This document shows, one piece after another, positions 1 to 64,000 of a stretch of 64,000 nucleotides of DNA. Source of the stretch: Octopus vulgaris. Lineage: Eukaryota. Made by a program: the position numbers and the translations under genes. Each line of letters starts with the position of its first letter. The first letter of the stretch is position 1. Where the stretch lies: positions 65,658,001-65,722,000 of the forward strand of contig OX597831.1 in assembly GCA_951406725.2 (NCBI GenBank), written 5' to 3'. Under the pieces are notes generated by a model. That model did no database searches, was not told the origin of the DNA, and was given only the letters and a program-made list of their open reading frames with translations.

Positions 1-7
1 TATATTC

Positions 8-192
8 GTTTATTCTTTTATTTGTTTCAGTTATTTGACTGCGGCCTTGCCTAAAGAGCTCTTCAGTCGAAGAAATCGACCCCATGACTTATTCTTTGTA
101 AGCCTAGTGCTTTTGTCGAACCGCTAAGTTACGGGGATGTAGACACACCATCATCGGTTCTCAAGCGATAGTGGGAGGGGTACAAAGACACA
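8..192 (-). mobile_element. SINE family B, 3' half
   Basis: Reverse complement of the SINE-B 3' portion (…ccgcagtcaaatgactgaaac) seen complete at 32471-32885. Confidence 0.8.

Positions 193-260
<68 letters not shown>
193..260. repeat. (CTAT)n microsatellite
   Basis: Direct read. Confidence 0.97.
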
Positions 261-370
261 TTTCTTTCTATAAATCAACCTTTACCACGACCGCTGTCAT
301 CTACTCCAACAACCACCGCTATTACCAACGTGCCAATTCCTTAATGACTAATAAAAACAGCAGCATTTAG

Positions 371-525
371 AGCGGCGAGCTGGTAGAATCGCTAGCACGC
401 CGGGCGAAATGCTTAGCGGTATTTCGTCTTCTGTTACGTTCCGAGTTCAAATTCCGCCGAGGTCGACTTTGCCTTTCATCCTTTCGGGTCGATTAAATAA
501 ATACCAGTTACGCACTGGGGTCGAT
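371..525 (+). mobile_element. SINE family A, 3'-truncated
   Basis: Head gcggcgagctggtagaatcgctagc, B-box-like gttcaaattcc and body gactttgcctttcatcctttcggg; matches copies at 6903 and 43119. Confidence 0.9.
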
Positions 526-744
526 GCATGTATGTGTGTATGTATGTATGTATACACACACACATACACACACATATATTTCAAAGATTTAACAAAAACA
601 CAACAAAAGGAAAATTTAACAAAAGCACAATTAACGGAAAGTTCGTAGCTAATTCCTCATCAGTCAACGTCTAGAACGCGTACATATAAATACACCTGTA
701 CTCCTATACGTGTGTACTCACCTTTAAGCAAGAAGACATATATA

Positions 745-1030
745 TAGTATCATTTTGAGAAAGGCAAAAGTCGTAAAAAGTTGCTGAATAAATATAACAT
801 CTGACCGTCCACATTGTACGACACCAGGGGAGCAAAGCTGCAAAATTAAAGGAATTTTTCCTCGTGTCAGACACAAGTTCAAAGACAATCGAAGGACGAC
901 GTCACACATCGCATCAAATACAAAGGGAAGACCTCGACATTGTGTTGCATGAATAGCTTTCAATAAAAGCTCGGAATTAGTATATATTTCGGGCCCAGGA
1001 TTATTGAGAAACTAAAGATTTTCAGAAAAT
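745..1030 (+). pseudogene. Decayed pogo/Tigger-type transposase N-terminus (CENP-B-like HTH)
   Basis: Manual translation across stops and frameshifts gives HFEKGKSRKKLLNKYNI*PSTLYD…EDLDIVLHE…ISGP, resembling Tigger/Jerky HTH domains. Confidence 0.5.
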
Positions 1031-1423
1031 GAATATTCGTCCGTAAGCTCTACGTTTCAGTAGAACAAAACTCTGTTATTTAGCCATATATATTTTTTAT
1101 TGGAAAGTAAAGGTGTTGTTAATTGGAAGTAAAGAGAATTTCTGCTAATATTTGTTAATTAATTGCTATAAAAAGCAAGTTTATACTACATCTGTAATGG
1201 ATTGCTGCTTTCCAAAGTACATTTCTTTAGGTCTGTATTTCTTCATTTTTCTCTCATTTCCGTTATATTCAGAATATTAAAGGATAATGAATTTTGTAAG
1301 GTGCAATGGTAATTCAGAGAGCGATAATCTTGATATTCGGAAAATTCAATTATCCAGCAATCCTCCGATCCCAGTGGACCGGATAGAAGGAGGGGTTTAT
1401 GTACATAGATTCATAGTAGATAA

Positions 1424-1900
1424 TACATACATGCATACATACATGTATGTATGTACGTATGTATGTATGTATGTATGTATGTATGTATGTATGTATGTAT
1501 GTATGTATGTATGCATGTATGTATGTATGTATGCATGTATGTATGCATGTATATATGTATGTATGTATTTATGTATGAATGTATACATGCATGTAAGTAT
1601 GTGTATACATGTATGTATGAATGTGTGTATGTATGTATTTATGTATGTATACATGCATGTAAGTATCTGTATACAAGTATGTATGTATGAATATGTGTAT
1701 GTATGTATGTATGTATGTATGTATGTATGTATGTATGTATGTATGTATGTATGTATGTATGTATGTATGTGTACGTTTGTATGTATGTATTCTGCATATT
1801 CATATGTTTGTATGTTTGTGTGCTTTGATGTGTGTGCATGTCAGAGTGTGTCTATGTGTGTGTGTGTGTGTATGGATTTTGTGACTATGTACTGCGTCTG
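1424..1900. repeat. (TATG)n / (TG)n microsatellite block
   Basis: Direct read; produces the spurious MYVC-repeat ORFs. Confidence 0.97.
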
Positions 1901-3137
1901 TATGTATGGATGTGCATCTCCATATGTGTCCCTGAGTGAAGTAAAGTGTGTGAGTGTATATGGTCATGTGTTTCAGTCTCCATTTGTGCATGTGTGCTTG
2001 TCTGTTCATATAAACTTATTTCATATTTATATTTTCCTAAAATTTTCGTTGTCTCTTGCAACCTTTTCACACTTTACAGTTTTCGGCTTCTAAATTTATT
2101 GTACAAAACTGCTCAGCTAATTTGTAAGTTTGTCTAATTAGTCACTTTTTTTCTGTGTTTAAGGTAGTAAATTAGCCAAATTCTACTTAAATAAGTATAG
2201 TGTTATTTGTAAACTATAATAAAATAAGTTTTGATATTAAATTTTAATTTTAGCTGCAATATATTAAGTAAAAAGTTTCTTATTCTTTAATTAGTAATAG
2301 CTTTTCCTGTACTTTTACAGGTGTAATAAATTGTCCTATATTTTTCCAGGTTTATAATCTTAAGAATATGACTTCTCATGCTCGCATCTTTCCATGTAAT
2401 CCGTGATTTTTCCAAGACATTGTTGTTATAAGATAATAAATAATTTGTCAATTAATAATTTAAAATTTTATCTTATAAAATACTGAAAGATAATATTTCA
2501 ATTTTTCCATGTATGTGATGATAATATCTCGATTGTTTTCGTGTTTAATTTAAATATATGTTGTGATTGAATTATTTGTTGTTACCCACCCACACGAAAT
2601 TAATGGCAGGAATTTTTACCATGTTGTTGGTTGTACCATGGCTCTTCAAAAGTTACAAACAACAAGACCCCAAAACCATCAGTTACCAGGCTCACCTTAA
2701 GTAACTAAATTTTGCAATATTAGGAGGTCACAGGAATTCATTCAACGAAAAAAATTTTTTCTAATGATTCCGGGATTGGGGGAGGACCCCCCCCCACCTC
2801 ATCCGAACCAAAACAAGGGATTTGCAGCATATTAAGAGGTCGGGGTACTTCCAATTTTTTTTTCTTAGTGAAAATCGTGCGGTTGTTAATATAGAAATTG
2901 ACCATAGTGCTGTTGTTATTTAGCCTCAAATAAACCCTGATACTGCAAACGAATCATCAAAGACATTCCAGCCTTCAGCAAACCGTCTTTTTAGGGATAA
3001 TCTAGGACATTACATACAATGTGCATGTCATTTAGCTAGGGGGATACTTTGGCTGCTATTTTTAGTGTATCGAGCGACCAGGTAGAGGCTCCTTCATTGG
3101 TTCGATAGGGTGATGAGATTTGTTTTACACGTATATG

Positions 3138-3176
<39 letters not shown>

Positions 3177-3646
3177 TATTTATATCATCGGCAGAAGTTA
3201 GAGAGTAAGCCAAAAGCGAGAGTTTCGTGTATTGGCACTTATCAAGCACGAATTTGTCCATTATCATTTTGTAACTTGTGACGAAATAACTTCTAAAATA
3301 CAAAATTTTGCCAAAAACGTTGAGAGTAAACCCTGTCCCATGTGACACATTCTACCAGTATCGGAAGCTTGTCTTTGCTGCAGACGAAGTAGGATTTGGA
3401 TATTTTAAACAATTCCCATTAAATAACTCCCATTGGTAGATATTTACAAGTAGTTATGGATTTCTCTACACCCAACGCTCTTGTTGCGGCCTTGTTAACT
3501 AAATTTCCTTTACATTCAGTCTGAAAATCATTGCTTAAACCAGACACAGGCATCCACTAAGATGCTGGATTACAAAACTAATTTCGAGAAACAAAAAGTT
3601 GCTGATGAATTTGGAAAAGGTGTCTGAATATTTGATAAAAATAATA

Positions 3647-4056
3647 GGCTCAGGCGTGGCTGTGTGGTAAGTAGCTTGTTTACCAGCCACATGGTTCCGA
3701 GTTAAGTCCCACTGCGTGGCACCTTGGGCAAGTGTCTTCTGCTATAGCCTTGGGCCGACCAAAGCCTTGTGAATGGATTTGTTAAACGGAAACTGAAAGA
3801 AGCCCGTCGCATATATATATATATATCTATATGTCTATATCCATGTGTGTGCATCTTTGTGTCTGTGTTCGTCCCCGCACCACCGCCTGACAATCCCCCG
3901 TGTTGGTGTATTTGCGACCCCGTAACTTAATGGCTCGACTAAAGAGGCCGATAGAATAAGTACAGGGCTTAAAAAATAAGTCCCGGGGCCGATTCATTCG
4001 ACAATCAAGTCAAGGCGGTGCCACAAATCTAATGACGGAAACAAGTAAAAGATAAA
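3647..4056 (+). mobile_element. SINE family B, full length
   Basis: tRNA-like head (ggcgtggctgtgtggtaag…gttaagtccc), ccttgggcaagtgtc core, internal (TA)n/(TG)n and gaaacaagtaaaaga tail; multi-copy in window. Confidence 0.9.
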
Positions 4057-4065
4057 ACATACAAG

Positions 4066-5330
4066 TTTGTTCACGGATTGGTCGGGAGAAAGAATTGGCG
4101 TCTGGTTTTTCTAAAAACATTGCAGTTGCTTTTAATTGAAACTTTCTGTTATAAAACTGGTCAATATATTACTCTGATCGGTACTCAGCTTTATACACTC
4201 AGCTGTGTCATGATAATACGAATAAAAGAAGCTCTGGCTTTAAGACGATGCTCTTAGTAAAGCCAGAGATTTTGTCCATGTGAGGGACAACTTCATTATT
4301 GCTGTTGAATCCAAAGCCCTTCTAAAAATCATTGGTGGCAGATCACTTGAAAATAACTCACATCCAACTGGAAATATTCAACTAGATAAAATTCACTTTA
4401 GAGATGACATATCTTCCCTCACAGAGGAAATACGTAATGATTATGTCCTTTTAATTGCATTTTCATTAATTACCAGCCCTCGTCAATCATTTTTCGTTAC
4501 CATTCGTTCTACGATATCAATTACGAATGCTATTGACGACTTGGTAAACTCATCAGTAATTTCAGCGTTTGATTCACTATAATAGTGAAAGATATAAAAC
4601 AGTTGAAAATTATCATTTCCGTTATCACTTACACACAACTGACACGTATTGAAGGCTTATTTTAGAAAATGCTATCATTTCAACAATCATTACAATGAAG
4701 CAACACACATACACCATTTGTCTACCCAGAATATTCTACTAAATACATCTATTCAGATCCTTTCCACTGTAAAGGAATATTTACTAAGCGTCATTGTCAT
4801 CAGCAGATATTTCAATTGGCCAATCGTAGAAAGATCAATCGATAGTGCCAAGGGCTTCATTGAAAATTTCCCCAGAAAATTTGTTCATATGGAATATCTG
4901 ATGAATTGTCGTATGATGTTAGACCAGGTTACACGTAGTCCTCAGCAAGAGACTTCCTTATAACTCGGATCGTTAATTGACAAATTCCATTAGTCACTTC
5001 CTACACGATAACAATTGCTGTGGTGACAAAGAAGTGAAAAATAGTAAAACACCGACAACGCTGGATCAAATTCTGAATTGGATACACGTCTTCCGAACAG
5101 CTATGCGCCAATATCGTAACACACCAGATATAACACAAAATCTCGCCATCACCAGAAATTTCCACATTTGGAGGCGCAATAAAGAATTTCAAATTTATAA
5201 GATAATTTTTGTGCGGGAAGAAAATCTTCACAGTCTGCACATGTAAATTGATTGAATTCGGTAATATGTTATGGGAATAAAGTCAGATTTAAAAATTCAG
5301 TTAAGACCAAACCCCTGAAAATGGGATGTC
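4066..5330 (+). pseudogene. Decayed Gypsy/Ty3 LTR-retrotransposon pol (RNase H + integrase)
   Basis: Fragments TDWSGERIGVWFF*KHC and DNFIIAVESKALLKI (RNase H), SRYFNWPIVER, YGISDELSYD and AMRQYRNTPD (integrase) lie in the expected order with many lesions; no LTRs seen. Confidence 0.7.
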
Positions 5331-5699
5331 ATGATCCACAGCTGAATATTATATAATGGTTCTAAAAGAATTAATGATTAACCTTAGGAATTACAACCGT
5401 GTTTCGTGGTCTGCTACCGCAACAGCTCCTTTATAGGATCTGGTTAGCTCAAGACATCACCAGGAGGAACCCTTGAGCTAACTGGATCCTATAACTAATG
5501 GAAATAAAAAAACATACAGTCAACTCCGTAATGAAACTTTATTCAAAGAGTCAGCAATATTCTTAATTTTCAACCTTCTTGTGATTCAAACATTTTAAGG
5601 AATCGCAGCATCCGGTTAATTGTTAATTAAGATCATTAACAATTATAAAACAGGTTACATATAAAGCAGGTTACATATAAAACATACCTGGCAATATGT

Positions 5700-6085
5700 G
5701 TGGAAGCACTCCGTCGGTGACGACGACGAGGGTTCCGGTTGATCCGAATCAACGGAACAGCCTGGTCGTGAAATTAACGTGTAAGTGGCTGAGCACTCCA
5801 CAGACACGTGTACCCTTAACGTAGTTCTCGGGGATATTCAGCGTGACACAGAGAGTGACAAAGCCGGCCATTTGAAATACAGGTACAACAGAAAAAGGAA
5901 GTAAGAGTGAGAGAAAGTTGTGGTGAAAGAGTACAGCAGGGATCACCACCATCCCCTGCCGGAGCTTCGTGGAGCTTTAGGTGTTTTCGCTCAATAAACA
6001 CTCACAACGCCCGGTCTGGGAATCGAAACCGCGATCCTATGACCGCGAGTCCGCTGCCCTAACCACTGGATCATTACGCCTCCAC
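5700..6085 (-). mobile_element. SINE family C
   Basis: Reverse complement of 50472-50856; TSD acctggcaata at 5686-5696 and 6084-6094. Confidence 0.93.
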
Positions 6086-6388
6086 CTGGCAATAATCTTC
6101 TATCAACAAAAGCTTCCCTGATATAGAAAATTTTAGAAGTCATTGCGGCTGTTTAAGTCTTCTTTATCATAAATACCTCCAGTAACTAAGAAGGAAGATG
6201 GCGAATATTACATTTAATTCCGCATTGTCTTCTACGTCTATGCTTAATAAAGTGTTATATTGTAACGTTATAGTATCTCTTTCACTTCATATATTCTGAA
6301 CTCTGTCATTTTTTTCGTGTTGTACCGAATACAAAATAGATAGCATTCTTATCTAATATTTCAGTTCATTTTGAAGAAAGAAACAGAA

Positions 6389-6392
<4 letters not shown>

Positions 6393-6436
<44 letters not shown>

Positions 6437-6500
6437 GATAAATACAATGCACGCTACAGAAATACATGCGTGCGAATATATTTACAGTTTCTCTGCAAGG

Positions 6501-6578
<78 letters not shown>
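6393..6578. repeat. (GA)n and (CA)n microsatellites
   Basis: Direct read. Confidence 0.95.
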
Positions 6579-6582
<4 letters not shown>

Positions 6583-6902
6583 GACGACACTCAACTGTCA
6601 ACTTGTAATATAATAAACATACATATTTATACAAGGTGCGCGAGGTATTTGAGGACATAACTAGTAATTTGATAAAAGCATCTAATCTAGCAAAAATCAA
6701 GAGTATTTTGATAAAAACTTGTGAGGTTGGTCCTGCCTGATAAGCTTAGCTATAAGATTATTCTATGAACCGCCTTCAGCTTCGATGATTGCTTCAATGC
6801 AGGACCAGAATCGTTGACATGCTTTTTCATTAAATAGCCCTTAATCATTTAGGACACCACCTGGATAATGGCAGCTTTCAATAAAGCTATGGTATTGTGA
6901 AT

Positions 6903-7136
6903 TAAGGCAACGAGCTGGCAGAAACGTTAGCACGCCGGGCGAAATGCTTAGCGGTATTCCGTCTGCCGTTACGTTGTGAGTTCAAATTCCGCCGAGGTCG
7001 ACTTTGCCTTTCATCCTTTCGGGGTCGATAAATTAAGTACCAGTTACGCACTGGGGTCAATGTAATCGACTTAATACCTATGTCTGTACTTGCTTGTCCC
7101 CTCTGTGTTTAGCCCCTTGTGGGTAATAAAGAAATA
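6903..7136 (+). mobile_element. SINE family A, full length, Tx1-type tail
   Basis: 12-bp TSD ggtattgtgaat at 6891-6902 and 7137-7148; inserted in the mariner element. Confidence 0.93.
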
Positions 7137-7382
7137 GGTATTGTGAATGTCGAATAGTTTCCCTTTCAACAAAGCTCCAATAGAATTAATTAGACTGGCC
7201 ACAAGGTTGGTGTTGCATGATCGCAAAAATTGTTTGAAATCTATTCTTGGGTTAGGTGGGCTTTGTGAGAAAGTGCTGAGTCTTGTTGAAACGTTTATGG
7301 CCTTCTACTGCCTTCCATCTAGAGATTGACAACTATCTCCTTCACCTCAGTGCATCAAGAAGCATTAATTCTAAGACTCTAT

Positions 7383-7695
7383 GGCTTTGGTCGGCTCGAG
7401 GCTATAGCAGAAGACACTTGCCCAAGGTGCCACGCAGTGGGACTTAACTCGGAACCATGTGGCTGGTAAACAAGCTACTTACCACACAGCCACGCCTGAG
7501 CCTATTATTTTTATCAAATATTCAGACACCTTTTCCAAATTCATCAGCAACTTTTTGTTTCTCGAAATTAGTTTTGTAATCCAGCATCTTAGTGGATGCC
7601 TGTGTCTGGTTTAAGCAATGATTTTCAGACTGAATGTAATTAAAATTTGGTTAACAAGGTCGCAACAAGAGCGTTTGAGTGTAGAGAAATCCATA
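7383..7695 (-). repeat. Inverted duplicate of 3455-3766 (unique flank + SINE-B head)
   Basis: About 240 bp (7399-7639) is the exact reverse complement of about 3510-3750; both ends are slightly diverged. Confidence 0.92.
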
Positions 7696-8374
7696 GACAT
7701 GAATGGCATGGCCTTCGTGATTCATCACACCCAAAACCCATCACGATTGCTAGAAACTTAGTGTACATCACTCTGGAGACATCAAAAAGATCTGCATATA
7801 AACCATCTGTCATTTCTCCGATGAGACTTTTGGCCTTGGTCGAAGCTTTTCTTCAGAGAAAAACCAAAGCAGGCTATGTTCGTGATGGTTTTTAATCTTA
7901 TTAAGTAATCGCTTGGAAAGGACCAGACCGTTTCCATACGTCTTTGCAATGAATTGGTCTCTCTTTAGGACATACGACTTGTATCGAATGTCCTTGTGGA
8001 CCACAGTTCTGATAGTCCACTTCGATACCTGAGATAATTTGGAGATGGCTTTCATTGACTTTCCGGGATTATCAACAATATTTTGAAGCCGCTGGATGAA
8101 TTGGGGTGTCCGAATGCTTAGAATGTGTTTTCTTTTTGATACAGTTGAAATATTTATGCCAGAGCCTTCCAATACCACCCGAAGATTGTGCACAAAAGAT
8201 CTTGTAACTTCAGAACGCAGTGTTCCGCACATATGGCCACAATGATTGCATGTCTTTTCATTTCTTGTTAGAATTTTATCTGAAAGAAATGAAAACTTTT
8301 TGATTGGTTTGTAAAGGGTATATACCGAAATTACGTGTCGTCAAATACTTTTTGCATTCTGTATGTGTGTGTGT

Positions 8375-8637
8375 ACATACATATATACAATACATACATA
8401 ATATATACATACATACATACACACATACATACATACATACATACATACATACATACATACATACATACATACATACATACATACATACATACATACATAC
8501 ATACATACATACATACATACATACATACATACATACATACATACATACATACATACATACATACATACATACATACATACATACATAATTGCATACATGC
8601 ATGCATACATACATACATACATACACACATACATACA
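8375..8637. repeat. (CATA)n microsatellite
   Basis: Direct read. Confidence 0.97.
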
Positions 8638-8639
8638 TT

Positions 8640-10029
8640 GTGGGATATTGTTTTGTTGTAAGAAGAGAGTTCCGACTGTCATATTTTTCTAAGTCTGGCA
8701 TAATATTCTTGGGTCATTCTATCTTTATTCACAATACTTTCGAATGCTATTTCTTCATCAGTGTCAAGATACTTGTAACATTCTTTTTGTGGGACAAGAA
8801 AGGTAGTGAGACCTTTGCTGCACAGGTCTGAGTGGGCGGGCAGAGCTGATTTTCCACATTTAACAGTTGATTATGATCATTTCTTTTGGCCAAATTCCAT
8901 TTCGATGTCAGCTGAAATTGTTATTAATTCAAGCTGTTTTTTGGCATTGTTAACGATTATCTCGAGTTCATTCACAAAGAAATTATGGGTTACGCTTAAT
9001 ATCCTTAGCAGTTGCATAGCCTAACATATAACCATTTGATTTTTGTAACAGGAATAATTAATGGATTCAATGCCAAAATTAACAGAATTTAAAAAAAAAG
9101 TCTCCTTAAAATATCCTATCTCCTTGAAAATCTCCTTGAAATATCCCATCAGAAATATAAACCACACTGGAGACGATCGTTCAGCTCTCAGTTCTAAGTT
9201 GCCTCATTTCTAGGTTGCCTTGGTCTTTGTGAGCCTCGCTATGACAGCAATTAAGATAGCAGACATTTTTTCAGCAGCCATGGAGTAAGAGAGTTCAATG
9301 CCTTTCTATAATCAAACCATACTGTTGCAAAGCTTCTATGGGTTTTTTTATGCCAGACAATACAGTTTTGTTTATCAAAAGTTGATTGGCGCATACCCAC
9401 ACTCTTTTCTTTCCACTCGCATGCTCATCGGTCACTATGTTGTTGGACTCACAACGATCCTGGAGGAATTGATTAAGGCAGCTTTGTACAGCTTGTTCAT
9501 AATTATTAGGCAAGCAATGGGCCTATAATTTTCTGCCAATTCGGTAGTTTCAGCCTTGGCTACAAGATTCTATAGCAAGTCAATCTGGTATGTCAAGCTA
9601 ACTTTCCGTAGTGATTTTGAATATACATATGAATGGTTTCCTGTAAAATGTCGACCTCTTGTATCAGTACCCAACTATTAGGTCCCTTCCACATGCCTTC
9701 CAGTTATGCAGTTTGCGTACAGCTAGTGTGAAAGTTTCCGGCTCAATTGTATCTATTGGTGTTGGTAATTCTCTCCTTACTGCATTTAGCCACGATGCAT
9801 TAAGGATGAAATCCCTGTTTTCGTTCCAGTTTTTCAACCGGAATGATTCACGAGGTTCTCGAGAAGAGGCTTTCTTAACAGTAACATTTCCCTTCCTCAT
9901 CTCCCTGTGGCTTAGAAGTAAACTTGTAATTTATACAGGATCGTTTAAAAATTCGTCTGCGGTGCTGAAAATTTTCGCTTAGCGCCTTGACTTCGTGTTT
10001 TAGAGTAATTAACCTTTCCTCAAGAGCTT
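8640..10029 (-). pseudogene. Decayed reverse transcriptase of an R4/Dong-like non-LTR retrotransposon
   Basis: Minus-strand fragments AVRKLHNWKACGRDLIVGY, RPIACLIIMNKL, CANQLLINKTVL, ECYKYL and EYYARLRKI*QSELS in RT order. Clade call is from motif recall. Confidence 0.7.
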
Positions 10030-10385
10030 GTATGTATGCATGTATGTATGTATGTATGTATGTATGTATGTATGTATGTATGTATGTATGTATGTATGTA
10101 TGTATGTATGCATGTATGCACGTACGTACATACATACATGTACACATACATATATGTGCCTTGGATCTAGGTTAGAAACCGGTTCTTTCTATGTTGGCAA
10201 GAAATCTTGAAATACACTGAATAATGACATACATTCATACACGTATACATACATACATACATACATACATACATACATACATACATACATACATACAAAC
10301 ATACATGCATGCATACATGCATACATGCATACATATACACATGTACTTCCATGCACATATATGTATGTCCGTACGTACGTATGTA
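10030..10385. repeat. (TATG)n and (CATA)n microsatellites
   Basis: Direct read. Confidence 0.95.
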
Positions 10386-10686
10386 TAGCTTTGCTTCTTT
10401 TGTGGTACAAAAATATAAATGTCAAAAGTGTGGTCAGCGTTGTTCTTAACTTTTTTAAAATTCCCCTCTTTTCCATTTTAACATCTCTATTACCCCTTTT
10501 ATAAACATACATATCAGGAAAAAGTTATTTTTGTATCCAACACAATTTATTATATAATATTATAGCTTTATATTAATTTATATTAATTTACTTAGGGGGA
10601 GCTCTAAGCAGTGGTAAGTGAAATTGTCACAGACACTAGGCAGACGACACTCTTAATTCAGCTCGTAGTTTCGTCTGTCTAGTGTC

Positions 10687-10732
10687 TGTGACTGATGAGG
10701 AGATAATTACTCCGAAATGCTAGCATCTCACA
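10687..10732 (+). ncRNA. Type I hammerhead ribozyme motif with intact core
   Basis: tgtga-CTGATGA-ggag ataatta ctcc-GAAA-tgc ta gca-TC-tcaca: stems I, II and III all pair; predicted cleavage after C10727. Confidence 0.8.
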
Positions 10733-11573
10733 ATCTGGGTAGATGGCGCTGCGAGCTGATCTAGATGTATACATACCATTTGTCAGACAAGCGAAATATA
10801 TTCTTCGTGGCAAAAAGCTTGTTCCCCAATCCGAACGTGCATCAAGCACATTCAGACTGATAATAACATTGCAATTCATATTGATTTAACCTTAACATCA
10901 TTAAAAAGCAACATGAAGGAAGATTAATCTAGCCAAAACAGTATGAATTATGATATAACGCTTTTTAACTAAATACCAATTTCCGCACTGGAATCCTCAA
11001 GATTTCTCAAGGAGCTGCAGTCTAGTTCAGTCGCACCCTCAGTCGTGCTGTAATCTCTGTAATAGTATGCGGGAGAACACACACACACACACACACTGGT
11101 TCGTCGTGTGTATTTCACGTGTACCATTGACTTATGTATGCCACGTGCTGCTCTGCTAAATGAAATTATTACAGTAATTCCCCCATCTTGACTTCGTGAT
11201 ACACTGGAAATCAAACAAAAAATTATGATGCACTTCGCAAGGAAAGTCGAATATTACTGGCGGCGATCTTCGCATGGAAAAGATTGTTTAAAATTAACAA
11301 TTTCAGGAAGATTTTTTTTCTCTTTTAGATACTACTGCTTGTTTTACTCATCATACTTGAGTGTAATAAAATTAGGAATACCACATTTTTCAAGACGCTC
11401 AAGAATTAATACAGATTTTGTAAGCCTTTAAAAGATATTTTAAAAAGTTAGTGCTAGCCCTTGTGACGCATATGGAGAGCAAGGCTGTGTCATCATGAGT
11501 AATAATTCTTTGCTGTGGGTCAGCAAAGAACATCGAGAGGAATTACTCTGATTTGAAACTTCAATATATTACA

Positions 11574-11959
11574 GTGGAAGCACTCCGTCGGTTACGACGA
11601 CGAGGGTTCCGGTTGATCCGAATCAACGGAACAGCCTGCTCGTGAAATTAACGTGTAAGTGGCTGAGCACTCCACAGACACGTATACCCTTAACGTAGTT
11701 CTCGGGGATATTCAGCGTGACACAGAGAGTGACAAGGCCGGCCCTTTGAAATACAGGTACAACCGAAACAAGAAGAAAGAGTGAGAGAAAGTTGTGGTGA
11801 AAGAGTACAGCAGGGATCACCACCATCCCCTGCCGGAGCCTCGTAGAGCTCTAGGTGTTTTCGCTCAATAAACACTCACAACGCCCGGTCTGGGAATCGA
11901 AACCGCGATCCTATGACCGCGAGTCCGCTGCCCTAACCACTGGGCCATTGCGCCTCCAC
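11574..11959 (-). mobile_element. SINE family C
   Basis: Near-identical to 45771 and 50472 copies; flanking duplication atattacagt. Confidence 0.93.
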
Positions 11960-12157
11960 AGGATATTACAGTAAATACCCAATGTCTATAAAGTGTTGAA
12001 GTTGAAATTCTTTTATTTCTGTGTTGCTAAATCAGGAAGTCACATGGAGGAAAAAAAACTATTCATGAACAACGATCAGATGCTTTCGTTTCGACGTCAT
12101 TCTACTTTTCTTCCATGTTAGCCCTGTTGACATATGTTTGCGCTCTACAGTCTTTTA

Positions 12158-12242
12158 GACTTAGTGAGCAATATCTATGACTTAGTCTATGACTTAGTGA
12201 GCAATATCTATGACTTAGTCTATGACTTAGTGCGCAATATCT
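12158..12242. repeat. 33-bp tandem repeat, about 2.6 units
   Basis: gacttagtgagcaatatctatgacttagtctat repeated. Confidence 0.9.
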
Positions 12243-13895
12243 CCCCCCGCCACCCTTATTTATTGTTGTTAACTGCAAACTTGTATTTCCCTGCTATTCT
12301 CATTTAAATTAACACACTTCGACAGAAATATTGAAATATGTTCATCTTGTTGCATCCTATAATAGCTGCGAAATATTTTGAGCTCCTTTCTTGTAAGGAA
12401 TTTCTTGTGGCTTCATAAAGTTAGAGCATTCTGAGATAAACACATTCTGTGATACGGAAGATAGCGTTCATTCTTCTCTGTTCGTCTTCTACCCGTTACA
12501 TATTCCATCGAAGAATAGGATTCCATTATCGCAGCAATTTATCAGATGTTGGAAGTTTCTCTTGTGTGAAGTCCTGATTTGATGTGATGATCCACTAAAC
12601 ACTAAAAACACTTTCTTCGTGAAAAGACAACATCAGTTATTGGCTTCAAAATTTTGTACCATTTCACTGCTTCAGTTCGGAATGTTGCTTATTAGAAGCG
12701 TCAACTTTCCCAAATGAATGCAACTAACTCTCCATTAATTTTCTGAAACTATGACATAAACTGGCTTTCCAACCTTCAAGTGATATCACAGGCTTGGAAA
12801 CTAAAGCACTGTTAAACAATATAGAGTTTTCTTTGCTCTTTTTTTTTTAACATTTCCAAATAAGCTGGTCTGTCATGTGTACTTTGCAGTTAGAGTCCTA
12901 AAATTTCAAGGTACTTATTGGGAAAGGTTAATTGTTTTTATCACTTGGGATATTGCCACTAACAACGTGACAATGAAATTCTTTCGTAAGACGCATACAA
13001 CGTCAAGGTCAACACTTGACATAACATTCTTCCTTTCAGAATCAGAATGCAGCTTTAATTCAACGTTGCTATTGAGCATTTCCTACATCTGTGACCGGGT
13101 TTTTATTTTCTACTTGCATATCCTAATCTACCATAATAATAGGTTAGATTAGGTTCGAGTATTTATGAAAGTGTACAAAATATTTACACCATATTCAATT
13201 TCCTCTCTATTAATATAAAAGTGTATAAAAATAATAAAATATTTTTATTGTGTTCAGTGAAATCTGAGCTTTGATTAGGTAAAAAAAAAACCAACACATA
13301 CAAGGTGGGATGTTGACTGTTAATGATATAATGTTGTTTCACTATTCAAGCATCCGGACTCAAAGACTGACATGAAAATTAAATGCATCTGTTATTAGGA
13401 TTTTCATTTATTTATTGCAACTAAAACAATCCAGGTACTTTACAGGAGAACTGTGGCTATTTTGTTGCTTTTTTTGTTCTTGCAATAATTTTATATCGTA
13501 ATTTCGGATGTGCCGGTCTATCTCTCTATTTTGAGATGAAACAAAAATTAATTTTAAAATAATTACTGTATCAAGCTTATGGTATTCTGGAATATGGTTT
13601 CTATACATAGCTTTCGGTTTTAAATGCCTGATTAGATATACAGGTTAAAAAGGTACACCATACAATTCCGCATATATCTGACAAACTCGTTGATCGGTAT
13701 CAGCGTTTATATCTCTTCACAGGTGAAAATAATTCATTCGTTTCAGAGGGAAGACTAGACAGGTTTCGGTAAAAACTAAAAAAAAACCCCCAAAAAACAA
13801 AAAAACATATCATATGGAATACATCTTTGCTAACTTTAGTAAAATAATGCAATGGAAGAGGGCTACGATTTTTTTTTTGACATAAGCGGTCGTTT

Positions 13896-13950
13896 GATTC
13901 TCCGAGGACGGGAATGCCAAACTCTTTGGTATTCCCGTCCTCGAAGAATC
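13896..13950. repeat. 26-bp inverted repeat with 3-nt loop
   Basis: gattctccgaggacgggaatgccaaa-ctc-tttggtattcccgtcctcgaagaatc; 2 mismatches. Confidence 0.9.
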
Positions 13951-13962
13951 CACATATTGTAG

Positions 13963-14007
<45 letters not shown>

Positions 14008-14014
<7 letters not shown>

Positions 14015-14455
14015 GAAAAATTATTTGTCGTCACTAATTGTTGTTGAGGGTGCTGAAGCACCTATATTGCAAGAACTAAGTTATAGGCTCTTAATACCGT
14101 ATGGAACGCACAATATATATATACACTGACAGGGTGGGCAAACACCCCATGAGCGAATCTAGGATCATTGGACTAGACTAGTTTCGTCTATCAGTCATTG
14201 ATCGATATTTAGCGAAATACTAACGTGAATATTGCAAATCAATATAAACAGCTAGGCACAATATGAGACCATAAAAGGAAAAATTTTTATCGTCACTAAT
14301 TGTGACTGAGGGTACTGAAGCACTTATATTACAAGAAATAAGAGATAGAAACATTAATGCTATAGGAAGCGCACAATACATATACATTGACAGGGGAGAT
14401 AACCACTCCATGAGCAAATCTAGGATCACTGGACTGGACTAGTTTTATCTATCAG
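14008..14455. repeat. Diverged direct duplication (about 190 bp, period about 263 bp)
   Basis: ataaaaggaaaaatt…tctaggatca…ctagttt…ctatcagt occurs at about 14008-14195 and 14271-14455. Confidence 0.85.
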
Positions 14456-14775
14456 TTGTATATATTGTGTATATATGCGTGAGTGTGTGTGTGTGTGTGT
14501 GTATGTGTGTGAGTTAAGTGAGTGAGTGAGTGGGTGCGTGTGTGCGAGTATGTGTTTGTGTGTGTGTACGTATTATATATACATGCATGACTATGTGGCG
14601 AAGAAGCTCGTTTTGCGACCATGTCGCTTCAGATTCATCTCCACCGCGCTACTAATGCATTGTGAATGAATTTGATAGACAGAAACTGTGTCTACGAAGT
14701 TAATTATATGGCCGGTCATAGAGTGACCAATGGTTTCGGATCTATAAACCGCTTAAACTTAAAGACGGCTCGTCT

Positions 14776-14837
14776 AATATATGCTTACTTGGAAGTGGAT
14801 ACCTGGAATATATGCTTACTTGGAAGTGGATACCTGG
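14776..14837. repeat. 31-bp perfect tandem duplication
   Basis: aatatatgcttacttggaagtggatacctgg x2. Confidence 0.9.
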
Positions 14838-15129
14838 CGTTCCATCATATAATAACAAAACAATAAATAAAACAAATGCATAAACACGGAGTAGACGAAG
14901 CAGGGGCAGCTGAAGAAGGGGAATTTTCCTTGTGTTGTGTCTCGTACTCTGTTTTTTCGTTGTTTAAAAAAATTGTCCGTTTCCATGGTTTTGTTTTTAT
15001 GTTTTCGTTTCTCATTGTGCTCAACGTTTTTTGGTGTCCTGTACCCATATATGCATGTATATATACATATAGATGTAGGTACGTACATATATGTATGTAT
15101 ATATGCATATGCTTTATTTATCATTTTGT

Positions 15130-15187
<58 letters not shown>

Positions 15188-15208
15188 TTATTTATTTATC
15201 TAAATTCT

Positions 15209-15275
15209 ACACGCTAGGAGGGACTCTTAAAGTCAAAACTGGTAGTTTTGACTTTAAGAGTCCCTCCTAGCGTGT
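15209..15275. repeat. Perfect 32-bp inverted repeat with 3-nt loop
   Basis: acacgctaggagggactcttaaagtcaaaact-ggt-agttttgactttaagagtccctcctagcgtgt. Confidence 0.95.
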
Positions 15276-15688
15276 GGCATTTATGTATAGTAATGCCCTC
15301 AATATAAATAAATAAATATATTTTACGAGGAAAAATTGCTGGATTCTCCCCCTTTATATTTCTACTTACTTTTTCTTTCAAGTATTGTAGTTATATTTGT
15401 GGTTTTAAAACCAATAGATATTAAATGTAAGATTGGAAGCGAAATATGATGTTTCCAGGTTTATATCAGAGCACAGTTTTAGGATTTCTGGAGATTTTAC
15501 TTTTCCATTTATAAGTTGGTTGCCATGCACCCTGAATCAATATTTTTCACCTCAAGAATTTGTAAGCAGCAAACATAAGAATTGTTAGCGGCGAATGGAA
15601 AGAATTGTTAGCGGCAAACTAAGTTGTGTTTTCAATTTTATATCTTTATTAATCATTCAATTTATTTTCTTGCTTCCACTACATTATA

Positions 15689-17590
15689 ATGAGCAAAGAA
15701 AAAACAAAGTTGTACCAGCAAAACTTCCGAAAGGAATGGCTTAAGATGCCAGCGCTTACTAAGTGGTTGCTTGAAGTACCTAGTGACCAATCTAAAGCAC
15801 ATTGCAGATATTGTAGATGTAGTATGTTGGCAAAATATTCTCTTTTAGTAAGCCACTGGGAAGCAAAGAAACATAAGGCATCAACTCCACTGCAAATGAT
15901 TCCTCTAACCAATCTTATTAAAACCAAAAATGATAAATCATCTATGCTTGAAGCAAATTTAGCAATGTTTATTTGTTGCCATTCATCATTTAATAGCTGT
16001 GATCACTTAATAGAGTTACGTAAGAATTATATGTTAGTGATATAATGTCCAAAGTGAAGTTGTATCGTACAAAATGTGCAAATATTGTGAGGAATGTTTT
16101 TACCTCCATATTTTGATGGAGATTCGATTTCTGATATAGGAGATAGAAAATTTAGCCTGTTATTAGATGAATTCAATGATATATCGATAAACAAGTTGTT
16201 AGGAATTGTTATCATATATTACAGTGACACCCACGAAAACGTGGTACATACATATCTCAGTATGCTATCTTTAGAAACATGCAATGCAGATGGCACTGTA
16301 GATGCCTTAAAAATTGAATTTGCGAAAAAGAAATTAGATATAAAAAATTTCCTGGCTATGGGAACCGACAATGCTAGGGTAATGATATAACTCAACAATG
16401 GTGTTTTCCAGAAATTAAAAGAAATTCCATCATTACTTTTATTTAGATGTCTATGCCATTCTTTAGAGTTGGCAGTATCCCACACTTGTGTTGAATGCCC
16501 GCCCATAAATTTAGTATTTTTACTATCCGAAACCTATAAATGGTTCTCTCGTTCTTCAACAAGACAACGTGCCTACAAACAACTTTACTATCAATGATAA
16601 AGAGCCTTTGAAGATTTTGAAGTCTTGTACAACTAGGTGGCCGTCAATAGAACCAGCTGTAAATAGAATTTTAAGCCAATGGTTTGAATTACAAACTCTC
16701 TTCCAAACTATAATTACAAAAGAAAAATGCTTTACAGCACAAACGTTACGTGAAATGTTTTGTGATTCTAGGAATGAACTTTACCTTTTATTTTTGCCTC
16801 CAATTTTAAAACATGTTCAGGAAGTGAATAAACTGTTTGAATCAAACACTTTCGACAAAGCAAATTTCAAATTTGATCAAATCTGTTGCTAATATGATAG
16901 TGTTGCCAACATGTAGAATTGCCAACATGTAGAATTGATCCTGATGCTTCTATTGAAAAATTTCTGGATCCTAAACCAAATTTAGGCTATAGGTTCGAGA
17001 GAAAGATAGCAGAAATGATTATCAAGAAGACTGCAACAGCCACCGAAGAAAATAATATTCATGAAAGAGCACAACAATTTTTACTCTGCCTTCATAAAGA
17101 GCTCAAGTACCGTTTGCCAGAAAATATTAATATACTGAGGAACATCAAATGTTTTTCAGTAGAGAATATTTTGCAGCATTTCAAAGAGCCAATTTTACCT
17201 GTCTTAGAAGCAATGCATTTAAATGAAGAAAAAATTGCTTCAATTGAAATTCAGTTTAAAAGCATTCATTTATTTATATGGACAAATGCATCTAATACTG
17301 AAGCATTCTGGCTAGAAGTCTTGGAATATAAAGGTGCCACTGGAGGAAATCCTTTTGGAGATGTTGCAAATTTTGCCATTAATTTATTGACATTGCCAAA
17401 ATCAAATGCAGAAATTGAACGGTTGTTCAGTAGTGTGGGTGTAATCAAATCAAAATTGAAAAACAAGATGCATCTTCCCATGCTTAGATCAATACTGTCT
17501 ATAAAATATGGCCTGAAAAGATTTTGCAAATTTTGTAAAAACTTCGATATTCCACAACACATAATTAACAAGATTGGAACCTTGAATTGA
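15689..17590 (+). pseudogene. hAT-superfamily transposase pseudogene
   Basis: Successive ORFs carry a BED-type zinc finger (CRYC…H…KH), FSLLLDE, GTDNA, CLCHSLEL, TRWPS and the C-terminal dimerisation motif LLTLPKSNAEIERLFS; several frameshifts and stops, including a 16-bp duplication near 16904-16938. Confidence 0.88.
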
Positions 17591-18513
17591 TTGGAATAGG
17601 AGTCAAGACCTAGGCACCACAGCTGAAAATGATCAAATCAGTGAAATTCAAGAAATCATTTCTCAATGCTGAATATAATTAAAGAAAGATAAAAATTAAG
17701 CTTTTTGATATAGTTAGTCTTCAGCATTTTTTTTGTGTCATATTTAGCATTTTTTAGCGTTATTTTTCTACTGAAATTTAGCATAAAATTGTGATTTTAA
17801 GTTGGCAACTACACACACATACACGCACACACGCTTATATCTAAGATCAGAATAAGACTAGTTATTCGGTTACAGGAAATTTTTTTTTATTATTCCCTCA
17901 TTCGGTTGTAACAGCATCCATTGTTATTACATTATAAATTGCATAACATTCCCATGCGTAAAGATTATGTAATTTATGATGTAAGCATAACATTTTTTAT
18001 TTCAACCTGATCTCGAGTGTTATTCTGATCCTGGACATAAATTGTATGATCTATTCAAATGTATACAATACGACACAAAAATCGAGAAACGAACGACGTG
18101 TAATACTCCTGATTAAAAGTTGGACATGCATGGATTTACATGTAGTTCTAAGCAAAGGTTACTGTTATGCTGTCTCATTTGAAAGAACATTTTTTCAATA
18201 CACACACCCGTAATAATACAAAGTAATTTAACAGAGAGCGGCTAACTGGCAGTCGTTACGGTAACAGACATGTTTTTTTCATGTTTTTTTCTGGTTCCTT
18301 GCTCTCTGATTTGGAATTTGCCCGAGTCAAATTTGTTTTCGATTCTATCGGGATCGATAAATAATGCACAAGAACAATGCTAAGACTGATCCTTCCCCTT
18401 TTTATGATATACGACGTGTCTTGGCTGTAAAATACTCAAGACATGCCGTACATCACAACCGCGTTACTACAATTCGGACGGCAGTTGAGTTCCGCCCACT
18501 TAATATGTGTGTG

Positions 18514-18555
<42 letters not shown>

Positions 18556-18730
18556 TTATTTGAGGGAATATAAATCCAAACTTACAAGGAAAAAAAATTC
18601 AATATACAAATAATAAATCAAATTTCAAACAATATAATATATATATATAAAAAATTAGAAAAAGCCCACCTTTTATCAATTCAAAATGAACAATTAAATC
18701 ACACCATCTAAAAAAATTACATATATATGA

Positions 18731-18792
<62 letters not shown>

Positions 18793-19152
18793 TCACACGC
18801 ACACACACACACTCACACGCACGCACACACACAGGGTATAGGTGGTTGAAAGAGTATTGTGTCAGTGTATCTTGTTCGAAACCTCAGCAACATTCTTGCA
18901 CTTGCGCATGAAGAACATAGAGTTAAGTAAAGGCTTTACATATTTCATGCATTGAGCTTGAAATAATTTAAAATCTACATCTCTCATCTATGGAACAGAA
19001 CAAAACTTTGACATATATATGTTTACACGCACGCACGCACGCTCGCACACATGCACACACACTCACGCACATGCTCATACACACAGAGGTGTAAGCAGGT
19101 TCTAAAGTCAGAGGGGAGCAAGCACAAAATAAGGCACCGTGGCACATAACAA

Positions 19153-19517
19153 GGATCTTTTCGGTTTGAACAGCAGGTTTTTGTAGCGGTGTCATATGAA
19201 ATTGTCACCCATAATTATGACTCTAGTATCGATCTATTGCATTTCAATCTGTTTTAGGGTTAGGGGTGGGGGGAAGGGTATCTTTTTTCTTCACAAATGT
19301 AAATAAACCCAATCTGTTTCTTAAACGAGGGACATATTCATACGGCACAGAATGTTTTTTTACCTCAATAGACGTCATTGATTGGTTGAAATTGCAGAAA
19401 TTGAAGAAAAACAACAACAAATATCTTAGAAACCATAGAATTTTCTTAATAAAGCCAAGAGAAAAATGTTTTATAAACACATTCTACCAGTATACGAAGT
19501 TCAAACCGAAAAGATCC
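19153..19517 (+). mobile_element. MITE-1 (GGATC TIR, internal TTAGGG), internally deleted
   Basis: ggatcttttcggtttgaac…caaaccgaaaagatcc termini; degenerate 8-bp TSD. Confidence 0.9.
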
Positions 19518-20831
19518 AATACCAAACAATTTTAAACTTATTTCTCTTACATTACGCGAAATATTTCATTAGTTATAATTATATACGTAACTGTATTCTA
19601 CATTCATTAATTACTTTCATGTTTCAGTAACTATGAAACTTATAACTGCTGATATTATAAATGTGACGAGAATAAGATGAAACTGCACTGGATCGTCCAG
19701 TGTCGAGAGGTTATGAGGTCAGGGTTTGTTTTGGTTCTTCAGTGTCAGTGACCATCAACACATCACAGAAGATTGAGTAGACAGTTCAACAACAGGGGAG
19801 TTTGGTCAAATAAAGTAAGATCTTCCTAGGTCATGCGATTAACAACAACAACAACAAGATTCGACTTTCATCACATAAGTGAACTCGAGTAAAAATACTT
19901 GAAAAGGCATCAATTTTGAAAAATGTGCTCGGGGGCAGCGATCACTCCCCTTGTGACCCCCCCCCTATAAGCTACGCCATTGCATACACATACACTTATA
20001 CGAAAACATTCTCGCACACACATACACACACTCTCTCTCTCTCTCTCACACACACATTCATTCATCGCAAATCACATGCGTACATCACACAAAACGAACA
20101 GTAAAAATACTCGAATAAAACTATTCAATACATTTAATAATAATATTAATATTAACTAACCGCACCTGTGGAAAATCCGCAGTTATTTTGGAAATTTTAA
20201 GACGAAACTGTATATTTTTCTCAAGTATATGATTCCTGAAATGGTGTAAAAGTCTACTCAGGTAGTATTAAAGGTACATTCTTAAAAAATATTTCTGAAA
20301 ACTATTTTCTTGTGTCTTCTACATTAGGAGTTATCCATTATTTTTCCCTTTATGTCATGAAACAGCATTGGCTGTTATTACATTTTCCACTTTCGTGTTC
20401 TCTTCATTGAACAAACTCACACTCTTTCTCAGTCTTTCCTTCTCTCTACTTCATCTTCACATGACCGTTCTAGCAACAGACTTCAAGTGTTTTATCCTAC
20501 GAGATTGTAGAGCGTTAACTGTTCCAACGAAATAGGACTCGAACACAATACTCAAACATTAAGAGCTATATGTCTTGCAAACAACTTGCACATGCAAGTG
20601 CTACCAGTCAAAAGCTCCGTATACCGGAAGCCAGCAAGTGTATGGGGTCATCAGGAGAGAATGCGCGCCATTTCGGGGCCTACCTCTCGACGGCATCAAT
20701 GCGCACCGGCTCCCCTCACTGATATGAGGCCCCGCTTGCTAGATCAGCTGGTTATGAAGTTAAGCTCAATATCCTTCTAGCCATCGCTCATCGTCTCTTT
20801 TTAACCAAATCCAGTGGCTAGCCTTCTATTA

Positions 20832-21429
20832 TTTTATTCCTTTATAAAATGTGAATTCCCTGTTTAGAACTTTCATACATACCCCACCTTTCTCTGATGG
20901 CGGAATACCCAGTGTATGGAGATGCTAACCTATCACTTGAGATATCCCAGAAACATGAATGTTATTCTGATCATTTCTATGGAGGATATTTACTTTGTCT
21001 CCTAATATCAATTCGTATTATATTGAACCCAAACTACCCAAATTATCTTACAAAGAAAGCTTCCTAGAAGCTTTCTAGGTACGTGAGGACTAGAACGAGC
21101 AACTTCGGAACTAGTCTATTCCTCGAATATGGAGATACATACGTAGAACATACATGCATATTTCGTTTGTTGATAGACTCAGCAAAAGCATTCAAGTGGA
21201 ATACACACACACACACACACACACACACCACACACACCACACACACACACACAGACGCCCGCACACACACACACATGAATACAAGAGTTATACATGAGAC
21301 ACTTCAAGCATTATCCGCAGATAGTGTCCCGGCTAGCCCATCCGATAACTGTACCATCCAAATATGAAACTAATTGTAACCATGCATAACTCCAGTATAT
21401 ATTAAATGATACATAAATACACACACACG

Positions 21430-21498
<69 letters not shown>

Positions 21499-21950
21499 TA
21501 GAAGAAAAAGGACAACAAAAACTAAGGCAAGATGAATATCTCAAGTCATTTAGAATATTTAATTAAAGTAAGGTGAATTTGAGGTAGTTGATTAATTAAT
21601 TAGTTAATTAATCAATTAATTGATTATTGGATGTCTTACAGCTGTTTCTGGGATATCTCAAGTAATAGGTTAGCATCTCCATACACTGGGTATTCCGCCA
21701 TCAGAGACGAGGTGGGGTATGTATGAAAGTTCTAGACAGGGAATTCACAGTTTATAAAGGAATAAAAGAGTAGATAGAAGAATACAGACAGGAGAATAAA
21801 GTTCACAGCCGATCCCCTTCCGGAGGGTATGGAGGTTGGTCCGTACTTTCGTGAAGGTATAGGTCCTTAAGTATAATCACAGGTAAATCCAGGCATTATT
21901 TTGAATGTTGCATTCAGGTTGAAGGATTTGATTAAGTGGTTAGCTAGTAT
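20832..21950. mobile_element. Penelope-like remnant: about 125-bp inverted repeats with decayed hammerhead motif
   Basis: 20832-20955 is the reverse complement of 21643-21767. The minus copy reads tct-CTGATGG…GAAA-cagctg-TA-aga. Confidence 0.65.
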
Positions 21951-22704
21951 AAAAATGTTTATTAACATACTGCTAAAATAAAGTCAAATAAAGCCTACGT
22001 ACGTTTCAATTCAGTCCAACAAATAACTGCATAATTCAAAAGTTGGAATAAATCCAATGATAAGAATAAAATAGTATTTTGAATGATATTGGGTAGAATT
22101 TCATCAGTACTTGAGAATACTGGAAAAAAGACTACGTGTTTATGGATTGAATGATATCAACAGACTAAGAATAATTCAGAAATATGTATCTTTAATTGTA
22201 TGTTTATGCTAATAATATAAACAGTAATAAAATAATAATAAAGATATTTAAAAAACTAAAATAAAATATAAAAGAATGATATTAAAAGATGAAGATAAAA
22301 ATGTTATATAAGGGTAAAAAATAATAAAAATAAAAACAAATAGTAATAAATATATAAAATACAGAAAAATGAAAAATATAACCATTATCTACGTAAATTT
22401 CTATTGGTTTACATAGTCAATGTATATTACTGTCTATGTATTTGTTATATAATCCTATCGAATCAAATGATTTTGTTTATGTATGTGTGTGTGTAGTTTA
22501 AGTTGAATAGGATAGCCGTTAAAAATATGCATTATTTACATATCTTCATATATACACTCGTATAAACTCGTAGCGTATGTATATGTGTTTGTTTATATAT
22601 TTCTGTTATATGTATGTGTGTATGTGTGTGCATGACTATAAAAATATTATTAGACATGGCATTTTGTAATATTTTACAAATGAAACAAAGATGATAATTA
22701 ATTT

Positions 22705-23106
22705 GGATCTTTTCGGTTTGAACGGCAGTTTTTAAAATAATTTCTATGTAACTAAAAAGGTTTAAACTTCGTATACTGGTAGAATGTGTTTAGAAAAAAA
22801 GCTTTTTTCTCTTGGCTTTATTGAAATAATTCTGTAGTTTAAGTCATTTTCATATGACACCGCAAAAAATTGCTGTTGATACATTACGGCAGAAATCGTT
22901 TTCACTTCAATAGACGTCATTGATTGGTTGAAATTGCCGAAATGTAAGAAATTAAAGACCAAATATCTTACAAACTACAGAATTTTCTCAAGAAAGCCAA
23001 GAGAAAAAGATGTTTTATAAACACATTCTACCAGTATACGAAGTTTAACATTTTTTAGTTACATAGAAATTATTTTAAAAAACTACCGGTCAAACCGAAA
23101 AGACCC
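22705..23106. mobile_element. MITE-1 long-TIR variant
   Basis: Same GGATC termini, inverted arms of about 135 bp, perfect TSD attaattt, no TTAGGG block. Confidence 0.9.
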
Positions 23107-23417
23107 ATTAATTTTAATATTTCTATAATACTAATGGAAGTTAATTAAGATTATAAAAATTAAGAGTTATATTATTACTTGTAGATTCATGGTGTAGATA
23201 CTAAGAAATTGCGTATTACGTGGTTGCCTAACACCGATTAGGTGTATTACGTCATTAAATTGTTTGCTTAAATGATCGTCTAAATTATCTATATTGAAGT
23301 TTATCCAATTATATAGCAGTTAACAAGGTTAATTGATTATTTTAATTAATTCGATTTAGATTATATAAAAATTATTGATTATACGATTCTTTCATTTATA
23401 AATTAATTTTACATACA

Positions 23418-23840
23418 GGCGCAGGAGTGGCTAGGCGCAGGTGTGGCTGTGTTGCAAGTAGCTTTCTTACCAGCCACATGGTTCTCGGTTCAGCCCCACT
23501 GTGTGGCATCTTGTGTAAGTGTCTTTTGCTATAGCCTCGGGTCGACCAAAGACTTGTGAGTGGATTTGGTAGACGGAAACTGAAAGAAGCTCGTCGTATC
23601 TACATATACGTGTGTGTGTGTGTGTTTGTTTGTGTGTCTGTATTTGTTCCCTTCACGCCATCGCTTGACAACCGATGCTGGTATGTTTATGTCCCCGTAA
23701 TTTACCGGTTCAGCAAAAGAAACCGATAGAATATGGACTAGGCTTACAAAGAATAAGTCCTGGGGTCGATTTGTTCGGCTAAAGGCGGTGCTCCAGCATG
23801 GCCGCAGTCAAATGACTGAAACAAATGAAAGAAGAAAAGA
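23418..23840 (+). mobile_element. SINE family B, full length
   Basis: Matches 32471 copy; short 5' duplication of ggcgcagg…tggct. Confidence 0.9.
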
Positions 23841-24381
23841 ACAGAGATATGATTCTATAATATTACATTATAATTAAGTATCTAATATATATGGTCTATC
23901 AGAATTCCGATAATATATACTTTTGGTTTTTATATAGGAATAATTTATTATCTATATATTTGTATATACACCTAAAAACTAGTAGCGTATATATATGTGT
24001 TTATTCACATATATCTGTTATATGTATGTGTGTATGTCAGAGTATAAAGATATTATATTACATGTTAAAAAATTAAATTGATTAAATTAAATTAATTGTA
24101 ATATTTTTGTGATATTAATTAAAGTTAATCAAGATTGTTATTAATAAATTCATTGTGCAGAGATGGAATATTTCGTGACTGTATAAAATTATTGTATTAC
24201 GTTAACGGATTATTTGATATTGAAGAAACAACAAGCTTATCACTATCGAAGGTTGCCTGTTTATATAGTAATTATATTAATAAATCAATTGTCTTACAAT
24301 TCTATTTATATGAAAATTATAAACTATATGTTTTTACTTTATTACAGTATATTACTTTGCATGTATCTATTTAATATATGA

Positions 24382-24756
24382 CTAGCAGTATCGCCCGGCG
24401 TTGCTCGGGTTTGTAAGGGAAATAACTATAAAGCATTTTTAGAAAGTTATAGCCAAAAAATGGAAAAAAAAATGATGATAAATTTATTTTTAGTTAAAAA
24501 GGTCGAGTTGCGTCCCCTAGACAGTCTGTGGTTTGTGTTTCTGATTCTCGACCCCATGTCGAATTTATCGATTTTTTTCAGGACTGGGGGAACTTTTCAA
24601 AATTTTCGCTGCGTTAGTTTTGAATTATGACATTGGGCTATGCGTGTGTCAAGTTTCATCAGAATCGGTTGAAAGCCGTGGTCAGGGTGAGGGTACAACC
24701 TAACAGACACACAGAAACACACACAGACAAACTGCCGTTTATATATAGAGAGAAGA
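24382..24756 (-). mobile_element. Non-autonomous Helitron-like element
   Basis: Minus strand starts TC…tatataaacggcag and ends with hairpin cccgagcaacgccggg followed by CTAG|T. Confidence 0.7.
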
Positions 24757-25047
24757 TCTAGCAATATTTAAAGAAACGATACTTAGAGGCGTATACACAA
24801 GCTAAAAATTTTATTCTTAGAATTCAATAGCTGATGTGTGGCAGCTAATATTTGGTAGATATCTTCCACGCAAAACTGCCACCTCTTATCATCGGTACTA
24901 TACGGTTTAGCATGATTCAAACTTTTCCATTTAATTTTGTAACTCTTAACGTTGTCTTATATACTCCAAATGAACTTACTAAGACGGTTCCTAAAACTAC
25001 TTTCGTGGTTAGCAATTCTTCTCTTTATAAAGCATTCTGTTTATCCT

Positions 25048-25128
<81 letters not shown>

Positions 25129-25150
25129 GGTAGGTAGGTAGGTAGGTAGG

Positions 25151-25216
<66 letters not shown>

Positions 25217-25218
<2 letters not shown>

Positions 25219-25628
25219 TAAGAAATGGATGCAAACGCAGGTGTTATTCAAATCTTGATACTTATACTTCCGACATATGTTTCGAAGAAAACATTGATAT
25301 TATTCCGGAGGGAATAAAATAGTGTAAAACAATGCAATCATCGCGTCAGGGAAAACTAGAGACACAAAAGACATCAATAAACCATTTTAACCGAATGTGA
25401 TAACCGCGTATATGATGAAGAGGAACGCTGGCAAGTAATTTTTTAAAAAACCGTTAATAGATAAACGCAACAGTACTGGGCTTATTAAATTAATTTGGTC
25501 TCTGATGAGAAGATCGCATTGTTTTACATCATTTTATTCCCTCCGGAATAATATCAATGTTTTCTTCAAAACATCTGTCGGAAATATAAAGATTTGAATA
25601 ACACCTGCGTTTGACTCCATTTCTTAAT
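25217..25628. mobile_element. Penelope-like inverted pseudo-LTR pair with hammerhead motifs
   Basis: 25217-25350 is the reverse complement of about 25501-25628; each arm carries a CTGA(T/C)G…(G/A)AAAcat(a/c)tgTC motif. Confidence 0.7.
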
Positions 25629-26289
25629 TTATCCATGTTATACAAAGACATTTCACTTAATCCTGGAATTTCTACCTTTATAAGTAGGCTGTAATATCCT
25701 TGGCACCTATGTGAATTTTTGCTACCTTGTAACTATTTATTTTTTCCATGTTTTTGTACACATTGAAAATACACACACACACACACACACAAATATACAC
25801 ACGTGAACTCATACAGGTGTTTTCTTTCCGGATGTTGCCATAGTTTGATGATATCTGTGCTTCATAAAAACGAAGGATGTACTACATACCTGCCGTAGAG
25901 GACATTTAGAGTGTCCAGATGGGACAGATCTGAATCACCGGTTGCTTATTAACACAAGCCTTTACATTAAGGGTGTGGGACATGAACGAGTGATTTTAAC
26001 CGTATGACTATTAAACATCTTTATATACTTATGACTGCTGGGAAAGTGATTATCTAAAAGTGCAAGAATCTTCTGCATATATTTGTCCTAACATTTAGGG
26101 AAAAGGGTGGAACGAGCTATAAAATATTGCGGGACCTATTCTTACGAACAGATGGTTGGAGAGGTGCAGGGTTACAATAGATTTTATCAGTGAAGCTGCC
26201 ATTCCGTAGAGCCTTATAATATATAATATAGGGGTGCTTTTTCAAATATGTTTCTAGATGAAGAAAGATGGGTAATTCTACCACTAATG

Positions 26290-26560
26290 TTCGGAATCAC
26301 GTTTCTAAATACAATAGGTAGATGGTAAGTGTGTTTATCAATATATTTTAGATATTCTAAAGAGACATGCAGCGACCCTCTCGGCATTAGTCTGGAGACT
26401 TACGATTGGAAGGTCCTTTCTAAGACCAAACTATATATTAACGGGTCAAAAAGATGTTCCATATGCTCGCTTGAAAAACTGAACTTTTTAAAAAGCTTGT
26501 GTAAATACCTAGAGCAACGTTTTTTCGGATTTTAAAAAGTGCATCTTAACGGACACATCA
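26290..26560 (+). pseudogene. Penelope-like GIY-YIG C-terminal remnant
   Basis: WKVLSKTKLYINGSKRCSICSLEKLNF resembles the Penelope endonuclease C-terminus. Confidence 0.5.
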
Positions 26561-26581
26561 TTGACCGAATACATCATAGAC

Positions 26582-26800
26582 CAGTGCTTTTCAAACTTTT
26601 TGCTGGAGCGGAACCCCAAGAAAACCTTTCACTGGCTCGAGGAACCCCTGTGCAATAATTTAATTGTCTTATGCACACATATCTGCACAGGAGAATTAAA
26701 AATTACTGCCGATTTTAGCAGTTTTGTAACTTCTTGCGGAACCCCTGGACTGTACTGGCGGAACCCTAAGGTTCTGCAGAACCCTGGTTGAAAACCACTG
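26582..26800. mobile_element. hAT (Charlie-like) MITE
   Basis: TIRs cagtgcttttcaa / ttgaaaaccactg; perfect 8-bp TSD tcatagac at 26574-26581 and 26801-26808; subterminal ggaaccc repeats. Confidence 0.92.
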
Positions 26801-27239
26801 TCATAGACCATTCCATTGTTGGCCTGGAGTAGTTTTGATATTCGAAAGGCACTGGTTATATTTACTGTGAAGTTAATTATCTTCCCTGTGTTTCTCTTTG
26901 TCTAAATGCGCATGCTCATTCAAATGTCTCATCATCGCTGTTGCTGTTTGTTTCCGTTCTGCTAGGGATGTGAACCATTTTCATTGTAGAAAATAAAAAT
27001 TTATTGAAATGAATGCAAAAGATAAAGACAATAAAGACAAGAACAGCTGTTTAAAGCGTTACTTCTTTCAATATTAGTCATCGAAACAATGAAGATATGA
27101 ATTTGTTTCCAACAATTGTGCTATTTGATTTGACTCTCGGGATTCCGCGTGACTACTATTACCTTTCTTCGTCGAAACAATACACAAGTTTACTGTTTAT
27201 GCAACATCTTTGATGCCTGAAAGTGATTCCATTTTTTTT

Positions 27240-27619
27240 ACACACACGCACACACACACACAGATACACACACACAGACGCACGTACACAGATACACACA
27301 CACACATATACACAGATACACACACGCACACACACGCACATACACAGATACACACACACACACGCACATGCTCATACGCACATACACAGATACACGATAC
27401 ACACACACACACAGACGCACGTACACAGATACATGCACACATGCACTCGCACACACACGCACGCACGCATGCACGCACTAACTAAGACTAGAGATATGTT
27501 CATACAGATAAGCATAAACAAAAACATACTTCTACTAGTTTTACCTCTCTCTCTCAATCTCTCTCTCTCTCACTCTCTCTCTCAATCTCTCTCTCTCTCT
27601 CTCACTCTCTCTCTCACTC

Positions 27620-27660
<41 letters not shown>

Positions 27661-28329
27661 CTCTCCTATAGATAAGCATGTGATAAAATCAGTTTAGATA
27701 TGAGAAATTAGAAATGCTTCCAGTGGCAACATCTGTTCTAAACGAGGTCGGCGCAAACGTTTGATTGTCTTCCTGTCGTCAGTTCGGGAGTTAATCGAAT
27801 GAAGTATTTAATTCTTCGACTCCTTTCGCTTTTTTTCCTTAGCCAAGCAAGTTATTATCTGATCGTTTCTACCTGCAAGAAAGCCTTGCTCTTCTGTCCC
27901 ACATTTAAAAATTAAACGAAACAGACTAGGATAAATGCAATTAAGAACAATTAAGCAAAAGATGGTCAGGTTTCATAGTCTTTCCCCTCGGGCTCGAGTG
28001 AAAAGCACGGGGGGGGGGTGCAGATGGAGAGGAATTTATCTCGAGTTATATAAGCAAGATGTGTATCTGTGAAGTGGATATTAAAAATTTCCAAAGCATT
28101 GCAATAAGTAGAGTGTCTGTTTGCCTGCCTGCCTGTGTCTGTCTGTCTGTCTGTCTGTCTCAGTTATTTGTTCCAAAGCTTTCACGCTATCCCTATAAAA
28201 TCAGTAACACATGTGTATGTTTGTATGTATGTTTGTATGTATGTATGTATGTGTATGTATGTATGTATGTATGTATGTATGTATATATGCATGTCTGTCT
28301 GTCTCTCTTTATGTATGTATGCATGTATG

Positions 28330-28363
<34 letters not shown>

Positions 28364-28942
28364 TGTATGTATGTATGTATGTATGTATGCATGTATGTAT
28401 ATATGTATGTATGCATGTCTGTCTGTCTGTCTGTCTGTATGTATGTATGAATGTATGAATGTATGTATGAATGTATGTGTATGTATGTATGTATATATGT
28501 ATGTGTATGTATGTATGTATGTATGTATGTGTATGTATGTATGTATGTATGTATGTATGTATGTATGTATGTATGTATGTATGCATGTCTGTCTGTCTCT
28601 CTTTATGTATGTATGTATGTATGTATGTATGTATGTATGTATGAGCACATAAGCGCGTACGTACTTTCATACTTGCGTGATATGATGTATATTGGAAATG
28701 AATATATTACTAAGAATATAGACCAGCTTTAGCTGTTTACTTTCAATTAGAGCCGCAAATTAAAATAAATTTAAGTAGCATTTAAATAGCTATTAGCTGT
28801 ATTAACTTGTAGAAATATATTCATTCTTCATAATTATATATTAATACTATAGTATGTTTCTACCTACCGTCTGAATCAAGCTAAGAGAAGTAACTAAAAG
28901 GAAATGGAAAAGTAAGTTATATACATATATATATATATAAAG

Positions 28943-28973
<31 letters not shown>

Positions 28974-29020
28974 GAGAATGAGAGACTTAGATAGATAGAT
29001 AAATATATAGATAGAATGAA

Positions 29021-29070
<50 letters not shown>
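27240..29070. repeat. Compound microsatellite region: (CA)n, (CT)n, (TATG)n, (GA)n, (TA)n
   Basis: Direct read; interspersed with short unique stretches. Confidence 0.9.
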
Positions 29071-29075
<5 letters not shown>

Positions 29076-29259
29076 TAAATTATGCTGTAAACTACAATCT
29101 TAATGTTGTAATAAAAAGTATAAAAAGGAAGGAAAATGCACAGTTGAATCAAATTCACCGCACGCACAAAAAAATTATAAAGGGAAAAACCCAACCAAAA
29201 TCACATAAGCGAACACTGGCAGGTGTAAAATTATACTCAACAACAACGGAACCAGGAAT

Positions 29260-29645
29260 TAAAAAAATGTAGGTGGCCTAAATATAGAATATGTTTCATA
29301 CTACTGAAAGGATCGGAATTCCTTGTTTAAACAAGGACAAAGATTTAAAATTAAGACTGAGTTTACTTGTGCATCCGAAAACTTAGTCTACATCATAACT
29401 TGTTCAGGATGTGATCACAACTATATGGGACAAACAAGTATGTCGCTCAGGTGGAGAACAAAATTACATAGAGAATAAATCAGTTTCCCAAAATATAGAC
29501 AGATATCACTAAATGAGATGTGCGAGAAATCTCCCACCAAACTTCAAAATATTCCCTATATACCAATGCAATGGAACAACTTCTATACAACAACGGTTAA
29601 AAAAAGAGACAACATTTATTGAAAATATCAACTGTCTTAATATGA
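29260..29645 (+). pseudogene. Penelope-like GIY-YIG endonuclease remnant
   Basis: FTCASENLVYIITCSGCDHNYMGQTSMSLRWRTKLHRE; paralogous to the 59011 ORF. Confidence 0.8.
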
Positions 29646-30416
29646 ACATATAACCAATTTTGGACTATGTAAATATTTTAGTTCATATACATAAAGTTAC
29701 TTTAAAAAAGTAACTTTACCGCCACTACAATTTATTTACCTTCCGATTCATTTACAAAATATCTGTTCTCTTACTAACGTATTATGATAGCATGAAATTA
29801 TAACATCATCTCTAACTACTTAGATATAATTGGCATAAGCGAAAACGGTCGACTATATAAATATTTTATATCATAAATATCTATATATTTATATCTAACA
29901 TAAAATGCCATTGCATTTTCCTTCTTTAAATATTTTGTGTGTGTGAATATGTGTGTGTGCGTGCGTGTGTATATGATTATCCATTTGTCGAGTCATCGGC
30001 ATTTCTCTTTTGTTTCATTTTGTTCTATTCTTTCACATCCCCACCTTTCATCTTTCCCTTCATCTCTCTTCCTCTCTCTCTATCTATTTTGTCTGCCATT
30101 CACCCCCGTCTCTACTATCACAATAACAAATGACTAGAGCCTTAGTGTTTACTAGCAAAAGCAGTAGCAATTCTGCATGCTTCGCGAATTTATAGAATTT
30201 TAATAAAATGCAGTCTTAAGATTCCCTTGCTGTCCTAGTTGTAAAGCAGTAGACTAATGCAGTTGTTAAATTATAGTTTTGATGGGTGCAGTTCCTGGTT
30301 GTGTCAGAAGTAAATACTATCTCTAAATCATTTTACAACTTAACTATATTAACCTATGTATTATTATTAATTACATTTTCTTCGTTATAGAAGTTTATTT
30401 AGTTATTATTATATAA

Positions 30417-30752
30417 CAAGCACTATGACCCGGCAGCGCCGGGTTACAGTGCTAGTGCATGCATATACACTCGAGTACTGTTCAAATCTCCGACCAATCA
30501 CATACAGCTAGCTGGCATTCAATTGGCGTATCAAGTTTTGGGCATTTTGATTGGGTTTTGGATAGAAAATTCACAAAAAAGTCACTTCTATTGATTTTTT
30601 AATGGCTTTGCAGGGTGACTAGGGAAATGTAAAGATGTGCACGACCACCCTTGGACGGTTTTGAATGACCATAGAAAGTGCGAGCCCTCTAACTGTGGAT
30701 TTGTATAAAGGACACACACACAGACATTTTGCCGTTTATATATATAGAGAGA
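30417..30752 (-). mobile_element. Non-autonomous Helitron-like element
   Basis: Reverse complement of the family at 62476-62746; terminal hairpin acccggcagcgccgggt. Confidence 0.75.
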
Positions 30753-30986
30753 TTACTACACTATAAACGTTTTACAGCATTTCAAACATTAACCATTTGT
30801 AAACAATTATGACATAGAGTTATAAAACCCGACATCAATTCCCCGATTTATTTAAAACTTCAATCATATAAAACCAAACTTGTGTTTCTCGATAAATCAA
30901 TTATGTGTAACTTAGTTTTATTATAACACTTTTAGTATGGCTGGTGGTTACAGTTTAATCAGCTGAATAATTGATATTATAAAAGC

Positions 30987-31124
30987 TAAGTATTCCCCGG
31001 GGTTTGACTTCGCCTTTCAACCTTTCGGGGTCAAAAAAAGAAGTACCGGTTGAACTCTAGAGTCAATGTGATCGACTTACACCCCCCTTCGAAATTGTTG
31101 GCCTAGTGTCAAAATTTGAAATCA
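30987..31124 (+). mobile_element. SINE family A body with alternative tail, 5'-truncated
   Basis: Body gacttcgcctttcaacctttcggggtc; tail gaaattgttggcctagtgtcaaaatttgaaa; TSD atattataaaagc at 30974-30986 and 31125-31137. Confidence 0.8.
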
Positions 31125-31442
31125 ATATTATAAAAGCCAAAGCGGTAATCTTTTTCTGTTGCTGGTTTCATTGCTTCAGTCACGCTTTAAAAATATGGAA
31201 GAGAAATGGCGGCTCTGTTGAAAGGAACTGAAGAGAAGGGAAAGCAAGTACTATAAAGAGAAGTGGATTAATTAGATAAATAGATAGGTTTGTTATTGAC
31301 GAAGAAAGACATACCGCACAAGAGTGTGTGGGAGAGAGGCGGGGTAGAAATTCCTTTATGCTATTGCGATATAAGAGATCGTTGGGAAATAAAGAGAAGA
31401 TACGGAATGGTTAAGTTTGATTAAGGAAAAAAGAGAGGGAAC

Positions 31443-31489
<47 letters not shown>

Positions 31490-31668
31490 TTTTTAATAAT
31501 ATATAATAATTAATAATATAAGGAAATTAATATCCAAACTCATCATAAAGATATACCCGTGTGAAAGAAATTATTGTATTAAAAATATATATAAATAAAT
31601 ATAAAAATATAAATATAATGTATAAAATAAATTTGATAGCTTAAAAATTTTGAATTAATTATTTAAGC

Positions 31669-31758
31669 ATCTTACGATCGTTTCGCAGAAGTGTTGTCCC
31701 TATAATGAAATCTTCTATTGATATGCATTTATAGACAACCCTTCTGCTCTTCAGAGAT
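31669..31758 (-). ncRNA. Type I hammerhead ribozyme motif with intact core and long stem II
   Basis: Minus strand: atct-CTGAAGA-gcagaag…cttctgc-GAAA-cgatcg-TA-agat; palindromic stem III acgatcgt; GUA cleavage triplet. Confidence 0.75.
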
Positions 31759-32470
31759 ATAAAATATGAATATTGTATAATATATCGAATGATAGTTTTT
31801 TAAAAAATTTGAAGTAAAATTGTAAAATGGTGTTTGTTTGAAATGTAAAATAAAAATTAAAAATTAAAAATTACTACTTTTGACGAGAGTCTTTAAATCC
31901 ATATATGTTTCCTTGGTTATTCTACTGCGATAATCCATAATATTCATACTCAAAATCTGTCATATTATCTTATATTCTAGTATAGTTCATATAGTTAGTT
32001 TAGAAATGTGAAAATTGTATATACTTTAGTATGAGAGTCTTGAAATCCATATGTCTTCTTGGTAGCCTTACTGCAATTAGTTACATTTATTTACATTCTG
32101 TGACTGATTTTCCTGAATTGACCTTGCCTCTCATTTCGTATGATCGATAGTACCAGTCATATTCTGGAGTCGATTTAATCAGTTATGATTAGATACAGCA
32201 TGCAGTTTTGTATGTCTTCATAAGAAATCAATACATTTAAAAACAGAAACTCACACATTATTTCTCACCTCTTAAGTGTTTCTTTACACGATTTTTAAAA
32301 TGATTTTATATTTCAGTCCTATTTGTTATTTCCATTTATTTCCAAGTTATAATAACTTTAAAAAAATGATGGCATAACTTAAATGATATAGTTAATTTAT
32401 GCTTATAAATAACTAAAAAATTAATTCAGTGAAAATGCAGTAAAATTATCATTTATAAGATAAACATATA

Positions 32471-32885
32471 GGCGCAGGAGTGGCTGTGTGGTAAGTAGCT
32501 TGCTTACCAACCACATGGTTCCGGGTGCAGTCCCACTGCGTGGCATCCTGGGCAAGTGTCTTCTGCTATAGCCTCGGGCCGACCAATGCCTTGTGAGTGG
32601 AATTGGTAGACGGAAATTGAAAGAAGGCCGTCGTATATATGTATATATATATATATGTGTGTGTGTGTATACGTTTGTGTGTCTGTGTTTGTCCCCCTAG
32701 CATTGCTTGACAACCGATGCTGGTGTGTTTACGTCCCCGTCACTTAGCGGTTCGGCAAAAGAGACCGATATAATAAGTACTGGGCTTACAAAGAATAAGT
32801 TCTGGGGCCGATTTGCTCGACTAAAAGCGGTGCTCCAGCATGGCCGCAGTCAAATGACTGAAACAAGTAAATGAGTAAAAGAGAG
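32471..32885 (+). mobile_element. SINE family B, full length
   Basis: A-box-like tggctgtgtgg, B-box-like ggtgcagtccc, ctgggcaagtgtc core, internal microsatellite. Confidence 0.92.
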
Positions 32886-33594
32886 TATGATCTATTTCGT
32901 AAAGGCCTGGAAAGCCAAGTTGAGTATTTAACTGAGGGGTGAAGATAGATTGTGTTTGTAACTGGAGCTGCTCTCTGGATATGGTCAAGCCACTAAGTTT
33001 TAAATGTCTCAGTTTTTCAAGGTGTAAATAAAAGAATGAAAATACCTTTAAGCTCCGAAAAGGCTTTTAAGTACAGGTTCTTTAAGTCAATTTTTTTGGA
33101 ATGAAGCAATTAATTGAAAGATAAGTTATCCCTGTCGAACTTGGTAGAATATACAATAAGTAAGAGAAAGCTCTATTGCACACGCAGCAATGTTGCATCT
33201 GACAAGAATATTCCGATCAAGGAAATAAGAAACAGATGTAGTTCACAAGAAGAAAACCGAGCTCAGAATTTGTCATGTCAGGTAAATTAGAAGGCATGGA
33301 TTGTAGGCTTAATTCGTCACTCGGTTTAACAGCACATACTGATCTTTGGGTAACTTAGCAGAGTCAAGTGTCTTGCCAGTGTTCTGGTCAAGTGTCCAGT
33401 TTGAGAATCTCTTCCTTCCACCAAAATCAGAGGCAGTGAGAAAAGCTATAAATGTTGCCCTTTCTACTCTGAGTTACGTAAAACAAAGAACATGGGTTTC
33501 GCCAAAGTCCTGAAATTCGAAGAACTGGTGAGAGACATAAGAAAGTAAAGTTTCCGATAGATATGGGTCTGCACAGAGCGATACTTGAAGTAAC

Positions 33595-33612
33595 AGGGGG
33601 AGAGTGGGAGAA

Positions 33613-33644
<32 letters not shown>

Positions 33645-34104
33645 GAGAGAGAGAGAAAGAGAGAGAGAGAAGTGAAACAGAAGATAGATAGAAAAAGAGT
33701 GAAGGAGAGAGTGGGAGATAGAGGGAGAGAAAGGAACAGGTAGCTAGAAGGAGAGAGAGAGGAAGAGAGAGTGAGAGAAAGAGAGAGAGAGAGAAGTGAA
33801 ACAGACAGATAGATAAAGAGAGTGAACAAGAGAGGAGAGAAAAGAACAGATAGCTAGGAGAGAGAGATATATATATATAGAGAGAGGGGGTGAAACAGAC
33901 AGATAGATAGAAGAAGAGTGAACGAGAGGGTGGGAGATAGAGGGAGAGAAAGGAACAGATAGCTAGGAGATATATATATATATAGAGAGAGAGAGGGGGG
34001 TGAAACAGACAGATAGATAGAAGAAGAGTGAACGAGAGGGTGGGAGATAGAGGGAGAGAAAGGAACAGATAGCTAGAAGGAAAGAGAGAGAGAGAGAGAG
34101 AGAG

Positions 34105-34143
<39 letters not shown>

Positions 34144-34279
34144 CTGAAACTGGAGATAATTCGCAGTGCTTTTGAGATGTTGGCTGTGATTGTTATCAGT
34201 CGGTAAGTGGGGGGGTTTCGTTTGGGGAAATAAGACACTATAGTGTCTTCGAAGATCAAAATAAACTCCTGGAAAGAGC

Positions 34280-34330
<51 letters not shown>

Positions 34331-34400
34331 AGAGAGGGAGAGAGAGAGAATGGGGATGTAGAGAGACAGGCAGAGACACACAGGAAGAGGGGGAATAGGG
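33595..34400. repeat. GA-rich compound minisatellite
   Basis: Repeated gtgaaacagacagatagatag…gaaaggaacagatagctag units with (GA)n and (GAAA)n. Confidence 0.9.
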
Positions 34401-34745
34401 GAGATGAAAACAGATTTATATAAATCATGCATGGCGGTGCCCCAGCATGGCCATAGCTGAAACTAGATAAAATGAAAAGAAAAAATGAAAACATACGAAA
34501 CATACTCTATACAAACTATGAGTTACATCCCACTAAATTTTTCGAAGAAATTCAGTTCCCTCTCCTTGTATCAATATTCAATTTACAAGTTGAAAGACAT
34601 ATTCTCGTGGATAATATTTTAGCAAGTTAAATATTTACAGTAGACGAACGACCATTAAAAAAATTAATGTGTTGGTAAACATAAACGTGGAATGTATGTC
34701 AAGTGATATGACAACCACTGAAAAGTAGAGTACGTACTAAAACTA

Positions 34746-34885
34746 GGCGCAGGTGTGGCTGTGTGGTAAGAAGCTTGCCTCCCTACCACATGGTTCTTGG
34801 TTCAGTCCCACTACGTGGCATCATAGGGAAGTGTCTTCTACTATTGTGAGTAGATTTGGTAGACGGAAACTGAAGGAAGCCCGTC

Positions 34886-34928
<43 letters not shown>

Positions 34929-35100
34929 TAGATAGATAGATAGATCTATGTGTGCGTGTCTTTGTGTGTGTATGCATGTATATACGTGTGTGTGTCGTTA
35001 TGTCTGTGCTCGTCCTCCACCATAATCCGTGCTGGTGTGTTTACTTCTCCATAACTTAGTGATTCGATAGAAGACTCCGATAGAATAAGCACTAGCCTTA
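34746..35100 (+). mobile_element. SINE family B, 3'-truncated
   Basis: Head matches the family; abuts a MITE half. Confidence 0.85.
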
Positions 35101-35111
35101 AAAAGTTGTCC

Positions 35112-35363
35112 TGACACCGCAAATAATTGTTGTTGACAAAGATCCGGAGATATTGTATTCACCTCAATAGACGTCATTGATTGATTGAAATTGCCGAAAT
35201 GAAAAAAACTAAACAACAAATATCTTACAAACTATAGAATTTTCTCAAGAAAGCCAAGAGAAAAAGATGTTTTATAAACACATTCTGCCAGTATACGAAG
35301 TTTAAAAGTGTTTAGTTACAAAGAAATTATTTTAAAAATCTGCCGGTCAAAGCGAAAAGATCC
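35112..35363 (+). mobile_element. MITE-1 long-TIR variant, right half
   Basis: Matches 22855-23106; ends gaaaagatcc. Confidence 0.85.
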
Positions 35364-35552
35364 TGTCATTTTTCATATGTGATGCAGTGATGTTGCAAAA
35401 TTTGACTTGTGCATATTAATTTCCATTATGTCCTATATATTATATCAAAATTTCATGCATTTATTTGTAAAGTTAAGGGAGTTATTAAAAACTGAAACCC
35501 ATCAGCGACTTTTGGGACACCCTGCGTGTGTGTGTGTGTGTGTACATATATT

Positions 35553-35594
<42 letters not shown>

Positions 35595-36124
35595 AAACTT
35601 TGAGAAAACTGATGTGCCGTGACACTCCTTTTAGCGCCTTATTTAGTGTACCATCGCTGATAGATACAAAGTTTATATAATGAATGGCAGGTTTGTTCTC
35701 GGTTTCAATGGCTATTAATGATATACAATATGCAGCTAATCATATTACATTATAAACAGAGTGAAACAAAAGCATAGCAACAACTCTAACATTTAAATAA
35801 GAGTGCTAAAATATAAGTTAGCCGTCACGCGTAAAAGTAACTGAAGAAAACCAAGACCAAAAGGTTCATTTTGTTAATCACACATACATTAGATTTGTTA
35901 ATTATATAGAATAACAGCAAATCCATTTTGGAAAGCTAACAAAAGCAATAATTACAAACACAAATAAAATCAGCTTTTAGATATAGCAAAGGCACTCAGT
36001 AACTTCTATGTTCGCTTGTTATACGGCGAAGTCAACAAATCTGTCACTAAAATTTATAAATTTTCGATGGCTGAAAAAGAAAATAACTTGACCTTGCATA
36101 GTTATTCTTTGACATTGGATCCTA

Positions 36125-36541
36125 GGATCTTTTCGGTTTGAACGGCAGTTTTTTCTAGCGGTGTCATAAAAAATTGTCACCCATAATTATGACCCTAGTA
36201 TCGATCTATTGCATATCAATCTGTTTTAGGGTTAGGGTTTGGGTGGGGGGAAGGGTATGTTTTTTTCTTCACAAATGTAAATAAACCCAATATGTTTCTT
36301 AAACGAGGGACATATTCATACGACACAGAATGTTTTTTTTTACCTCAATAGACGTCATTGATTGGTTGAAATTGCAGAAATTGAAGAAAACAACAACAAA
36401 TATCTTACAAACTATAGAATTTTCTCAATAAAGCCAAGAGAAAAATGTTTTATAAACACATTCTACCAGTATACGAAGTTTAAAAGTGTTTAGTTACGTG
36501 GAAATTATTTTAAAAAACTGCCGTTCAAACCGAAAAGATCC
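36125..36541 (+). mobile_element. MITE-1
   Basis: Full TIRs and internal ttagggttaggg; no clear TSD. Confidence 0.92.
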
Positions 36542-36680
36542 CTTGCGTTCGGATTGACATAGAATTACGTAACTTTTTACTTAGAACCATTTACTTGCAA
36601 TGGAATTAGAAACGGAGTGGTACTGAAACAATTGTTACTAACAATAAAGATGTATTTAAATCATGTCTCGTGTGTGTGTT

Positions 36681-36739
<59 letters not shown>

Positions 36740-36955
36740 ACGTGCGTAATATATGCAAAGTGAAACATATTTCAGAATATACAAAGTAGTAGTCTTGTAA
36801 AGTAGAAATATTTATTTAGCAAAAGGCTTTTTAAGCTCATTCGGTTTCACCCAGTCCAGTCATAATGGTCGAACTCACATCACCAGGGGAAACAACTGCT
36901 ATGCACATGGAGTATGCACGATGACAAGTTCAACATGTACCTGGTATGCATGTAT

Positions 36956-37020
36956 TAGGCGGCGAGCTGGCAGAAACGTTAGCACGCCGGGCGAAATGCG
37001 TAGCCGTATTTCGTCTGCCG
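36956..37020 (+). mobile_element. SINE family A 5' head, interrupted by Tx1 LINE
   Basis: Head continues at 42371. Outer TSD ggtatgcatgtat at 36943-36955 and 42723-42735. Confidence 0.93.
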
Positions 37021-37182
37021 CACATGTGTTCGTGGTAAGAATTGCTGTTTCTTGGTGTTAATATTGTTAATAACTGTTGTTTCTTGTTAAACTGTTGAAT
37101 AACTTAACTGTTGGAGTTTTCAATTGAAAACACTTAGTGCTTGTGGTAGCACGCGTTGTTCATTCCCCCTCTGGGGGGAAGA

Positions 37183-38713
37183 ATGTCGTCTAGCATGGAG
37201 CCTACCGTTGGAGCAGAAATACTTGTTTCTCCTGTTGAGAGGAGGAAATACATGTCCGGCGAGGAGCCAACTACAGACAAGGAAATAGGGGTTTCCCCCG
37301 CTACAAGAAGGAATAGCAGAGAGGATAATATATTTGATATTTTTGGAGATGTGTCTGAGAGCTCGTCAGAACTTTCACCAGAAGAGTTTCCGACTTTGCC
37401 AGAGAACAAAGGCATTGTGTCGAAGAGAATAATTGATGTACTTAGCATCCAGATAGAACCAAAAAATGGAAAAAAAAGTTTTGCATTGGCTGCTGGGGGT
37501 GGAACCCGGATACTGTCGACGAATAAAAGCGACTTTATGAAATACAGCCAAATGATGAAAATAACTGACAACGGTGTGAAAATTGAACCTCCACAAAAGT
37601 TATTACAAGAAGAAAAGCAAAAAACAATAATTTTCAAAACATATCGTCTACAAAAAAGAAAAATTGAAAGAATGTCAGAAGAGAAAATAGAAAAGTGCTT
37701 AAAGCCAATATTGGGCGACGTAGTATTTCTGAGAAGAGGAAAAAAAATTCGGAACGGTGGAAGTAAGGTTCACCAATAAAGAAATAGCACACAAGAACTC
37801 AGTTGAAACGCTGAAAACGAACGACGTGGAGCTCATCCCCTATTATATGGAGATGAGGACGTCGAGAATAAAAATTACAAGAGTCCCGCCAGAGGTCGAA
37901 CCTATGTGGTTGTTGGCGGCAGTCCTAATCAAAGAGGTAGAAAAAATTACTCTCCTCCAGGCTACCGCTACGGAAAACCCACGCTGGGATGGTCAAACAA
38001 TTAATCTTCTCATTCAAGCGGACCCTAAAATAATTCAAGCTATTCCCGAGACAATTGAGGTAGGGGAGGAGAACCTCGTGGTGTTTGTTGAGGGCCGAAA
38101 ACCTCGATGTTTTTTATGTGGTCAATTAGGCCACATTCGAAGGAACTGCAAGGAAAATGAAGAAGAGGAGGAAGAGGAGAAAAAAGACAAAGAGGAAGAA
38201 GATAAAGAAGAAACAGATGAGAAAAAAACAACAAACAAAAGAAAAATACAACCGGCAACCCAGCCGAGAGCGGTGACTACTACAGAACAACGACCAAAAA
38301 AGACTGCCAGAAGAGAAAAAGAAGAAAAAGGCATAATAGCCGTATACACTAAAGATACTGAGCTCATGAGAGACATTCAACTGATAAAGACTGTAAAAAA
38401 AATAGATAACCTTTCAGAGGAATTTATCAATTACGACATATATGAAGTCTCAAATAAGACTTATAGAATTCTACAAAATAAATACAGAAAGACTGTATCT
38501 TCATTGAGATTAGATTTTAACAAGTCGATATTTCATGGATTACCAGCCCCGATCCCGCGAGAAAAGGAAAAGGTGGAGATTCCCCCTCCACCTGATAATT
38601 CTGTGTCGGTGGTGAGACGGGATTTTGACAAATCTATTTCCCAAGACCGTCCACCTCCGACCCTGGATCAAAAAAAGGTGGAGGGTCCCCCTCCACCGGA
38701 CAATCCTGATTAA
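37183..38713 (+). pseudogene. LINE ORF1 (CCHC zinc-knuckle nucleic-acid-binding protein), one frameshift
   Basis: Removing one A from the A8 run at 37740-37747 fuses ORFs 37156 and 37757 (RRGKK-FGTVEVRF); CFLCGQLGHIRRNC knuckle. Confidence 0.85.
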
Positions 38714-38724
38714 ACAGGTAAGTC

Positions 38725-41700
38725 ATGGCTATTCACATTGGTTGTTTAAATGTTCATGGCCTGTTGTCAAGCTGGAAGCAAGGACGCTTTCTAAATGACA
38801 TCAGGTCGAGAAATTTGGATGTAATTGTTGCAACGGAAACCCGGGTGAAGGGGCCAAGAGATCTGCTCCCCCTCCTGAACGGCTACGAGAAATACATTTC
38901 TCCGAGTCGGGCGGGAGGTGGGGGTGGGGTGTTGGTCCTACTAAAAAGAAACCGGGTAGCCGAGAAAAAGTTGGTTTTTTCTGACCCAGAAGGCAGGCTG
39001 GTCGTTCTCGACTTGACATTCAGTTGTGGCAAGACAATCAGGCTGGTCGCTATTTACGCACCAAACATTATTGGCCCGCAAACTGAATATTTTCGTGGCC
39101 TAGGAAAGTTCTTAGCCACGTCGCATTCACTAGTAGTGTTAGGAGACTCTAATACAATATGTGCAGCACACACAGATTGTGTTGGCTCAAACTCGAACAT
39201 GAACAGAAAATGTAACCCAGGCTTTCGGGATCTGCTAAATCAATTTCAGCTAGCAGATCCATATAGGTTGGCGCACCCGAACACTCCACAGTGGACGTGG
39301 TCAAATAGTGACGGGTCTACCAGAACATATCTAGATAGGATTTTAATTAGAGAAAAAGGTAAGTCCATAGTTGAGTGTCCACAGTTTTTTCTAGTCAGCT
39401 ACAGTGACCACAAGATGGTTACCTGTAAACTGACGGTAGATAAGTTGCATAGACAGGGATCTGACTACTGGAAACTCAATACGTCCCTTTTGGCGATTGA
39501 GGAGTACAGAAAGCGGATCAAGATGTTAATACAGAGGGCATTAACAGGTACCATCATTAATAACAAATGGTGGTACGCCCTAAAAAGTGCCATCAAATAT
39601 GAGTCTATTAGGTTTAGCATAAGTTTAGCTAAGAAGGGACGTAAAATAGGAGATGGTCTAGTTAAGGAACTAGAAGAAGCCTGGAGGACTGGTAATACAG
39701 ACCAAGCGAGGGTGAAAAGACTGGAGTTAAACCAGCATCTTGAAGCCCACCACATGGGAAGTATTACCAGAGCTAAGTTACGTGCAATGGGAAGTGAAGG
39801 AATCAAAGCCGCTGGATGGGCCCGAGTGGTGGAAGCTCGGCAAGGAAATAGTTCCTCTATTCGGTCTTTGACGAATCAAAATGGTGTCTTGGTAAACGAA
39901 CCCGAGAAAATGTGTGAGGTCTTTCGGGAGTACTTCGCTCAGAAGTTCGGGGGTGACGGCGGTCCTGGTGGTGGGAGAGCCCTCGAGGACTTTCTTACCG
40001 GGCTGCCGTGCCTCTCGGGGTCGGATGCGGAGTCTTGCGAAGGGTCAGTCACACCTGAGGAGGTGATGGAGGCTTTGGCCGATTGTAAAGCGGGTAAGTC
40101 ACCGGGACTTGATGGTCTTCCGTACGAGCTGTATAAATGTATGCCAGACTTGTTCGGGCAACTACTGACTGACGTGTACGCGAACTGGAAACAGAATGGG
40201 TTTATCCCCAGATCTGTGCGCCGGGGAGTAGTGACGTTGGTCAGAAAGGACCCGGACAAGGGGGACGTTCTAGAGAATTTCAGGCCCATCACTCTGTTAA
40301 ACGCAGAAGTGAAGATTTTGGCCAAGGTTCTAGCAAAAAGGTTGGCGCGTGTCGCGAATGGTATAGTCGGGGAGGCACAGACATGTGCCATCCCAGGCAG
40401 AACCATTCAGGATACCCTCCATCTTATTCGCTATACCATAGAGAGGGTTGGTAATAAATCTGGCAAAGGTGGGGCATTGGTGCATTTGGACCAGTCTAAA
40501 GCTTTTGATAGGGTTGACCATCGATACCTAGCGACTGTACTTGCGCGGTTTGGCCTGGGCCTTGGCTTCCTCAGGTGGTTTATCGCTTTGTACCACAACA
40601 TTGACTCGATAGTTCGGGTGAACGGTTTCCTTTCGAAGCCGTTCTCCATCAGACGCTCGGTTCGTCAAGGATGTCCGCTTTCACCACTTTTGTATGTGAT
40701 GGCTCTCGAGCCATTACTGCAAAGGTTGAGTGGCATCCCGAGAGAACCAGGACTAGAGGAGTTTGTTACGGCTTTCGCGGATGATATCACTATCAGTGTG
40801 ACCACAGTAGCACGCCTACGTGAAGTAGGTAAGACTATTGAGGCTTACGAGGAGGTAGCAGGAGCAAAGATTAACCGGGAAAAGTCGGTCGGCTTGCAGC
40901 TCGGCACCTGGGTTGGCAAGTCGATGCCTTCAGACAGTGTTGTTAGGCGCTGGACGGAGGGACCGGTTAAGTTGCTGGGAGTCTGGTTTGGACCAGGCCT
41001 CCAGATAGAGAAGAACTGGACGGAGATATTGAGCAGGGTGGCTGCAGTAGTCAAGACCTGGATAGGTGGCTATCCCTGAAAGGGAGGGCGGAGGTGGCCA
41101 ATGTGTTTATCGCATCGGTCATTACCTACCGCCTGACCGTCGTGCCCTGTCCGGATTCGTGGTTGATCAGGTTGGAGAGACAGCTCTTTCGCTTTTTGTG
41201 GAAGGGCAGGTCGCCACTTGTGAAACGCTCTGTCTGCTGTCAAAAGCCTTTAAAGGGAGGTTTAGGGATGCCTTGGTTAATGATGCGCAGACATGCGTTG
41301 AGGTTGAGGCACCTCTGGATTCTCCTGGATAGTGAACGGGTGTGGTCTCCGCTAGCCAGACAAATGTTCCCTGAGTTCAAGAGTTTTTGCGAACAGGAAG
41401 CCTGGTGTTCTCGTAGACCGAGGTCGAGTGAGTGGCATAAAGAGTGCCGTAAGGCCCTTTTGCTGTTCCGGCGCTCGGGCAACGCCAGCGGTGGGGGTTC
41501 CACACGGATTTTATATAGAGTCTGAATGCGACGATGGCCTGGGGTCGACTCTAGGTCTCGGATTTATTCAACTGGACAGCTTGTTTCATCGTACATTCGG
41601 GTTGAGAACGTTGGACAACTTCCAAAAGTCCTTAACCTGGCAATGCTACAGAGGTGCCTTGCCCGTTTGGGATAAGCTCGCAAGACATGGTAAACGCCAG

Positions 41701-42111
41701 TCGCCGACCTGTCCAAGATGCGGTGGGGACAGGGAAACCGTCCCTCACGCTATTGTTCAGTGTCCGGAGATAACTGAAATGTGGGCTTATGCTGAACATC
41801 TGTTGTCCGGCGAAGGAAGAGTACGGCTGTCGACTGAGTCAATTATAAAAATTGACCCACCGGGAGTTCTAACGAACGAAGGTAAGAATTGTTTTCTCAC
41901 GGTTGTAGCAATAGCAAAAGAGGCAGTATGGAAGATTAGGATAAAAGGAATTAAGACAGGCAACTTTATCTCTGGTGACAATTTACGATCCTTTTTTTCT
42001 TTTCATTTGAAAAGGAAACTGTGGCTGGAGAAGAGGTGTCTGTCAGAGTGTACGTTCCAAAAGAGATGGAAGTATGTTGCACGAGTGTTGTGCGTGCAAG
42101 GAACCGTGTGA
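38725..42111 (+). pseudogene. LINE ORF2: APE endonuclease + reverse transcriptase + C-terminal zinc knuckle, two frameshifts
   Basis: EN motifs CLNVHGL, TET, YAPN, GDSN, YLDR, SDH; RT motifs PGLDGL, FRPITLLN, DQSKAFDRVDH, RQGCPLSP, FADD; CPRC…H…C. Frameshifts near 41060 and 41520. Confidence 0.93.
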
Positions 42112-42370
42112 ATAGACGAGGAAAAAAAAAGGAAAAATAAAAAGGTATCAGCGGTAGATCGGGGCTTGTGGGATCGGAGCGTAACTTGATCATCGCTTCA
42201 TTTGTATTGTTTTTGTACTGTGTATTCCATACGATGTTTGTGTATTGTATTTTATTTTTGAAGTCACATTTATGTAAAATCATATCGATTCACTGATCCC
42301 ATCAGTTGTACTGTCCATATCTATGTTTGGCCCCCGGTGGGCAATAAAGAAATTCGTATTTCGTCTGCCG

Positions 42371-42722
42371 TTACGTTCAGAGTTCAAATTCCGCCGAGGT
42401 TGACTTTGCCTTTCATCCTTTCGGGGTCGATAGATTAAGTACCAGTTACGCACTGGGGTCGATATAATCGACTTAATCCGTTTGTCTGTCCTTGTTTGTC
42501 CCCTCTGTGTTTAGCCCCTTGTGAGTACTAAAGAAATAGGTATTTCGTCTGCCGTTACGTTGTGAGTTCAAATTCCGCCGAGGTCGACTTTGCCTTTCAT
42601 CCTTTCGGGGTCGATAGATTAAGTACCAGTTACGCATTGGGGTCGATATAATCGACTTAATCCGTTTGTCTGTCCTTGTTTCTCCCCTCTGTGTGTAGCC
42701 CCTTGTGGGTAGTAAAGAAATA
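42371..42722 (+). mobile_element. Two tandem SINE-A bodies (42371-42538; 42539-42722)
   Basis: Each ends aaagaaata; the second restarts at ggtatttcgtctgccg, the same site as the LINE TSD. Confidence 0.92.
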
Positions 42723-42800
42723 GGTATGCATGTATGTGTCCGCGTATGTATCTGTGGGTCTATGTGTACGTGTTCAAATATATATTCACATACATATTAC

Positions 42801-42985
42801 GGCGATGCTTCGGTATAGGTACACACGTGACTCTTTTTACATTTCTGAAGATAACAGAAACCCTTTTCTTCCACCCCTAACCCTAACACAAACCCTAACC
42901 CTAACCCTAATCCCCCATATATATTTAAAAAAACGCTTTCTTGAAATGTATCCGGTACTTCCGGCACTTATACCGAAGTTTCGCC
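42801..42985. mobile_element. MITE-2 (GGCGA TIR, internal CCCTAA repeats)
   Basis: TIRs ggcgatgcttcggtata / tataccgaagtttcgcc; perfect 8-bp TSD catattac at 42793-42800 and 42986-42993. Confidence 0.88.
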
Positions 42986-43014
42986 CATATTACAATATAT
43001 ATGTCTGTGTGTAT

Positions 43015-43069
<55 letters not shown>

Positions 43070-43118
43070 CACACATGCACATACTGTAGGCAGGAGTACC
43101 TATTATATTCGAGCGAAT

Positions 43119-43350
43119 AAGGCGGCGAGTGGCAGACACGCCAGCGCGCCGTCCGAAATGCTTAGCGGTATTTCGTCTGCCGTTACGTTCTGAGTTCAAA
43201 TTCCGCCGAGGTCGACTTTGCCGTTCATCTTTTCGGGGTCGATAAATAAAGTACCAGTTTCGCACTGGGGTCTATGTAATCGACTTAATCCTTTTGTCTG
43301 TCCTTGTTTGTCCCCTCTATGTTTAGCCCCTTGTGGGCAATAAAGAAATA
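43119..43350 (+). mobile_element. SINE family A, full length, Tx1-type tail
   Basis: Degenerate TSD atattcgagcgaat / atattccggcgaat. Confidence 0.92.
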
Positions 43351-43973
43351 CATATTCCGGCGAATCTAACACTACATCAATAGCTCAATGATCATGATAG
43401 TGTTAAAAGCTAACATTTTTCACATTCAATCCTATGTATTTCTCACCAATTTAGAGTGTATCGATGTGTAAAGGATATGTTTGCGTATTTCTTTGATTAG
43501 CTTCATATACGCTATTAGGTGTCTGATCGTCAAATAGGCTGGATAATGTTTACCTGCTGACTAGATTTACACGATATATTGAATGACGTCAGATAACCAT
43601 GGCGACTGTCATGTCCTTAGCTGACGATTGAAAGACTGACTATGCACAGAAAAATCGATGACTATTACTTGCGTGCTTTATATCGATATTGTTGCTAAAC
43701 CACTCATGGTATCGTGAAAGTAAAAGACAAGCGAAAAATTGCTGTGTTCTTCCAATTTAGTTTGTGTTTTCGATTCAAATATTTATAGCAACAGGGATTT
43801 TAGCTTCTGCTAACCTTACTTCTTATAAGTCTTTTCTATCCTTACACTCGTTGTAGAAGATCATTCACATATGGGGTATTCATGACACTTCTAAAATGTA
43901 CACTTTTATCCTAAAACGTATACACTTAGATATATTTATATTATTAACAACTGAATTATTTAAGTAAAAGATG

Positions 43974-44389
43974 GGATCTTTTCGGTTTGAACGGCAGTTT
44001 TTTAAAATAATTTCCACGTAACTAAACACTTTTAAACTTCGTATACTAATAGAATGTGTTTATAAAACATCTTTTTCTCTTGGCTTTATTGAGAAAATTC
44101 TATAGTTTGTAAGATATTTGTTGTTCTTTTCTTCAATTTCCGCAATTTCAACCAATCAATGACATCTATTGGGGTAAAAATCATTCTGTGCCGTATGAAT
44201 ATGTCCCTCGTTTAAGAAACAGATTGGGTTTATTTACATTTGTGAAGAAAAAAAGATATCCTTCCCCCACCCCTAACCCTAACCCTAAAACAGATTGAGA
44301 TGCAATAGATCGATACTAGGGTCATAATTATGGGTGACAATTTCATATGACACCGCTAGAAAAAACTGCCTTTCAAACCGAAAAGATCC
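43974..44389 (-). mobile_element. MITE-1
   Basis: Full TIRs, (ccctaa)3, partial TSD aaaaga. Confidence 0.92.
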
Positions 44390-44490
44390 AAAAGAATTAA
44401 TACTAAATAGATAACATGTATTTAATTTTGTGTAATGTTTCCTACGTTTTTATCTTGTATGCAAAAATATTTCAGTATTCACTCAGAAAG

Positions 44491-44696
44491 AAGCAGCGAG
44501 CTGGCAGAATCGTTAGCACGCCGGACAAAAAGCCTCGCAGTATTTCGTCTGTCTTTACGTTCTGAGTTCAAATTCCGCCGAAGTCCATTTTGCCTTTCAT
44601 TCTTTCGGGGTCGATAAAATAAGTATCAGTTGAGCACTGGGGTCGTTATACTCGTCTTCTTCTGGAATTGCTGGCTTTGTGCCAAAATTTGAAACG
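44491..44696 (+). mobile_element. SINE family A with alternative tail
   Basis: SINE-A head and body; tail ggaattgctggctttgtgccaaaatttgaaac. Confidence 0.85.
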
Positions 44697-45302
44697 AATA
44701 TTTTCTCAGAAGGGCGCAATGATTGAGTAGTTAACGCTTCTCAATTAGTCTAAGGGGTAGTGTTTTACTTCATAGGTTTATCATTTTGATTTAGTACTTA
44801 TAAGATCTTAGTCTCAAACTATGGTAGTTTCCGGCATACAAGGCGCACTGTTTTTTCCAAAATATTTACCATCCCCCCCAGTCACCCTTCGTCTTATATG
44901 CTGAAGGCCAGGCTTTGGGTTGACTTGGGAAACTGAGAATGTTAGTTTTAGTGCTGCGGTAGGCCTACCAGTATCTATTTTCAGAACGATTTTCAAATGA
45001 ATGTTATAAATTAAAAATATAGCTATACACGAGTATAGTAATAAATTACAAATTTATTTGTTCATTACGCATTATACGCATTATAAGCAAATGTGTATCC
45101 TCAGCAGCTGTGTGCTATTGTTTGTTTACAAGCGAGGACAGCAATCAGCATTGCCGAAACATTGCAAAAAAGAAAAAATCTCTTTAAGTTTTGGCACAAT
45201 GTACTAATGCTATCTGATCATCAAGATTACTTTTTAATTAACACAGTACATACCAGGAGTAATTTCTTGATTTAAATTACTACTTCATAAACTTAAAAAT
45301 AA

Positions 45303-45323
45303 TCTATATCTATAAAAGACAGG

Positions 45324-45372
<49 letters not shown>

Positions 45373-46258
45373 TGAATGTACTTTATGCACTTCCACAAAT
45401 TAGCATGCATGTCGCTCCAATTTTAGGAGGACATTGGTCACGGCCATCGCTGTGCTTTTGTCAACTCATTTTCCCCGCGGCACTCCCGGATAGCGGTAAA
45501 AATAGCTTTTCAACCATAACTTTTACCAATTTTCACGTCAGTGAAATCCGTAAGATTGCTAGTTAAGTCCCCTGTCTTATAGATTAATTCACCCTACTAC
45601 AACGCCTCCGAAAATAAAACAGATTTGAACTTCCTAAGTAATCTCAGCATAGAAAAAGAGAGAGAGCTGAAGAGACTGACTATCAGCAGACCCATTAGTA
45701 AAATATTATAACTTTTTGAACTGAAACCTGGCAATAAGAGCTTGTGGATATTCTGCTACAAAACATTCATGTGGAGGCGCAATGGCCCAGTGGTTAGGGC
45801 AGCGGACTCGCGGTCATAGGATCGCGGTTTCGATTCCCAGACCGGGCGTTGTGAGTGTTTATTGAGCGAAAACACCTAAAAGTTCCACGAGGCTCCGGCA
45901 GGGGATGGTGGTGATCCCTGCTGTACTCTTTCACCACAACTTTCTCTCACTCTTACTTCCTGTTTCTGTTGTACCTGTATTTCAAAGGGCCGGCCTTGTC
46001 ACTCTCTGTGTCACGCTGAATATCCCCGAGAACTACGTTAAGGGTTCACGTGTCTGTGGAGTGCTCAGCCACTTACACGTTAATTTCACGAGCAGGCTGT
46101 TCCGTTGATCGGATCAACCGGAACCCTCGTCGTCGTAACCGACGGAGTGCTTCCATCCACAAAACATTCAATAATATCGAAGCAGTAACTTTCATAAATC
46201 AGGGTGTAATCTTTGAAGACTCTTTCTGAACCCAGTCAACGACGGGTATTTCTGCTAG
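45303..46258 (+). mobile_element. Non-autonomous Helitron-like element containing a SINE-C
   Basis: A|TCtatatctataaaa start; 3' hairpin acccagtcaacgacgggt then CTAG|T. Confidence 0.65.
45771..46158 (+). mobile_element. SINE family C
   Basis: tRNA-like head (tggcccagtgg A box, ggtttcgattccc B box); TSD acaaaacattca at 45758-45769 and 46159-46170. Confidence 0.94.
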
Positions 46259-46456
46259 TAATAGATATAATTGTGAAGAATGATCAAAAGAACTAAAGTT
46301 TAAGTAGCTGTTTACCAATAGCGACGTTGTTCTGATAGTTATGACTTTATTCTCGGATTGTCGGTGAATGGCCGTACATGCGCAGATAATTGAAAATTTA
46401 TCAAAACCTCATAATGAAGTCAAAAAGGATACATGCCTACACAGTTATAAACTGCA

Positions 46457-46650
46457 TTTCTACTCTTCTCCTCTGGAAGCCATCTGCTCGCGATACCAGA
46501 GGGCGCACACTCTCCTACCCTGATGTAATCTCCAGGGATACAGGCATCCAGCAACAGGACCTCCGTAATACTATGATGGACCGTGAAGTCTGGCGTAACA
46601 TAGTAAATTCCATTGTCTCGACCACGATCGAACAATGATGATGATGATGA
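46457..46650 (+). mobile_element. 5'-truncated RTE-like LINE 3' end with (TGA)n tail
   Basis: LLLWKPSARDTRGRTLSYPDVISRDTG…MMDREVWRNIV followed by tgatgatgatga; interrupts the pogo ORF at a tgca duplication. Confidence 0.75.
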
Positions 46651-47572
46651 TGCAGGTAGAAGCATTTGCAAAGGAGCATGGCAACCGAGCTTCTGCAGTG
46701 CATTTTGTGCCTTCACCTACAGAGAAAATGGCTCGTGACTGGCGTAAACACGGGGGGGGGGGGAACTTCAGCGGACAGGAAGATCTAAACACAACCTTCG
46801 CAAACCGAAACCTAAATGTGTGGAACTTGAAGATGAGATAAAGACCCTGGTTTTGCAGTGTCAGTTAAACAAATCTTTGCGAAGCCAAAGAGCAGCTGCA
46901 AGAGGATTTTTCTGGTACTGCGGGTTGGTGCTGTAGATTCATGAAACGAAACGGATTAGCCATGCGAATAAAAACAAAAATAGCGCAAAAAATACCAGCA
47001 GAGTATGAAATCAAAACTATTGACTTTCATCTATTTGTTTTAAATGCCAGAGAAACAAAATTTTGAAGTGGAACAGATTGCAAACATAAATGAAGTTTCC
47101 ATGAGGTTTGATATACCGACCAATAAGTGTGTTGACGTAAAAGGTATCAAAACTGTGACTAGCAAAACCTTCGGTCATGAGAAATTAAATTTTACATATG
47201 TATTGGTTTGTTGTGCTGATGGAACCAATTATCACCTTTACTTATGTTCAAACAGAAAATAATGCCAAAAGAAAATATTCTAGCAGGATTTATCATCCAC
47301 GTTCACTCCAAGAATGGAGAGGTGAAGATACAATAAAACTCTGGTTAGAAAAAGTGTGGTCACCGCGTCCCAATGGGCTTCTCAAAAATCTATCGCTTCT
47401 TGTGTTGGATCGTTTCCGGGATCATATGACAAAGGGCACCAAGAGTAGAACAAATAGATTAAACACTAAACTGACTGTAATACCTGGAGATTAACAGGTC
47501 GACTACAACCTCTGTATGTATCAATAAACGAACCTTTTAAGGACTAGATGCACGAGAAATGGAACAAATGGC

Positions 47573-47984
47573 GGATCTTTTCGGTTTGAACAGCAGTTTT
47601 TAAAAATAATTTCCACGTAACTAAACACTTTTAAATTTCGTATACTGGTGGAATGTGTTTTTAAAACATCTTTTTCTCTTGGCTTTATTGAGAAAATTCT
47701 ATAGTTTTTAAGATATTTGTTGTTTTTTTTCTTCAATTTCTGAAATTTCAACCAATCAGTGACGTCTAATGAGGTAAAAAAACATTCTGTGCTGTATGAA
47801 TATGTCCCTTGTTTAAGAAACAGATTGGGTTTATTTACATTTGTGAAGAAAAAAGATACCCTTCCCCCCACCCCTAACCCTAAAATAGATTGAAATGCAA
47901 TAGATCGATACTAGGATCATAATTATGGGTGACAATTTCATATGATACCGCTAGAAAAAACTGCCGTTCAAACCGAAAAGATCC
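47573..47984 (-). mobile_element. MITE-1 inside the pogo transposase
   Basis: TSD caaatggc / caaatgga. Confidence 0.93.
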
Positions 47985-48399
47985 CAAATGGATGATGCTC
48001 CCACATAAGCTAACACTAACAAGTCGGGTGAAGAAGCCAACGATAGTTCAGGTTTGCCAGCGGGGAAAAAGTATTTGAGATGCAGTTAAAACGGAAACAG
48101 TTTTACGATCTTTTAAGAAATGTGGCATTAGCAATTGCTTCGATGGCGCAGAAGATGGTCTTTAATACGAGGAATCTGACACCTCTGACACAGATAGCAT
48201 TGATGACTCGAGGAGGAGGGTACGGATAGAGATAACAACAACAGTGAATTTGATGAGCGTTATGATGATGGTAAGTAATGGCTTGGTGGTGGGGCTTTGA
48301 AAATTAATAAAAAATATTTCAGTATTCTCACTTTTATCATAGAAAAATAATACCGTTTCATAATTTCTCGTGTTTTATAAGTTTTTATAAATAAAAATT

Positions 48400-48816
48400 G
48401 GATCTTTTCGGTTTGAACGGCAGTTTTTTCTAGCGGTGTCATATGAAATTGTTACCCATAATTATGACCCTAGTATCGATCTATTGCATTTCAATCTGTT
48501 TTAGGGTTAGGGTTAGGGGTGGGGGAAGGGTATCTTTTTTCTCTCCAGAAATGTAAATAAACCCAATCTGTTTCTTAAACGAGGGACATATTCATACGGC
48601 ACAGAATGTTTTCACATCAATAGACGTCATTGATTGGTTGAAATTGCAGAAACTGAAGAAAAACAACAACAAATATCTTACAAACTATAGAATTTTCTCA
48701 ATAAAGCCAAGAGAAAAAGATGTTTTATAAACACATTCCACCAGTATACGATGTTTAAAAGTGTTTAGTTACGTGGAAATTATTTTAAAAATCTGCCGTT
48801 CAAACCGAAAAGATCT
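48400..48816 (+). mobile_element. MITE-1
   Basis: TSD taaaaatt / taaaaatg. Confidence 0.93.
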
Positions 48817-49209
48817 TAAAAATGAAATGAAATATTTAATCGTACTATAAATATGATCCTCATGATTCCCTGTTACTTGTATTTACTAGCAATACATAAT
48901 ACATTACGTATCGCAATTCTCACAAATTTGTGGGAAAATAGCATAAAAAATATAGATATTTAAGTAAACATATTTTGATCACTAAGACGGTTTAAACTAC
49001 GGTAAATATTCAACCGTACTTTTTCGTTACCGAAGTTCTTTTGGCGCTACAATTGCCGCCACCATGTTTGTTTACAAGTGATGACGATGATGATGGTGTG
49101 AATTGCTTGAATATTAGGGGTGGTAGTTAGTAATGCCAGCAGTGCAGATTGATTATGTTAATGGTGATTCTTGATAGTTTTAGTGTTGCTGCTTGGTAGT
49201 AGTTAATGG

Positions 49210-49640
49210 GGATCTTTTCGGTTTGAACGGCAGTTTTTAACATAATTTCTAGGTAACTAAAAAATTTTAAACTTCGTATACTGGTAGAACATCTTTTTCT
49301 TTTGGCTTTATTGAGAAAATTCTATAGTTTGTAAGATATTTGTTGTTTTTTTCCTTCAATTTCTGCAATTTCAACCAATCAATAACGTCTATTGAGGTAA
49401 AAAAACATTCTGTGCCGTATGAATATGTCCCTCGTTTAAGAAACAGATTGGGTTTATTTACATTTGTGAAGAAAAAAAAGATACCCTTCCCCCACCCCTA
49501 ACCCTAACCCTAACTAACCATAACTAACCCTAACCCTAAAACAGATTGAAATGCAATAGATCGATACTAGGGTCATAATTGTGGGTGACAATTTCATAGG
49601 ACACCGCAAGAAAAAACTGCCGTTCAAACCGAAAAGATCC
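49210..49640 (-). mobile_element. MITE-1 with expanded CCCTAA array
   Basis: Perfect TSD gttaatgg. Confidence 0.94.
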
Positions 49641-50471
49641 GTTAATGGTATTAACGATGGACAATACTGGTGATGGTGAAGGTCAGTTGTAATATTTGGG
49701 AGTGTTAAAGCAAGTATTGTAACTTATCCTTCCATAATAACTTGCCAAAAGGCGTCAGTCTAAATGTTAATGGTTTCCATACATGAAAATATGTGAGACA
49801 TTCAGCTAGGGGATCTTGGGTCAGCTGCAGTTTTTTCCCCCGCAGATTAGGCCTGTCAAAATTGGGGTGCCTTCTTATATGCCCGAAAATATGGTATATT
49901 CGAACCAACGACGGATTAATCTGGTAGCAAGTGTAGCATATGCTACGGGCTCTACATTTCCAGTGAACCTACTTTAAATGATTTAATATTGTAATACCGG
50001 ACTGCTTTCAACTTTTCGACTGACTATTTATCTAAGGCAGGTCCAATACATTTTAACTTAAATGAATGGCAACGGTAAATAGACAGACTTACTTCATTTT
50101 AGTTGGATGCTAACAAATAGATTTGCTATCCCATTCCTCTATCTCAACACATGAAATTCAACACACAATAACTGAAAGTAATTACTATTTGCCTCATAAA
50201 CAGGACTGGTTGAATCAATTAGATTATCATTAATATTGTATAGACTCGGTAATGTTAACCAACCTCATTAAATCGGGATTTTTTTTACGGCTGACAACCA
50301 CAGCATATTTACGCAGTTTCTACTCAAACTTTCTGCTCTTAATCGAAACTGTAGCACGAGTTTCGATTAACAGTCACATTTTCAACGTTAGGCCACAAAA
50401 CTAATTTACGTTCGATTAAAGGTGTATACCAGGAGAACATATTTAACTTGTGCATCTTACAAGCTTAAGTA

Positions 50472-50856
50472 GTGGAGGCGCAATGGCCCAGTGGTTAGGG
50501 CAGCGGACTCGCGGTCATAGGATCGTGGTTTCGATTCCCAGACCGGGCGTTGTGAGTGTTTATTGAGCGAAAACACCTAAAAGCTCCACGAGGCTCCGGC
50601 AGGGGATGGTGGTGATCCCTGCTGTACTCTTTCACCACAACTTACTCTCACTCTTACTTCCTGTTTCTGTTGTACCTGTATTTCAAAGGGCCGGCCTTGT
50701 CACTCTCTGTGTCACGCTGAATATCCCCGAGAACTACGTTAAGGGTACACGTGTCTGTGGAGTGCTCAGCCACTTACACGTTAATTTCACGAGCAGGCTG
50801 TTCCGTTGATTCGGATCAACCGGAACCCTCGTCGTTGTAACCGACGGAGTGCTTCC
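50472..50856 (+). mobile_element. SINE family C
   Basis: 13-bp TSD acaagcttaagta at 50459-50471 and 50857-50869. Confidence 0.95.
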
Positions 50857-51739
50857 ACAAGCTTAAGTAACTATCCGGTCGTGCTGCTTACACGGATTCC
50901 CGTGATTCTCTATCGCCATACTCTTTTAATGTTTGAATTAAGTGCTTGAGTCATAATGGATCTTTCATTAACTGATTACACAACCATAGACCCCGCCCTT
51001 ATGGATGTGTTGCAGTTAATCTCTTGATAGAGCTTGGTGATCCTAACCATTGAATTTCTAGGATCAATCTGCTCAACATCACTGTAAGAAGCATCGTTGG
51101 CTCAGTTGAGCTCATCGGCTGTCTCTTCATATTCAACAGTCCCATGACTTTGCCATATCTTTGGCTGAACGACTGCTAGGCCTTGCCGAAGGGCAGCCAG
51201 TAACCATGCAGAGCACGGTCGACACTCCGTGAGGTATGTTCAAAATACCTACAAACCTTAAGTAGCAATGATATACGTATAAGTGAATTCGAGCAATGAT
51301 CGAAGCATTTAAGTATTGTGTTTTTCGTTTTGCTTTAAAATGTAATCACGATATTCAGAGAAATGATACACCTATTCAAATTCGCCATATAATTTACCGT
51401 CCAAATCGCCGTCTTCCTGAATTAATCTTAATGTCTCAAACACGTCAACTTGCAGGTAAACATAATTTTAGGCAAAACAATAAATAGTGGATCCATGTAT
51501 TCATTTCTTTATCTCTACTCGCATGTCACCTGATCTATGTACTTTGATCCTTGAAATATACTGTTGAATTCCTAATGATACTATTCAACTCTTTGCTGGA
51601 ATAGATCAAATAAATCAAATAACCGGCCTGTATAGCTCCCATCTACATACTTGAAATATTCAATTGGTTTTGTAAAAATTATTCAATAAAGTTCCTTGGA
51701 TTTTAATTTAGGGCCCCTTTCTAAACATGTGCAAAAGGT

Positions 51740-52167
51740 GGATCTTTTCGGTTTGAACGGCAGTTTTTTCTAGCGGTGTCATATGAAATTGTCACCCATA
51801 ATTATGACCCTAGGATCGATCTATTGCATTTCAATCTCTTTTAGGGTTAGGGTTAGTTAGGGTTAGGGGTGGGGGGAAGGGTATCTTTTTTTCTTCACAA
51901 ATGTAAATAAACCCAATCTGTTTCTTAAACGAGGGACATATTCATACGGCACAGAATGTCTTTATTTACTTCAATAGACATCAGTGATTGGTTGAAATTG
52001 CAGAAATTGAAGAAAAAAAACAAATATCTTAAAAACTATAGAATTTTCTCAATAAAGCCAAGAGAAAAAGATGTTTTATAAACACATTCTACCAGTATAC
52101 GAAGTTTTAAATTTTTTAGTTACCTAGAAATTATTTTTAAAAACTGCTGTTCAAACCGAAAAGATAC
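51740..52167 (+). mobile_element. MITE-1
   Basis: Perfect TSD caaaaggt. Confidence 0.94.
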
Positions 52168-52900
52168 CAAAAGGTTCCTCGACTGATTTAATGCAGCTTT
52201 CAGTTGAATACTTGGTGTCTGTAATGTCACCTATGACGACTATCACCTGAAAACGTCACCTCTCTAACAAGCAATTTTTTTAATATGCTTACTCTTACCT
52301 CAACTGAACTCCCTAATCCAGTGTTCATTTATGGCTCGTGGAACTCTACCCATACCATGTTTTCTTGATATACAGGCATTGTTCATTTAATGCCATCTTG
52401 TTTAACGTCATTATTTCCTTATAACGACGAAATGACGGGAAAAATAATGTAAACCCACTTTCATTCTACACTTTTCAAAACGAATGTTTGTTTCCTTTTA
52501 CTTCCTTGTGGAACTTATTGCATTTTCAATCCAGTAAAATTAAATAAATACGCAACTAGTAATTCAATTTTTATATTTACTTTACGATCGTCAACAAAGA
52601 TACAATTTTTATTCACCTTACTATCTTATAAGGTACGTCATATAAAATAAACGATGAGAATCAAAGAAGGAAATTGCATTAAATAGATATAAATCGATGC
52701 ACTTCTACATCAGAGACTATTTGATCTTTCTTAGATGTGCTGTGCGATTTGCTAGGAAAAGTTTGCTTTTCTGCGCTTTATTAAATAAAAATTGGGATAA
52801 AGAAATACATAAAAGCAAAGGAGCAAATGCACGAAGTACAAACAAAGCGGACGGACAACCAGCTACTTCGAAACTTGTCTGATTCAAGGCCAGTTGGTTA

Positions 52901-53478
52901 TTATTACCTCCGTCTTAGCGAAAGCGGAGGTATTGTTTTCAGTCGTGTTTATTTGTCCGTGGACAAGATATCTCAAGAACAGCTGGATGGATTCGGATAA
53001 AACTTTCGGATCTTTTCGGTTTGAACGGCAGTTTTTCTAGCGGTGTCATATGAAATTGTTACCCATAATTATGACCCTAGTATCGATCTATTGCATTTCA
53101 ATCTGTTTTAGGGTTAGGGTTAGGAGAAAGGGTATCTTTTTTTCTTCACAAATGTAAATAAACCCAATCTGTTTCTTAAACGAGGGACATATTCATACGG
53201 CACAGAATGCTTTCTCACCTCAATAGACGTCATTGATTGGTTGAAATTGCAGAAATTGAAGAAAAACAACAACAAATATCTTACAAACAATAGAATTTTC
53301 TCAATAAAGCCAAGAGAAAAAGATGTTTTATAAACACATTCTACCAGTATACGAAGTTTAAATTTTTTTAGTTATCTAGAAATTATATTAAAAACTGCCG
53401 TTCAAACCAAAAAGATCCAAACTTTCATAGACATTTGGCCTCGTGACTGGCACGAACTAATTAGGTTTTGGGATCTGT
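52901..53478 (+). mobile_element. Helentron/HINE-like non-autonomous fragment interrupted by MITE-1
   Basis: ttattacctccg…cggaggtattg terminal hairpin, then gatatctcaagaac…gatggattcggataaaactttc, typical of these elements. Confidence 0.55.
53008..53418 (+). mobile_element. MITE-1
   Basis: Perfect TSD aaactttc. Confidence 0.94.
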
Positions 53479-53519
53479 TTTTTTATTACCCATCCGGGCC
53501 AACATAGAGGAGACAACAC

Positions 53520-53710
53520 AACATGATCGGGGTCACATACAAACGGGTCTGTGAGCCTTAATGAAAAAGGCAACGTTTGTGAGCAGAGGAAGAAAATACG
53601 GCACAGTGGAGGTGAGGTTTGCCACCAAAGAAGAGGCGGCATCACAATCCACCACTATTCTACGTTCAGATAAAGTAGCGCTGTTGCCCACGTGTAGGGG
53701 CAGGCGCAGG
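53520..53710 (+). pseudogene. Fragment of a divergent Tx1-type ORF1
   Basis: KATFVSRGRKYGTVEVRFATKEEAASQSTTILRSDKVALLP aligns by eye to VVFLRRGKKFGTVEVRFTNKEIAHKNSVETLKTNDVELIP of the 37-kb LINE. Confidence 0.7.
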
Positions 53711-55430
53711 GTTTTAAGCTTTTACTCATAAGTTTGTTGATGTTTTCGTAACGTGGAATATGCTGAAAGAATGTAACCCTTGTTGATATCATTGAACCTA
53801 TGCTACTATTGGTTTCACTTTACGTCGTTTCAGTTAAAGCCACACCTCTCAAGAACCTATCAGCGACGTTCAGTGACGACTACCTAATTGCACATTCACC
53901 CATAATCTTCAAAACCATATTAATTGCATCAGTTCACATTTTGTTCCATGTTGTTCTGATATGAAAATCTACATAGTTTACAGCTTTTTCTGCGAGACGG
54001 ACAGTAAAAACTTCACGGACAAGAAGCAATTGCACCTACTTAAAAAAAAAGAATAGTTTTTATAGCAAATTACATTATTTCTCTTTATGCAGCTAACTGC
54101 TTAGAAAAATAAATCCTTCCTTTATCTTGAGTCAATATGGCTAATGAATTGAAAGAAATAGTTAAATCTCCCTCAAATCACACCCTACCATCTTAAAAGA
54201 AAGTAAGACACATTACAAGATGTCTTGCAGATATTGTGAATGAAATCAAAACAGTGTTAACAGAACGAATTTGATCCTAGTCCTGCTCGATGGGGCGCTG
54301 TTCACACAATTTATTCGAATAAAAAGAAACTAAACTGGGTGATTAAATTACGACAATATACCTGTATAATATGAATGATGGACTACGGGGAAATCTTTTT
54401 AAGGTACATCGAAATAAACAAAGAAATAGAACGTTGTAACTGCGAAAAAGTAGCCAAGACTTGAGGAAAAGAGAACCGAAAACTTCAATCTTCTGATTCT
54501 TCACTGCTCTAAAACATGTTGATACAAAAATGGTGATTTAGTAGTAAAACACTTTATCAAGATAAACGAGTGGATTTCTCTATTCCTTAATTAAAACTTA
54601 ATTAATTTCTCTATTCCTTAATAAATAGCATATTTTCGTGAATGAAATTTTAAATATTTTGTTTTTAAGTGGAAACGTCGATTACTTAAAGTTAAGTTGT
54701 AAGGCCACTGAAATACCTTGTTACTCTAATATAGATTTGTTTTCGAGTACATTGGGAACGAATGTGTAGCAGGACCTAGTAACCAGGCTGGTGCCACGAA
54801 CGGACCACACATCTCAAACGTCCTTGAGATTTGCACCCTTTTGTCAAGTTATAAGCAGTTTGGCGCCAAGTGTCTGAGCAGACGTTGAGAGCAACCTAGG
54901 TGCACATATCTCACCTCTCGCCACAAAGAAGCTAGACCAGAGCAGAACTTTAGCAAGATTCGGCGGACTAACATCTTCTTGTCTCTCACTCCAAGAATAT
55001 TAATAGCACAGTTAAAGACATGCTATTTCACTTTTGCCCAAAGCAAACCAGAAATGTTAGCAGATTCGGATAAACTCGCATTACGATTTTCATTCAAAAT
55101 CATTTCGTTATTGTCTCTAGAGTGAATTAATGACTGCAGAATTTAGGCACTATGAAAGTTAGAATCCTTATATCCTAAGGCTCTCCGTGTATATGTGAAA
55201 ATTTATGCATATATGTACAGCCTTTCCCGAAATAAATATATTATAAAACGTCCGCGAGTTCCGTTCCTGTTTACAACACACGCATCCCAGTTTAATCTAC
55301 AATAAACTTACACTAAAATCACAGCGACAATAGTGAACAAACCACCAACTCACATATCGCGACAGATGTATTTAATACAATTTACCCTAAAACTAAAATG
55401 GAAAACCATCAACTATATAGAGCTTTCGCA

Positions 55431-55663
55431 AGACGGCGAGCTGGCAGACACGTTAGCGTGTCGGGCGAAATGCTTAGTGGTATTTCGTCTGTCGTTACGT
55501 TCTGAGTTCAAATTCCGCCGAGGTCGACTTTGCCTTTCATCCTTTTCGGGGTCGATAAAAAAAGTACTAGTTTCGCATTGGGGTCGATGTAATCGACTTA
55601 ATCCGTTTGTCTGTTTTTGTTTGTCCCCTCTATGTTTAGCCCTTTGTGGGCTATAAAGAAATA
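55431..55663 (+). mobile_element. SINE family A, full length, Tx1-type tail
   Basis: 17-bp TSD tatatagagctttcgca at 55414-55430 and 55664-55680. Confidence 0.94.
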
Positions 55664-56370
55664 TATATAGAGCTTTCGCATTGTTTGATGTCGGTAAAAT
55701 GTATAAATTGTTATTGAAATTACCGAGTTAAACTCATCAAATAATTTGCGTATTAACCTTTCTTTATTACAAAGATTTCCCCATCCTTATAAGTGAACTA
55801 TTTTGACACAGATAAATCACAGTTAATCTTTAATACTATATGAAATTATAGATTTTATATTGGAAGCTATCAAAATGTCATTTCTAAGTTCTTCAGCTTG
55901 AACTCTAGAGGTCTGGTTACGAGAGATATTGAATAATATTTTTCAGGAACTGTTTCTGAGAGGATTTATGAATAAGCTTATCCATTTTTCTGATCTACGT
56001 TTTTGATGTCATAAGAATTTTATAAGCATTCGAGAGAAAATGAAATAATTCTTTTTTTGGAACATTAACTCCCGAGGCACACAACACAAAGTTATAAATA
56101 ATAACACACAAATACTGGGTGATGAAAAATATTTTTGGATAGAAAATGCCGGGGCTGTTATTTCTAACTTTGTGTGTTGCGCCTTCCGAGATAATGTTCC
56201 AGACAAGATTTCTTTTTTATATTTGTTTCCAATATTTATCTCTATGAAAGAATTAATTCGTTAATTAACAATATTTACCGACAAAGATAACATGGAACAT
56301 ATGAAGAATATTAGAGAATATTAATAAGAAAAAATTCAAGTAGGTAATAATGTGTGCGTGTGTGTGGAAG

Positions 56371-57210
56371 TCTATTATATAGAAGTGAATGTCTGTATGT
56401 TCGTGTGACACGGAAACTACTGGACCGATTCTAATGAAATATGGAACACAAAATTCAAGCCTAGGGAGAAGGGTAATGCCGTATGTTTCATATAATTTTA
56501 AGGGCATAAAGGGGGCAGAACCACCCTCCCCCGTGAACATTCATATGCTTCGGATTTTGATGAAATTCGAACCATCAGTATTAGAAATAAATAAAAGAAT
56601 ATACGTAAAATGTCCATTTCTTTATATGATTCTAAGACACACCCCGGGGGGGGGGGCTTAAGCCCCAAATTTTAGTCATTTTTCATGGACCAATATTACT
56701 GAACGGATCCTTATATTTGAAACTTAGATTCAATGCATAAGCGCGGGTATAATGTAGTATGTTTGGTTTGAATGTGAGATGGGTTAAAGGGGGAAGAACC
56801 CCCCAGGAAAATTAATAAATTTTTGATGATGATGAAATTTCAACAATAGGTAATTCACACAAGTCAAGAAGTATTCCCAAAGTTTCGGTTCTCGTGAGGA
56901 TTCTAAGACCCCCTCATGGGGGCCTTAACTCCCAAATTTTAGTCATTTTTTATGATCCAAAACTAGGTCAAAAGTACTGAATGGATCTTTATGAAATTTG
57001 GAAATTATATTCTATGCATAAGGGCAGATGTAATACAATATATGTTTGAAAGTGTGGGGCCATAAATGAAGCCATAACCCCCATGAAAATTCATATATTT
57101 TTGCTGTTGATGAAATTTTAACGATAGATATTTGACATAAATGAATATTCCTTCTTAGGAGGTTAGTAAGACCCTTTAATGGGAGTTTAATCACCACAAT
57201 TTAGTTATTT
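56371..57210 (+). mobile_element. Helitron/Helentron-like element with diverged internal tandem units of about 270 bp
   Basis: Starts tctattatatagaagtgaatgtctgtatg; recurrent …ctaagac(a/c)c…ccaaattttagtcatttt… units near 56630-56680, 56900-56950 and 57165-57210. Confidence 0.5.
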
Positions 57211-58036
57211 TTCCTAAGGCAATACGAATACAATTGTAGTCTTGGAAGTTGTAGATTCACACGAGAATACAAGATGAGCGTTATTTGTAATTCAATGGTA
57301 CAACAGTGTAAGAGTTTGCATTGACATTTACTTAGATTGTGATTTCTGCAATGTGGTGCATAAATTGTCAAGTAAAGGAGAGGCATCTTTGCCTCCACTG
57401 GTTCAGTTGCAAAGTGTTATTTTGAGTAAAGTTATTTGGTTACAGACCTACTTTGAGTGTTTTTAATATCACTGGGTCAGAGATAGTCCCCAGATGGTAA
57501 CTTTGATTTCAAGCCCTTTCCAAATAAGTGATTGGTCATTCAAAGAGATTTATAGATTGCAAATTTATTCTGTTCAGTTACCTATCGGCATAGTGATCAT
57601 TGGCAAACTCCAGAGGCGACACTTTCATTTCCCCTCAGCCCTCGTGTCACACAATTGTTAATGTTTATTTGAGTTGGGACACGCCCTTCCAATTGCTATA
57701 GATACGTAATGCATCTTACGGCTGTGCCGATCACCTGTAATGGCGAAGAATGCTACATTGGGGAGTGGTAACGACTAGGGTAGGGTAGCCGATTGCTTAT
57801 TGTGACCATTCGTCTTTTGGTTTCCTCTACCTTTGCTCTCTTTTTTCAAACCCAATGAATATTCATATATTTCCGATTTCAAAGAAATGTCAACAATAAA
57901 TATCAGACACAAGTTAAAAGAGATTCCGAACAATTCAAAATCTCTGGTTGACTTTAAGACCCCCTAATAAGGCCTTAACTCCCACATTTTAGAGCTCTAT
58001 GTGCTCCATTTTTCAGGAATAAACTCATTTGAATGG

Positions 58037-58091
<55 letters not shown>

Positions 58092-58145
58092 CAATAATAA
58101 ATCTCTGAGCGAAGTATAAGCAGTGGCAGCACAACACCATGAAGC

Positions 58146-58331
58146 ATATTTGCCACCTTAAGGGTTGATGTTACTGTAGCATGTTGCCCTAGGAAGACAT
58201 CTCCTCCAGCTGGCTATTGACACACTTTCTGTGCCCTGTCAGTATTTGCAAATACTGGAGATGTCTTCCTAGGGCAACATGCTACAGTAACATCAACCCT
58301 TAAGGGTTAGCCACATTTAGGTGGCAAATAT
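58146..58331. repeat. Nested inverted repeat
   Basis: 49-bp perfect arms at 58156-58204 and 58257-58305; outer atatttgccacct / aggtggcaaatat; 18-bp palindrome at 58240-58257. Confidence 0.92.
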
Positions 58332-58384
58332 AACTTCACGATACACACACACACACACATGTATATATACACATACATATATAT

Positions 58385-58560
58385 AGGCGCAGGCGTGGCT
58401 GTGTGGTAAACAGCTTGCTTCCCAACCAGGGGTTCAGTCCCGCTGCGTTGCACCTTAGACAGGTATCTCCTACTATAACTTCGGACCGACAAAAGCCTTG
58501 TAAGTGGATTTGGTTGGCGAAACTGAAAGAAGCTCGTCGTATATACACACACATATACAT
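58385..58560 (+). mobile_element. SINE family B, 5' half
   Basis: Head matches the family. Confidence 0.85.
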
Positions 58561-58789
58561 GCATATATGGGCACAGGACGTTAAAAAAAACGTGAACAAA
58601 ATGAAAAACGAGAATATAAAAAACAAAAGCATGGAAATATATATATAAGGAAAATAAGACAAGGTAGAAAATGCTAAAATAATTTTATCATGAATAATAT
58701 TTTAGTACCGGCTTCAGTCTTTTTTCAAATTAGAGTAAAGCATAAAAAACAAACTGTGGAAAAATTAAATGAAATGGTTTTTTTTTCCA

Positions 58790-59330
58790 AATATTTCCAA
58801 ACATCTCCACACATAACCCCCTTAAGAATGAAGCCTTCGACACCATCCTCCAGAACATAACATTCCCCTACTAAAAAGGGACCACAGAATGAATTTAATC
58901 CTCCAAACGCACACCATCATAAAGAGCAAAAGACAACCCAAATCTATGAAAAGTCTCCTAACACAAGCCCAAGTACACTCGACAACAACACTGAAGCCGT
59001 CAGTAAAAAAATGCGTAAAATCCTAACTGGTATATGCGTCAACCTAATTAAGGGATCGGAGTTCTCTTTCAAACAGGGTCAACATTTTACAGTGAAAAAC
59101 AACTTCACATGTGCCCCGGAAAACCTAATATATGTATCAACTTGCTCAAAGTATCGAGAGCAATACATAGGCCAAACCAAAAGCAGTCTACACCAAAGAA
59201 TGGCTCTACATAGATCCCAGATGAAAATTCGGGAATACAGAAAAATAGCTTTCAGCGAACATATCGACATTTGCTACACTAACAACCCAGTTCCAGAATT
59301 TTTCCCCTCTATAAATTCAAGAATGATGCA
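58790..59330 (+). pseudogene. Penelope-like element 3' region with GIY-YIG endonuclease
   Basis: ORF 59011: FTCAPENLIYVSTCSKYREQYIGQTKSSLHQRMALHRSQM. Confidence 0.82.
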
Positions 59331-59589
59331 ACCTGTAGTCAGCGCATTAGCAGTCATATTTTATCAGAAATGACACTACTACATGGGCCTTAGAATAATA
59401 CCCACGCAAATACTAAAAACGATATATTCAGAACAGTTACTATCGATGAATTTATTCAGAACGATTCCAATTACTGCTATTACAACGGGTCACTTTTAGT
59501 TCACTTGGTCAATTTTAAGAGGATTCCAACATCTTACTACTGTCATACCACTCCCGTATTTTCTTATTCTTTCTCTTTTCTTATTTTAT

Positions 59590-60005
59590 TGTGTGTGCGT
59601 GTCTTTGTGTCTGTGTTTATGTCTCCGTATATTAGCGGTTCGCCAAAAGAGACCGATAGAGTTAGTACTAGGCTTACAAAGAATAAGTCCTGGAGACGAT
59701 TTTTTCGACTAAAACCCCTTTAAGGTGGTGCTCCAGCATGGCCGCAGTCAAATGACTGAAACGTGTAAAAGAATGAAGTAAAAGAATATATCTTTTATCT
59801 TTTACATGTTTCAGTCATTAGACTGCGGCTATGCTTCAACACACCTCGAAGAATTTTAGTTCAACGAATCGACTCCAGTATTCATTTTCATTTGAAAGCC
59901 TAGTACCCTTTCTATCGGTCTTTTGCCGAACTGCTAAGTTACGGGGATGTAACCACACCAACACCGGTTATTGAGCAGTGGGGGGACAAACGGACACATG
60001 CAAAC
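59590..60005. mobile_element. Two SINE-B 3' halves, tail to tail (+ 59590-59790, - 59800-60005)
   Basis: gccgcagtcaaatgactgaaac and its reverse complement face each other. Confidence 0.8.
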
Positions 60006-60278
60006 ATATACACTTTCCACCTCATTTGTCACCTCCCTCGACCGAATCGAACCCAACCACTCACCTGTTTATTATTCTCTTATACATATATCACTCTTAT
60101 ACATACATCACTCAAATATAGACACACACACACACACACACACACTGTGACCATCATTGCGCTCTATTATCTCCCTAAAACACTTTTTCTATCTCTTTTC
60201 ACTTTCGGTCCCTTGTAACTGCACACGTGCTGTTGGTGTTCTTTTTACTTCTTCAGACGTTTCCGCTTTCCTTTCCGT

Positions 60279-60305
60279 CCGACGAGGAGCTATGCTCGAA
60301 ACGTC
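60279..60305 (+). ncRNA. Minimal hammerhead-like motif with core variant
   Basis: CCGACGA-g-gagc tat gctc-GAAAcgTC; U4>C change in the core. Confidence 0.45.
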
Positions 60306-60409
60306 AAAAACTCTCTCTTCTCACCGAGCGTCAAACTAATACATTCCATGTGCACATCCTCTTGTTGATTGTATTGTTATTTTTAATGTTCGCTTATTTA
60401 ATTTGACTA

Positions 60410-60572
60410 GGCGGCCTTCTTTCAGTGTCCGTCTACCAAATCTACTCACAAGGCTTTGGTTGACCCAAGGCTATAGTAGAAGACACTTGCCAGAGGTTCT
60501 ACGTAGAGGGACTGAACCCGGAACCATGTGGTTGGGAAGCAAGCTTCTTACTACGCAGCTACGCCTGCTCCT
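60410..60572 (-). mobile_element. SINE family B, 5' half
   Basis: Reverse complement of the family head. Confidence 0.85.
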
Positions 60573-61175
60573 ATCTTTAGAAATAGAACTTGTGTCTTCA
60601 GAATTCAAATCCTTACTAATACACTTGGGACAAATTCAGTAGACTATAGTCTGGCTATAGAAGTGGTTTTGGTCATTAAAAAACTTGTTAGTATTCTTCC
60701 GCAGAGACTTTGATTATAAATGATGGGAAAATAGAGTATGAGTTAGTTCAGTGTTAATTGGTTTTTTTTAACCAAGATGAGAATCTGTTTCTTTTAATGG
60801 CAAATTCACCACTAGAGGCAAACTACGTATCTCATAATGTTTTCTGAACAATCTGACATGAAAAGTTACTTTGTTTTTTCCCATATGATTAAACATAGAT
60901 TAAATTGAATTATTAGTCAGGAATATAACTCAGGTGAATCCATACAACAAAAACAATGAAACAGTGTGTGTGTGTGTGTGTGTGAGTGTTTGTAGCTTAA
61001 TTTCTTTTTATTATTTAGTTTCATTTTCTTGAATAAATGCCGACAGACTAAGTTTCTAAAAAACTAGAATAAACTAGATTATTTATGATTTTTTTTTTTT
61101 TTAGGAAACGACTTACAGAGATTCTATTGAATTGTCCAAATAACGGCAAATAAACAAATAGATTATGTACAGAAT

Positions 61176-61568
61176 GCGCTGGAGTGGCTGTGTGGCAAGT
61201 AGCTTCCTTGCCAGCCACATGGTACCAGGTTCAGTCCTACTGCATGGTACCTTGGGCAAGTGTCTTCTACTATAGCCTTGAGCCAACCAAAGCCTTGTGA
61301 GTGGATTTGTAAACTGAAAGAAGCCTGCCGTATATATATATATATATATAATGTGTGCGTGTGTATATGTTTGTGTGTCTGTGTCCCCCAACATCACTTG
61401 ACAATCGATGCTGGTGTGTTTACGTTTCTTTAATCTAGCGGTTCGGCAAAAGAGACCGATAGAATAAGTACTAGGCTTACAAAGAATAAGTTCTGCGGTT
61501 GATCTGCTCGATTAAAGGTGGTGCTCCAGCATAGCCGCAGTCAAATGACTGAAACAAGTAAAAGAATA
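61176..61568 (+). mobile_element. SINE family B, full length
   Basis: Matches the 32471 copy. Confidence 0.9.
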
Positions 61569-62475
61569 TGCAGGTTCTGTATGTGATGATAACGAAGAAA
61601 AACTGAGAAAGCATAAAACCTTGAAACCAGAAATTACAATAGACATAGCATATGTCTGAGATTTTAATGCGTAAATTATTTTGTTGCTGATGTCGAGAAT
61701 GTTTTGGGCAAAACAATGTACCTAGATGTTTGAAACATACAATTTCGTTATTTAAAATGTATAATTGAATCACGTGGGCTAGGGTTGATTAGATATTTTG
61801 GACAGAGAGAATATTTTATGTTTTGTATAACCAACATTAACATTCATGAACAGCAAGAAAGCAAATGATTTACATTTGGAAACCTCAAAGGTTGCCATGG
61901 AGTTAAACTAATACCAGTTATTGGGGAAATGGTTTTAGAATTAACTTTAAATCTTTCAACAAATTCTTGACTGAAGAGTCAGATACATTAAACAAGATTG
62001 GAGATTCAAAATATTTGTATTTTAAAGCTAAGGGAAGTAACTCTGAGTGAGTCGTTGCGATAGAATTGAAGTTTCACCGCTAACTGACTCAATGGAGAGG
62101 AGTTCCAACTAAATGAAATCTCCAAGCAGTTTCAAGGCACAAGTGTCCGATATCCAAGTGGCTAAAAAATTGTCAGCAGCAGGGCATCCAGGGGTCATGA
62201 CCAGGATGCGGCCTGCCTCTCTCCTTAAGGGATAAGGAGTTCAGGGCCGAAACACTCGCTTGAGGAGAGGTTTCTCCTTTGAAGGTCTACTACTACTCAT
62301 CTCTCTTGTGAGTTTCTTAGATATATCGAAGTTTAAGCTGCAGATCGATAGATTTCATATTTTATATCGATGATATCAACAGAATTCTTTGTCAATAGAA
62401 TCCGAATTTTATACAGTGTCGAAAAATATACTCTCTCCTTTCATATACTTTGACTACAATTCATGTCTTGATTTA

Positions 62476-62746
62476 TCTCTATATATATAAACGGCAGAAT
62501 GTCTGCGCGTGTGTCCTTTATACAAAGCCACAATTTTTCAGTTAGAGGGCTTCCACTTTTTATAGTCATTCAAAACCGTCCAAAGGTGGTCGTACACATC
62601 TTTACATTTCCCCAGTCACCCCGCAAAGCCATTAAAAATCAATAGAAGTGACTTTTTTTTTGTGAATTTTCTATCCGAAACCCAATCAAAATGTCCGAAA
62701 CTTGATACGCCAATTGAATGCCAGCGTTGCCGGGTCATAGTGCTAG
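62476..62746 (+). mobile_element. Non-autonomous Helitron-like element
   Basis: Canonical A|TC…CTAG|T ends without TSD; same family as 30417-30752. Confidence 0.8.
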
Positions 62747-64000
62747 TTTGATTTAATTTGGCCTTCTTTTATATGCTAAAAGAGTTAGTTACTTATTCGT
62801 TAAGTACCATTCCAATATAATTTGATACAAGATTTACATTATTATGACAATTGGCGCTCAATACAAACTTTTAACAATGACTGACTTGTTATGCTCGTTT
62901 TTTTATGGACATGTCGCAAAGATGGCCGCACGTAAATGATGCAACATCTCGCGAACAAATTAGTTGTAGCTTTTATTTTACAACAGAAATAATTCTCATG
63001 CTGGTCGTGAATTAGAAATTGCAACAACGAAATCAACACACTGGGAAGAATAATTTTGTTAATAAGCTGCCAAGACAGGAGAAAACGTACCACGCTGTGT
63101 TCATAACAGCGAACCGTAGTTGCTTTCTACAAGGTTGACTAAATAGCCATCAGAGCGACGTTTTAAAAGCAGCAAATGAATGAATCGTTCCGGTCTCTGC
63201 ACGGATATGTCTGACAAAAGTGCAGACATTACACCAGGTTCGCGAAGCTGGTGCTAAAATCATGTCTGTTTATGACCCTTGTACAGGGGCATTTCAGAAG
63301 GATCTCGAATGATCGATCACGTGATGTCTGTCTGCTGATTGGTCCATAACTCAGCCGCTCATGTGAACAAGCCTCTGCTGCTATGCTGTGCTTTTAACTT
63401 GACAATTTTTTGATTCGGTTTCGAATCTTGCTACAGACATTTCAAATTTAATATCTGAAATAGATGTGTAGCTCAGTTCAGGTTCATGACCGAACGACTA
63501 GATGAGCTCCACAAATCCATAGCAATAGATAAGACTAAAAATGATAATCATATTAACGTTGCTTACACCTCGAGTCAGCCCTGATTGACCAGACCTAGAA
63601 TGAAAGGCGATCCAACCGTGACTGTCTTGTTTATACACACACACACGAATACAATTCTTCGTTTTTAAAGACGATCGGAAGTGATTTGAACAAGAGTTGG
63701 TGGTTGTTCTTTCTAGCAAGTCAAGCAACCACGTTATGACTCTCATATGCTCGTATTAATATTTATTTCTTTCAAAAGCCGCAATTACACTCAATTTAAT
63801 TGCTGCTTTGTATTCAGCCATCAAAGCAGATCTTCTTTCGAACAGCATTCTGCATAATGCTATCATCTTTTGCTTTATAGGAAACTAATAAATTGATGAT
63901 AATTTGGAATAATGCAAATGATCTGAATTACATTATTTTCACATTTTTAAGCGGCGTCTCTCACTGTGTCTCTCTCTTCCTCCTCTCCTTCTCCCCAACC

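What the first reader, a model, noticed from the sequence alone, without database searches (positions are those of the whole stretch)
42320..42353. LINE and SINE-A share a 3' stem-loop + AATAAA tail (31/34 nt)
LINE end tctatgtttggcccccggtgggcaataaagaaat vs SINE-A end (43316-43349) tctatgtttagccccttgtgggcaataaagaaat. The GCCC/GGGC stem is intact; two of the three differences are in the 5-nt loop and one is just 5' of the stem. Neither ends in poly(A). Tail-sharing (stringent) recognition is typical of CR1/L2/RTE partners, whereas mammalian L1 relies on poly(A). A Tx1-clade LINE with a tail-sharing tRNA SINE would be a less commonly described pairing.
Basis: partly seen in the sequence, partly recalled or inferred. 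Interest (0 to 1): 0.8.

Follow-up and report, generated by a model that had tools for sequence, protein, structure and literature searches.

The report
LINE targets its own partner SINE
A jumping gene (LINE) in this animal genome shares its tail with a very abundant short repeat (SINE) and has landed at one fixed base of that repeat in nearly every copy examined, so it likely both copies the repeat and uses it as its landing site.

Summary
The 31/34-nt match is real and not a local chimera: 30 of 30 other-copy 3' ends carry the tail, as do sister LINE families only 64-72% identical in protein, so the tail is LINE-derived. 9 of 12 5'-truncated copies abut the SINE head at different breakpoints; LINE ends are 99.1% alike, the following SINE bodies 91.7%: independent, site-specific insertions. 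The SINE (at least 89,110 copies) has at least 18,015 tail-to-body junctions at the same base. The scan noted SINE-targeting LINEs in other genomes before, not with a shared tail. Mobilisation of the SINE is inferred, not assayed.

The parts
36943..36955 (+). Left 13-bp target-site duplication of the host SINE (begins GGTAT)
   Evidence: Read from the sequence; same 13 bases at 42723-42735
36957..37020 (+). 5' head of the host SINE-A (A-box-like motif, recalled consensus), cut off from its body by the LINE
   Evidence: Aligns to heads of other SINE-A copies at 85-92%
37005..37020 (+). Left copy of the 16-nt target repeat; in other copies largely inherited with the LINE rather than copied from the target
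37021..42355 (+). Full-length L1-group (Tx1-like) LINE, 5.3 kb
   Evidence: Boundaries fixed by other copies
37183..38713 (+). ORF1 with a CCHC zinc knuckle, split over two frames in this copy
   Evidence: PF00098, E 5e-5
38725..42111 (+). ORF2: APE endonuclease, reverse transcriptase, zf-RVT; two frameshifts in this copy
   Evidence: 98.5% identical to an unbroken natural copy, L099
42292..42307 (+). Upstream hairpin of the LINE 3' UTR, absent from the SINE tail
   Evidence: Predicted fold; alignment
42320..42353 (+). Tail shared with SINE-A (the finding)
42355..42370 (+). Right copy of the 16-nt target repeat; SINE body resumes here
42356..42538 (+). Body and tail of the host SINE-A (B-box-like motif near 42380-42392, recalled consensus)
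   Evidence: 92% to the copy at 43168-43350
42539..42722 (+). Second, head-less SINE unit starting at the same target base
   Evidence: junction type counted genome-wide
42723..42735 (+). Right 13-bp target-site duplication of the host SINE
43119..43350 (+).

Best explanation
This L1-group LINE lineage has inserted at one fixed base inside the head of a SINE family, and SINE-A carries the 3' tail of this LINE clade, so the clade's enzyme likely both copies SINE-A and uses it as its landing site. Shown: the shared tail, the fixed site, independent insertions, and SINE tail-to-body junctions at the same base. Inferred steps: (1) the endonuclease nicks just 5' of GTATTT and reverse transcription starts in the shared tail; (2) the LINE RNA begins inside the upstream SINE head, and this head-derived 5' end pairs with the target, which explains why the left 16-mer follows the LINE subfamily rather than the target; (3) targeting is older than SINE-A: it began on sister SINE 'B' (same head and body, other tail), and SINE-A arose when a B copy took on about 45-65 nt of a clade member's 3' end; (4) SINE-A RNA is then copied into loose GGTAT/RTAT-like genomic sites and into the fixed site of other SINE copies, giving head-less 184-bp arrays that may also grow by DNA-level duplication.
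For: Tail in 30 of 30 3' ends. 66 of 67 distinct 3' ends at the target base, 62 of 67 with clear SINE body after it. 29 of 30 full-length 5' ends follow a SINE head plus the 16-mer, each in different flanking DNA. 9 of 12 5'-truncated copies abut the head at nine different LINE positions, one holding only the last 41 nt. One off-target copy keeps the tail and has its own 10-11 bp duplication at a similar motif (L108). LINE ends 99.1% vs following SINE 91.7%, correlation 0.00, 23 loci. Left and right 16-mers identical in 9 of 30; a T at position 14 is in 14 left copies and in 1 of their right partners. SINE-targeting LINEs form one clade, 99/100; sister families share the tail but have other neighbours. 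Older members: 7 of 13 in SINE B, 3 in A; young: 13 of 17 in A, 2 in B. 18,015 and 218 exact SINE junctions at the same base. Free-SINE duplications found in 12 of 45, several starting GGTA or ATAT; the window's own starts GGTAT.
Against: No mobilisation or cleavage assay. The clade is small next to the SINE (85 exact tails vs 89,110) and most SINE copies are dispersed, so a looser relative may have made most of them; the protein search had 23,389 first-look candidates of which 150 were scored. The window subfamily's tail scores 45.5 against SINE tails, below L156 (62.1) and the differently targeted L141 (56.4). No covariation in the stem. Array units are more alike within (0.934) than between arrays (0.906), and G-type junctions outnumber C-type 80-fold though heads are about 55:45, so most junctions need not be separate insertions. 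2 of 12 young truncated copies and 3 older ones show no head upstream. Duplications not found in 33 of 45 free SINEs.
Confidence: 0.72

Rival explanations
1. The LINE targets the SINE and the tail is clade-derived, but SINE-A was spread mostly by a sister family with a looser target choice; the SINE-targeting subfamily is a tenant that contributed little.
For: Tail shared by all sampled sister families; the SINE's upstream 20 nt align better to L141-type 3' UTRs than to the window LINE; sister families have many identical unbroken ORF2 copies; copy numbers 85 vs 89,110.
Against: The best tail match sampled is L156, a SINE-targeting member; the SINE ends like the SINE-targeting clade; SINE junctions and several free-SINE duplications start at the LINE's target motif, while the sampled sister families are followed by other sequences.
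Confidence: 0.2
2. Head + LINE + SINE body is one composite element that moves as a unit through the SINE's own tail; there is no targeting.
For: Full-length copies nearly always show both SINE halves, and the left 16-mer is inherited with the LINE.
Against: Truncated copies abut the head at nine different breakpoints; downstream SINE bodies are far more diverse than the LINE ends and uncorrelated with them; both SINE A and SINE B follow the same LINE.
Confidence: 0.04
3. The 34-mer is a SINE remnant or template switch local to this copy, or the LINE took its tail from the SINE it sits in.
For: The tail directly precedes a SINE array in the window; one older LINE copy carries the SINE's commonest tail variant, so local conversion may occur (L156).
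Against: All copies carry it with LINE-specific bases; sister families with no SINE next to them carry it; the tree puts those families outside the SINE-targeting clade.
Confidence: 0.04

Closest known systems
Tx1-Mar LINEs with SINEU in crocodilians (Kojima 2015, PMC4494074; passages, sections 16 and 18 read)
   Same: Target-specific L1/Tx1-group LINE and a SINE that share an insertion site inside another repeat; tandem SINE insertions at the site; some LINE families carry a SINE-like 5' end; co-transcription from the target proposed.
   Different: There the target is a third element (Mariner-N4), SINEUs end in poly(A), and no LINE sharing the SINEU-1 3' end was found. Here the target is the SINE itself and the tail is shared.
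Tx1L in Tx1D (Xenopus); Keno, Kibi, Koshi (as cited in the introduction of PMC4494074)
   Same: APE-type LINE with a fixed site in a multicopy sequence.
   Different: Targets are a DNA transposon, U2 snRNA genes or microsatellites, none of which depends on the LINE.
L1-clade SINE/LINE tail pairs: ZmSINE2/3 with LINE1-1_ZM, SINEX-3_CR with L1-1_CR (Ohshima 2013, PMC3747384; passages and Table 1 read)
   Same: L1-group LINE with a conserved 3' end of about 45 nt shared with a SINE.
   Different: Plants and algae; the monocot hairpin shows compensatory changes, this one does not; no targeting of the SINE in the passages read.
R2 in 28S rDNA (as described in PMC4494074 section 18; junction mechanism recalled)
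   Same: Transcription from the upstream target, and target sequence at the RNA's end aiding precise insertion.
   Different: R2 has a restriction-like endonuclease and targets an essential gene.
SINE-derived satellites of squamates (PMC10702118, passages) and tandem SINEs of bivalves (PMC11481361, passages)
   Same: Tandem arrays of SINE parts.
   Different: Explained there by unequal recombination; here the unit boundary coincides with a LINE's insertion site.

Membership tests
L1 group of non-LTR retrotransposons | ORF1 plus ORF2 with N-terminal APE endonuclease, RT and C-terminal zinc domain | tested here: met
   Pfam PF00098; PF03372, PF00078, PF13966; unbroken 1133-aa natural copy
L1 group of non-LTR retrotransposons | ORF2 closer to L1 than to other solved retrotransposon proteins | tested here: met
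   Human L1 ORF2p E 1.9e-64 over residues 5-867; R2 1.6e-20 over RT only. The PDB lacks most other clades.
Tx1 clade | RT groups with named Tx1 elements in a tree | not testable with these tools
   No named Tx1 sequence came; hits are unnamed
Tx1 clade | Target-sequence preference for a multicopy sequence | tested here: met
   66 of 67, far above the 20% criterion in PMC4494074
Stringent (tail-sharing) SINE/LINE pair | SINE 3' end homologous to the LINE 3' end across copies | tested here: met
Stringent (tail-sharing) SINE/LINE pair | Conserved stem-loop with compensatory changes | tested here: inconclusive
   91.5% of cells paired in the tail helix but no double change; not above shuffles
Stringent (tail-sharing) SINE/LINE pair | Tail needed for retrotransposition and SINE copied in trans | not testable with these tools
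   Needs a reporter assay
tRNA-derived SINE | Head homologous to a tRNA with A and B boxes | tested here: inconclusive
   ARAGORN and Rfam find nothing; best z 3.1 and 5.3, to different isotypes, among 27 tRNAs from 30 loci; box motifs by recalled consensus only
tRNA-derived SINE | Short, non-coding, dispersed, high-copy, flanked by target-site duplications | tested here: met
   89,110 exact tails; duplications in 12 of 45 and in the window
Octopus OK/OR1/OR2 SINEs (Ohshima and Okada 1994; not read) | Sequence match to the published families | not tested
   Only citations seen; resemblance recalled

The most novel reading that the evidence does not exclude
A closed loop between two mobile elements: the LINE's enzyme multiplies the SINE, each new SINE is a fresh safe landing site and 5' leader for the LINE, and each LINE insertion splits the SINE's promoter boxes. 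The target became the passenger when an older SINE captured the tail of the LINE clade that targets it.
Probability: 0.4. Interest if true: 0.78.

Novelty: new variant of a known kind. Interest (0 to 1): 0.62.

Why it matters
Target-specific Tx1-like LINEs and tail-sharing SINE/LINE pairs are each known; a LINE lineage that does both with the same SINE did not turn up in my searches. It would be an animal L1-group case of tail-sharing, it would tie one of the genome's largest repeat expansions and its tandem arrays to one enzyme lineage, and the sister families with the same tail but different neighbours give a natural series for studying how APE endonucleases change target.

Tried and rejected
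Local chimera, composite element and LINE-took-tail-from-SINE: rejected. Stem-loop covariation: none (16 rows, 13 LINE and 3 SINE); my impression of a covarying upstream hairpin was not borne out (1 double change, 54% paired, alignment poor there). Folding energies not above shuffles. AATAAA as shared signal: not conserved. ARAGORN and Rfam: no tRNA match; Rfam hits were microsatellite noise. One search used a mistyped pattern (299 matches) and was replaced. The 3'-end count (93 of 116) caught SINE tails and was replaced. Duplication search (6 of 24) stopped early in arrays. Protein searches gave no named Tx1 relative. Sequencing runs: no RNA holder listed, so expression is open. Nine paper searches found no description of this pair or of a LINE targeting its own tail-sharing SINE; Repbase, Dfam, subscription journals and supplements were not seen and may hold it. 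No earlier scan notes for this genome or sequence.

Full report
Observation. The core motif occurs 6 times in the window against 0.45 expected.

Anatomy in the window. The LINE runs from 37021 to 42355: ORF1 with a zinc knuckle, ORF2 with APE, RT and zf-RVT domains, each broken by frameshifts in this copy. A self-comparison shows a SINE-A head ending at 37020 and the SINE body resuming at 42356, with the same 16 bases on both sides (37005-37020, 42355-42370). A second, head-less SINE unit follows (42539-42722). The whole host SINE has its own 13-bp duplication (36943-36955, 42723-42735). So the LINE lies inside a SINE-A copy, between its A-box-like and B-box-like motifs (consensus recalled). 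The genome has 2.8 Gb; I take it to be an octopus from recall of the repeat, which no call confirms.

Is the tail the LINE's own? A search with the 3' region upstream of the tail gave 40 scored matches; all 30 loci fetched carry the tail (one with a short deletion), two of them being neighbouring duplicates. The LINE-type 35-mer has 49 exact copies. A protein search found sister families at 64-93% identity. Of 20 loci fetched, 19 had a C-terminal match shown; 18 of these end in a recognisable version of the tail, L155 with an insertion in it, and L153 has lost its 3' end. Families at 64-72% identity carry the tail and are followed by unrelated sequences. The tail is therefore ancestral to the LINE clade, and the SINE is the likely recipient.

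Target specificity. 29 of 30 3' ends are followed by the SINE motif at the same base. Over all loci held, picked by LINE sequence only, the count is 66 of 67, with clear SINE body after 62. 29 of 30 full-length 5' ends follow a SINE head and the 16-mer; the 30th has a head with a deletion. Among 20 further regions, 12 were 5'-truncated with an intact 3' end: 9 abut a SINE head at nine different LINE positions, 2 have unrelated DNA upstream, and 1 is off-target with its own duplication. Three older truncated copies showed no head in the 45 bases before the aligned part. In 23 of 30 loci with a full SINE body, the last 170 nt of the LINE are 99.1% alike and the next 170 nt of SINE 91.7%, uncorrelated. 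These are independent insertions into pre-existing SINE copies. In a tree of ORF2 C-termini (26 rows; L104 dropped for too short a match) the SINE-targeting copies form one clade with L153 (99/100). Older members sit more often in a sister SINE with the same head and another tail (7 of 13 in B, 3 in A), young ones in SINE-A (13 of 17, 2 in B), so targeting likely predates SINE-A. Contigs of runs labelled as three other organisms also run from the LINE tail into the SINE motif, by 31 bases in one and 12-13 in two; whether they are distinct species is not known.

The 5' junction. If the two 16-mers were a plain target duplication they would share each site's variants. They are identical in 9 of 30 pairs; 14 left copies have T at position 14, and only 1 of their right partners does; targets with substitutions mostly face a standard left copy. 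One pair shares a variant at position 8. I infer that the LINE RNA starts in the SINE head and that this end pairs with the target, as discussed for target co-transcription in PMC4494074 (section 18).

Does this clade move the SINE? The SINE has at least 89,110 tails and at least 18,015 plus 218 exact tail-to-body junctions at the LINE's base. Among C-type junction arrays most have the C-type head, which fits repeated origin at the site. Free SINE ends are followed by T-A-N-R-T-A-T in most of 46 cases, and duplications were found in 12 of 45, several starting GGTA or ATAT. Against a simple reading: units are more alike within arrays (0.934, 53 pairs) than between (0.906, 392 pairs); G-type junctions dominate although heads are 21,013 G-type to 17,209 C-type; the SINE-targeting clade has only 85 exact tails; and the window subfamily is not the best tail match (45.5, against 62.1 for L156 and 56.4 for L141). 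The partner is best stated as the clade, with an older SINE-targeting member the leading candidate.

Structure. The 34-mers fold into the same hairpin at -8 kcal/mol, not beyond shuffles. In 16 aligned tails RNAalifold keeps only the 4-bp stem: 11 one-sided changes keep pairing, 4 break it, none is compensatory. The extended helix is 91.5% paired but no measure exceeds shuffles. AATAAA is in 60 of 200 SINE tails. Sequence conservation is shown; a structural requirement is not.

Comparison with the known. ORF2 is L1-group; Tx1 membership could not be tested. The closest system is Tx1-Mar with SINEU (PMC4494074: passages, outline, sections 16 and 18), where LINE and SINE share a third element as target and no shared tail was found. 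Ohshima 2013 (PMC3747384: passages and first part of the tables) lists 3 L1-tailed SINEs among 58 pairs, in plants and an alga. Passages of PMC11481361, PMC4758252, PMC4824008, PMC8967140 (L1-Tx1 and SINE expansions in octopuses) and PMC10702118 do not describe this pairing. Nine searches found no report of it; Repbase, Dfam and supplements were not seen. Earlier scan notes record SINE-targeting LINEs in other genomes (unchecked).

Verdict. Real. A new variant of known kinds: a target-specific L1-group LINE lineage whose target is a SINE carrying that clade's tail. Targeting is shown by genomic evidence (about 0.95); mobilisation of the SINE by this clade is inferred (about 0.85 for the clade, lower for the SINE-targeting branch). 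Interest 0.62.

Noticed in passing
L141:5680-6000, L142, L144: A very young sister family (many identical 1132-aa ORF2 frames) is followed by the same repeat sequence in 3 of 3 loci, forms tandem pairs 5.26 kb apart, and has another LINE family's similar tail stacked at the same site upstream. Target unidentified.
   Followed up: partly
L145, L146, L147, L148: Further sister families in head-to-tail arrays (four copies on C22) with their own recurring 3' neighbours: probably more target-specific families with the same tail.
   Followed up: no
L093:4487-4600; L024, L077, L106, L134, L161: A second insertion site in the SINE head, inside the A-box-like motif, used by a sister LINE and by SINE tails.
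   Followed up: partly
L158, L160, L154; loose ends at 42473: Sister SINE 'B' shares head and body with SINE-A up to window position 42473 and has a different 3' part; its LINE partner was not sought.
   Followed up: partly
L091, L094: Insertions of only the last 41-45 nt of the LINE into a SINE head, without duplication: minimal tail-only products.
   Followed up: partly
L096: Truncated LINE whose upstream SINE part runs about 40 nt past the target base and has a different head variant: possibly a template jump onto SINE RNA.
   Followed up: no
window 19152-19505, 36125-36542, 43967-44394, 47573-47988, 48391-48815, 49209-49641, 51740-52171, 53003-53425: A 420-bp repeat with terminal inverted ends and internal telomere-like units, 8 copies at 84-95%; looks like a MITE.
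   Followed up: no
window 5699-6085, 11574-11963, 45767-46155, 50472-50859: A 388-bp repeat in four copies at 96-98%: a young dispersed element.
   Followed up: no
window 3634-4057, 23432-23858, 32459-32895, 61176-61568: A second, longer SINE-like family (about 430 bp, central microsatellite).
   Followed up: no
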